In this document: positions 1 to 64,000 of the stretch, piece by piece | Layout: every line of letters starts with the position of its first letter | Position numbering within the stretch: the first letter of the stretch is position 1 | From: Stegostoma tigrinum | Taxonomy: Eukaryota | Direction of reading: 5' to 3' | NCBI RefSeq assembly: GCF_030684315.1 | Contig: NC_081354.1 | Location: 148,262,730 to 148,326,729 of the forward strand | DNA length: 64,000 nt | Program-made: the position numbers and the translations under genes | The notes under the pieces: model-generated | Databases searched by the model: none | What the model was told of the DNA's origin: nothing | What the model saw: the letters and a program-made list of their open reading frames with translations, nothing else

Positions 1-480
1 CATCTACAAAATATCTCGCAAGAACTGTGACAAACACTACATTGGACAAACAGGCAGAAAGCTAGCCACCAGGATACATGAACATCAACTAGCCACAAAA
101 CGACATGACCCACTATCACTCGTATCCTTACATACAGATGAGGAAGGACACCACTTTGATTGGGACAACACATCCATCCTAGGATTTGCCAAACAGAGAC
201 ACGCACGAGAATTCCTAGAAGCATGGCATTCCAACCGGAACTCCATTAACCAAACACATTGATTTGGAGCCAATCTACCGTCCCCTGAGAAAAAGAACAG
301 GAAATGACATCACCAACGCAGGAAATGACATCAGCAACCCAAGGAAACCTAAACAGATAAATAGAAAGCATGACATAACACCAGCGCTTCGTCAGAGGCT
401 CACTGATGATGTCACCTAGAATGGTGATGAAATGTCTGAAAACTAACCTTCCAGCTCAGCGAGCAAACTCACATCCAGAA
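1..480 (+). mobile_element. Penelope-like element 3' part: GIY-YIG endonuclease plus 3' terminal region (runs off window start)
   Basis: Frame from nt 2 reads IYKISRKNCDKHYIGQTGRKLATRIHEH...HHFDWDNTSIL...REFLEAWHS, a PLE-type GIY-YIG domain. It is followed by a 21-bp tandem duplication (298-339) and a hammerhead motif. Confidence 0.9.
400..439 (+). ncRNA. Minimal type I hammerhead ribozyme motif (slightly decayed)
   Basis: TCA-CTGATGA-T-GTCACC-TAGAAT-GGTGAT-GAAA-TG-TC-TGA: core CUGAUGA/GAAA/UC, 6-bp stem II, 3-bp stem I. The TG positions look like CpG decay of CG. Confidence 0.7.
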
Positions 481-2224
481 TAATTTATATTTTCTCTCTT
501 CATCTACTGAGAAGCCTGTTGCATATTTTCAGCCCATTTTTACTTTAGATTTCCACCGTTTGTAGGGTTTAAGTCTTTTTCCGTACTATACTGTCATTTA
601 AAGAGTTAGAATCAAGTTAGTTCCCAATGAGAAGTAAATCTGTGCTGCTGGCTTTAGAAAAAAGTGGTTGGAAAAGGTAAGTAGAATAGACTACTACAAA
701 CAAGATAGAAATTAAGGTTATTTCTAACATTGAAAATAAATAAGCAATTGTTTGGAGTGAGGTAAAGTAGACTATTCACAAGCAGTCTAGGATTATGTGA
801 TTACTGATGTGCGTATGTTTCTGCAAAGGTAGGAGACTGCAGTGGTGTCTCATGGGAAGTGCAAAGGGGGATGATTTGTACCATCTGAAAGTCACATAAC
901 ATTTGATGGCAGTAAGTTGTGTAAAATTACTTGTACCGTTACAGCAGTTGTCCTTCAGTACTTGACTGAAGTGTTAATCTACATTGCTTACTTAAGACCC
1001 AGGGTGAGGTTTGAAGTCGTGATATTTTTCATCCAGCAGTGAAATACAACCACTGAGATGAGCTGACATGCAAGTCAGGCGAACCCTTTAGACAATATAC
1101 TTCAATGACTTACATTTCTGTAGCATTCCTTGTTGCAAGGCCCTTTAAAGAACAAGAATAGAAAACAGCATTAGGAATAAGCAAAAAGAAAAATAAGAGA
1201 AATGAAGGCGCAAACAGTTAAACAGAAAAAGAGTCTTTTTGAATAGGAAAAGATATGTGCCAAAGGAAAAATGCTCCAGAGGGCAAAATATTCTAAAGCA
1301 GTGCAAACACGCTGATGGATTTATTTCAAGCTTAAAAAAAAATCACTATCTTCCTTTTGACTTGAGGGTTCCTGGCCAGCTTGAGGGGGAAAAAAAAACT
1401 GCTTTTTTCTAAAACTGAAGCAATAACTACTGCATAGTTGTTGGTACAGCAGAAAGTTACTTGATGATGGAAGTTGCTGCGAGCCCATTAATTATAGAGT
1501 TGGTAGCTCGACCTTTTTTTTAATAATTAGTTTTCTTGATGTCATCATTTCCTCTGACTTTAAATGGGACTCTTACTGTCTAAACTGTCACCAGAAAGAA
1601 TTTCCTTTTCTCTCAAAACTTGTTGAAGCAGCATTCAGTTGAAAACCCCCATCCTAGTAATGCTGTTCTAGCACTGCTGTGGCACTCCTGGAATGGATAC
1701 CAGAAAATGTTTGTCATTAGTTAGATGATTCCCACTTGCCTTTCTCGCCTACAAATGTTCTTTACCATGGATAGGAACAGGACGAGAGAACGTAATAAAA
1801 AAAATGACATTTTAACTGAATCTGAGCATTTTACTAAACTATCTTTGTTATCTGATAAATTTACACTTCAAACATACAAAGTTTCAACCTTGACAGGTAT
1901 TGCCCAAAGCAAGCAAATTAAATTACAGACACATCCAGTTACACATAAACCCAATACACTTAGGCAAATAGACTTTAAATAAATGTTAGTGATAAATGAA
2001 TGGAAAATGAAATAGGATCTCATTGTCTACCTGAACTTTCACATTCACTTCTGTTGGCTGAAAAATTTTGTTTGTGTTTCCTTAGTAAATTAATAGCTTT
2101 TTGTCTCTATAAGTCATGTTACCATGACTTGAATTCAGAACAAGAATAAAGTTCTGCATGAAGTCTGGCTTGTGCTGTTTTGAGTCTATCAAATCCAGTT
2201 ATTTAAAAGTGATAACAGTATGAA

Positions 2225-2515
2225 ATAAGACCATAAGACATAGGAGTGGAAGTAAGGCCATTCGGCCCATCAAATCCACTCCAACATTTAAATCATGGCT
2301 GATGGCCATCTCAACACCACTTCCCTGCAGTCTCCCCGTAGCCCTTGATTCCTTTTGAGATCAAGAATTTGTCGATCTCTGCCTTGAAGGCATCCAACGT
2401 CCCGGCCTCCACTGCACTCTGTGGCAATGAATTCCACAAGCCCACCACTCTCTGGCTGAAGAAATATCGTCTGATTTCAGTTTTAAATTTACCCCCTCTA
2501 ATTTTAAGGCTGTGT
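2225..2515 (-). mobile_element. CR1-clade LINE 3' end
   Basis: Minus ORF HSLKIRGGKFKTEIRRYFFSQRVVGLWNSLP...IDKFLISKGIKGYG is a CR1 ORF2 C-terminus; short tandem tail (ataagacc/ataagac) at the left. Confidence 0.9.
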
Positions 2516-3284
2516 TGGTACAAATCATTTGTATTTTGGGAAATTTTCCATTGTAATTATCTAAGTACAAGAAATTGTGCAACAGGAAATTCTTTCTATT
2601 AATTCAACTTTGTACACGCAAATCTTGGATAAGGCGACAATACTAGAGAAAAATTGACTGAAAATATTAAGTCCCAAGATAATCCTGACATAAGCCAAAT
2701 TTTAACAGCACAGTTTTTGCTTTATTCAGCAACATTGATGAAGGGCCAAGGATCATAGTCCAGGGCAATACCAAAGTCAAGGTACACTTGAACATAGCTG
2801 TTTGATGACTTCAAGGTAAAGATTTAATAGATTGTAAACTGTAGGATGCTTAGTTTTGATTTAGCCAGCATTAGTGCAAAACTGGTGCATAACCTTAGAT
2901 GAGAAAGCTCAATGTTCGAATTAAAAATATGACCTTTCAAATTAGTAACACTGTATCATGAAAGACCATGTGTACATTCACATTCGCTGTGTTTTCTTTT
3001 TACTTGTGGACAATAAACATACTGAGTTAAGATTTCGTAGAATTCATACCACTAGTGACTGATGGTATTAAAGTTGTATAGGTTCAATTGGGGATCTTCA
3101 TAAATTCTATGCATTCTCTGTAAAATTAGATATCCATTGCATTAAAAATAAGATGATGAATACTCAGGAAAAATGGGAATGAGAGGAAGAAAATGTAGAG
3201 AAAGAAAAGAAAGCATGTGAGACAAATTTATAGCTGTCATTTTGTCATTACACAGAAGGATCCAAGTGGGTGCCAGATACTGTT

Positions 3285-3934
3285 AGAGATAATGGGAACT
3301 GCAGATGCTGGAGAATTCCAAGATAATAAAATGTGAGGCTGGATGAACACAACAGGCCCAGCAGCATCTCAGGAGCACAAAAGCTGACGTTTCGGGCCTA
3401 GACCCTTCATCAGAGAGGGGGATGGGGAGAGGGAACTGGAATAAATAGGGAGAGAGGGGGAGGCGGACCGAAGATGGAGAGTAAAGAAGATAGGTGGGGA
3501 GGTAGGGAGGGGATAGGTCGGTCCAGGGAAGACGGACAGGTCAAGGAGGTGGGATGAGGTTAGTAGGTAGATGGGGGTGCGGCTTGGGGTGGGAGGAAGG
3601 GATGGGTGAGAGGAAGAACCGGTTACGGAGGCAGAGACATGTTGGACTGGTTTTGGGATGCAGTGGGTGTGGGGGAAGAGCTGGGCTGGTTGTGTGGTGC
3701 AGTGGGGGGAGGGGACGAACTGGGCTGGTTTAGGGATGCAGTAGGGGGAAGGGGAGATTTTGAAACTGGTGAAGTCCACATTGATACCATTAGGCTGCAG
3801 GGTTCCCAGGCGGAATATGAGTTGCTGTTCCTGCAACCTTCGGGTGGCATCATTGTGGCAGTGCAGGAGGCCCATGATGGACATGTCCATCTGCTTGGCC
3901 TGCTGTGTTCATCCAGCCTCACATTTTATTATTA
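3285..3934 (-). mobile_element. PLE 'family A' 5'-truncated copy with short inverted terminal arm and 14-bp TSD
   Basis: Minus strand encodes DMSIMGLLHCHNDATRRLQEQQLIFRLGTLQPNGINVDF (end of PLE GIY-YIG ORF). 3891-3932 is an inverted copy of the terminus. TGCCAGATACTGTT flanks it at 3271-3284 and 3935-3948. Confidence 0.85.
3386..3413 (-). ncRNA. Minimal hammerhead ribozyme motif (family A, intact core)
   Basis: Reverse complement CTGATGA-A-GGG-TCTAGG-CCC-GAAA-CG-TC. Confidence 0.75.
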
Positions 3935-4054
3935 TGCCAGATACTGTTGCCTGGTTGCATCAACATTAAAATGGGAAAGACAGAATTCTTTAAATCAGAT
4001 GATGGAAGTTAAAAGTTGACCTACTTTTGCCACTATCAAAGCAGCAGATACATG

Positions 4055-4295
4055 GGACAGCCACCATTTGCAAGTTTATTTCCAAGCCACTTACCATTCT
4101 GACTTGGAAATATATTGCTGTCCCCTCAGTGTTTTGGTTCAAAATCCTGGAATTCCCTTCTTAATGATGTTGTGGTCTTCATCAAATGAACTGCAGGGGG
4201 CAAGCAGCATCTTATCACCTTCCTGTCAAGGGCATTTAGGAATGAGCAATAAAATCCTGACCCAGTCAGCAATGTCCACGTCCCATGAGTGAATA
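4055..4295 (+). mobile_element. L2/Crack-like LINE 3' end (old)
   Basis: Degenerate HHLQV..QATYHSDLEIY...SKSWNSL peptide and aataaa...cccatgagtgaata tail; the same family recurs at 18330, 18935, 22620, 35622 and 51792. Confidence 0.65.
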
Positions 4296-6436
4296 GAATG
4301 TGAATGTGCTACTGGGTGCTAGGATGAACAGTTTAAAAAGTTTGTCTCCATTTAATATAAAAACTAAGGGAACTTGGGAAGTGAAGCTTAAGGCTGGGAA
4401 GGTTGAAGGGATCACCCCATGCCTTTCAAGGAATGCAGGAAAGGGCCTCCCATTCTCCCCTGGATCTCCTGACACTTAACAGAGACAGCGTCACCTCAGG
4501 ACTCCAGTTTGAATATGTTAATCAAATCTGCCACTTATCCAAGTTAGCGACACTCGAAGCTGGATAAAACAGACAGCAGGCATGAATTCAGTGTGTTGGG
4601 GATGCATTTCTTGCAGTTAATTCTTTAATCAATACCAACTGTAACTGCATGAAACATCTCTTTTTCTTTCCTCATTTTGTTTACATGTGGTTTGTTATAT
4701 AAATCCTCCAGATGGTCATAAACCCATTCGTTACAGCAGTGGTCCTGTCCTGACATTAGAACATAAAAGTTGTACTGCTCGTGAGTCTTTGTAAACCACA
4801 ATGTTCTCTTTCTTTTCTCCCCAACAGCAAATATTTAGTTTTAAAAGACTCTGTTTCTTCAAGATATTGATGTGGTTGGATTCTGTGTTTTGTTTTCAGT
4901 TTAACAATGCTGCATGCTGATTATACAATAGGTACAGGAGGCAAATAATGATGTGTACTATTACAGTTTACGAGAGTTTTCCACTTAAGTGGCTTTCCAG
5001 AAGCTTCTGAGTTCATTTTTGTTAGCTTATAGACTCAGGAATGTCTGTTATTACTTTGATGCAAAGAGTCGTGAAATGAGTTGTGCATGTTCTTGATAAA
5101 AGCTGAGCATAAAATATCACAACGAACTATGAAATCACAGGGTCTGAAATTCTTGGCAGGTTGTTGCAACATCAGAGATTTCTCATGCAGGACTTCTGCC
5201 AGTCATGATAACTTGACAGCGAAGCCAGCATCAGTTGAGGGCTCAGACACGTAATGAAAGGTTCTGCACATCTTGGAAATCCAGACTGCTGTGCTTGAGG
5301 AAAACAAGGGAGGATTGGGATGGGGGTGACAAATGTTTTGTATTGCTAGAATGATATCTCAGCTATTTATTACAGGGAGCAATGCAGTGAGACTTCTACT
5401 TCTGTCTTGGGAGGGAGCCTTGCCTTAGAGGGCTGCCTGCTGGTCAGATGGCAGCAGTTCTGTCGTCTCAGCAGAGCTCACTGGTTGTCCCGTAACACCA
5501 AGGAGCCCAGGTTAAGTGTACAATCGGGAGTTTCAGCGAGGAGTTGAGAGGGGTGGTTGTCTTCAAGAGAACCCAGGGGGAAATTAGAAGAGAGGTTGAG
5601 CTTGGCCAGCGGGTTGCAGGGAAGGGATGATTCTGATTGACCCAGGGGACCTGTAAAGGATGATCCAGCCCCTTGCTGACACCAGTCTATCCTGTATGGC
5701 TATGAGAATGCTGGTAAAGTACTGTTGAAAGATGGAGTGAGATTTTCAAGTTGCCTTCATTGGTCCCGTAAGGTCCAAGGTGGGTGCACTTGCTCTGCAC
5801 GCTGTCCCCACCTCACCCCCTCCCGACATTTCCAGTAAAATATCAGAAAGTCAGAGTCAGGTGGGTAGGTGATGTGAACCTTCGATTAATAGCGGTGGTA
5901 GCTCTATATAAAGCTGCTTGCTGTTTAAAGGAATCTGTGCTGCTTAATATGGAATTAGCAATTCTAAGTGGATACTGATGATCTTATACAGGATGGCAGA
6001 AGAGAACCAAAGGAAGAGCAGATCATTGCCAGGAGCCCAGCCTGGATGATCTCTTAGTGGTGATTGGGAGCCAGCAGCATGGAATGTTTGGAGTCAGAAT
6101 TTCAGAGAGCCAATGCACCATGTACCTTGTACAGGATGGTGGCTCTCCTTGTGAACACATTCTTGTGTTCTAGCTGTTTTATTAATTTACTAGGGCAGCC
6201 TTTTTCTCCACACAAAATAATCTGTCTCTTATTTGTTTGTAAAGTTTATTTGTTCAGTTCTCTGGTATCTCAGTTTAAAAGTTTCTGCTGCATGGCCATT
6301 GTACTCACATGGGCCTTCTCTGAGGATATGAGAAAAATTAAATCTCTCAGAGCTCGACAATATGTTACAGCCTGGAACAGGTGGTCGGAAAATGCTCCTA
6401 GTGCTAACCCAAAAAATCTCAGAATCAGAGAACCGT

Positions 6437-6745
6437 GGCCTCACGGCCCTGGGGACTCTGGTTCGAATCCACCCTCGGGCCACTGTGTGGAGATTGTGTA
6501 TTCTCCCCATGCCTGTGTGGGTTTTCTCCCACAGTCCAAAGATGTGCAGCTTAGGTGGATTGACCATTCGAAATTGCCTGTAGTGTCCAGGGATGTGCAG
6601 CCCAGGTGGATTAGCCATGGTAATGTAGGGTTACAGGAATAGGATAGAGGGTGGGTTTGGGTGAGATGGTCTTTGTAGGGTCAGTGTGGATTTAACAAGC
6701 CAAATGGCCTGCCTCCATAACATAGGGGCTCTGTGATGATCTATA
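6437..6745 (+). mobile_element. tRNA-derived HE1/V-type SINE
   Basis: B-box GGTTCGAATCC, conserved core ttctcccacagtccaaagatgtgcag..taggtggattg, CR1-like 3' tail; homologous to 7578 and 25771. Confidence 0.8.
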
Positions 6746-7483
6746 AACACACATGTTAACCCAAACTATTTCAGCATTTTCTGGCCCTGAGTGAAGAGCC
6801 ACCTTGATTCAGATTGACTCAAGAGAATCACAGCAGAGTCAAGGACCACTTGGCATTCTTGGTCAGCAGAGATAAACTTGACGAAAAAAACCCAAGAAAA
6901 GTTTAAGAAGGTACACAAAGACATTTGGGTCAGAAGCATCAGTGAAAAGAGCAATTATACATGTGCACACAATAAAGCCACTTTGTGTGATAAATTCTAG
7001 TATTTTGAGGTATGCCTGTATTTTATAGAATGTTTGTTTGGAAGTCTGCATGCAGTGGATCCTGATTTTACTGAATCATCAATTAGATCTCTCCTAGTAT
7101 CTCATTGAGGTAGTATTGTGACCTGTATATTTTGAAGATAGTCATTCTTAATTTGCTACTGTCTGCTTTGGTGTGCCCACAGCTCTTCTCTTCCTCCTGT
7201 GTCATTCTGCCTCCAACGTGGGGATGTATGGAAAAGAAACCTCTGTCATATTGTACGATACAGTAGTTTGTGAAGAAAAATCAAAAAATGACTGAAAGAA
7301 AAGTTTGCAGAATTCTTTACTAAATGGCACAGTGGTGAAGAGACTTTTCTAACCAATCATGTCAAAGCTGATATTTATGACAGAACTTGGGGACATCAAA
7401 AAGCCTTTAAATTCAACTACTTTCTGAAAAGATGATTTACAGCTATTTTCTATAGATTGAAGTTGGCATTAATTAGATATAAA

Positions 7484-9110
7484 TGGTGGAGTCATGTAAC
7501 ACCAGGTTATAGTCCAGGTTTATTTGAAATCACAAGCTTTTGGAACGCTGCTCCTTTATCAGTTAAAATGAAGCCAAGCACGGTACTCAGTGGTTAGCAC
7601 TGCAGCCTCACAGCACCAAGGACCCAGGTTCGATTCCAGCCTCGGGTGTCTGTCTGTGTGGAGTTTGCACATTCTCCCCGTGCCTGCTTAGGTGTCCTCT
7701 GGGTGCTCTGGTTTCCTCCCACAGTCCAAAGATGTGCAGGCTAGGTGAATTGGCCATGCTAAATTGCCTGTAGTGTTCAGGGGTGTGTGGGTTATAGGGG
7801 AATGAGTCTGGATCTGGGTCTGGGTGGGATGTTTCAAGGGGTAGTGTGGACTTGTCGGGCCGAAGGACCTGTTTCCACACTGCAGGGAATCTAATCTGAC
7901 AGGCATGGAATTTATAATCAGGGAGATCAAAAGATCATACAGATGATTTGAGTGGAGTATCAACAGGTCTATTGACAATTCTCTGCAGGTGATCAAAAGT
8001 GTCAGACAGTGTGAGTAAAATGTCAACAGCTGAAAAGCAAGTGAAGGGATGACCTATAATCCAAATAATTGAGGCAAATAGATAATTACACAATATTAAA
8101 AATAAGGCTATGCTGGAGACAAACCAGATAACTAGAATAACATGATAGGTATAAGAGGCACATGCCGAAGGTCTAACAAAAGTAACAAATAATCTAAAAC
8201 TTTACAAACTAATTAAAGTAGAAAGACCATAAGAAGTTATTAAGAGGATAGTGGCAAAACAGGGCAGGAAGGAGGATTTTACAGATACAGAACAGTATGG
8301 TGGGATCACATCTAGCACGACATGAACCCAAGATCACAGTTGATGCCGTTTTCATGGATACAGAATTGGCTATCAGTTTCTGCTTAGTGACTCTGCATTG
8401 CTGTGTATCTCAAAGGCCACCTTGGAAGACACTTACCCGAAGATTGGAAGCTGAATGTCCTTGACCGCTGAAATGTTCCCCAACTGGCAGGGAGCATTCC
8501 TGCCTGGCAATTGTTGCACAGCATCTATCCATTGTCATGGCATCTGCATGGTCTCGCCAATATACCATGCCTTGGGGCATCCTTGCTTGCACAATTTGAG
8601 GTCGACAATATTGGCCGAGTCACATGAGTATCTGCTGTAAATGTGTGTAGTGTTCCCATATGTGATGGTAATGTCCATGTTGCTTATCTGGCAAGTCTTG
8701 CAGAGGTTGCCGTGGCAGGGTTGTGTGGTGTTGAGGTCAATGTTGTCCTGAAGATTGGGTAGTTTGCTGCAAACTATGGTCTGTTCAAGGTTTGGTGGTT
8801 GTTTGAAGGCAAGAAGTCGAGGCGTAGGAAGGATCTTGGTGAGATGCTCATCGATATCACTGAGATGTTGAAGACTGTGAAAAACATGGTGTAGTTTCTC
8901 CATTCCAGGGAAGTACTAGACAACATAGGGTACTGTATCGTTATGTCCTATGTCTATCTACTGAGGAAGTTGTTGCGGTTTTTCACTGTGCCACATCAGA
9001 ACTGCCAGTTGATGAGTTGAGCATCACATCACGTTCTTATGAGAGAGCCTTTCAGCATCTGTAGATGCCCATCATGTTCCTCCTCATTCAAATGTCTGCA
9101 CCTTCAACAA
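7484..9110 (-). mobile_element. Neptune-type PLE, degenerate 3' half (Cys linker, GIY-YIG, 3' terminal region), interrupted by a SINE
   Basis: Minus ORFs PRLLAFKQPPNL...QPCHGNLCKTCQI...YSCDSANIV..LCKQGCPKAWYIGET and SLPVGEHFSGQGHSASNLRVSV; decayed hammerhead at ~7534-7562. Confidence 0.85.
7578..7897 (+). mobile_element. tRNA-derived HE1/V-type SINE, near full length
   Basis: A-box-like gtactcagtggttagc, B-box GGTTCGATTCC, V-domain-like core gtgtggagtttgcacattctcccc, CR1-type tail ending aatctaatct. Confidence 0.88.
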
Positions 9111-9111
9111 C

Positions 9112-9500
9112 CAGAGGGGAGATCTTATAGAAAGATATAAGATTGCAAAGGGAATAGATAAGGTGGAGGCAGGGAGGTTGTTTCCACCAGCAGGTGAAAA
9201 TAGGACTAGAGGGCATCACCTCAAAATAAAGGGAAGCAGATGTAGGACTGAGGTCAGGAGGAACTTCTTCACTCAAAGGGTTGTGAATCTATGGAATTCC
9301 CTGCCCAGTGAAGCGGTTGAAGCCACCTCGCTGAATGTTTTTAAGGCAAGGCTAGATAAATTTTTGAACAGTAATGGAATTAAGGGTTTTGGTGAGTGGG
9401 TGGGAAAGTGGAGGTGATCAGCCATGATCTTATTAAATGGCGGGACAGGCTCGAGGGGCCAGATGGCGTACTCCTGCTCCGAGTTCTTATGTTCTTATGT
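9112..9500 (+). mobile_element. CR1-clade LINE 3' end
   Basis: ORF TRGHHLKIKGSRCRTEVRRNFFTQRVVNLWNSLP; tail tcttatgttcttatg. Confidence 0.9.
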
Positions 9501-9703
9501 TCATCCAGTCAAACAGAACAGCCATGAGGATCAAACTTGCACTCCATTATGCCAATATTTTCATGCACAAGTTTGAACTGCAGAAAGCCTCCAACCAATG
9601 CCGTACACCAGATACATTGACCAAATTTTCTTCCTTTGGATTCATGGCAAGGAATCAGTGAAACAAATACACAACAATATTAACAAGTTTCATCCCACCA
9701 TCA
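9501..9703 (+). mobile_element. PLE reverse-transcriptase core fragment (inverted relative to 7484-9110)
   Basis: Reads IQSNRTAMRIKLALHYANIFMHKFE ... YTRYIDQIFFLWIHG...INKFHPTI, decayed GTAMG/YIDD motifs of PLE RT. Confidence 0.8.
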
Positions 9704-9705
9704 GC

Positions 9706-10035
9706 CGACGATGCTCCAGGGAAAATAGCCCCATCCTATTCAGCCTCTCCCTGTAGCTAAACCCTCCAACACTGGCAACATCCTTGTAAATCTTTTCTGA
9801 ATTCTTTCAAGTTTTACAACATCCTTCTTACTTGGGGAGACCAGAATTGAATGCAGTATTCCAAAGTGGCCTAACCAATGTCCTGTACAGCTGCAGCATG
9901 ACTTCCCACCTCTTATACTCAATGCTCTGACCAATAAAGGCAAGCGCACCAAATACCTCCTTCACTATCCTGTGACTCCACTTTCAAGGAACTATGAACC
10001 TGCACCCCAAGGTCCCTGTTTGGCAACACTCCCCA
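9706..10035 (-). mobile_element. CR1 LINE ORF2 fragment
   Basis: KKDVVKLERIQKRFTRMLP on the minus strand. Confidence 0.85.
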
Positions 10036-11159
10036 GATAATGTAGACTTTAAGAATCCAATGGACACTTATTACAGCTACTTGTAATGTGCCAACATTAT
10101 ATTCACAGACACATCATTGGTGAAGCTTTTTGGATGAAAAGCTTGCCAGTCAGTTTATTAAGTTTGTAACTGGTTCTTAAATCAGCGAGCTTTCTTACTG
10201 GTGGGTTGGGAGTTAATCAGCCCTGAATTTGCCTGCCCCAAGACTTAATGAATTGGACAAATTTTAGAAAATTCACTGAGAAATTTAAAAACGTCCTTAT
10301 ATTTAAGGAACAAAAATTATAAAATTGTTGAAGCCTCATCTGGTACTTAGGAATAATCTAAACCAAAATTAAGATTGTGTGCAAATGGAAGAAACAAATT
10401 TGTGAAAGATAGACCAGGAATGCAGTATTAATGTTTTCAAAATGTCATTGAGTATGTTTTAGCAGTAGCATGCTGATATAAAATGAAAGTGTAACATGAA
10501 CAAAGCTAAATAAACCTACCCTTGACATCTGTGTAGGGGAATATTCAGTCCTGCAGTTTTCCAGCTAAAACTTTAAAAGGCACCAATTGGCTGGGCCTGA
10601 GAGCAAGAGAATTCCCTGAAGCTAGCAGCTGTCTTAATGTTATAGATTTTAAAACAGCAATTTCCTGTTCATTTTTTGTATAATTTAATCCTGTTGTAAG
10701 TAATAAAATAACTTGTACTGTTGTAGAAATTTATTTAGGTTAAAGTACATCAGCAAGCTACAACTGACCTGAATTTAATATATAAACGCATCTAATGCTC
10801 AACTTACATCGCATAACTTCTGCCTGAAGGATGAGATTGTGTTACACACAAAGCAACTAGTAATGTGAAGTAGTGAAATTTTTAACAAAGAATAACTAGC
10901 AATGTCTGGATGGCAGTGTGCAGGATACAGAATAATGTCTGGATGGGTGTGTCATAAATATTCTATAACATTTGCTTTCTATAGTCAAAAATACAGAAGA
11001 ACGTGTACTTGTAAATTTGGTGATGAATGTACTCTGGACAGCAGGACGAGAAAGACTGAAGAGGTGTTCTCTCACACTGTGTTTGATTTGAAGTTAAACT
11101 GTACCCAGATATACTTGGTTTTTGCCAGTGTTCTCTTGTGTAATTCGAGATCTATTTCA

Positions 11160-11713
11160 TCTCCCGCTCCTGTTCCTTAGACGACATATCCATCCTGGGC
11201 CTCCTGCAGTGCCATAATGATGCTACCCGTAGATTGCAGGAACAGCAACTCATATTCCGCTTGGGAACCCTGCAGCCCAATAGTATCAATGTGGATTTCA
11301 CAAGCTTCAAAATCTCCCCTCCCCACCACTGCATCTCAAAATGAGCCAAGCTCATCCCTGCCTCCCTAACCTGTTCTTCCTCTCACCTATCCCCTCCTCA
11401 CACCTCAAGCCGCACCTCCATTTCCTACCTACTAACCTCATCCCGCCCCCTTGACTTGACTGACCTATCCCCTCCCTACCTCCCCACCCATATTCTCCTC
11501 TCCACCTATCTTCTTCTCTATCCATCTTCGGTCCGCCTCCCCCTTTCTCCCTATTTATTTCAGAATCCTCTCCCCATCCCCCTCTCTGATGAAGGGTCTA
11601 GGCTCGAAACGTCAGCTTTTGTGCTCCTGAGATGCTGCTTGGCCTGCTGTGTTCATCCAGCTCCACACTTTGCTATCTCGGATTCTCCAGCATCTGCAGT
11701 TCCCATTATCTCT
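11160..11713 (+). mobile_element. PLE family A truncated copy
   Basis: Same GIY-YIG C-terminus, pyrimidine-rich UTR, hammerhead and long terminus ...gcagttcccattatctctg as the 3285 copy. Confidence 0.85.
11586..11613 (+). ncRNA. Minimal hammerhead ribozyme motif (family A)
   Basis: CTGATGA-A-GGG-TCTAGG-CTC-GAAA-CG-TC; a G-U wobble preserves stem II. Confidence 0.7.
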
Positions 11714-13655
11714 GATACTTGCACTGTTCTCTGGTTTTATTATGCAGCATGTTTCTACCTGATCACATTCAAGCCAGGTGATAATTCTAAATTATGTTGT
11801 TTTTAAAAACAATCAGCTGTATCAGACTACAGGAAACAAATTCATTACTGCTGCTTAAAATTCATGGTTTGAACTGCAAATTCTGTTTTTGTGCATCAGG
11901 CTCAGTTATAAACGGAACTGTGCAGAATTTGTATAACTACGAAACTATTTGGAGATTTAAAAATAATCCCATGTGTGAGATTTGGTGCGAACTATAAGAA
12001 TGCAAAATGCAATTCTTTTTCGGCTGATAAAGTGGTCAGGTAACACTTGAACCAAAGCAAGAGGCATTTCATTGAAATATGTTACAATTGTAGTTAGCAC
12101 CAGAAACAATAATCGAATTATTTTGTTTCTAATGGTACATTGTTTCTGTAAAGTACAAGGAACTGCCTTAGTATATAACGATGTCAGCTTTAATTCATTT
12201 TCCAACTTATGAATTGCAACTGGAAGGTGCGAATTGTTTTGTAGCCAACTATGACAGCCGTTTTGCACACACAATCCCACAAACAGAAATGAAAGTTAAT
12301 TGGTGGTGTTGCTTGAGGGAGTTGTAATGGCCAGAATTTTGAGGGAACTGCCTTCAAATAAGACCTTATTTTTCACAGAGCTAAACCATTAGATTGGGCC
12401 TCACTTTAACGTCTTATCCAAGTTAAACCTCTGTTGCACAGGTCCCTTGATATCACACTAAGTGATGTGCTTCCCCTAAACCACGATTTTGGCGTTTGAA
12501 TAAATGGATAACTTTTCCATTTGAGTGCGATATTTTAAAATGAATGTAAAACTTTGCATGCAATGAGGAAAAACTAAGAAGCCAAGAAGCTTATGTTTAG
12601 TTTTTTTTGTCATACTGCAGGTCTTTGCAAATTGGTAATCAGGCACTAGACCTTTCATTCCCATACTGTACAACACAAATGTATGAATTTCCATCTGGAG
12701 GGAGGGACCATTTCATTGCTGATAGGGTCACTGTCACAGCAATTAGTCCTGATTATCCAATTAGTAATTTTGATCTACTTGAATTCAATTCATAATAAGC
12801 AACAGGAAAATTCCTCAGAAATACTTTGCACATGAGGAAGGGCAGGGAAAATGCCATTTAGCACATAAACATCAATGAATCACCCTTAATTCCCATCCTT
12901 TGTGTGGTTGTGCTTGCCCTGTTCCTCGATTTAGCCCTGCTACTGATCGTAGCATGTCAATAATGGCAGCAAGGATAAGTGCGCCATCCCCCAGTTTGGT
13001 TTGCCCTTTGCTGCCGGCTATGTGTACCTTGCCTTTCAGGTGAAAGTGAAGAGCGCCTGTGAGTGTTGTGCAATCTGTTTGCCTGCTATGGCTATTGTGA
13101 TTGAATATCGGAAGAGACTGAGCTGCAGATATGAATGTTAGACATAAGTCCTAAGTGAGAGATTGTTGCCAGATTGAAGGGAATTAGGAAGACTGAGCAT
13201 TGTCTGAAAATTGAGTGCAAGCCAGTTTGGTAGGATAGGGCACTTGAAGATGCCTTCATTGACCTTGAAGAGTGCTGTATATGTAATAGTGGCTAGTTTT
13301 AATTGGCTTTAATTAGTACAGACTGAATTTACCTGCAGCTAGTTTCAGTTTTGGACTGCGGGACTTTGGAAGTGTGCTGTTATTCCACAACATGGCTACT
13401 GCTGTTCACAAACTACAATCATAGGAACTAACAAGTAATGCAAAGCTAAGGTGTTGTTTACTTCAGAAGCCACACATGCTGGCAGATTCCAAATCACAAT
13501 CTCTCGGCTTGCTTTTGGGAACCATCAAATTTACGGCTTCTTTCTACTTGGATTAGAATATTTACAAGAAAGGCAGTTTTGAGTATCTCACCCAATTTAA
13601 TCACACACATCTCTGTCTATAAGTGTGAGGCTGGAAAAGTACAGCAGTCGGCTTT

Positions 13656-14806
13656 GTGAGGGGCAGGTCATGCCTCACAAACCTTATCGAGTTCTTTGAG
13701 GATGTGACTAGAAAAGTTGATGAGGGTCGAGCTGTGGATGTGGTGTATCTGGACTTCAGTAAGGCATTTGATAAGGTTCCCCATGGTAGGCTCATTCAGA
13801 AGGTCAGGAGGAATGGGATACAGGAGAAATTAGCTGCTTGGATACAGAATTGGCTGGCCAACAGAAGACAGCGAGTGGTAGTAGAAGGAAAATATTCTGC
13901 CTGGAAGTCAGTGGTGAGTGGTGTTCCACAGGGCTCTGTCCTTGGGCCTCTACTGTTTGTAATTTTTATTAATGACTTGGATGAGGGGATTGAAGGATGG
14001 GTCAGCAAGTTTGCAGACGACACGAAGGTTGGAGGTGTTGTTGACAGTATAGAGAGCTGTTGTAGGCTGCAGCGGGACATTGACAGGATGCAGAGATGGG
14101 CTGAGAGGTGGCAGATGGAGTTCAACCTGGATAAATGTGAGGTGATGCATTTTGGAAGGTTGAATTTGAAAGCTGAGTACAGGATTAAGGATAGGATTCT
14201 TGGCAGAGTGGAGGAACAGAGGGATCTTGGTGTGCAGATACATAGATCCCTTAAAATGGCCACCCAAGTGAACAGGGTTGTTAAGAAAGCATATGGTGTT
14301 TTGGCTTTCATTAACAGGGGGATTGAGTTTAAGAGTCGTGAGATCTTGTTGCAGCTCCATAAAACTTTGGTTAGACCACACTTGGAATACTGCGTCCAGT
14401 TCTGGTCGCTCTATTATAGGAAAGATGTGGATGCTTTGGAGAGGGTTCAGGGGAGGTTTACCAGGATGCTGCCTGGACCGGAGTGTTTATCTTATGACGA
14501 GACGGAGCTCGGACATTTTCATTGGAGAAAAGGAGGAGGAGAGGGGACCTAATTGAGGTATACAAGATAATGAGAGACATAAATAGAGTTGATAGCCAGA
14601 GACTATTTGCCAGGGCAGAAAAGGCTAACACGAGGGATCATAGTTTTAAGCTGGTTGGCGGAAAGTATAGAGGGGATGTCAGAGGCGGATTCTTTACACA
14701 GACAGTTGTGAGAGCATGGAATGCATTGCCAGCAGCAGTTGTGGAAGCAAGGTCACTGGGGACATTTAAGAGACTGTTGGACATGCATATGGTCACAGAA
14801 ATTTGA
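13656..14806 (+). pseudogene. CR1 ORF2 reverse transcriptase fragment (298-aa open stretch, frameshift near 14500)
   Basis: Motifs [57 protein letters not shown]; continues in another frame as RRRGDLIEVYK...WNALP. No endonuclease domain or true start. Confidence 0.95.
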
Positions 14807-14860
14807 GGGTGCATACATGAGGATCAATGGTCGGCACAACATCATGGGCTGAAGGGCCTG

Positions 14861-15457
14861 AAGTGCCACAATGATGCCACCGGAAGGTTGCAGGAACAGC
14901 AACTCATATTCCGCTTGGGAACCCTGCAGCCCAATGGTATCAATGTGGACTTCACCAGCTTCAAAATCTCCCCTTCCCCCACTGCATCCCAAAACCAACC
15001 CAGCTCATCCCCTCCCCCCACTGCACCACACAACCAGCCCAGCTCTTCCCCTCCACCCACTGCATCCCAAAACCAGTCCAACCTGTCTCTGCCTCCCTAA
15101 CCTGTTCTTCCTCTCACCCATCCCTTCCTCCCACCCCAAGCCACACCTCCATTTCCTACCTACTAACCTCATCCCACCTCTTTGACCTGTCCGTCTTCCC
15201 TGGACTGACCTATCCCCTCGCTACCTCCCCACCTGTACTCTCCTCTCCCCCTATCTTCTTTTCTCTCCATCTTCGGTCCGCCTCCCCCTCTCTCCCTATT
15301 TATTCCAGAACCCTCACCCCATCCCCATCTCTGATGAAGGGTCTAGGCCCGAAACGTCAGCTTTTGTGCTCCTGAGATGCTGCTTGGCCTGCTGTGTTCA
15401 TCCAACCTCACATTTTATTATCTTGGATTCTCCAGCATCTGCAGTTCCCATTATCAC
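14861..15457 (+). mobile_element. PLE family A copy inserted in CR1 3' UTR, 16-bp TSD
   Basis: TGGGCTGAAGGGCCTG at 14845-14860 and 15458-15473; encodes QEQQLIFRLGTLQPNGINVDF; three ~39-bp internal tandem units. Confidence 0.9.
15331..15358 (+). ncRNA. Minimal hammerhead ribozyme motif (family A, intact core)
   Basis: CTGATGA-A-GGG-TCTAGG-CCC-GAAA-CG-TC. Confidence 0.75.
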
Positions 15458-18329
15458 TGGGCTGAAGGGCCTGTTCTGTGCTGTACTGTTCTATGTTCTA
15501 TAACATCTCAGGAGCAGGAAAGTCAATGTTTCAGGCCAAAACCCTTCGTCCAGACTTCGGCCCAAAATGTTGGCTTTCCTGCTCCTCGTATGCTCTCTGA
15601 CCTGCTGTGCTTTTCCGGCTTCTCACCTATAGCCTCTGGCTTCCAGCACCTGCAGTCCTTATTGTTTCCTAAATTGCACTTATTGCAAGTTTCTGGAATG
15701 AACATAATTTCTTGGTGAAACATAATCTTTCGGATTGCAAGTGAAAGACCCAGACAGATCGATGGTAAATAAGTAGGGTAAAAGCCCAAGTAATTTAAAA
15801 ACATTTTGATCTGAAAACCAGATTATTTAATCAAGCGCTGTATCGTTTCTGAAGGAGGAATGTTGAGTCTCTGAGAGTGAATGGAATGCGATATGGTTCA
15901 CTGCATTTCTGTTGCTGCATTAGAGTTTCATTTGGGATCAGTTTCCTTTATCTGGAGTCAGCTGCACTCCAATGAGCATTGCATGGATGTCGCCAAACAT
16001 CTGAGCACAAGTCAGTTGTTGTGATTTTGTTCTCTTGCCCGTATTTCAATGAAACGTGCTGATCACAGGCAGCCAATTCACAATCAAGTGCATGGTTGGC
16101 AGCATTTCAGCTGTGGTGTAGTACTGAGCTATACTCAACAAAGGAGAACATTGTTTTTTTTTGTTGGCCACCAGGATGATTTTTTTTTGATTTATGCATA
16201 GCAGCTGAAAGAAAAGAATAACTAATGAATTGACAAATAATTTATCAGAATATCCTTCCTCACTTAGTGTTAGTAGGATTATGAGTCTGGTTTCCTTTTC
16301 AATGCCTGTTCTTCCAAACAAGTTGTTATGATGTCCTTGTAAATATGGAGAAAGTAGTAAACATCTTAATCAAAATTAAATGGTAGTGTCTGGCCCAGTG
16401 ACACTGGCCAGATGTACAGAATTAGGTTGGCAGGGGAGTGTTGCTGAAGACTAGAATGCTAGGACATTGTTTCCATTTATAATTTTGTATTTTCTATGTT
16501 TGTAGTATAGGTTCCAAGTGCTAGTAAGGAGTCACTTTTATGTCCTCTATTAACACAACAATGTTAATACCATAGATCATACTCTATAGCTCATCCCACT
16601 TTTCCAGGTTCCAAAAATCGTGTTTCTGTACATGCACAGAATATAGGTTCACCAACCCCATCACTCAAAGTGACATATTGTTACTCCCATTAGCAGTATG
16701 TGGCAATTTTACACCCCAGTGATAATGATTTACATATTTGTATCTTTATAATTGGGCATAAGGGCTCAAATGATACAAGCTGTAATACCAAACAGATCTG
16801 CTGAATTTTAAGACATGCCTATGTGGAACAGACAACAATTTGGTGAATCTTGAAAAGAAATTATTCATCCAACAAAATGAATGAAAATATGAAGCCAGTT
16901 TCCAAGCTGAAAGTCGTACTGTTTGTTAGCTTGTCAAGCATTGGTGCTGCTGCAAGGGAATTTAGTGTTATTGAAAAGCTAGTGCAGGAATGACAAAATA
17001 ACGCCCAAGACCAAAAGTACCATCAAAACAGGGAGCAGATACTAGCATCCTACATGTTGCAACATTTCAGGGTTTGCACAGGGACTGTTTCAGAAGTCAG
17101 TCTGCTCCACTCTTAGGAGTTAACTTTTCACCTATGTATTGCTCGCAGTTGTTAAAAACAAGTGTTGTCCTCAAGTTAATGTGTTTGAAAGTAATTCTGA
17201 TTTGTCATCATGATAATCATAATTTTCAAAAATAAAAATGCGGTTAAGCCAAGTTGTCCAACATTTGTTGTTCAATTTTCATTTGGGCTCCTCAACGAAT
17301 GATTCAACTATAGTGTTCATTCCAAATGGGATTGGTGGATATTGAGGGAAAAAATTCACAGGAAGTGGAAATGTTATCTTGCTACCCGGGCTGATACTTT
17401 GTGTGATCTCATTGTGAAATCATGGAATGCTTTCAATGCAGAGTGTCATTAGATCATTCGAAAACACAGATTACACAATGTAGGGAACAGTGTTTTGTTC
17501 TCGCAGGGTGATTGATGCCTGTTATGGATGGCGAGAGGTGGTCAGGATATCTTTTCCCCCTTTTGCTCATCTCACAGCTGAGTTCAACATAGTCTATTTT
17601 TGAGAAGGTATGTTTTAACTGGTTTGAGTGCTGTTATGTTAACGAAGGGACAAAAACATGCTCTGTTATAAATTTAAATCAAAATGGATTCATACTTATT
17701 CTCCCAATATCCATAATATAAATGCAACAAAACACCTATGGACTAAATCTGTAAACATACATAAAAAGCAAATAAGATTGCTATATATGTACCATATACT
17801 TAGATTACTAAGAGAGTAACAGGGAAAAAGGTTATTTTTTTTAACAAGTCCTTTAAGATGCATGTTGAAAAATAACATTGGCCTGAAAGGTTCGCTCTTG
17901 GTTCCTTGGAGATAAATCAACATGGAGGTTCCTAGCTTTTACAGGCAAAATTGTAGCTGAATTCCTGCTGTGAAGAAGTGTTGAAAGTAAGGTAAGTAAG
18001 GCATGACTGATTTCTTGAAATAACTTTTTTTTTGTTTTAAGCAGCATTTCTCTTTCCACCCGACATGGTCCCTCACCGCTACATATGCTGGCTTGCTGAA
18101 TCCCCTTGTGGAGTAATAAAGTGTCAATCCATGTTCCTATCCATCTGCTTTCTGTCATGTGATGGTAATTTCATTAGATCCCTTAGTCCGTGTATTGTGT
18201 TCGTCCCAAAGTGATTACCCTAGTTTGGGGTTGTGTGTTGAGGATGAGGAGGTTGAGAGAGAGGGTGGTGTGGAATCATTAGATATTTCATAAACATATC
18301 AAAAATGGTATTTATGGCCTGTATTATCC

Positions 18330-18560
18330 ATTCCAAAGTTATGGGAATCACTGGAAAGGCCAGGATTTATTGGCTATTCCTCATTGACCTGGAGAAGGTG
18401 TTGGTGAGTTGTCTTCTTGAACTGCTATAGGTTTTGGTGTAAGGGCACCAGCAGAACCATTAGGAAGGGAGTTCCAGCATTTACTCCAGCAGCACTGCAT
18501 GGCTTTGGAGAGGAACTTGCAGGTAGGTAGTAATCCTATGTTGCTCTTGTCCTTCCAGCA
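18330..18560 (-). mobile_element. L2/Crack-like LINE 3' end
   Basis: Minus peptide SKCWNSLPNGS; homologous to 4055 and 18935. Confidence 0.6.
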
Positions 18561-18744
18561 GAATGTAGAAATTGTAGAAGTCTGAGATGCATAAGGATCT
18601 GTGTGTGCTTGTGTATGATGCACAAAGGCTAATTTGCTGTTCAAGGAAAGAATTGAAAGACTATTGTCCTTTGAAAGTGAAAATGAATTTTAAAAAAAGT
18701 AGCCAGGCTATGCATCATTTATACAAGACATCAGTCAGACCACT

Positions 18745-18910
18745 TTTTATTTTCATTCAAGAGATGAGGGCATGGCTGGAAAGGCCAGCATATATAACAC
18801 ATATCCAATTTTCCAGAGGGCACTTGGGAAAGAACCATATTGCTGTGTGTGTGGAATCACAGATCGGTCGGACTAGGTAAGGATGGCAGTTTTCCTTTCC
18901 TAAAGGACAT
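18745..18910 (-). mobile_element. Deu-type SINE 3' half
   Basis: Reverse complement of tcctttaggaaaggaaaactgccatccttacc...; homologous to 46075 and 47670. Confidence 0.55.
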
Positions 18911-18934
18911 TCTTAAAAGCTTTCTTAAAAAAAA

Positions 18935-19272
18935 ATTGGGATGTGGGTGTCACTGGCTGGCCAGGATTTATTGCCTGTCACTAGTTGCTCTTGAGAAGGT
19001 GGCGGTGAGCTGCCTTCTTGAACCGCTGCAGTCCACCTGCTGTGGGTTGACCCACAATGATATTAGGGAGGGGATTTCAGGATTTTGGCCCAGCGACAGT
19101 GAAGGAACAGCAATATATTTTCAAGTCAAGACGGTGAGGAGCCTGGAGGAGAACTTGAAGGTGGTGGTGTTCCCATGCATCTTCTGTCCTTGCCTTTGAG
19201 ATGAAAGTGTTTGTGGGTTTGGGAAAGTGCTGTCTGAGGATCCTTGGTGAATTTCTGCAGTGCATATTGTAG
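18935..19272 (-). mobile_element. L2/Crack-like LINE 3' end
   Basis: Minus ORF ARTEDAWEHHHLQVLLQAPHRLDLKIYCCSFTVAGPKS. Confidence 0.75.
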
Positions 19273-19289
19273 ATAATAAGTGGTCATTC

Positions 19290-19512
19290 ATTTAAGACAG
19301 AACTGAGGAGATTTCTCTTTGGAACTCTTCTTCAAAAGTTGTTGGAAGCAGTGTATTTGAATATTTTTAAGGCAGGTGCAGATATTTTCTTGATAAGCCA
19401 GGGGTAAAAGTTGTCAGCTGGAGACAAGAATGTGGAGTTAACAGATTAGCCATGACTTTATTAAATGGCAGACAGGCTTGAGGGGGCAATGTTGTCCTCC
19501 TGCTCCTTATGT
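19290..19512 (+). mobile_element. CR1 3' end (old)
   Basis: atttaagacagaactgaggaga...tttttaaggcag...cagattagccatga...cctcctgctcct, similar to the 9112 copy. Confidence 0.65.
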
Positions 19513-19892
19513 GTGTGTTTGTCTGAATGTGATTCATTGCCATTTAATTAATCAGTGCAAGCTATCTCTAATTACCTGCCCATCAACTTGTCAATCAGAA
19601 TATACCATAGCAAAATCCCTAGCTTCTCAAACCAATCTTCATGGTAGTGACCCTCCAGTACTGATAACATATTAATGATTTTATGGTGTACCTTCTTCCA
19701 CTGCTTTCACATGTTTCTGTACAGAGATGTTCAAAGTTATTACACAATGCCTCATTTGATGATTGAGGTCTTGTGCAAGTTTAAAAACAAACCTCCTTTC
19801 TTTAGCTGGAGGCCCATGGTTTTCTGTGGACCTTGTGACAGACCTAAAGTTTAAATGGGAAATTTCCAAAACCGACACACTTTAGGATGGGA

Positions 19893-19979
19893 GATAATGG
19901 GAACTGCAGATGCTGGAGAATCCGAGATAACAAAATGTGGAGCTGGATGAACACAGCAGGCCAAGCAGCATCTTAGGAG
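19893..19979 (-). mobile_element. PLE family A terminal stub (87 bp) with 17-bp TSD
   Basis: CACACTTTAGGATGGGA at 19876-19892 and 19980-19996 flanks gataatgggaactgcagatgctgg...cttaggag. Confidence 0.85.
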
Positions 19980-20439
19980 CACACTTTAGGATGGGATGCC
20001 TTTTCATTTACAATTGCGAGATGTTTTGAACCTTATTTTGTGTAGGATAAAGGCGTATTCTACTTCTCATAAAAGATGTCATTTTACTGATTTAAGAAGG
20101 GCAATGAATCCTCCATATTCCAGTCAGTGTGACTTGCTCAAATAGTATTAATAAAACACAGTAGGTATTTATTTACCCATATCTTTTTCTTTTCTGTGAT
20201 TTTACTGAATGAAAGTTAGCTGCTGAGTTTGCCTGTATTACAAAAGTGATTGCAGATGTAGAATTCTTGTCAATTCTTGTGAATTGGTTTATGATGGTCT
20301 GTGAATGAGAAAGCTGCTAAGCGAGCTCAAATTATTTTACGAAGAAATTAAAGCCTCAGTCATTGTCCCAACCCACATAACTATTCTCCAGCTATGATCC
20401 TGAAGTAATTAGTCATATAATTTGGCAGTACGAATAAGC

Positions 20440-22355
20440 AGAGTCAATGTAAATCAAAAGATACAACTCTGACGAGGGTGTAGGGACAATGAAAATTGGG
20501 GATTCATATGCACAAATAATTGAAGGTGGCAGACCAGGTTCAGATAATGGTAAACAAAGTCATAGACTGTCCTAAGCCTTATAAGTTGAGGCACAAAGTA
20601 CAAAAACAAGGATTTGTTATGAACGGTAGCTGCAGTATGTCAGAACTGCTGGACACCAAAGTGATCCACAGTGAACATGTGTTTGCAGCTCAAACAACTT
20701 AGGATCAAATTTGAGGATCTAGAGTCCGAGCTGTGGACATTGGCTCCACATCAAGGTGGGAAAAGTTACTTGGATTGTTTGTTGGAAGTAATCACACCTC
20801 TTCGACCTAGTTTGAATTATCTAATATGTGATTGGGGACAGGATACTGAGACTATTTACAGACTCATGGGGTAGATTTCGAGGAGCCTTTGTCCCTGCAA
20901 TTGTACAACTGTTACAAGATTCTTGCAAACTGTGTGGATAACTGCAGGGAGGATTAGCAAACTGACCATGGTACTGCAATACAGGGACCATTCAGATTGA
21001 AGGAAAATATAGGAATGTAGTTGTGGTAGAGAACAGTATGTTTGCCGAGAACGATGCTGTTTTCTCCAGCCTGAGACCTGAAGTTTATATTATCTGCTGC
21101 CAGAGTTCAGGATATCTCCTCAGGGCGATAGAGAAAATTGGAGTGGCAGTGGAAGGATTAAGTTGTTGTTGTCCATGTTAGTCCTAACAATATTGATAAA
21201 ACTAGAAAGGATGTTCTGCTAAAAGATTTTGAACCTTTGGGAGCCGCATTGAAAAGCAGAACCTTCAAGATGATCTCAGGATTACTACCTGAGCCATGGG
21301 TAAACTGGCACAGAGTAAATAAAGTGAGTTTAAAAGAGTAAGGCTGAAACATTATTGTGGGAGAAGATTTCAGTTCATGGGACACTGGCTTCCATATTCA
21401 GGCCGAAAGCAGCTGTTCAGGTTAGGTGGGTTCACTTGAACTGTTCTGGGATTGGTGTCCTGTATAATCAGATAACTTGGGCCAGGAAGTGACAGAGTAT
21501 GCAAAGCATAAAAAGAAAAATGGCAATTAAGGTCAAAGGGGAAAGTGTAAGAAGGGAAAATTAATGGTTCTCTACAAATGTGTTTTAGATTCAACAACAT
21601 ATTTGTAAATGAATCAACTGTTCAAATAGTAGTTAATGAGTATAATCTTACTGAAACACAGTTTGAAGGAGATCAAAAATACGAACTACTTATGCAATGG
21701 TAAGTGACTTTTTGAAAGGATGGCCGGGAAAAGAAGTATAGTGGGGTAGCTTTGTTAGTAGGCGAAGCATAAGTGGAATAGCAGGAAATAGTGTAGGATC
21801 AAATTACATTATATCTGTATGGAAGGAAGTAATGAAGAGAAGAAGATACTGATGGAATAATCTATGGCCCCTAGTAGCTGTTCTGTAGGACACATAATAA
21901 ATCAGGTAGGCGGGTATGTAAAAAAGACTGTAGTATGATCATAATTTTCTTGTAAAATAGAAAAGTTTAATTTGACAAAAGTAGCCACAAGGAGGAATTT
22001 ATAGAATTTTCTTTGACAGTTTCTTAGAGCAATATGTTGCAGATCAAACCAGGGAAAAGGCTGCTTTGGATCTGAACATATGCATATTGAAGCAAGATTA
22101 ATAAGTGTTGTGACTATAAAAGATCTTCTTGGGAGCAGTGACATCAGCAGAATAGAATTTAGCATTCTGCTTGTGTGGGAGAAAGTTGGGTCAGATGCAA
22201 CCATGTTAAACTTAAATAATTACATAGGGATGACAGCAGACTTGACTGAAATGGACTAGGAAAGGAGTTTAACAGAATATGCATTTGAGGAACAATAGAA
22301 GATATTTAAGAAAGTAAGTCATAACTTAGAGCAAAGACCTATCCCAGTGAGTAAG
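20440..22355 (+). mobile_element. Highly degenerate CR1 material incl. ORF1 (coiled-coil + SGNH esterase) and ORF2 AP-endonuclease
   Basis: Peptide remnants CLQLKQLRIKFEDLESELWTL..GGKSYLD, VVVHVSPNNI (GTND block), MISGLLPEP, then TET, GVALLV and LGSSD motifs. Confidence 0.65.
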
Positions 22356-22619
22356 ATGGCAATTTTCCAAATAGCAGAGAAGGAAAGCATGATGATCTTA
22401 TGGTACTGTCCTCGACTCTGAGCTAGAAGCTTGTATTCAAATTTCACTCCAGGACTTAATGGCCTAGAAATGTCTGTTCATAATGTGACCAAGGAGCTTG
22501 ATGTTGCAATCCTTCCAATGTCTGTCACTGGCAGGCAGAAAGAGAAGTTGAGAGTCGTGATTGGAATTCCCACTGTTGCCATTCATGGGTTCCAGCCTAC
22601 AACATGCATGTTTCATAGG

Positions 22620-23605
22620 ATGTGAATACCATTGGTTGCTCAAGCATTTATTGCCCATGCTTAATTGCCCTGAAGAGGTAATGGTGAGCTGTCTTCTTTA
22701 AACACTGCAGTCCTTAGGATATACAGGCACCCACAGTCCTGTTAGGGAGGGAGTTGCAGAACTTTGACCTAGTCACGATAAAGGAATGTGTGATATTATT
22801 CTGAGTGAGAACAGCATATGGCTGAGTGTGAAATTTGTAGATGGTGTTGTTCTCATGTATCTGCTATCTTTGACTGTCAAGGTTGTAAAATTCGTGGGCT
22901 TGAAAGGCACATTCAGTGTATCTTGTAGCTGCTACAAACTGTTACCACTTTATACAGTGGCGCAGGGAGTGTTGAAGGTGGTGGAGTGGGTGCCAATAAA
23001 GTTGTCTATTCTGGATGATTTAAAGCTTCTTGAGTATGTTAGGAGCCACTCACATCCAGGTAATGAGAAATATTCCATCACAGTTCTGATGTGTGCCTTG
23101 TAGATGGTGGACAGGATTTGGAGTTTCAGGAGGTGAGTCACTACTGAACTGTTGGCTTCTGACCTGCTCTTGTAGTTACTCTACTTAAGTGGTTAGTCCA
23201 GTTCAGTTTCTGGTCAATGATAACCCTAGAATGTTGACAGTAAGAGATTCAATAATAATGCCTTTGAATGGCATGGGCAACAGATGTAATCCCTGCTGAA
23301 TAATTCCTGCATTGATGTGCTGGGGATCAGATGATCGACCTCCAACAACCACAGCCATCTTCCTCTGTGCCAATAGAGAGTTTCCCACTTGATTCCCAAC
23401 AGCTCAAGTTTGACCAGGGCTCTTTGATGCCATAATCAGAAGAATGCTGCCTTGATATTGAGGACAGTTGTTCTCATCTGATCTCTGGAATTCAGCTGTT
23501 TTCTCCATGTTTGGACCAAGACTTAATGAGGTCATAAGTTGAATGGTTTGGAAACCCAAATTAAGTATGAGTGGGCAGGTTACTCATTTGCAAGTACAGC
23601 TTGTC
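22620..23605 (-). mobile_element. L2/Crack-like LINE ORF2 3' fragment
   Basis: Minus ORFs LSTIYKAHIRTVMEYFSL and LAQRKMAVVVGGRSS. Confidence 0.75.
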
Positions 23606-24204
23606 AAACCAACAAACCTTGGCTTGCACTTTTAAGGAAGAAGGCATGTAAAATATAGACGTTACCGAAGGCTGTAGGGCAAATTGAAAGGGTTTTTGTT
23701 CTTTGCCTCATATACACATTCTGACCCAGATCCAATTTAGTAGTGCTCTCCTAACTTTCTAATCTCAGGCAGACTTTAACATGGATTCATAAAACATGCT
23801 TGAAAAATGTTACAATTCAAGTAGTATAACCTAGTTTACTAAGAAGCCCACTTTAAAGATTGATCCATGATTTTAATATATAGTGTTTTAGAGAGTGATT
23901 GGTGTGAAGTATTTGACACTGGACTCAATTATTAATTCATTCAATAACAAAATCTAATTTAAAAATGACGCAATATTTATTGTTATATAAAAGATATATC
24001 TTCACAAGTTGTGTTAAATAGTCAAAAGATAATATTTCAAGCAATAGTTATTATCTTTGGAGAAGGTGGGACCTACATGTTAACCCCAGGGTGCAGGAAT
24101 CAAACTTACACTATTGGAAGAGTTCTGCTCTGTAAGCTAGCAGTCCAGCCAACTGAACTAACCAACTGCTCGGGCAAAAGTACATGGCTAATACAAATGT
24201 GTGA

Positions 24205-24298
24205 GTGATAATGGGAACTGCAGATGCTGGAGAATCCAAGATAATAAAATGTGATGCTGGATGAACACAGCAGGCCCAGCAGCATCTCAGGAGCACAA
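24205..24298 (-). mobile_element. PLE family A terminal stub
   Basis: gtgataatgggaactgcagatgctggagaatccaagataataaaatgtg...caggagcaca; no clear TSD. Confidence 0.85.
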
Positions 24299-25770
24299 TG
24301 CTCTCTCTTTGGTTTCATTATTTTGACTCTAGTCAGTGATTGTTTAAGTTCTCAGCTGATCGTTCAGGACATCAGTGCACTTTTGCCACTGTTTGCCTGT
24401 CCAAATGTTCCTTGCTTGGCAGAAAAGGTCTTCAGACAAAAATGCGAAACTATGAATTTTGCCAATTTACATGCAAATAGACTGATATGTGCTGTTGTTT
24501 AATTCATCTTGTTGTGCAAAACAAATAGAACACATACATATTAGGAAGGCAAATTATTGAGATTCATATGTTTAGTGGCATCAATGCAAATAATTTGGAA
24601 ATAAAGTATTAAAAATAAATTTGTATTAACAGTATGCCTGGCTTGAACATAGTAACTACAACTGTATCAGATGTAAGCTATTTTGATGGCATCACCATCT
24701 TTAGTGTAACTTTTAGGGTTGGTTTACAAATTATCATCACAAATCAGGCAATGGTTGATTATAATTTTATTCACATTTTCTTGTAATTAATTGCTTTCAG
24801 TTTTGATCTTGTTCATGAAAAATTGATCTCACATGAAACTATAACCTCTCGTATTTATGCTTTAGTTTGACAGTGGGCATTTCTTTTAGTGAACAATGAA
24901 GCGAGCTCACAATCAGGAAACTATCTCAACTGCCTGTCATAACTGGTTGGTGAGTGGGTTAAAAGCTGGTGGCTGCTCTGCGTAAATACAAGTGTGTTTA
25001 ATTAATGTTTCTAAAATCAGACAAATTAAAACAATGTGGAGTGATACAGATATGGGATGATTCAGACTTCAAGTGGTTCACAAAATAAATGCAATGCCCA
25101 TTGTTTATCATCTGTACATGAGTCAATAGGAAATGCTAACCTTTGATGACTGATCTCTCTGCTGGTTTCAAAATGTATACATTTTCCTTTGCATAACATC
25201 TGGAAAGAAGATTGTGAAGAAGCCAGGATGCTGAATATTGCATAGTAAGAAAGGAGATACATGTAGAGGATGCATATAAAAGTAGTCTTTCGAAACACAA
25301 GAGCTGAATGAAAATGACCAGATGTTAAACAGGGTTTGGGAGTTAAACTTTTTTGTGGTATGGCCAGTCCAATTAATTATTGCAGGTTTAGTTATTGCTG
25401 TTAAATGGATAGTTCACCTGAAATTGTACTAATTTTAAAAGCTATTTTGTGAAATAATTTCCCTCGTCAAGACATTATTGAGAAGTTGATGAAGTATTGA
25501 GTATTAGTGAAGTTAAAATAATAAGGAATGAAAATCAGATAAACCAAAGAGTAATGATTTGTTTGTTAGAGTTTTAAAAACTTGTGCATTATTTTTTTCT
25601 TGAGCATTGCTGACAAGGGACTTTATCTCTGATTTTCCTGGTTATGGTAATTCATTTCTGCCCATTTGGTGTTGGTACAACCAAAGTGCCTATTGGAAGG
25701 GGGTTTCTGGTTTTTAACCTGGTACTAGGGATGATTGACAACGTAGCCAGGATGGTATGTTGCTCCGAGG

Positions 25771-26070
25771 GACATGGTGCTCAGTGATTAGCATTACTGA
25801 TTTACAATGCCAGATACACAGGTTTGATTCCACCCTCGGTGACTGTCTGTGTGGAGTGTGCACATTCTCCCTGTATCTGCGGGGCTTTCTACCAGGTGCT
25901 CTGGTTTTCTCCCACAGTCCAAAGATGAGCAGGTTAGGTGAATTGGCCATGGTTACTGTGGTTTATGGGTATGAAGGCTGGGTCTGGGTTGGATATTCTT
26001 TGGAGAGTTAATGCAGGCTTGTTGGGCTGAATGGCCTACTCCTGCACTGCAGGAATTCTAGATTCTATGA
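25771..26070 (+). mobile_element. tRNA-derived HE1/V-type SINE
   Basis: ggtgctcagtgattagc A-box, ggtttgattcc B-box, conserved core and tail. Confidence 0.8.
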
Positions 26071-26369
26071 TACGTGCAGATGACAGTGTTACCATTTTTT
26101 TGCTCCCTTCACCCTTGGAAGAGTGAAGGCTGCTGGTTTGAAAGATACTGTGAAGGGAGACTGAACAAATTGCTCAGTGCATGTAATAGAATGCACCATT
26201 CAGTGCATCTGAGTGGTATTGAGCTACTTGAGTTTTATTTGATCTGCATTAAAACAGGCAAGTGGGCAGTATCCCCTCACAATGCTGACCTATGCCTTGT
26301 AGATGGTGGACAGATTATGGAGAGTGAGGGAAAATGCTGAAGAGCTCCAGTGTTAATGTCCTGAAGCTG

Positions 26370-26498
26370 AGACGATGTGGAAATGCCAGTGTTGGACTTG
26401 GGTGGACAAAGTCAGGAGTCACATGACACCAGGTTATAGTCCAACAGGTTTATTTGAAATCCCAAGCTTTCGGACCACAGCCCCTTTGTCAGGTGAAG
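26370..26498 (-). mobile_element. Terminal stub of the Neptune-type PLE family seen at 7484
   Basis: gagtcacatgacaccaggttatagtccaacaggtttatttgaaatc matches 7488-7531; includes decayed hammerhead (rc ctgacaaaggggctgtggtccgaaagctt). Confidence 0.65.
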
Positions 26499-26559
26499 AA
26501 GGCCATCTCCTCCCTCTCTAAAACCTTCTGAAAATACCTCCTTTGGTCTTATGGCCTTA

Positions 26560-27165
26560 TAATACATAGGAACGGAAATTAGGCCATTCAGTCTATCAAG
26601 TCTGCTTTGCCATTCAATCCTGGCTGATAAGTTTCTCAACCCCATTCTCCCATTTTCTCCCCATAACCCTTGATCTCCTTGACAGTCAAGAACCTACCTA
26701 TCTCCATCTTAAACATACTCAATGACCTGGCCTCCACAGCTTCTGTGGGCAGTGAATTCCATAGATTCCCCACTCTCTGGCTGAAGAAGTTTCTCCTTAT
26801 CTCCATTCTAAAAGATCTTCCCTTTACTCTAAGACTGTGCCCTCAGGCCCGAGTCTCTCCTACTAATGGAAGCATCTTCCCAAGATCCACTCTGTCCAGG
26901 CCACTCAGCCTCCTGTAAGTTTCAATTAGATCCCCCCTCATTCTTCTAAACTCCATCGAGTATAGACCCAGAGTCCTCAAACGTTCCTCATATGTTAAGC
27001 TTTCCATTCCTGGAGTCACTTTTGTGAACCTCCTCTGAACCTGCTCCAGGGCCAGTACATCTTTCCTGAGATACGGGGCCCAAAACTGCACATAATACTC
27101 CAAATGTGGCCTGACCAGAGGCTTATCGAGCCTCAGAAGTATATCCCTACATTTATATTCAAGGA
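26560..27165 (-). mobile_element. CR1 LINE 3' portion
   Basis: Minus ORF LVRPHLEYYVQFWAPYLRKDVLALEQVQRRFT...RRMRGDLIETY. Confidence 0.92.
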
Positions 27166-27354
27166 ACATGATTGCATTGCAGAACTAGCATTAACCGTGC
27201 TGATGATTGGCTTCACATAAGAAGCCTAAAATTATGAACTTTAAAGTTGATATTCACTCATTAATTCCAACTTGTATATCTTTAAGAAAAGTGCATCAGT
27301 GAGTTCTGAAGGCTGCTCTAGTTGTGATTCTGATCCTGGAGAGCCAGACTTGGA

Positions 27355-27990
27355 AGAGAGTAGGTTCCAAGGTTTTCAGATGCTATGTTGCAGGCTTTGG
27401 TGAAGGTGGTGCTATCAAGAAAAATCTCTATTCTTTAGGGGACCAGGAGGCCCTCAGAGACATTGTCAGATGATTGTCAGATCAAAGGTGTCATAGTTAG
27501 GTGACATATCCCAAGGACCAAGATACAACGTTGCAGAAAGTCCAGTGACTTTCTGTAAATGATCAAGGTCAGTGCTGACATCTGAAAATGCAACATTGTA
27601 CCAGCTGCACCATAGGTTTCAGATACTGCACAATGTACTATAACCATCCCAGTAATTCCTGTCAATTAGTCTGATACGTAACATTCATTTGATTTACCTC
27701 ACCCACATGTTTTATAACTGATGTCAGCCTCACATGCATATCTCACAGCCTGCACTTTCTTAAACATGATGGCTACATCAGCTGAACAGATTGCATGAAT
27801 GCAGGCATGCACACGCACACACTCGTGAGAAATTCCTTCCATCTTTCAGCACATGGTGGTAGCTGGAAGGAATCGCAAGCATTCAGGCAGGGCTACATGT
27901 CCTGACCTTCATGTTGAAGGTGGTGATGGCCAATACTGAGACTTGCATTGCCACAGCTGCAGCCAGCAAACAGCTGAGCACATCCAACGG
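27355..27990 (+). pseudogene. Degenerate Myb/SANT-like gene remnant of PIF/Harbinger type, apparently with an intron
   Basis: RE*VPRFSDAMLQALVKVV (27355-27411), PRTKIQRCRKSSDFL*MIK then gtcagt donor at 27568, ctttcag acceptor at ~27848, then LHVLTFMLKVVMA. This resembles the 'PRFS..LE.LV..V / R...QCRKK.NDL' Myb/SANT pattern. Confidence 0.5.
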
Positions 27991-30900
27991 TGACATCAGC
28001 CTTACACCTAATCCTCCTTTCTCACAAGCCAGACCTCCGCCATCATTGAAAATTTGCTAAGGCACACTCTTGCACACAAGAGAATTCAGAGGAGGGCATT
28101 AATGGGACTGCCCACAGATGACTGTTGATGGCTATGCACAACAAAATACTTGGAGCATTAAGAAGTCTTTCATTCAGGAAAACAACATGGGGCCATACAT
28201 AGTGTGTACTTCTTATACAAGGAAAAGGAAAACAAGCATTTATGGAAAGTAAAAGGATAGTTACTTACCTTTAAGCAATGAGAATGATTTGTTCATAAAT
28301 GTGACCTGGAATGTGTTGATCAGTAACAGAGGGAAGGTAAGGTGTAGGAGTGTTGGTGAGCGGAGAATTCTGGTTATGGTTATTGATAAGGCACTCAGAT
28401 GAGTTGTTCACAGCTGGCCTGGGCAGAGAAGGGGCATTCAATATCACCCTCCACCCTTCCACTTCCTCAGCTTTTTATTAGAGAGCAGATATCAAATGCT
28501 GTCACCTATTGATGGCAAAGCTGCACAGCATGCAGCAGATGACCATTAATTTTTGACAGCCCCTCTTTCAAGTACTGTGGAACTTCTTTCAAAGAGTAGA
28601 GTGTACTGAATGACCTAGGTTCGACAGCCCCCTGTGGTCACGTACTGTATAGATTCACTACCCTCAGAGAGAAAAAAATTCTCCTAATTTCTGTATTAAA
28701 TGTGTGACCCCTTACTGAACCCCTGTGGTGCCAGACTCTTCCTCAAGGGGAAGCACCCTCTCTGCATTTACCCTGTCAGCTCCCCAAAGGAGCTGAAATT
28801 TCACCATCTCCCATGATGGGATTTGAGACGAAAACGATAACCAGTGGTTCTGGATTAGAAGTCCAGTGACATCATCACTATTCCACCATCTTTTGATGAG
28901 GGTCTTTCATCTCTCCTCCCTCTTCAAGCAGATTATCTTGGACAGTGAACAACCCTCTACTGAATGTCCAAGCGGTGCTGTCTTCAACGGGAATGACTCC
29001 TCATTCGAATGCCACTCCAGTGGCTGTGACATGTTCATATAGATGTTTGAAAATGGAAAAATGTATTGAGATTGTATTCAGTAATTATATTGGGCTTCAA
29101 AGTGGATGTTTTGAGTACAAAAGCATAAACACTTTGTTGTTCAACTTGGGTCCAGTTCTGGTCACCGTGCTTTCAGAAGAACGTAACGGTCCTTGTGCTG
29201 CCAAATGGCACAATTGGTGGCAAGTGAACTTTGTAGATTGGTGCCATAATCTGCCTACTTTGCATATTTCTGCCTGTTTTTTTTAACACAATATGCACAC
29301 TGTAATACCCTCATCATTAAGGAGCCTGGCATAATTTGCCACAAAAATGCTTAAGAGTCTCAGTTTGGCTATCAATTGGTATTATTAATCTGAATTTCAA
29401 CAGATCATGTTCTATTTCTTCTTGACAAATAGAACCCCTTCAATGGCACATTATGTATGGAATGAAACAAAAGCAGCAGTAACTGACTGAAATATCCATG
29501 GTATCTCATGTTTCTAGGTGTGAATGGCATGTTTTCTTATGCTTCTGAAAAGCCAACTGTTTGTGTGACTCTGCCTTCCAATGTAACACTGTCTTCTTGA
29601 TAAGAACTTTGAAATCATACCAGGGCCACCGAAATATACCAATGACAATAGTGATTCCTAAGTAGTTTGCTTAAAGCTGAAAGGTACCCACTAGGATTGT
29701 ATTTTCAGATAGTGGAAACTGATAATGTTGCACCCGCCCCTATGTTCTAAGCAAGTGAATTTAAATAAAGATTTCAGTGTGCCAAGTTAGACAACTGCTA
29801 TAATGCATCTATACCTCTGTTCATGACACTGAGATGCTAAATAATTTTTTATTGTGGCAGTGGGGAATCAAAATTCTGTATCTTTCCTCATCATCGCATT
29901 CAACTGTATTTCCTGTTGGTTCAAGAAACTACATTAGGTTTTCATTTTGCACTTAATGCAATTTAACCTACAGCGAAAATTTGAGCACTGGAATAATGAA
30001 AGAAGAAGTGGTTGCTGCTCCTGTCTGATTTAATTTGTCTGATGCTGTACATTGTTGCTGTGTCTTAGATCTGCTCAGAGGGATAAGTAAGGAGAGTCTG
30101 GCTGGTAACCTGGGCAGCCAACAGGCGATGTCTCAGGGAAGCTTTGTGATGTTATATTTTTTCCGGTGTTTGGTTATCTAAATCTCCTTGTTAATGCCAA
30201 ATTTAATTTTAAACAGGACTGCAGTGTCAGCAGAAATAAAAAAACCCACAATGGTGTGACCAATCACTCTGACCTGGAGTGGGAAAATTGCAGAGTGGCT
30301 TAGTTGCTGCCACAAAGCTGTCCAGGAACAGCAAAGTTTTTCACAATTAGATCCAACATCAATAGCACAACTCTAACTACTGGGAAGCAGGGAGAGATAA
30401 TATACATTAAGGTAACACTGGTAACAGAGAGAGTTTAATTTTGAACAGAACAACAAAGAAAAAATTGGGCTGACTTTATTCAGAAACAGAAAGGGGAAGA
30501 ACTCTCTGCGTAAGTCAAAGTAGCACTAGATCCCTAATTCTGAGCATTACATCCCTGAACCTGGTACTCATCATATTTGCTGGGGATCAAGCACGCGTTG
30601 TACTTTGTAAATCTGTGGTTCATAGAGGCAGTTGCACATGTCTAAGTGCAGCTGCCTGCAGACAGATCCAATTTTTGTTCCTGGAAGTCTCAAACACATT
30701 CAAGTTATCCAACAGTTTTAGTGATTTTCCAGAGTCAGCAAGAAAGTATTTAATTAATAGATAATTACTAGATTCCTTTCTCTGGAACTTCCAAGCTGTC
30801 AAATCATTTAAATTAACTGCTTTTTAAACTATTGTTGGGGGAAGAAAAGTCAGCTCACAGTTGAAAAAAAATGTGCTGCTTGTTGACATAAGGATAGGTG

Positions 30901-33900
30901 CTGTTTGACTGTTTTTACAACCAAAACTAAAGGGGGACCTGTAAATTCACAGTTTGATCAACAGGCTCCAACTGATCAAAACAAGATTAATTTATTTGGG
31001 TGTGATAAAACTAATGTATGTTTTGATAAAGGATTAAATACTTGAAGAAAATGTTAACAGGAATAAGAATTTGAAAAGACTTGTTTATAATTGAATTTTT
31101 AAAAAATTTGTGAAGTCTGCAATACTTAGAAATTCAAAAATATGTTTTATTTCACCTTACCATGGCACATGAAGACTGCTCATGTTAGACATTGTATGAA
31201 CTATGAAGGGCTCGAAGAGGAAAGGGTGATGGGTAGACCAGTATATGTATGTATGGAGGGGCCAAAGGGGTGAGTAGAGGGCATTGATTGACATAGAGGT
31301 TATGATGGAACATATGTCAGAAGGTGGAAGCATGAGTTACCATGGATGGGCCATGGAGAGTGTTGGGGCTGAGGGCTAGAAAGTTTTTCTCATTCTGTTG
31401 TTTTTATTGTCATGTGGGACTATAGCCTAGAGGACTGAGGCAGGCCTTTTTGAACACCCAGCAGCCCATATGACTCCCTCCTGACTCTTTCTGGTAGGCA
31501 CAACTTTATTCAGTACCGATGCACTGAAATGACAATCTGCACATTTGGGCAAATTTCTTGAGTCATGTTTGAGAATTTCAGTCTTTTTTAAAGCTTTCTG
31601 CAGATGGTAGTATAATTTTTTAAACCTTACAGAAAAAGTAACCAAGAAAACAATGTGATTTATTGCTGACTGCACCTCAATCCATCAAGATTCATATACT
31701 ATTTTTTTTCTGTCTGCATGGAAGTTACCACTAGGAAAACAAATTTGACCAATAATTAAAATTTTCTGGAAATGTTTTTCTGTGAAAAATTATTTTTTTT
31801 CTATGAACTTTACCCTCAATATTATAATTCATGATCTTGCTCTACCTCTTGTCATAACATGCTGTAGGATTTATTGTTCTATCAGTAACTCATGCCCAGT
31901 ATGTTCACTGATTTATACTGTGCTGCTCAGTCTTATTGTTGAAATATAATGTAATGCTTTATGTTCCCAAAATATGGTACTGTTTCTTTCCCCATTTGAA
32001 TAGCTTTACAAGTTGTTTTGTAAATCCTTGCAAAAGTATATATCCAATTTATAAGTGACAGTTTTACAAGAAAGTTGTGCTTAAGGTCAGTAAAATTGGT
32101 TCATTTGTCAACTAGACATGATCAAATGAATAATGTATGAAGGAAAAGCTGATTGACTATCAGTCTAAATAAAGAGGACAAGGAAAGCGGGTTTCCATGC
32201 AATATGAGAACCTTTCAGAAATGCAAACCTTGTGACCATGCACTGGTAATAATAACCCATCCTTTTTCCAACACACTGCAAAATGAAAGCTTGATTGATT
32301 TGTACTATCAAAAGATGCTTTGATTTGGACTCTAGTCTTGCACAAGCCTTGATATTAATATTAGAATTTTGAGAAATGGACAGACATGTTCACATGCTGC
32401 CACCACTGCCGCAGACAAAGAACATGAGAGTGGAATATGATAGACAGTGGGAAAAAAAATGAATAAAAAGAAGCAAATGAGACCAGAGATGTCAGAATGA
32501 ACAGCAGGTGATTATGATCCCTAGAGTAAGCTCCATTACCATCCTCCACAATGACCCATGCATTTATGATAGCTCCTATTGCTTTTAATCCTCAAATAGG
32601 GAGCTAAATTTGTGATTTTTTTCTACCTAGCATGGAGTCTGTTTTAGTACATGTCGTATGGTGGAAAATTACATTGTGAATTTTTTCCACTTAGGATGAC
32701 AATATCAGCAGAGGCAATCTAGAGCAGAATAATGGTATCCCTGGCGTTAGTAACACATGCGATCTGATTCTGACTGCTTCTTATGAAATATTTTGTTGCT
32801 TCCCAAGAACCTCAGTTCCTTTGTTATTTTTTTGCCCACAAGTATGTTACTGTTGAATGAATATGTATTATTTAACTTCCCTCGTTCTTATTTGTTTTTA
32901 AACCCATTACTTTGGTATTTCAACATCTCACCAAGTGTGAATAAAATGATTAGATAACAGTTGCCAAAGCACTTCATACCTTGCATAATTTGGTAAGGTT
33001 CAACTACTGTACTTCAGAATTTATTTTTCTTAAGGTAAGGAAACACATAGTTTTCAATCTTTCCTGAAAAGAGATTGTCAGATTTTGCAAAGTAAATATG
33101 TCTTCTCGTGATTTACTGGCTGGTATTAAATACAAGACTATAAAATGAACAATATTCTTTGCTTTTTCGTTTCAGAAGATCTAAATAATGAACCAATAGA
33201 CCACTAATTTTTAAATTACTTGTAGTTATTTACCAGTGGAGTATAAATAGTGTCTTCTGGTCCTGAAATTTGGATCATTGCTGCATCAAAATCATTTGAA
33301 TAACAAAGCTAACATTTTCATCTTGAAATCTACATGCTTCTTAAGTCACAGTTCTAGAGGTGTTCCATAAAGACAAAAGGATGCAGGGATTTGGGAATTT
33401 GTCCATTTTTTTGTCAACAATTTTGGTTAATTGTTAAATTTTTTTGGAACTGTGTGTAAAAGTAGTTTTATTCTGTTTTGCCTGCAATTATTTCATTGCA
33501 GTGCCTTGACTGAAAATCACGACTTTGTGAACAATTTGGTGAAGGAAAATGTCAATGATAACAATGCTGAAGATCCACAAAAATGTCTAAGTAGGGATTT
33601 ATATCAGAGATAAATTTGTTTTAAAAAGTATTAATTGTTTATCTCAGTACCGTCTTTTATAAATTAATTGTATAATCTGTTCTTTCTATCTCTTTTCTTT
33701 GTCCTATTTCAAATGAAATCAATGACATTCTGAAGTGCATTGCCCTTGGGCATAGGCTGCCTTCTGATCTCCTCACATGAAATCCTGGGCACTTAACGTC
33801 TGCACTGTTTTCAATCATTTGGACTGTTGAGGCTCACACCTGGCCTTTTTTGCATCAGACGCTCAGCAGTCACGTCAGTCCCACAGGGGCACGATCATTT

Positions 33901-34575
33901 AATAATGATTAAAAGAATGGAATATTGGCCATTTGCCTTCCCTTCTGAAAAGCCAGGAAAATCTGATCATTGCATTGAAATGTGGTTCCCAGCATTGTCC
34001 TTCCTGTGACGAGGTGCTGAGCAGGGGGCAGCGATTGAAGGCAAACACTAAAGGTAAAAGTTAAAAACGTGGAGGCTAGGAATAAAAATAGATGTCAACT
34101 ATGATACTTTCAGTAAAATGGTAAAACACTTGTGAATGTAGCTTGCAAGGTAAGGTTATTTATTCCAGAAAACAGTATAAGTGGATTAAATGATACATTT
34201 CTAGATAGCAATGATTAAAAGGGAGCTGGATGGGGTTGCATTTTGAAAAGTATGATTTGTTGGGTCCAGTAACATGTTCTCATTGTAGTAATGTGTATCA
34301 TTACACTTTCATTCATTGCTTAATTTATTTTGCTTGTATTTAAGAATGAAACCATTCTCTTCAATTTTTCATTGTAGGGCAATTAGGCAATGCTAAAATG
34401 CAATCATTTGGTTCTTGGCCAGAAAGGCATCCCTCTGATAGCGACAATTGACCAATTGTGTAGAATAATTTCTGTTAGTTCGCTGTCACTCTGTCAGTTT
34501 AAATGAGGCATTAGAAAAATACGTTCTATAATTTTATCAAGAGAAATGGTAAAGCTAGAACTGTTGACATGCTTG

Positions 34576-34930
34576 AGACAGTAAGAATGGCAGATACTGG
34601 AGTCAGAGATAACACAGTGTGGAGCTGGAAGAACACAGCTGGCCAGGCAGCATCAGAGGAGCAGGAAAGCTGTCATTTCAGTTGGGACTTTTTCAGAAAT
34701 AGGGTGGGGGAAGGGAGCTCAGAAATAAATAGAGAGGAGGGGTGGGGCTGGGGAAGATAGGTGGGTTAGTAATTAGGTGAGTGCCAATAGGCAGTAGTGG
34801 GGATTGATCTATGAGGTGGGAGGGGCAGATTAGTGGGACAGAGGATGTATAAGTTATGGTACTTCAAGGAAGTGGGGACGAGAGGGAGGGTTGGTCACGG
34901 GATGAGGCTGGGGCTGGGCAGATTTTGAAA
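34576..34930 (-). mobile_element. PLE 'family B' terminal region (older relative of family A)
   Basis: gcagatactggagtcagagataacacagtgtggagctggaagaacacagc...gaaataaatagagagg, with the same layout as family A. Confidence 0.65.
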
Positions 34931-35227
34931 CAGTATTTGAAATTATTTAATATACTTTCCTGCTCATTTTGACAATGAATATTTTAAACCACAGTTTTGT
35001 ATCTTTACTGGGATAATTTTGCAGTGACTTGCAGATGTTTTTCTCCCACTAATGTCATGAAAACACTGAGTTAGGTGATGAGGTGCTGCCTGAATGTTGC
35101 ATCATTTCTTTTGAATTAAAAAGGACTTTGTATTGGTTTATTCTGATTGTATTAATTTTGGTGTTTTTTTGCCTGTATTAGGCATTTTTTCATGGTATTG
35201 CACATGTAATGCAAGACAAATTATGTT

Positions 35228-35620
35228 AGAGTCACAGAACACAAACGGACCTTTCGATCCAATTAGTCTATGCCAACCATGTTCTCGACCTAAACTACTC
35301 CCACCTGCCTGCATTTGGCCCATATCCCTCCAAACATTTCCTATTCATGTACTTATCCAAAAGTCTTTTAAATGTACCTGTATTCACTATTTCTTCTGGC
35401 AGTGCCTTCCACACATGAACCACTCTGTGTAAAAAAAAGTTGCACCTCATGACCTTTTTAAAACTTTATCCTCTTGCCAGAAAAACTTTCCCCCTCATTT
35501 TAAACTACCCCACCATAGGGAAAAGACCCTTGCTATTCACCTTGTCTATGCCTGTCATGATTTTATAAACCTCTCTAAGGTCACCACTCAACCTCCTACA
35601 TTTCAGTAAAAGAAGTCCTG
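35228..35620 (-). mobile_element. CR1 3' end
   Basis: Reverse complement of gtgtggttcatgtgtggaa and ggataagtacatgaatagg...atatgggccaaatgcagg, typical CR1 3' sequence. Confidence 0.75.
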
Positions 35621-35621
35621 T

Positions 35622-35832
35622 CTGAACCAGCAAGCTTCACCACTTGGAGGGAAAAGGTCAGCAAGCAAATAGGAATGCTATCACCTGCAAGTTCTCTGTT
35701 GTCCTGACTTGGAACTCTATCACCATTACTTCAATGTGGCGAGGTCAATATTCTGCAACACCAGTCCTAATAGCACTGTAGATGTAACTACATGATGTGG
35801 ACTGCGATAGATCAACAAGGTGGTTACCTCCA
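35622..35832 (+). mobile_element. L2/Crack-like LINE 3' fragment
   Basis: atcacctgcaagttc...cctgacttggaactctatcacc similar to 4055. Confidence 0.55.
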
Positions 35833-35924
35833 TCATGCAAAGTTATACATTTTTTTTATTTTTCTGTTTAAACTTTGCATGTCCCTATCTTTAGTGGTAA
35901 AATTGCAAGAAGGTGCAATTTACA

Positions 35925-36022
35925 TAGATAACAAAGTGTGTGGCTGGATGAACACAGCAGGCCAAGCAGCATCTCAGGAACACAAAAGCTGACATTTCGG
36001 GCCTAGACCCTTCATCAGAGAG
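35925..36022 (-). mobile_element. PLE family A stub (short terminus) with CpG-decayed hammerhead 35991-36018
   Basis: agataacaaagtgtgtggctggatgaacac...gacatttcgggcctagacccttcatcagaga. Confidence 0.85.
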
Positions 36023-39000
36023 CCTAAATAGAGTCTTTTTACTTAGGATGTAGACTTGGAAATCTATTTTTAAAAAGTTGACAAGTCTGTATATGTAGAT
36101 TCTTTAAAATCATAGATGTCTACCTTTCTTAAAAAAAATCCACCATCTTTGCGGCTTAGTACCAAGTTGTAGACAGATTGGAGGGGATGTGAAGAGCTCT
36201 CTTTCTCATCCAGGGTTCTTTAGGTGTTTCGTTACCCTGTTTGGTGGTTGAGGCAGAAACCCTCAACTCATTCAGAAGAAACCTGGATCTGTGCATGAAA
36301 TAATTTAATATTTGAAACACTGTAACCTGCAAGACCACAGACCAGATAGTGGAAGGTGAGATTAGAACATGTAGCTGGTTTATAAACACCGGCCAGCCAG
36401 TGATACGTGCATCCCATCAGTGAATTTAAAATAAGCTCCTGCTGTACCATAACTTTTCTCTTTCTTTTATAGTTCTATGTGCCCACACTATTTGTTATTT
36501 TCCAGCTGAGAGGTTGGATAAATCATCTGCTCCTAGTCACTATCTTACCCAAGCAATACATTGATAAACAGTTTAAATGACTTCAGTGTTCTATTCATTT
36601 CTTTATGGAAATGCCTAATGTGTTGGCTATGTTTTCCTCCCTCAGACAAGATTATTATCGCTCCATGGGATGCAATGTGAACCTGTGTCCTACTGTTGAG
36701 TGATCTACAGCCATCACAACATTTTATTATTGTGGGCTGGAAACAGTCAGCAGAATGCAATTTAGTATATTTTCTTGCAGAGTAAGATTTAAAAGATTGT
36801 GCAACACAATGTCCAATCTATCAGGCATGAGTTCATATGAGAAAAAACTGTACAATGTTAACAGACCTTTAAAAAGAGAAACGTATGAGGATCAAAGATA
36901 GTCTTGTCATCAAATTGGAGGCACAGTCACAATTTCTTATCACACAGCACATAAGTTGCTTGACATAGAACCTCAGAGGATAAAGGTGATTGAGAAATAA
37001 GAGTTCAGTGACTTTTTGTTCCCATATAATACTGTTTAATATCAATTAGAATGCTTTTAATTAAAATGGTTTTCTGCAGCTGAACTAGCTGTGAATGTAC
37101 AAAGGGACAGTCAGCATCTGAAGAAGAAAGAGTCACAAATGTTTCAAGTCACAGTACCCCTTCAGAGCGAGCCATTGTACATTTCCAACATTCTCCATTC
37201 TTGTTTCAGATTTCTAACACATGTTGCTTTTATCTCTGACACACTTCGATTTATGTGCTTTCTTTATCAGACACACATTGATCTCAATGTGTTGACTAAT
37301 AGTGAGGTTTTAAAATAAAATACAAATTGGACAAAGCAATCTAGAAGTGAGATACCTGAAGTACTTACTTTCTTCCCAGTGTCTGTAGTGAGTTGAAAGG
37401 CATTTCCTGTTTTCTATTTGCCTCAGATCTGTTGTCTGGAATTGAATTGAATTGAAAGCAGAAGGTGTCCCACAGTGAACAGACATTTATCAGAAGTCTG
37501 GGAGCATGCAGACTAAGACATAGATGTTGAGAGCGTTGCAGCCAGCTGTGACCAGTCGCAGCAGCAGTGTAATGAATAAATTTAGCTGGTTCTTGGGTTG
37601 CGGGGAGGGCAACTTTAAACAGTGATGGATAAAAGTAAGACAAATTAATGGAGGGAAATTGGGCCATGAAATAGCCATATTTGAGGGAATTTCGTCAAAT
37701 GAAATGTCTTGAATTGTTTGCTTCTGTAGTTTATTAAGTAAAACAATATTGGGAATTTGCATGTGATGCTGATTATTTTCTCAGATGCTGACTGATCCTA
37801 AATATTGTCCATTCCAACCTTTAAAAATAAATGAAACTTGTCAGAACTCAATAAATGATAAAAAGTAATTATGTAGGAAATAGTGATTAAACCAAAAACA
37901 AGAAAAAAGCAGCTTTTTTAATGGATAAGGCGAGTTAAAGCAGCTTAAAATATTTGAATATGGCTGAAGAGAGACCTACTGCTGAAGTTTTTCATTTTGT
38001 GTTCATTAAGACATGCATAAGAATGTCAAACTTCAAGGAATCACAACAATTTGTGCTAAAGGAAAAAACGTGCCATGTGTTTGGGGAGTTGACTGATTTC
38101 TCATTGTGTTGACTCAGAGAAGTCAATGGGAATCTATAGACTCACCAACTCATGAGTGATTCAAAAAAAGCCTTCAGACTTAACATATATTCTTTTTTGA
38201 TTTTTAAAGACAGGTTCCTGTCATGAATATTTGTCACATCTAGCAAGCATAAACAAGCCATATTACAAGCTCTCCTAGCTTTCTCACGTTGGTTTTCAGT
38301 TCAGCTATTATAATGTACTGAGGACTGCTAAACTGCAGAATCACAACCAACGTTAATGTTTTGTTCTGGGTTTTGCATGCGCGGGTTGAACAAATCAAAC
38401 AACATGCTATGTCAGTTAATTGTAACAGGGACCATATAGATCATAATCATCCAGCCTGTATTTGCAAACCAAAATCAAAATGTCCACTGCTAGAAGTTTC
38501 CTATGGTATAAATTGTTGCGATTGTTCGAAATTTGGCATTCTTTCATTAGTTTTAGTGAGTATAGGATGAAAAGTCGCAGAAACGTGACTCTGCAGCAAT
38601 ATTCAAGTTCTGCACTACTAAGAGACTGAAACAAGTTTTTGTTAAGCAATATATTTGGCATCTTTCTTCAAAATCCTTGCTGTAAAGAATGGAATAGTGA
38701 TAAGATATGCTTCAGGATTTTGTCGTAGGCTCTAATGATTACCTTGCTGATTAAATAATCAGAGAAAATCCGCAGTTTAAAAGGCATTTCAGTGTCACAA
38801 TAAAGTATTCATTTTTGTCTGCAGGAACAATAGAGGTGGAAGGAAGATTTAAAATGGTCTGAATGAGTTCTGGTCACGGATTGACTTCCTGTAAAAAAAC
38901 CTTATAGGCTGAAGAGTTTTTCTTCACTTTTGCTCTCTGAAGTGTTCTCATGAGTGACTGAGAACAGCTTTTAACACCATTAACTCTGAAATGAAAATTA

Positions 39001-42000
39001 ATGTGAGTGCATGGAGATATGTGATATGCATTTTTTTTCTCTCTCCTGAAGCCTTGTATTACAGTATCGTCCCATGGTGGCAATCAGGTCATCTTCTGGT
39101 ACCCTGCTCATATCACCATTCCTCGTGAATATTAGAAAGCGATTTCACTGTGACGTTTATCAGAGAAGAGTTCAACTAATATTCATGAAAGTGTATTCAC
39201 TAGAAGGAGTCACTAGATTATGCTCAGTCCTTGCTACCAGACATTCTGCACTTTTTTGAGATTAATTGTTCTGTAGGGCATTGACTGTTATGTCATCTCC
39301 CACCAGATGAAAACTGCACAGTATAGACTGACCTTCAAATGAACTTTTAAGTTATTCAGAACTCATCAATCTAATGGTCTCCCTCATCATTCCCAGGACT
39401 GTAGAGTTCAAGACAAATTATGCAGACTGAAAGATTATTCACCCTGGATATATTTCTCAGTTGAATAAAAGAACAGTTACTGATTCTGATAACAGTCAGA
39501 AAATTCACTAGTCCAAGAGCTACATTAGATAATAACTATCAGTTGTGAGAAGATTTGCTGAGAATAATCTTTAGTAAAAGAATAGTATTGGTAATGATTA
39601 AAAACTGTGAATGCTGGAAATAATAAAAAAAGATAATCTGTAGCTCAATCAGCATCTGAAAGAGAAGACTGACAACAGATCCCACATAAAACATGAGTCT
39701 ACCTTTTTTATTTTTTTGGAATTGTTGTTTGATCTCCTGAAGATCTGCAGCATTGGTTAACACCAAATCCTTTCAGAGTGTTCTCGGTTCATGAAGCTCT
39801 TCAGATTTTAAGACAACCTGCGCCAGATCCAGAGCCTTAATAGATGAGCTGCTGAGATAGCAACTTTGCCAGATGTCTGGTGGGAGATTGCCGACTGTAC
39901 CTGACTCCCAGCATCATAGTTATGTTCGATTTGTAAATGTAATCAGGTTTATTCAGCTTAAAGGCTCCATCATGGCTGCAATTATCGAATTGTCCTGTCA
40001 CTAACTCTAACTGAGACTGACAGTTTTGTTGCATTTTAATAAACAACATAATTTGCTCCCTACTTGTGGCTGATAGCTATGGTTGCTAGGTTGCATTGCA
40101 GAACATAATTTACCCAGTCAAATTTCAGATTTTGCCTTAATCTGAGATGTGTGACATTGATGCAATTGACATCAACACTTAAAAACCAGTATTGGTTTTT
40201 CAGTGTATGGTCATTGAATGATTTTGGTTCAAATGTTTATGGGTTCCACAAGAATGTTGCAAAATGCAAATTTCTGAACTCTTTGCTTTCTTTTATTGGG
40301 CACTTTCTTTGGTTGCAACAACTAGTCATTATATTTGATTATGTTGTGACATTCATGTTGCACGGCAAGGTGCAGTACACTGTAAAAGTGAAATGAATCA
40401 TTTGAAATGATTTTATGGATGACTGCATTGGACAGAGAAATCTAATGTCTGCTCAGTCATTGTTGAATTTTGATATTTAGATGTGGTGAGAAATTAGCCT
40501 TCTGCATTGTGCTTTAATTATGTATAAATTCTAGCTGCGATGCTGGCTGAAAGCCAGGAAAGGGAAACCAGATTTTGGAAAAGTTCTTTGACAGACTGCA
40601 TTTGAAACAAATCCCTAAAGTAGAGAGAACATTATGGGAAGTCCCAAACTCCCACAGGTCATCGCAGGAAACATTTGTGTACAGACTGTTACTTTTCTGA
40701 ATTTTAGGGCCAAGCTCAATATTTTGATTTGTATTAGATACAGTGTTTCCATGTAACTAGTAACAAAAACACAAAAACAAGACTTTTATTTCCTCTACAA
40801 TCAGTGAATTTTATTTTTACCTCAGCAGTTGATGTATCACAATAATTTACACTTTGTGGTATAGTTCTTGCTTGGAAACTGGAATAACGGTCTGCAAAGC
40901 GAGGTGTTCTGCTGTTTCTGCCTCACCATAAAGATTAACAACAGAATATCAGGCAAAGTATACGTTGTTTTTTAAATCACAATTAAAGCCATTTGTTAAA
41001 TGACGAGAGATATTTGAACTTCAGAAACCTCCTGTATTTCTAAGGCACTGTTAGTCATCTTAAGATGGAAGAGTCTAGGTAACCCATGTTGGCCTGACTC
41101 CCTTTCACATACTGCAGACTCTTGAATGAACTATTACATTGCTATTTCATTATCTGCCACAATATACCCAGGACACAGAAATTGCTGGAAAAGATCAGCA
41201 GTTCTGAGGAAGTGCCACTCAGCCCAAAACATAAACTCTGATTTCTCTCCACTGATGCTGCTGAGCTTTTTTAGCAATATCTATCTTTGTTTCTCATTTA
41301 CGGCATTTGCGGTTTTCTTTCGGTTTTTACCCAGATTGCAGTTCTGGAACATCAGGATGTGGAGCTAGCAGGACTGTTGCTGCAGCTTTTCAGGAAACTT
41401 GTACTGTATGCTTACAGATCTTGCAGAAAACAGCATATTTTCATCTGGAATTACGCATAAGTCTATTTTATGATGAAAATGAGATTGTTAGCATGTTTGC
41501 CTCTGTTGAGATTGAAATGTTGTTATCCTTAGTCATGATGTTAGGAGACTACACTGAGCAGGAAAAAGTGATTATTTTACTGGTCTTTTATTACACAGTT
41601 ATGTTGTTACCTATTTCTTAAAAAGGCTATTTTTATATATAAAGGTGATGCCAACCTAGCAAAGAAAGATCTGCATTTCAATAATGTTTCTCAGGACTAC
41701 CTGACAAATCAAAGAGCGTTAAAGCCAGTGAAGTATTTTTGAAGTGAAATCATTGCTGTCATGCAGTAATTATGATTACATTGTATTTCTTTTTTAAAAC
41801 ATTATTATGTTCAATGGTTATTTTATTTAATTTATAAACAAAGGGTATGTATACTATTTCAACTTGATGTTCAAACATATTTCTTATGGGAAAGGTCCTG
41901 AAAGACCTAACCAGGGCATATTGCTTTTACATTTAGTAATTTAATTCTAAAAGTTATTTCATCAAGAATTATCCAGGTATTGCACATGTACAATACAGGG

Positions 42001-42544
42001 TTTCAACCTGTATGTTTTCTTCAAAGCCAAACTGTCTCTCGGAATCTAAGTCTTGCTTTAGCATTAATCCACATTGAGTTGATTCACTTGAAGTCATGAT
42101 GTTCATGACCATAACTTTAAGTGAGGCCTTTCTGCGGTGTAACTGTTGCACTGAGGTTCTGGTGATCTGTACGGCTGTTTTCTCAATGGTTTGGCTTTGT
42201 AAAGGTAAATTTGCCAGAGTCGTGCTGGAAAAGAGGGCTGCACTCACTTGAGAGAGAGAACTGATGGTGAGTTGAACCTAAGGGTGACCGTTCCTCTCAT
42301 GCGTTTGAGATGGTGGGATCTTCATAGTGACCTCATTTGGTGGCTTTGTAGCACGTTCTGTGTCGCAGGGACTGATGTGGTATTAAATTTTAAAGTTTAT
42401 AGTGAGAATTTTGAAGTTGTTGCATTCAGTGCTTATTTTGGTAACACTCTTAAAATCTCAAAGGAATAACAGAATTGAAGAAGGAGGATTTCTGCTGTTC
42501 AATTAGTTGGCTTTCAAGTTTAAACGAATTATCTTCTGTATTAT

Positions 42545-43132
42545 AGATAACAAAGTGTGTAGCTGGATGAACACAGCAGGCCAAGCAGCATCTCAGGAGC
42601 ACAAAAGCGGACGTTTCGGGCCTAGACCCTTCATCAGAAAAGGGGGATGGGGAGAGGGTTCTGAAATAAATAGGGAGAGAGGGGGAGGCGGACCGAACAT
42701 GGATAGAGGAGAAGATAGGTGGAGAGAACAGCATAGGTGAGGAGGTGGGGAGAGGATAGGTCAGTACGGGGAGGACAGACAGGTCAAGGAGGTGGGATGA
42801 GGTTGATAGGTGGGAAATGGAAGTGCGGCTTGAGGTGGGAGGAGGGGATATGTGAGAGGAAGAACAGGTTAGGGAGGCGGGGATGAGATGGGCTGGTTTA
42901 GTGATGCAGTGGGGGAGGGGGAGATTTTGAAGCTGGTGAAGTCCACATTGATACCATTGGGCTGCAGGGTTCCCAAGCGGAATAGGAGTTGCTGTTCCTG
43001 CAACCTTTGGGTGGCATCATTGTGGCACTGCAGGAGGCCCATGATGGACATGTCATCTAAGGAATGGGAGGGGGTGTTAAATTGATTCACAACTGGGAGG
43101 TGCAGTTGTTTATTGCGAACTGAGCGGAGGTG
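42545..43132 (-). mobile_element. PLE family A copy (short terminus), ~15-bp imperfect TSD
   Basis: Minus ORF QFNTPSHSLDDMSIMGLLQCHNDATQRLQEQQLLFRLGTLQPNGIN; TATC(T/A)TCTGTATTAT at 42530-42544 and 43146-43160. Confidence 0.88.
42610..42637 (-). ncRNA. Minimal hammerhead ribozyme motif (family A, intact core)
   Basis: Reverse complement CTGATGAAGGGTCTAGGCCCGAAACGTC. Confidence 0.72.
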
Positions 43133-43499
43133 CTGTATTATTCTGTATCATCTGTATTATTGTGTCTTTAAACTCCTGAGAAAGAGGCCCATTCTTACAT
43201 TTCCTTTTTCTCTTCTGATAAATTGAATCTGATGTGAATGTTTTTTTTAATGAAAAACAGCTGAAAGCATTAATAAATTTCTTCAAATTTTTAAGTTACA
43301 AGCCAAAGAGGTAGAGATAATATTAATAAAATCAGCATTTCTTGGAAATATTCAATGTAATTTTGACCTGAATTTTACCTTAAAAAAACATGATCCACAC
43401 CAGCTTTATAACAAAATAAATCACTATACATTGACTTCCTCAAATTGTTCTGTTAGTCCAAGATTGGTCCATGAAAGGCATTTCCCATTTATGCAATTC

Positions 43500-44430
43500 C
43501 TTCCATTCTGCAAAAGACCAGTGCGCTGAAAAATAAATCCAGCGAGAAAGATCCATCCCAGGCTTACTGAGAAGGTTAAGTAGAGTAGCAAATTAGACAA
43601 GGAAATTTATGCATTTACAAAGAAAAGTAGGAAGTCTGAGGATCGTGAATGCTTTAGAAACCAGCAAAAGGCACCACCAGATTTTCGCTTTGCAAATTTA
43701 AGTAAAAGCTCTTACAGCCTGTTTTTAAGTTCCTGGTTTAGTTTACCCTCATTCGTTTTACATCCTTTCAAAGGGCTTTCACATGTTTATGAACAAAGTA
43801 AGGGAAAGCCAAAGTAAGTATTGAATCAACAGAAGTAGAGGCAAGAGAAATTATAATTGGCAAAAGGGAAGTAGCAAAGATATTGAACAAATGTTTTGGC
43901 ATGATATTCACTCCCAGGGCTGGTGCATAAGAGTTAGCAATATTCTTGGGTGTATGAACCCAACCTCTAAAAATAGTTGCCTGAACCGGTTTTTCTGTTG
44001 CGTATGGGGAGGCTAGGTTAGATGTTGCTATGGGTGACTCCAGAAGAACAGAAGACTCTTGAGTGCAGAGATGAGCAAGACTGAACACTTGCCTCAGAGG
44101 TTTGGCAGTGTGTTAAAAGTAACGAATGAACCATGAAGCACCATTCCAAGCCATGTTTAATGAAATAATTGCTGTTATTTTAGGACATAATTAGTATGGT
44201 GAATTACGTGGAGTCAGAAGATGTAGTAAACTTGGAGTTTGAAACAGCATTCAATAATTTGGTGCAGAAAGTAACACAGAAGATGAGGACACATGGAATT
44301 AATTAGAGGGACAGAAGATTGGTTAACATACATGAAGTAAAGAGGAAAGGAAACTGGGAAATTTAAATTGGTAGATTGTGGCTCATGGAGTACAACAAAA
44401 GTCAGTGCTGGGCCCTCCCCTGTTCATAAA
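43500..44430 (+). mobile_element. Old, fragmented CR1 ORF2 pieces
   Basis: Remnants of EVAKILNKCF, gatgtagtaaacttggagtttgaaacagcattcaataa (DVVYLDF.KAF-like) and GV.Q.SVLGP motifs. Confidence 0.55.
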
Positions 44431-44749
44431 GAAAGAGTGAAGTGAGGACAGGTTGAATGGGTCCATTCTTCACCCAGTCTTCACTTGACTTCAACAACTT
44501 TCTTGATAAGTTACAAATGCAGTGTTGAACTGGTTATGCACTGTTATCATAAAAGAAACAGACAGGTTTTCTTCAATATTCGAAAGAAAGTTTTTTGTTT
44601 TATTACATTTAAGTACATAATAAAAATAAAGCGACCCAACCTTAATGCACACTCTTAAAGTTCACATTAGAGCAAATTGATTGTGAGGGCTAATAAAATC
44701 ACCTTCACAGTTCCATAAAATTAAAGGGGCTTATGGCTCTTTTATCGAA

Positions 44750-45095
44750 GTTTGTAAGATAATGAGGGGTGTAGATTGAGTTAATGGTAGTTGTCTTTTC
44801 CCCTAAGATGGGGAATTTCTGGATGAGGTAACACATTCTTAAGGTGAAAGGAGAGAGATTTAAAAAGAGTTGAGGCAAATGTTTTACACAGAGGGTGGTT
44901 CAGTGTGGAGTGAACTTCCTGATGGAGTGCTGGACGTGGGTATAATTACAACATTTAAAAGATGTTTGAATCGATATATGAATAGGAAAGGTTTGGAGAG
45001 ATACGGGCCAGAAGCAGGCAGGTGGGAGTAGTTTAGTTTGGGATTATATTCGACATGGACTGATTGGACTGAAGGGTCTGTTTCTGTGCTATTTG
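44750..45095 (+). mobile_element. CR1 3' end
   Basis: ttttacacagagggtggtt...tatgaataggaaaggtttggagagatacgggcc...gaagggtctgtttctgtgct. Confidence 0.8.
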
Positions 45096-46074
45096 AATCT
45101 ACGCTATAACTTGACTGCTTCAGGCTGAAATTAGTGGTCCTCCTGCTTTTGGCATTTTAAAGCTATAGCTGGATAGTTATCTGTTTTGGAAACCCCAGCT
45201 GCTTGGCTAACTTTTTAAGTTGTTTGGACAGCATCAGGAGTGTTAAAATCAGCTGACAGGGTTCCAAGCTTACAAGTTGCTTTGAAAGGAAAGGACAGAT
45301 TTCAACCCAGGGTTTTTATTAATTCAGTACCTCATGAGCCAGGTCTGTGGATTAAATAATTACTTAAATCCACAGTGGGCTAGTTGGCTAATGACATCTC
45401 TCTCTCTGTCTCCCCATCCAAAGAGTGACTTGAATATGGTCATGTCTACTGCATTCCATTTGTCCAAGTGATTTATATCAGATGGTGTACCTGAAACCAA
45501 TTCAGTCGCCAAGTGATTGTCCCAGCCAATAGTTTGGGAGATGGCCTCCATTCATTGTGATGCAAGACAATTTTTCTTTATAGCTTTGCAAACTGGTTAT
45601 TTCCAGTTTAGTATGGAAAGAATGTAGAAATTACTGTGATCCCAAGTCATTGAGATGTGGCTTTACTCTTTTTAAAAAAACAATTAAGATTTTCCAGCTG
45701 ATAAACCAGAAATTTCTTTTTGGTATTAAATGTGGCTTCATAAGTTTGCTGAAGACTAAGAGTTGGGAGGGAATGCTAGCTGACAGGATGGCACACAGAA
45801 GTTGCTAGAAAATACACACTGGTTAAGTAAATGGGAAAAATATGACAGATGGCATATAACATGAGTTTATTCAATGGGATTATGAGAATGGAGAAGCAGA
45901 ATATTTTGTTTGGAAGCTGTGAAATTTGTAAAAAGTTGAACTTTGGAGATACTCTAATTTGCATGTGCAAGAAAACTCAAATTAGCTTGTGGGTACAACA
46001 AGCAATTAAGAAGACAAATAGTATGTTGAACCTTATTGTAAGTATTGTTCGGTGGGGGGTGGGGGGGGTGGGGA

Positions 46075-46528
46075 GAAGGCAATGGCCTCATGGTTTTATC
46101 ACGAGACTGTTAATCCAGAAACCAAGATAACATTCTAGGTTTGAATCCCACCATGGCAGATGTTGGAATTTGAATTCAGGAACAAAATTTCGAATTAAGA
46201 ATCTGTTGATGACCATGAATTCATTGCTGATTGTCAGAAAACCCCATCTGACTCACTGAAAACACTGTATGGACCTGGAAGAGCAAAGCAGGCCAGGCAG
46301 CATCAGAGGAACAGGAAGGTTGACCCTTCTTCAGACCCTTCTCCATCTGACTGACAAATGTCCTTTAGGGAAGGAAACTGCCATCCTGATCTGATCTGGC
46401 TTACACGTGACTGCAGGCCCACAGCAATGTGGCTGACTCTCAACTGCCCTCTGGCAATTATGGATGGGCAATAAATGTTGCCTAAAAGTGATGCCTGAAT
46501 CCTGTGAATGAATAAAGAAAAAAAAGTG
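46075..46528 (+). mobile_element. Deu-type tRNA-derived SINE with internal PLE family B stub (~46260-46335)
   Basis: ggtttgaatcccaccatggcag B-box region, tgtcctttagggaaggaaactgccatcc core, L2-like tail gggcaataaatg...gaatgaataaag. Confidence 0.7.
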
Positions 46529-46749
46529 TATTCGGGTACAAGAGTAAATAGGTCTTGTCATGTATGTATAAGGCTTTGATAACACAAAATCTGGAACATT
46601 GTGGACAATTTTGGTCTCCATAAGAAGGATATACTCACAGTGGAAGATTCATTAGATAGATCCTTGGATTGGGAATGTTCTCCACTAATGAGGAATAAGC
46701 TGGGGAATCCAGACCGTGGGGGCAAGTAACAGGATAAGAGATAGTCTGA

Positions 46750-47020
46750 TCTGTCAATGCTGGAGTCTGAGGTAACAAGGTATGGAGCTGGAGGAGCACA
46801 GCAGGCCAGGCAGCATCAGAGGAGAAGGAAAGGTGATGTTTCTGGTCTGGACCCTTCTTCAGAGATGGAGGAGGGGCTGGGGACTGTGAAATGAAGAGAG
46901 GGGGAGTGGAGATAGAAGGTGATTAGTGGAGTGGATAGATGGGAGAGAAGACAGACAGGTCAAGGAGATGGGGATGAGAGGGGGTGCTGATGAGGTTGGG
47001 GGTGGGGAGATTCGGAAGCT
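46750..47020 (-). mobile_element. PLE family B terminal region
   Basis: gctggaggagcacagcaggccaggcagcatcagaggag...gatgtttctggtctggacccttcttcag (decayed hammerhead on the minus strand). Confidence 0.65.
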
Positions 47021-47669
47021 AGTTTAGGATAAGGAGCTGATTGTTCAGAACTCAAGAAAAATATTTTCATTTCAAGGTTTGTGTATCTTTTTGGTTGTTT
47101 CTACATTTATGCTTATTTTACCAACTTTGTTCAGTAAAGGTAACTTTGTGCAGATTAAATGTTGGCTTATATTTTGGCAGTAATATTAGTGCTAAAATTT
47201 CATCATCAGTTCAATCTGAGTGATTCCGTGGCAAATCAGTTTCATATTGATAAACACTTGAGCACTACTTCTGACTGCATTTGGATCTTGCATGTCATGA
47301 AATACAAATCATACTATGGAAAAGCACAATTAAAAACTCTGAACAAATTTGTTTTTTATTAAGATTTTTCTTTGATAATCCTGAAAAAAGGCACATTCTG
47401 TTGAAGCTTTTTGTCTTACAGCCATCAGGACTAAGAAAGTAGACAGTAAACTATATGAGAAGAGAGTATTGATTGGTTTGCAAAGTGTTCTCTGGTTGGC
47501 AGCAGCACTTCCAAGGACAACACACTAATTAATAATGACTGACAGTTAACTGACAAGTTTTGTTTAAATTTTAAACCAGACATGTTGACTCTGAGAAATG
47601 AACAAGAGAAATGGATGTCACCTATTTTATTCAGTTGAAATAGGTACAATGTGTGTGCTATGTTGGGGA

Positions 47670-47960
47670 AGTGATGATGAAGTGATATTGTTGTTAGACA
47701 AGTAACCCAGAGACCCTTATGGTAATGCTTGTGGTACCAGGGTTCAAGTCTGACCACAGGAGATAGTGAAATTGAATTTACAATAAAATCTAGAAGGGAA
47801 AGTCTAATGATGGCCATAAAACCAGTGTCAATGATTTGTAAAAATTCAGCTGATTCACTGATCATCTTTAGTGAAGGAAATTTACTATCCTTACCTGATG
47901 TGGCCTACACATTATTCTAGATCCGCAGCAATGTGGTTGACATTTATCTGCTCTCTGAAA
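47670..47960 (+). mobile_element. Deu-type SINE
   Basis: gggttcaagtc B-box-like, tgaaattgaattt, ctgattcactgat...tttagtgaaggaaatttactatccttacc; homologous to 46075. Confidence 0.6.
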
Positions 47961-48158
47961 GTGCCCAATATCAAACCACTTAAAAAGTCTCAGGAAAGGA
48001 AGAAAACCAGTTGGGTCGCCAGGATGCGAACTAGGCGCTGGAAATGACCATGAGAAATTAGACAGCGAGCCTGTTGTCCACCTCACTAACAACTGAAGGT
48101 TAGTGCCAAAATTGGGAGAACAGCCTCAGAACTAATCAAGTGACGGCCCAAAATTGCC

Positions 48159-49642
48159 TGTAAGGTATGATTCCATGAGCATGAGTGTACTGATTACAAC
48201 AAGGTCAATCAGGTGGACTATAAACTGTACTATAAACTCACTGACTCCCACAGCTACCTGGACTACACATCCTCGCACCGTTTTTCCTGTAAAGACTCCA
48301 TCCCATTCTCTCAGTTCCTTCGTCTCCATCGCATATGTTCAGATCAGGCCAACTTCGACAAGGGAGCCTCCGAATTGTCCATGTTCTTCCTCAACTGAGG
48401 ATTCTCCAGCTCCGTTGTCAACAGGGCCCTCAATCGGGTATGACCCATCTCCCACACTTACACCCTCACCTCTTCTCTTCCCTCCTGCAATAGAGATAGG
48501 GTTCCCCTTGTCCTTACCTACCATCCCACCAGCATCCACATCCAGAAGATCATCAAGCGCCATTTCCACCACCTCCAACAGGATGCCAACACCAGGTGCA
48601 TAATGCCCTCCTCTCCATTGTCCACCTTCCACAGGGATTGTTCCCTCCTGGACACCCTGAACCACATTTTGTTCACTGCCAACCTCCCCACAGACCCACA
48701 GCACTTTCCCCTGCAACAAGTGAAGACATAATACCTGCCCATTTACCTCCTCCCTCTCCAGTATCCAAGGGCCTAAACATGCCTTCCAGGTGAAGCAACG
48801 CTTCACCTGCACTTCCCTGAATCTAGTCAATTGTATTCGCTGCTCTCATTACAGTCTCCTCTATATTGGGGAAATGAAGTGTAGACTTGGTGACAGCTTT
48901 GAAGAACATCTATATTCTGCTCACAAATAAGACCCTGAACTACTCATTGCCTGCCACTTTATGACACCACCCTGTTCCCTGGCCAACATCTCTCTCTCTC
49001 TCTGGCTTCCTGCAGTGTTCCAGCAAAGCTGTAAGAACAACACCTCATTTTCTGCTTGGGGGCCGTGCAGCCCTCCAGACTCAATATCGAGTTCAATAAT
49101 TTTAGGGCCTAAACTCTTCATGTCTCAGCCCCCCACCCCACACACCAGGCCCTTTTGTCACATAGCCTGCCGTTACATACTAACTAATGTTAGTAACTAA
49201 CCGTCCCCATCAACAACCAATCACCCTCCCAGCCTGATTGTTATCAATTCCTTTGTCTATCCAACTGTTCTCCTCTCTCTTTAGGCTCTAGCCTGTCGTT
49301 TACTCTCTACTCCACCCACCTCCCTATTTTCTGCATATAAACAGCCACTATCAGTTCTGAGGAAGGGTCACTGTTAGGAATCATTAACTCTGATTTTTTC
49401 TTAACAGATGCCACCAGATCTGCTGAGCTTTTCCGTCAACTTCTGTTTTTGGACCTCATAGAATATGAGTTCCCTGATTGGGGCTGTTAATCTGGTCCAA
49501 TCAGGGAGCCCTGGATGACAGATAACAACAGAAGTGTCAGACATCCTGATCATTATGAGGAAATTGAGTCAGTGTCAGGACTCTCCTTGTGTAAATAAAG
49601 GGTGACTTGGTGAGGAGCTGTCGCCTTTGTGGAGTTATTTCA
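48159..49642 (+). mobile_element. Solo LTR (TG...CA, ~250 bp) split by a PLE insertion
   Basis: Begins TGTAAGG, ends TTATTTCA; contains the dyad ccctgattgg/ccaatcaggg and AATAAA ~45 bp before the end; halves join through duplicated TGGAC (48214-48218, 49450-49454). Confidence 0.55.
48219..49449 (+). mobile_element. PLE 3' ~1.2 kb (post-RT domain, GIY-YIG, 3' terminus)
   Basis: YYKLTDSHSYLDYTSSHRFSCKDSIPFSQFLRLHRICSD; LVNCIRCSHYSLLYIGEMKCRLGDSFEEHL at ~48820-48910; decayed ctgaggaagggtcact hammerhead at ~49357. Confidence 0.88.
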
Positions 49643-50448
49643 AAGACGATGTCCCAGACGCCACCATCACCATTCCCGGATATGTCATGATCTACTGGTA
49701 GGACAGACCCACCAAAGGTGGCAGCACGGTGGTATATTGTCACTAGAAAGGCAGATTCAAGTTAACATTGATGCCGAACTCCATGCGATTTCAAGGTATC
49801 AGGTCAAATATGGCAAGGAAACCATTTGCTGCTTACAGTATAACTCCACTCATTCCTTGGCTGATGACTTCTAAACACAAAGTCTGGTGCTTGGAAAATA
49901 CTTAGTAATCTCTTCCACAAATGACAATGGATGCTAGATCAGCTGTACATTTTAAATCTGGGATGGTTAGGTGTTTGCTAAGCAAATGTATTAAAGGGAG
50001 GCCCAAATGGATTTAGGCCACAGATCAGCCATGATAGCATTGAATGGCATGTCAAGCAGAAGGTGGTTTTTGGGCTCTGTGTCCCATGTTCCTAACAATC
50101 AGTACTCCTCAATATTTAACACCACTTGCAGGAAGCACTGAGGGTGGCGACAGTACAGTAGCCCAGGTAGGCAATTTCCGTGTTAATGGTCAAGAGAGCC
50201 TTGGTAGTAGCACTACTGATCAAGCTAATCAGGTTCTAAAGGACTGGTTCACAATCATTCACTCCCTCCAGCACTGGTGCTCATCAACACTGCATGCTAT
50301 CAAAAAGGCACAATGGTTTACTGATGTCCTTTAGGGAAGGAAACCACAATCCTTACCTGATCTGGTCTGCATGTGACTCTGGATTCAGCAATGTACTTGA
50401 CTCTTTGGGCAATTAATGCTGGCCTCACCCTCGTCCTGTGAATGAATA

Positions 50449-51775
50449 GAAATAGAACATAGAACATTACAGCACAGTACAGGCCCTTTGGCCCTCGATG
50501 TTGTGCCAACCCGTCATACCGATCTCAAGCCCATCTAACCTACACTATTCCATGTATGTCCGTATGCTTATCCAATGACGACTTAAATGTACCCAATGTT
50601 GGCAAATCTACTACCATTGCAGGCAAAGCGTTCCATTCCCTTACTACTCTCTGAGTAAAGAAACTACCTCTGACATCGGTCCTATATCTTTCACCCCTTA
50701 ATTTTAAGCTATGCCCCCTCGTGCTCGCCGTCACCATCCTAGGAAAAAGCCTCTCCCTATCCACCCTATCTAACCCTCTGATTATTTTATATGTTTCAAT
50801 TAAGTCACCTCTCAACCTTCTTCTCTCTAATGAAAACAGCCTCAAGTCCCTCAGCCTTTCCTCGTAAGACCTTCCCTCCATACCAGGCAACATTCAAGTA
50901 AATCTCCTCTGCACCCTTTCCAAAGCTTCCACATCCTTCTTATAATGCGGTGACCAGAACTGTACGCAATACTCCAAGAGCAGCCGCACCAGAGTTTTAT
51001 ACAGCTTCATCATAAACTCGATCCCTCTATTAATAAAAGCTAAAACACTGTATGCCTTCTTAACAGCCCTGTCAAACTGGGTGGCAACTTTCAAGGATCT
51101 GTGTACATGGACACAGAGATCTCTCTACTCATCTACACTACTAAGAATCTTACCATTAGCCTAGTACTTTGCCTTCCGGTTACTCCTACCAAAGTGCATC
51201 ACCTCACACTTGTCTGCATTAAACTCCATTTGCCACCTCTCAGCCCAGCTCTGCAGCTTATCTATGTCTCTCTGCAACCTACAGCATCCTTCATCACTAT
51301 CCACAACTCCACCGACCTCAGTGTCATCTGCAAATTTACTAACCCATCCTTCTACGCCCTCATCCAGGTCATTTATAAAAATGACAAACAGCAGTGGACC
51401 CAACACCGACCCTTGCGGTACACCACTAGTAACTGGTCTCCAGGATGAACATTTCCCATCAACTACCACCTTCTTCTTTCAGCAAGCCAATTTCCGATCC
51501 AAACTGCTATATCTCCCACAATCCCATTCCTCCGCATTTTGTACAATAGCCTATTGTGGGGAACTTTATCGGACGCCTTGCTGAAATCCATATACACCAC
51601 ATCAACCGTTTACTCTCATCTACCTGTTTGGTCACCTTCTCAAAGAACTCAATAAGGATTGTGAGGCACGACCTTCCTTTCACAAAACCGAGCTGACTAT
51701 CCCTAATCAATTTATTCTTTTCTACATGATTATAAATCCTATCCCTTATAACCTTTTCCAACACTTTTCCAACAA
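50449..51775 (-). mobile_element. CR1-clade LINE, 5'-truncated, frameshifted RT
   Basis: Minus ORFs [25 protein letters not shown]...FADDTE, LEYCVQFWSP, RRRLRGDLIETYK...WNALP; tail (atagaac)n at 50449-50466. Confidence 0.95.
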
Positions 51776-51791
51776 CTTAGGCCAAACATAC

Positions 51792-52016
51792 AGCCACTGC
51801 CTGCAAGTTTCCCTTCAACCGTTCACCATTGGAACCAATTTGCTGAGTCAAAATCCTGGAACTTCCTCATAATGATATTGTAGCTTGACCTACAACAAAT
51901 GAACTGCAGTAATTCAAGAAGACAGGTCATCACCACTTTCTGTAAAACAGCTAGGGATATGCAGTAGCACTGGCATAGCCAGCCACACCCACCTTCCATG
52001 AATGAATATAAAAAAA
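51792..52016 (+). mobile_element. L2/Crack-like LINE 3' end
   Basis: cctgcaagtttccc...gtcaaaatcctggaac...ttcaagaagacag...ccatgaatgaatataaaaaa. Confidence 0.7.
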
Positions 52017-52019
52017 ATG

Positions 52020-52315
52020 CTCAGGACTGTTGAGCAAATACTGTTCAATCACAAAGTCACATATTGTTTTAGATATTGTTTTGAGTGTAGCAAGTGCATC
52101 CTTGCTGGTATGGTCGCTTCCTTGCTGGTTATGAACTACAGATGTGAAATGCTGTTTGATACGATCCATCAGTCTTTGGGACATACTGCCAACACACCAT
52201 GCATCACACCAACAGTGAAATACTTATACCACATTACTCGTCTGTGTGATAGGCAGAGTGTCTTTTCAGCTTGATAGCAGTATCTTGCTAATTGTGAACA
52301 GCACTAGCGTTACTA
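52020..52315 (-). mobile_element. GIY-YIG fragment from a further, older PLE family
   Basis: Minus strand VFHCWCDAWCVGSMSQRLMDRIKQH...CDFVIEQYLLNSPE, a decayed 'Y.F.C.CD..YVGRTSQRL..RI.QH' motif. Confidence 0.6.
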
Positions 52316-53649
52316 CTGCATTGTAGCAGCTAGCTTCATCCTTTGACTTTTGAAAGCCTTGCACTTCATCTCCTGTACAGCATATATGTCTTTTTGCCTT
52401 TTTCGTTTGATTTTTTTTTTGCGAAATTTTCATGATGTGTGCGAGGCAACCTTCAAAAAAAGGTTTTCTTCAGGAATAATCCAGTTCTGTGCTACCAATC
52501 AACTATTTGTTGCTTTATTTCTAAGTGGTAACTTGGGCAAAGTTTAATTAATGCAGGTAAATAAAATTTATCGCAAATAGTAAACGTTTTGAATCACTGA
52601 GTCCACAACCTGTGAATAGCCAATTTTGAACTATTGACAACATCTTTAGAAGAGATTTTATAACTTTATTGTTGAAATGAGGTGACAAAAATTCAGAAAA
52701 AAAAGTCATTCAAGATATTTCAAAAGTGGCTATATCTAACTTAGTTTTTTAGATTTTTGTAAAAGGTGCTCAAACAAGTGGAATTAGTAGAAACACCCAA
52801 TCATGATTACTTGACACTGGGGCAGATTTTTTTTTGGGCAGCACCTGGTTCTAATGCGGTCTCTCTTAAACTAACACAAACAAGTTCAAACTCTTGATGC
52901 ACTGAATGATGTTTGTGATTACAAATCCGCAATCTTATGTGTTGGTTACACTGTGTCAGGCAAATTGCACTGAAGTTAACAAATGGAAACTCGAGGCCAT
53001 GTTGCATTTTATTTCTTTTAGATCAATGTAAAGATTAACACACCAAAGACCAATCTATAAATAGCTTTATAAACAAAACAAGATTGTTTTCTTCCGTGTG
53101 TTTCTTAATTTGCCCTGTGATGTTGCCTAATGCCAGTCGCCTCAAACAACGCTGAGTATTGTTCTGTTCCAAGTGATCTTAGATATCTGCAAATTGCTAA
53201 CTACTTCAGGATTGCAGTGAAAGTCAAGCCAACAGTTTTAAAACAGCTGTAGGCTGAATTAAGTAGTTCAGCAAGTTACCTGAGTTGAAAGATCCTAATT
53301 TCTTAAAGTCTGGCCATTGTAACACTGTAAAAAATTTTTACATGTGTAACCGTATTTACTGAATGAAGTCTTACAACTTTGCGATGGGCAGCATTCAAAC
53401 TTTGAACTTGAGGTGTACTAATCCAGTACCATAAGTTGTACTTCTATACATACCACTCTAGTTGAGGCAGTGTTCCTTATCTTTCATGTGAGTTTTTTTT
53501 ATGTTGAGAATCCATTTTATAATGTCGAAAATCTGTTTGCCTTTTACCATGATAGTGGAATATTATATAATGGAGACACCAATTAATCCAGCAAGGGAAT
53601 TAGAATAAACATCTTGGCCTAAGGACTGGTTGGTGTTGGAGGAGGTGGA

Positions 53650-54328
53650 CGCTTGCAGTGCCAATCAAGTGGGTTGCTTTGTCCTAGATGGTATCAAACT
53701 GCTTGAGTGTTGTTGGAGCTGCGCCCATCCAGGCAAGTGGGGAGTATTCCAACACATTCCTGACTTATGTTTTGGAGATGGTGGACAACTTCTATGGCGT
53801 CAGAAGGTGAGTTAATTGCTGCAGGGTTCCTGGCCTCTGATATGCTCTATATGGCTAGTCCAGTACAGTTTCACGTCAATGGTAACCCCCTGGATGTTAA
53901 TATAGGAGATTCAATAATGGCGGTGCCAATGAAGGCTATGGAGCATTAGTTAGATTCTCCCTAGTTGGAGATAGTCATTGCATGACATTTGTATAGAGCA
54001 AATGTTATTTTTCACTTGTCAGCCTAACACTGAATATTGCCTATATCTTGTTGCATTGGACATGGAATGCTTCAGTATCTAAGGAATCAGTGAATGTTCT
54101 CACTTCTGACCTTCTGATGGGTGGATGAAGTAACTGAAGCTGGTTGGGCCTTAGGCTTGAGAAACTCCTGCAGTGATATCTTAGGTCTGAGATGATTGAC
54201 CTCAAATAATAACAACTATCTTCCTATGTGCTAGAGAGATTCCTCCTGATTTCCAATGATGTCAGTTCCATGATGCCACAGTACTAAGTTCCGACATTCT
54301 CATCTGACATCTGTAATTCAGCTCTTCC
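53650..54328 (-). mobile_element. L2/Crack-like LINE ORF2 fragment
   Basis: Homologous to 22980-23500 (ggggagtattcc..cacattcctgactt; tgccaatcaagtgggttgctttgtcc). Confidence 0.7.
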
Positions 54329-54428
54329 CCATTGCTGGATGGATGCCAGTAGTGTAGGCTATTCCGAAACAAGGTTGACAAGAGAAACAAACTTGGCTAG
54401 TTCTGAAACGCACATCTTCATTGGTATT

Positions 54429-55143
54429 AGATAACAAAGTGTGAAGCTGGATGAACACAGCAGGCCAAGCAGCATCTCGGGAGCACAAAAGCTGACGTTT
54501 CAGGCCTAGACCCTTCATCAGAGAGGGGAATGGGGTGAGGGTTCTGAAAATGCAGTGGGGGGAGGGGACAAGCTGGGCTGGTTTTGGGATGCAGTGGGGG
54601 GAAGTGGACGAACTGGGCTGGTTTTGGGATGCAGTGGGGGAAGGGGAGATTTTGAAGCTTGTGAAGTCCACATTGATACCATTGGGCTGCAGGGTTCCCA
54701 AGCAGAATATGAGTTGCTGTTCCTGCAACCTTCGGGTGGCATCATTGTGGCACTGCAGGAGGCCCAGGATGGACTCCCCACCCCCACCGCATCCCAAAAC
54801 CAGCCCAGCTAATCCCCGCCTGCCTAACCTGTTCTTCCTCTCACCTATCCCTTCCTCCCACCCCAAGCCGCACCTCCATTTCCTACCTACTAACCTCATC
54901 CCGCCTCCTTGACCTGTCCATCCTCCCTGGACTGACCTATCCCCTCCCCACCTCTACTCTCCTTTCCACCTATCGTCTTTTCTCTCCATCTTTGGTCCGC
55001 CTCTCCCTCTCTCCCTATTTATTCCAGAACCCTCTCCCCATCCCCCTCTCCTGATGTAGGGTCTAGGCCCGAAACATCAGCTTTTATGCTCCTGAGATGC
55101 TGCTTGGCCTGCTGTGTTCATCCAGCTTCAGAATTTGTTATCT
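54429..55143. mobile_element. PLE family A inverted (two-armed) copy with a hammerhead motif in each arm
   Basis: Minus arm 54429-~54773 (hammerhead 54494-54521, internal deletion near 54550) joined to plus arm ~54774-55143 (mutated hammerhead 55051-55078); both arms end at the short terminus ttgttatct. Confidence 0.88.
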
Positions 55144-55399
55144 AATACCAATGAAGATGTGCGTTTCAGAATTAGCATTTCTTAATGTACTTATCGTCAA
55201 AGGTATTTTCTTTGAAAATTTTTTCCATGATGTACAGATGATATAGGACAGTCCAACTAAGTGGAATGTTCCGCAGCAACCTCGTTATGCAGTGACTCTC
55301 GGCATTAGTGTACCTAGGGTCTATGCACAGCCTGACCCAGGCACACACAAAAGTGACCATCAGGATGAGGGCAGAATTGAGTAGGTCCTGGGTATAATC

Positions 55400-56460
55400 T
55401 GTGGTCCGAGACACTACCACAAGGGGAAACAACCTTTCCACATCTGCTCTGTCAATAATGTAAGAATCTTATACATTTCAATAAGGTTGGATCTCATTTT
55501 TCTATATTTCAATAGGTGTAGGCTGAAACCAGTCATTTTAAAACAGTCCCTCCATGCCTGCTATCTGCCTGGTGGACCTCTTCAGGTCTTCCTCCAATGC
55601 TAATATATCATTCTTTCAACAAAAGTGGCTCAGAATTATTCACAGTATTCCAGCTCTGGACATGACTAGTCTTGTATAGGTTTAGCAAAACCATCCTGTT
55701 TTTATACTCACTCAGAGATAGTAAAAACTGCTGATGGTGGAGTCAGAGATAACAGTGTGGAGCTGGAGGAGCACAGCAGGCCAGGCAGCATCAGAGCAGC
55801 GGGAAAGTTGACATTTCAGGTTGGGGCCCTTCTTCAGGCACCATCAGCATTTCTGAAGAAGGGTCCCAACCCAAAATGTCAACTTTCCTGCTGCTCCGAT
55901 GCTGCCTGGCCTGTTGTGCTCCTCCAGCTCCACACTGTTTTATCTATTTTTATACTCCATTCCCTTTAAAATATAGGCCAACAATCCATATGCCCTCCCT
56001 ATTAACCTCAAAATATGAATGCTAGCATTTTGTCATTCATGGACTAGATTTTCCAAATTCCTCTGTTCTGTAGATTTCTGCGGGCTTTCCATATTTTAAT
56101 AATGCGCAGCTCCTCTATTCTCCCTGCCAAAATGCATAACCTCACATTTCCCCACATTATGTTCCATCTACCAAGGTTCCTTGCAATCACCTAACCTGTC
56201 CATATCCACCTGCAGATCCTTTGTGTCATCCTGCACACTTGATTTCCAACCTATTTTTGTGTCATTCACGAACATGACTATAATATCTTCAGTTTCCTGA
56301 GCCAAGCCATTAATACATATTGAAAATAATTGTGGTTCCAGCACGGATCCCTGTGGCACACCATTAGTTACAAGTTGCTATCCTGAAAATGACCCCTCTA
56401 TTCGAAATCTATCATCTTTTAGTTAGCTAATGCTCACTCCATGTTTATATACTACCTACA
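55400..56460 (-). mobile_element. Old CR1 ORF2 fragment
   Basis: Minus ORF PQGSVLEPQLFSICINGL...FVNDTKIG...DLQVDMDRL. Confidence 0.8.
55710..55946. mobile_element. Fold-back PLE family B mini-element with 11-bp TSD, inserted in CR1
   Basis: ~90-bp inverted arms around a 15-nt loop; hammerhead-like motifs at 55810-55837 (-) and 55853-55880 (+); TTTTTATACTC at 55699-55709 and 55947-55957. Confidence 0.8.
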
Positions 56461-57115
56461 ACATCTTGTTAGCCTGGAATAATTAATCTGAGCCAAAGTT
56501 ATCTCTTGTATAAGATGAGCCTGTCCAGCTTGACCTCTGTCCCAGCTGCAGAAGACTGCAGGGAGGTGAGCAGCTGGGTGAAAGAACAAAACAAAGGGAA
56601 GGAGGAAAATCGAGAAGTAATTAAATAAAACTGCCTAAATAGATTTGGGCATTTTTTTCCTCTGATTTCTGGAACTAATTAACCCCATACTCCCTTTTAA
56701 AGAGATGCAGGTGATAATGGCGCTACATTCTCTCAGCTGTGCCAAAAAAGCAAATAGGCGCCAGTTCCTCACATCAATAAACTTTCTGACAACATTGTTC
56801 CTCAGATCAATGAACTATCCTCAAAATGCGGTTCGTCAGTCTCTGCAGCATGCTGAAAATGTGCTGCACAACATCAGGTGGATAATTAAGGACTTTTTTC
56901 TGCTTGAAGCTTGGCTTTTGGCACCCATCCACCCCCAGTATTCAACCCTATCAAGTTTTAACTATGAGTTAAGAACTGATGTTGGTGAAAAGCTGACCTG
57001 CTTATAATCTCTTGTCTGCTTCTAAAATTCTCCAGATGTTGGGGCTCTGGCCCATGTCCACTGTACTCGGCGAAGCTTCCGGAAACATTTGGTGCTCATG
57101 TGAGCCCACTTGCTT

Positions 57116-57143
57116 TGTGTGTGTGTCGGTGTGTGTGTGTGTG
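57116..57143. repeat. Interrupted (GT)n microsatellite
   Basis: tgtgtgtgtgtcggtgtgtgtgtgtgtg. Confidence 0.85.
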
Positions 57144-59879
57144 AGATTTCCTTGATTTCTCTGCACGCATACTCCACTTTCATAGGTAATGTGAGTTGGT
57201 TTGCTTTTGCTTAAATATTTACAACAAAACAGAACCTATTATTGTTGTATTTGAGCTCTAGTCTGCTAGCACTGAAACTTGCGAGTTTAATAATTTAATT
57301 GACGTCTCTAGATCCACAAAAGTCCTTTACAGAATTCCAGAAGGGGCATCAGTCTGCCAACTGGGAGAAGTGCATGACAAGTACTCGAACAAGGTGAACC
57401 AGTTTGTTGCCTGACAATGCAGTAGATTTCATTTTTGGTCTTGAAATCCAATGACAATCAGAAATTCTGGGAGTGCAGTCAGGAATCTGGTATGATATCC
57501 CAGTGCCGTCTCCAAACAAAATGGCCCCCAAATAAAAACAAAAAGGCACTGTGTTTGTGATAAAGAAATCTGATAGAACTGATAATCTTGTCTCTTGAGA
57601 ACCGAAGAACCATTTCTGGGCCACACCATAAAAGCAATCTCTGAAGCTCTCCATCAATATTTCTCCCCTCCTCAAAGGATTGGCAAGAAGTTAGAGGCCT
57701 CACTCAGATCTGCCATTATGTTGTCAGTTGGAAAAGCAGGCATGAGGGCTGAATGGCCTCGACCTGTGCTTTGTGTGTATGTTCTGGAATTGTTGTAAGT
57801 GCACTAAATAATTTCTGTGGTTGACTACAACACAAGCAGCAGCTTGGTTTTGAGTGGCTATGTTTAGAATAAAAGTGACCACCACAAATTGGGTTTTTAA
57901 AGTATTTTTCTTTTAGTTTTGATATTTTTATGAATACTGAAACATCAATTATTCAGGATTTTTTAATGTTTTCAATAAATTTTCATTAGTGGTGAAGAGC
58001 CCATCCTTATTTACTTCTTTTGGATTTTGATAGCAAAGGTGACACCTCTTAAAGCTAAAAGTGCCTTATGTTCTAATTTTCATTTTCAAAATTACTGCAG
58101 TAACTGATAGCTTTGACACCAGGCACATATAAGGCAATATGATAGAATACTGAAACAAGCCGGTTAGAAAATGTTGGCAACTGGGCAATTAAGAGTCTGG
58201 CTCTGGTTTTGCTGAGCTCATTAAGTTGAACAATTCCCTCAGGGAGTTTGGTTAATAGCCTGCTCAGAAATATTGGAGTAATGTATTTTGTAAATTTTAG
58301 CTGGCTATGTAAAAATCTATTTTGTATACAATAAACTAAGTTTTGTTTAGTATTATTTGGTTCATACTGTAAATTAATAGTTGTCTTTAGATAAGTAAAG
58401 TTATCACCTGATATTAGTTGAGGAAGGAATAAATCCTCATCTTACATTGCTTCCCTTCATGTTCATCCTTCTTAGCTGATCTTTTGACTATATCTGCTGA
58501 TTGCACTGCACAAGATGCCACTTCATATTATTTATTTAAGTAATGAAGATGGTGACGCAGGGTAATGCAACAAATCCTACTCCAGAGTAATAGATTATTG
58601 ACAGCTGCAGAAACACCATTTAAGAAAATGCCTTGAGGAAAAGGCATCCTAATGCCATTAGCAAGACTGATGGAGTGCAGATAGTGACAAAGTTTAGAGA
58701 TAATTATTTTACAAAGCTGCTGATAAATATAGTCAAGGAACAGACAGCACAGGCTCATAACTTTGTCCAGTTATTTTATAGTATACTCATATTTTAATAA
58801 ATAAATAAATTCAACAAAAATTACAATTAGATGATATCAAAGATAGCCTGCTAACTATTTTATGCTACTTCATTTTATACTATTTCACAAAATTAAATTC
58901 ATTTCAGTTGAATTTGAAGTTTAAAGTACACTCTTCATTGGGGTACTTTTTGGAAGTGAAAGAACAGACACAATTACCTAATTAGTTGTTTTAAGAGCCT
59001 TCATTAAAATACATAGAACAGACTACGTCTAAAGCAAATCCAGTAAAAAAATTTCTCTTAAAGAATAGAAATTGGAAGAACTTCTACTCTTGCTGCAAAG
59101 TCAGACACACTGTAGTGTTCCATGCAATTTTGGATATCCAATTATAGATTACATTTCTGAAAAAAAGATGCAGAGACGATTAGCTGTGATGGCTCCAGGA
59201 ATGATAAATTCAAGTTGTGAGTAATCGTTATGAAAGATGTGTTTTTGTCTCAAAAGTAAATAATTTAGTTGTAGAAATTTAAGTAATTTTACAAAGTTGA
59301 TCCTGGAAAATGAGCAGAAATTCCCAGATTTGCACTGATTCCACACTCATAGCTTTGTTAAAGGTACAATGGTTGTAAGGAAGGTTTCTGCCATAATAAT
59401 ATTCATCTGTTGTCAAAATGTAACACAAAGAAGGTATATCATTCAGTTTACTTGAAAATCTTTTTGTTTATTTTAGAACTTCATTTAAAGTTGAACTAAT
59501 TTATACAGGAGAGTACTATCCAGATACAGACTATGCCAGAGTGTAGAGAACCTGTCGTCATGTGATAACATCTGGATAATTAGCTCATTTAGTACATTGA
59601 GCACTTAGAGGACCATCACTCCAAAGATGATGGCCCATATTACCTTTTTTTTATTAGAGGTAGTTCTCCAGTGCTGGACATAAACATTGGGTAATAACAA
59701 AATTGGTTACACTGTGATATGATCTGAAAAGAAAGTACAGAGGTATCCATATGTCCTTTTAGCAGTTTGACAACTCTCCCAGATCTTGCTGTGATGTAAC
59801 CTTGTGTAAGTGAGGACTTCACCCTTGACATGTCTGCAGGCTAGTGATACGTTGGCTGTTTTCTTGTTGTTTCCTAAAA

Positions 59880-60525
59880 TCATGTGGAAAATGTGAGGTA
59901 ATGCACTTTGGCAGGAAGAATAGAGGAGCTGAGTATTATTGAAATGAAGAAAGACTGCATGAAACTACAGAAAAAAGATCCCCCCAAATTGCTGTATGCT
60001 ACAGCTTTTTTTTGTCCTCATCCTCCATTTTAATAGCAAAATGTATATTAGCAACATGTCTAATAACATGCTTGCCTTCATCAGTTGGGGCATTGAATAT
60101 AAAAATTAGCAAGCCATGTTGAAACTGTATAAGTTTTGGTCAGGCCACATTGAAAGTTCAATGTGTATATCTGGCTGCCACACTATTGGAAGGATGTGGA
60201 GTCTTTGGAGAGGGTGCAGAAGTGGTTTAGCAGGATGTTGTCTGGATTGGAATGCTACAGGGAGAATTGAGGAAAACTTATTCTGAAGAAGGATCACTGG
60301 ACCCAAAACAATGCTGGCAGATATGCTGAGATTTTCTAGCAGTTTCTGATTTTGTTGGACAAGCTTGGAATATTTTTGATGGAATGACAGAGACTGATGG
60401 GTGACCTTACAGAAATATGAAAATAAGAGAGATGTGGGTAGGGTGGATAGTCAGAGTCATTTTGCCAGGGTGGAAATATCAAATACCGGGGAGTGGGTTT
60501 AAGGTGAGAGGGGAAAGTTTAAAGG
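59880..60525 (+). mobile_element. Old CR1 ORF2 3' fragments with a small PLE stub (~60281-60355)
   Basis: tgtgaggtaatgcactttggcagg (CEVMHFG), aaggatgtggagtctttggagagggtgcag (KDV.SLERVQ). Confidence 0.7.
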
Positions 60526-60923
60526 AGTCAATACAGTGTGGAGCTGGAGGAGTACGGCAGGTCAAGCAACATGACAAGAGCAAGAAAGTTAATGTTTCAT
60601 CAGGACTGGGCAAATTAAGGATGAGGTCATGGATAGGGTTTGGGCCAAGGGTAGTGCAGGAGGTCTGTGTTTGGAGGTAAGCACAAGCAAGTTTGATGTA
60701 CTTACAATCCTTGATGTCTGATAGGGTGGAAGAAAACGAATGGGTTGAGGTTGTTGATCCTACGTAGAATGAAAAACGGGAGAGATCCCTTGGAGGTTTG
60801 GGAGAGAGAGAGGCTTTGAACTGGGGTTTTTTTGTCTGTAATGGGAGAAGATGCCAGCACATGGCTGCAAGTGTGGAGCTGAAGATCTGCAGAGGAAACC
60901 ATTTCTGGAAGCTCTGGATATTG

Positions 60924-61196
60924 GTCGTATTGGTGGGGAGGGAGGGTGAGGCGGGCCGGGGGTGGAGAGAGAAGAAGATAGGTGGCCTCTCCACCTGTCT
61001 TCTTTTCTCTCCATCTTTGGTCCACTTCCCCCTCTCTCCCTATTTATTCCAGAGCTCTCGCCCCATCCCCCTCTCTGATGAAGGGTCTAGGCCCGAAACG
61101 TCAGCTTTTGTGCTCCTGAGATGCTGCTTGGCCTGCTGTGTTCATCCAGCCTCACATTTTATTATCTTGAATTCTCCAGCATCTGCAGTTCCCATT
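60924..61196 (+). mobile_element. PLE family A short copy with 5' micro-inversion and 14-bp TSD
   Basis: AGCTCTGGATATTG at 60910-60923 and 61197-61210; ~60945-60985 is an inverted copy of ~60991-61035. Confidence 0.85.
61075..61102 (+). ncRNA. Minimal hammerhead ribozyme motif (family A, intact core)
   Basis: CTGATGAAGGGTCTAGGCCCGAAACGTC. Confidence 0.75.
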
Positions 61197-61486
61197 AGCT
61201 CTGGATATTGTGTAGGTCGCGATTGTCACAGTTTAGTCCAAATTGGGATGGTCTGAACATTATTCAGACTTCATGGGGTATGATTCAGCTACATAGGCAA
61301 GTACTGAGAAAGGAGAGTAACGGGTTTGTTTCAGCATATGATCGAAGAGCTTCAGGGCAGAGGAGATCCGCTTATGGGTTGCGTTGGGAGTGACATCCAC
61401 TGAGATGTTTTCAGAGGGATGAGGACAGCTTCTTCAAGGTGGGCATTTTTGGAAGACGCTTCACAGTAGGGTTTCCAGCAACTAGG

Positions 61487-61702
61487 AGATAGCACTGCAG
61501 ATACTAGAGTCAGAGTTGGTACAGCGTAGAGCTGGAGGAACACAGCAGGTCAGGCACCAACAGAGGAACAGGATCGGGGCTGGTGAAAGGTGTAAACCCA
61601 TGACATCGACGTTCCTCCTCTCCGATGCTTCCTGACTGGCTGTGTTCCTCCAGCTGTACATTGTATTAATTCTGACTCTAGCATCTGCAATTGTTGCTAT
61701 CT
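61487..61702. mobile_element. Fold-back PLE family B mini-element
   Basis: agatagca.tgcagatactagagtcaga...gctggaggaacacagc versus gctgtgttcctccagc...tctgactctagcatctgca...tgctatct. Confidence 0.75.
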
Positions 61703-61709
61703 GCTAGAA

Positions 61710-61955
61710 GGAGATATGTGAGGAAAACGTTTTACACAGATGATCATTGTTGCTCGGAGCACATTGCTAGGGGAGGTGGTAGAAGCAGATACGAGAGCAA
61801 AGTTTAAGAGGCATTTAGACAGACACACAAACAGGCAGGGTATAGAGGGAAGTGGACCATGTGCAGTCAGATGGGATTAATTTATAATAGCATTGGGGTG
61901 TACACAGATATGATGGACTGAAGCTGTGTTCCTGTACTTACCCTTCTATGTTCCA
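61710..61955 (+). mobile_element. CR1 3' end
   Basis: ttttacacaga...gtttaagaggcatttagac...ttctatgttc tail. Confidence 0.7.
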
Positions 61956-62828
61956 TATGAAGTTTGAAGTCACTGATGATTGATGTGTTGTCTTTTTACA
62001 TTCCGTCATTATCTCCTGACTTATTTTCTGTCTTACTATTAAGGGGCTGAAAAACTACTATCACATTGTCTTCTTCCCCTTATTATTTCTCATGTCTAGC
62101 TGTATGGATTTTACATTTCCCAATTCAAGAATATTTCTTGTCTAATGTATTTCATCCATCTCATACAAATTAAGTTACCCAACGACCCTTTTCTTCTTGC
62201 CTGTCCTTTCAAAAAGTTGTTTATCCCTAAATACTTAGCTCCCAGCTTTTATTACCTTATAGCCACATCTCCATAATGGCTATAAGATCATAGTCACTCA
62301 TCTCACTTTGTGCCATTAATTTGTTTATTTTGTTCCAAAGTGCATGTGCATTTCAGTAAAGAGACAACAAATTTTGCCTTCTTTACCATTTTCCACCTGT
62401 GATTCTAATGCTTTCTGCACTCTGTCCCTCCCTGTTGCATTAAGAATATCATTTACTTATTACCTTCCGTACAATGCTGCCATATCCTTTAGTTTTACCC
62501 ATTACAACTATATACTAGGCAATGCACATCCGATCTAAGTACGTTTTCTGTAATTTTGCACAGATGCTGCTGAAATCCTCTTGATAGGTAAATAAAATGT
62601 CTTAGGACACAATATCTTCCAAATTCTGCTGGTAGGGATGTCCTGAAATTGCTTGGCTAGATGATACAGACCAATATTCATGCTTAGCATTCAGCTTGAA
62701 GAAAACTGCACTGACCACACAGCTTGTTTACTTTCTTTATTCTGGCTACATTGTCATACAGTTTTCTGCAGCTATCGCTTGCAGGTCCTGTTGTCCAGCT
62801 ACAACAGCCTTATATTTTCTGCTACAAT

Positions 62829-63030
62829 AAAACAAAGAACTGTGGATGCTGGGGATTTGAAACAAAAACAGAAATTGCTGGCAAAACTAAGCAGGTCTGA
62901 CAGCATCTATGGAGCGAAAATAGAGTTTTCAAGTTCTGAAGAAGAGCCACCAGATTCAAAATGGTAACTGCTTTCTCTCCACGGATGCTACCAGACCTGG
63001 TAGTTCTGCCAGAAATTTCAGTTTTTGTTT
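62829..63030. mobile_element. Fold-back PLE-terminus mini-element (family of the 48219 element)
   Basis: aaacaaaaacagaaattgctggcaaaac..caggtctgacagcatc versus gatgctaccagacctg..gttctgccagaaatttcagtttttgttt; central ctgaagaagag...ttcaaaat is a decayed hammerhead. A similar remnant lies at ~41171-41330. Confidence 0.7.
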
Positions 63031-63149
63031 TATATTTTCTGCCATTTGTTAACATTGATTCAATGCTGTGCTTTTGATTTTCCTCGACGTTCATTTGGAA
63101 TCCTACATTTTAAAGCAAATCAACTTCATTATTTGCTCTGAAAGTTCAG

Positions 63150-63505
63150 CCTGTAAAATGTTGCAAGTTGTTGCTCTTGTTACAGTATCTATTGACAAAC
63201 TGACATATTGATTTCTGTGGCTTTTGCCTGTAGGACATCAGTTCTGAGTGATGGAAACTAAAGGTGATTCTTATATGCAGCTGATCTTCTATAGTTAACC
63301 ATGTATTTGAAGAATCTTTCTGGTGCTTTTCAGATGAACCCAAGCTATTGACTCTGTGTGACGGCCCATGATCAAATGCTCCGATTATTTTCACATGCTG
63401 TCCAAGCAGTTCTGTAACTGCTTGATCTGAGCAGCACAGCTGCATGTTATTACTTAAAAGTTTTTAACGGAGGTCCGCAAATTTCCAATTCATATCAGAG
63501 ATTTG
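63150..63505 (-). mobile_element. Probable Ty3/Gypsy-like gag N-terminal remnant
   Basis: MNWKFADL...MQLCCSDQAVT...WLTIEDQLHIRITFSFHHSELMSYRQKPQKSICQFVNR; the 'RQ.P.ESI.QFV.R'-like block resembles the retrotransposon gag major-homology region. Confidence 0.5.
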
Positions 63506-63814
63506 GTTTGTTTCTGAAGTATAAAATTGTAGGAAGAATCATTCTGGGGGCATTTCACACATTCTAAAGGAAATTATCTCTGTGAAAATCATTGAGTGAT
63601 TTAATAGAGCCACCAGCCAAAACCAAGGAGCAGAGTACTAGCTCCCACTTCACCCGTAAATGGAAATGGTTTAGATTGGGAAAATAGAATAAAAATGGAG
63701 AAAGAGGAACAAAATTAATTTAGTAATCAGGAAGTTGGACAGGACCATAGCTTTTGCAAAAGCTATGTCCCAAAAGATACGTAGTGGATGGGATTGGAGT
63801 TGGTGATGCATTAC

Positions 63815-64000
63815 ATCAGAACATGAGAAATAGGATCAAAAATGGCCCCTTCAGCACTTCACATCTGCCCCTCAATTCGCTAAGATCTTGGCTGATCTGC
63901 TTCAAGCCTTCCTTTGTTCTGGCACTGCTCAGCCCTTAACACCCCAATTATTCAAAAATTCTATATCGTTTGTCTTTAAATGTCTCCAGTGATCTAGCCT
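63815..64000 (-). mobile_element. CR1 3' end (runs off window end)
   Basis: agaacatgagaaatagga...ggccccttcagc...gatcttggctgatctg, same layout as the 2225 and 26560 copies. Confidence 0.65.

Follow-up and report, generated by a model that had tools for sequence, protein, structure and literature searches.

We identified an insertion of a Penelope-like element (PLE) at which local target DNA is present in inverted orientation. The insertion occupies 54429-55143 of the 64-kb stretch of DNA that was analysed (hereafter, the window), and 32 of the 33 positions of 54396-54428, on its left, are the reverse complement of 55144-55176, on its right. The inverted 33-nt pair is real and no assembly artefact. 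With moderate confidence, we trace it to a single PLE insertion, in which the right arm of the element together with its 33 nt would have been copied, by fold-back, from the first cDNA and the priming target, and joined to the resected far end of the break.

Structure of the insertion

The insertion consists of two PLE arms arranged head to head, the 3′ end of each adjoining one copy of the 33-mer. The left arm (54429-54774, minus strand, 346 nt) contains the end of an ORF, 39-40-nt repeat units and the pLTR end, and has its tail-less 3′ end at 54429; the right arm (54775-55143, plus strand, 369 nt) has its 3′ end at 55143, with the same tail-less terminus. Both arms belong to a PLE family, family A, that is present in further copies in the window, and each 33-mer begins at the first base past the family's tail-less terminus. 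The sole mismatch between the inverted copies lies at 54400/55172. The match runs 121 nt further, into the PLE arms, and a 33-nt inverted match of this quality has a chance expectation of about 1e-17 per position pair; no further copy of either flank was found by BLAST within the 64-kb window. The initial annotation had described an inverted 33-nt duplication abutting both termini, and the description is borne out in each of these respects.

No direct target-site duplication (TSD) was found at this insertion. The head-to-head centre (54774-54775) shows at most 1 nt of microhomology and no palindrome, and the family's usual continuation behind 54774 was seen in the aligned contigs. At the far joint, 55176, microhomology is likewise about 1 nt, and no LINE sequence follows. 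In the left arm, an internal deletion junction (54549-54550, minus strand) marks 237 nt that are absent in comparison with the family A copy at 14857-15423 and are present in the right arm. A minimal hammerhead core motif was located by pattern match at the terminus of the left arm (54498-54521, minus strand), with one base different in the aligned right arm; an Rfam search of 54300-56000 detected no hammerhead, the only matches being hairpin-driven and below threshold.

The target LINE and the native copy of the 33-mer

The target of the PLE is a decayed LINE of the AP-endonuclease/RT type (53630-54428, minus strand), recognized by tblastn as an ORF2 remnant. Proteins of this old LINE were gathered by a HMMER search with the translation of the left flank, in which stops were written as X (68 found); a word search with the old LINE fragment returned none of 16 candidates. 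In tblastn, three long ones among them, P0158, P0159 and P0139, which carry Pfam RVT_1, gave colinear pieces from 54234 to 53630, with a sum E value down to 3.5e-17.

The last target bases before the left junction (54396-54428, minus strand) correspond to 11 codons of the old LINE ORF2. When the 11-residue ORF2 segment was scanned against 127,936 six-frame positions of the window, the top score fell at 54427, tied only with the copy at 55145, a rank that is somewhat flattered because the limits of the segment were picked after the match had been seen. With the next ORF2 motif added, the left site alone ranked first (34.0 versus 29.3 for the next). Because the best ORF2 match with the next motif is found at the left site only, we assign the left 33-mer as native target DNA and the right 33-mer (55144-55176, plus strand) as its inverted copy. 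The proposal in the initial annotation that the 33 nt are local flanking DNA copied in inverted orientation thereby gains support, the left copy being native LINE and the right an orphan, with fold-back as the most likely route.

Relative to the ORF2 spacing, the old LINE shows a 272-nt deficit in three of three proteins, and we place the putative junction of this deletion of about 270-280 nt at 54326-54331. This would make three deletions of similar size within 900 nt: that in the LINE, the 237 nt of the left arm and the probable loss at 55176 described below.

Other LINE pieces in the window contributed little to the identification. A second copy of the old LINE, near 23 kb, does not cover the 33-mer region. 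A younger CR1 (13629-14552), used as a query, proved to be a different LINE family, and its 120 proteins gave no useful match to the 33-mer. This CR1-type stretch forms a 307-aa open frame; RT fragments of CR1-type LINEs were found at 13629-14734 and 50618-51691, and the right flank holds a decayed CR1 piece (55391-55710). The LINE pieces of the window, or close relatives of them, match proteins of Scyliorhinus and Heterodontus at 72-77%, and the host is accordingly likely to be a cartilaginous fish.

Both junctions in contigs of the same species

Of 16 listed sequencing runs, four contained 0.90-0.91 of the words searched and represent the same species, and nine contained 0.11-0.14 and represent a relative; three same-species raw-read runs from 2026 are bisulfite libraries and were left out. 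Four of the 16 runs were aligned to 52400-55710, two of the same species (X10 and X11, samples S4 and S5 of one study) and two of the relative. Joints refer to the 15 listed and loose ends to the rows listed, part of the X10/X11 pile being uncounted.

In each of X10 and X11, one contig of 694 nt spans 53737-54430 and another of 305 nt spans 55142-55446, each over the whole record and the latter with 0 differences, at single-copy depth (9.7/22.2 and 11.5/23.2). These contigs run unbroken through the 33-mer into unique flank and stop at the first 31-mer common to both arms (54401-54431, the reverse complement of 55141-55171), which is what is predicted for two genomic copies. An exact copy of the 33-mer with another flank would be expected to interrupt the contigs, and they are unbroken. 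The window is not simply the sequence of these samples, since both depart from it at 52591, 53481 and 54365. Among the contigs listed none spans the whole insertion, and the order of its middle part comes from the window alone.

About 3,200 contigs per same-species run end loose before 54429. Their agreement is only 0.4, and their consensus resembles the canonical tail of the family nearest the junction. The initial annotation had named an assembly artefact and an ordinary subfamily tail as readings that would undo its own. On the first, both junctions were recovered at single-copy depth in two same-species samples; on the second, no exact second locus with a family A end and the 33-mer was seen among the same-species contigs listed.

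The orthologous site in a relative

Both runs of the relative, which come from two studies, contain a 404-nt contig that aligns to 55176-55452 and carries 127 extra letters leftward; these lie neither on the right 33-mer nor on the PLE. The right flank (55177-55452) is orthologous in the relative from 55176 onward, and as the relative has other DNA beside it, the right 33-mer is, on this comparison, new. On the left, a 741-nt contig in both runs aligns to 54208-54326 with 610 extra letters rightward; its exact depth (13.3 and 11.2) recurs at 54365. The aligned piece stops at 54326, where the 272-nt LINE deficit also lies, and because of this coincidence the relative probably keeps the LINE piece of about 272 nt, in which case some 230 nt, by letter count, would remain beyond 54428. 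The LINE deletion of about 270-280 nt is then probably specific to the lineage of the window.

Judged from letter counts, the window lacks at least about 65 nt, and probably at least 330 nt, of the relative's site, the lower figure following when the 63 letters that 54366-54428 could account for are subtracted from the 127. A loss of target DNA at the insertion site is probable, the alternative being an insertion in the relative. The initial annotation had pointed to related sharks for the empty site: in the relative, the right 33-mer is absent, and no empty-site joint occurs among the 15 joints listed.

Flanking sequence differs between window and relative at 53 of 923 nt (5.7%) over five listed pieces of run X1. 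At 54605, in the repeat units of the left arm, depth is 695-1,153 in the relative versus 404,000-727,000 in the same species, so that the multi-unit subfamily to which the left arm belongs is about 600-fold rarer in the relative at this position, which fits an insertion after the split. The relative had no cover at 52955-53509, and this is not counted as a finding.

Divergence between the two arms

The arms differ by 10 substitutions and one gap in 121 nt (13 differences in a first alignment). The divergence, 8-11%, is about that between unrelated copies; at most 6.9 differences are expected to have accrued since the split, giving P = 0.16 for 10 and 0.026 for 13. Private substitutions number 4 in 275 nt of the left arm and 13 in 368 nt of the right, and no clear private change is common to both, so that the duplication of the arm would date from about the time of the insertion. 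The two arms have in common a terminal haplotype that is absent from the nine other family A ends in the window, and at one subfamily-diagnostic site, beside the deletion of the left arm, they disagree. A difference in age between the arms and the 33-mer copies was not significant (Fisher P = 0.30). Taken at the level of sequence, the arm data allow one template without proving one.

The 33-mer and the canonical tail of family A

The window holds 11 family A 3′ ends, six with the same tail and five tail-less, both arms of the present insertion included. The canonical tail is exemplified by a 34-nt stretch at 15424-15457 (plus strand), with a 16-nt direct TSD behind it. Five of the eight other family A copies have direct TSDs of 14-17 nt, the remaining three having none that is clear, and at the four tailed copies with a TSD the tail measures 29, 32, 34 and 36 nt up to the duplication. 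One six-letter motif closes both the tail and the tail-less terminus, and both RT start sites may therefore be chosen by sequence.

With its 33 nt directly behind the pLTR end, the 33-mer falls within the 30-40-nt length of the tail and in its place. It was considered as a tail-like sequence and rejected as such, being identical to the tail in register at 11-12 of 33 positions, and 11-20% of the 33-mers in the window do as well. A tail is an element-encoded sequence shared among copies; the 33-mer is host LINE DNA. It occupies the place of the tail as any flank would, and its length alone is suggestive. The match in length is likely due to chance, and one event cannot show a peak. The initial annotation had suggested that this copy may capture the formation of a PLE tail, a reading that is not supported, since the canonical tail is one element-encoded sequence at six unrelated loci of the window and not captured flank.

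The same annotation had treated the origin of the tail as debated. The tail has been placed in the element sequence, in a report that also proposed self-priming for inverted arms (PMC3846280), and, before the work on PAc, was ascribed to resolution of an intermediate by the endonuclease (PMC8557442). In work on the anole PLE PAc, reverse transcription starts in vitro at two internal sites of the RNA and the tail is the stretch between them (PMC11167929), which leaves the question less open than the annotation supposed.

Fold-back copying as the preferred explanation

In the sequence of events that we favour, the PLE endonuclease would have nicked an AT-rich site in the old LINE, where target and junction are observed, and the 3′ end at 54428 would have primed reverse transcription at the tail-less start site, a mode of priming that we infer from PMC11167929. 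The cDNA, which ended prematurely at 54774, would then have folded over, and DNA synthesis on it would have passed the terminus and gone on for 33 nt of target; the same sequence would result had replicated sister ends been fused. This end would have been ligated, on about 1 nt of microhomology, to 55177 in the far flank, at the cost of at least about 65 nt, and probably at least 330 nt, going by letter counts. The left arm would later have lost 237 nt, the gap being observed and its timing presumed. The length of 33 nt would be set by resection or end joining, and not by the mechanism that makes the tail.

The two arms adjoin one target nucleotide and do so with the same terminus, for which a single DNA template accounts without coincidence; where an arm continues across the junction into host sequence, DNA was most likely its template. 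The assignment of the left 33-mer to the native LINE and of the right one to an orphan copy, together with the shared terminal haplotype, argues for fold-back as well, and the 10 differences in 121 nt are compatible with an identical origin at a flank divergence of 5.7%. Against it, the arms are imperfect mirrors, with as many differences as unrelated copies, and disagree at one diagnostic site. Since the right arm has 237 nt that are absent from the left, a later deletion must be assumed; it falls in one arm of a long inverted repeat, and a similar deletion lies 100 nt away. The centre, with at most 1 nt of microhomology and no palindrome, would also have been a weak primer. One locus cannot separate the mechanisms.

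The rival accounts begin with two RNA-templated primings (twin TPRT), the second from the far end, which would have received a 33-nt copy of the left flank by templated repair or would have belonged to a pre-existing short palindrome cut at mirror positions. We consider this doubtful. In vitro, PAc uses the same RT start sites on both strands, which it cuts and extends (PMC11167929); the arms differ by 8-11% and in internal structure; and twin priming as the usual route would fit the copy at 3285-3932, with its tailed direct arm, tail-less inverted arm and normal TSD. The second primer, however, would have to stop at precisely the nucleotide of the first, leaving neither TSD nor stagger where 14-17 nt are seen at other copies; the 33-mer's end lacks self-complementarity, and the arms have their terminal haplotype in common. 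Somewhat less probable again is a normal insertion followed by an unrelated replication template switch, which would have started inside the PLE, run 33 nt into the flank and jumped to 55177. It would yield the same sequence, and the probably lineage-specific deletion of about 272 nt lying 100 nt away means that the region has been rearranged more than once; the lack of clear shared private substitutions speaks for a copy made at about the time when the element landed.

In a more specific, and improbable, variant, the form in which the idea of the initial annotation stays viable, the PLE endonuclease would cut the fold-back intermediate a set length of about 33 nt past the pLTR end, as by a ruler laid on DNA that is not tail. 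The 33 nt lie inside the tail range of the family (29-36 nt at four copies with a TSD), PMC8557442 ascribes the tail to endonuclease resolution of an intermediate, and recognition by the D. virilis enzyme depends on the tail, according to work cited in PMC11167929. Yet the tail has been mapped to two RT start sites in the RNA (PMC11167929), and the short motif in which both family A start sites end speaks for sequence rather than distance. In addition, inverted copies of flank are missing from all six other inverted-arm insertions of the window, and the 33-mer does not resemble the tail. Very unlikely is a read-through transcript of the left arm and its flank, with reverse transcription beginning 33 nt beyond the terminus and the product returning to the locus of origin. 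Such an RNA would explain the length directly, but PAc activity needs element RNA downstream of the start sites, as described in PMC11167929, and a transcript running into LINE flank has none; moreover, the left arm lacks 237 nt that are present in the right arm, and no further exact copy with another flank appears in the contigs listed. Hardly credible, and already largely refuted, is an assembly chimera or an ordinary subfamily tail. Hairpins are a known artefact of long reads, and diverged copies of the 33-mer could exist elsewhere, loose ends being seen among the rows listed; against this stand the two single-copy junctions in two samples that differ from the window, the contigs unbroken through the 33-mer into unique flank, the agreement of only 0.4 among the roughly 3,200 loose ends per run before 54429, and the 33-mer itself, which is LINE coding sequence.

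Comparison with known systems

The insertion shares with EN+ PLEs its head-to-head arms, tail-less terminus and hammerhead core and, at other copies of the family, the tail and short TSDs; it differs from those described in PMC3846280 and PMC8557442 in having no direct TSD, in the inverted target duplicate behind the second arm and in the probable deletion of target DNA. With PAc, the Poseidon element of Anolis carolinensis (PMC11167929), it has in common alternative 3′ ends about 30-36 nt apart and an AT-rich target, to which may be added the weak likeness that the native end here finishes in PAc's preferred three-letter motif. The reported PAc tail is element RNA between RT start sites, whereas the 33-mer is host DNA. 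In the part of the published record that we covered, in which the older Penelope literature and subscription papers are thinly represented, no PLE arm running into an inverted copy of its target was found.

A parallel comes from L1 insertions accompanied by local deletion, inversion and inverted duplication, which arise from remodelled break ends (bioRxiv 10.1101/2024.12.14.628481). As in the fold-back explanation, resected, self-annealed or fused break ends leave inverted target copies and deletions. The L1 cases given there mostly involve a remodelled reciprocal end, in cell lines and tumours, whereas the inverted copy here includes the element's own 3′ end and the junction, and recurs in two further samples. 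Taken singly, this locus is probably a repair accident of the kind known from L1.

Whether inverted arms arise by DNA self-priming or by a second RNA priming is still treated as open in the sources considered here (PMC3846280, PMC8557442, PMC11167929), and copies such as this one would be natural read-outs of the PLE intermediate. The general proposition that an inverted PLE arm can be a DNA-templated second strand running through the junction, its hairpin being resolved about 33 nt beyond the pLTR end whatever the sequence, seems to us improbable. If the ruler reading were true, the locus would preserve such a cut in host DNA as a fossil, and a single step would link the tail with the inverted pLTR. 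Each run has about 3,200 family A ends at this terminus, so that a genome-wide tally of flank copied in inverted orientation, by length, would bear on both fold-back and a fixed-distance cut.

Other PLE-type insertions in the window

An inverted arm is present at seven of the window's PLE-type insertions, and an inverted flank copy accompanies one of the seven, the present one; direct TSDs were found at four of the other six and an inverted flank copy at none. Adjacent, inverted and 5′-truncated family A copies are located at 54429-55143, 3891-3932 and 60936-60985. The textbook PLE arrangement is seen in the family A copy at 3285-3932: its direct arm is tailed, its inverted arm (42 nt) is tail-less, and a direct TSD of 14 nt is present. 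For the copy at 60986-61197, the inverted 5′ piece (60936-60985) stops short of the terminus, and its likeness to family A is only about 82%; it may derive from another subfamily. The copy at 11150-11714 has a small imperfect hairpin at its 5′ junction (11150-11190) and no clear TSD.

EN+ PLEs form a partial tandem, pLTR-ORF-pLTR, and carry an ORF with a telomerase-like RT together with a C-terminal GIY-YIG endonuclease. No full-length family A copy was found in the window, and of the ORF only an end of 51-77 aa is present, which resembles the end of a PLE endonuclease and which gave no meaningful match in Pfam, the ESM Atlas (0.77) or PDB sequences. A longer, decayed ORF fragment at 47900-48900 resembles the RT-to-endonuclease region of a PLE; it had no match in Pfam. 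After the ORF end (54550-54647 in the left arm), copies vary in having one to three of the 39-40-nt repeat units. A 27-nt terminal pattern of family A had 0 matches in metagenome, prokaryote-genome and viral contigs, a result that is silent on the shark genome.

The hammerhead core pattern used for family A ends is one that we presume to represent the motif; it has nine matches in the window, of which seven are family A ends, against a chance mean of 2.8. Besides family A, the window contains short hairpin insertions of related, older PLE-type families at 55713-55945, 61482-61707, 15500-15668 and 62860-63030; two of them have direct TSDs and a one-sided tail, and the one at 61.5 kb is tailed on both sides. 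A minimal hammerhead motif has been described for PLE pLTRs (PMC4209133).
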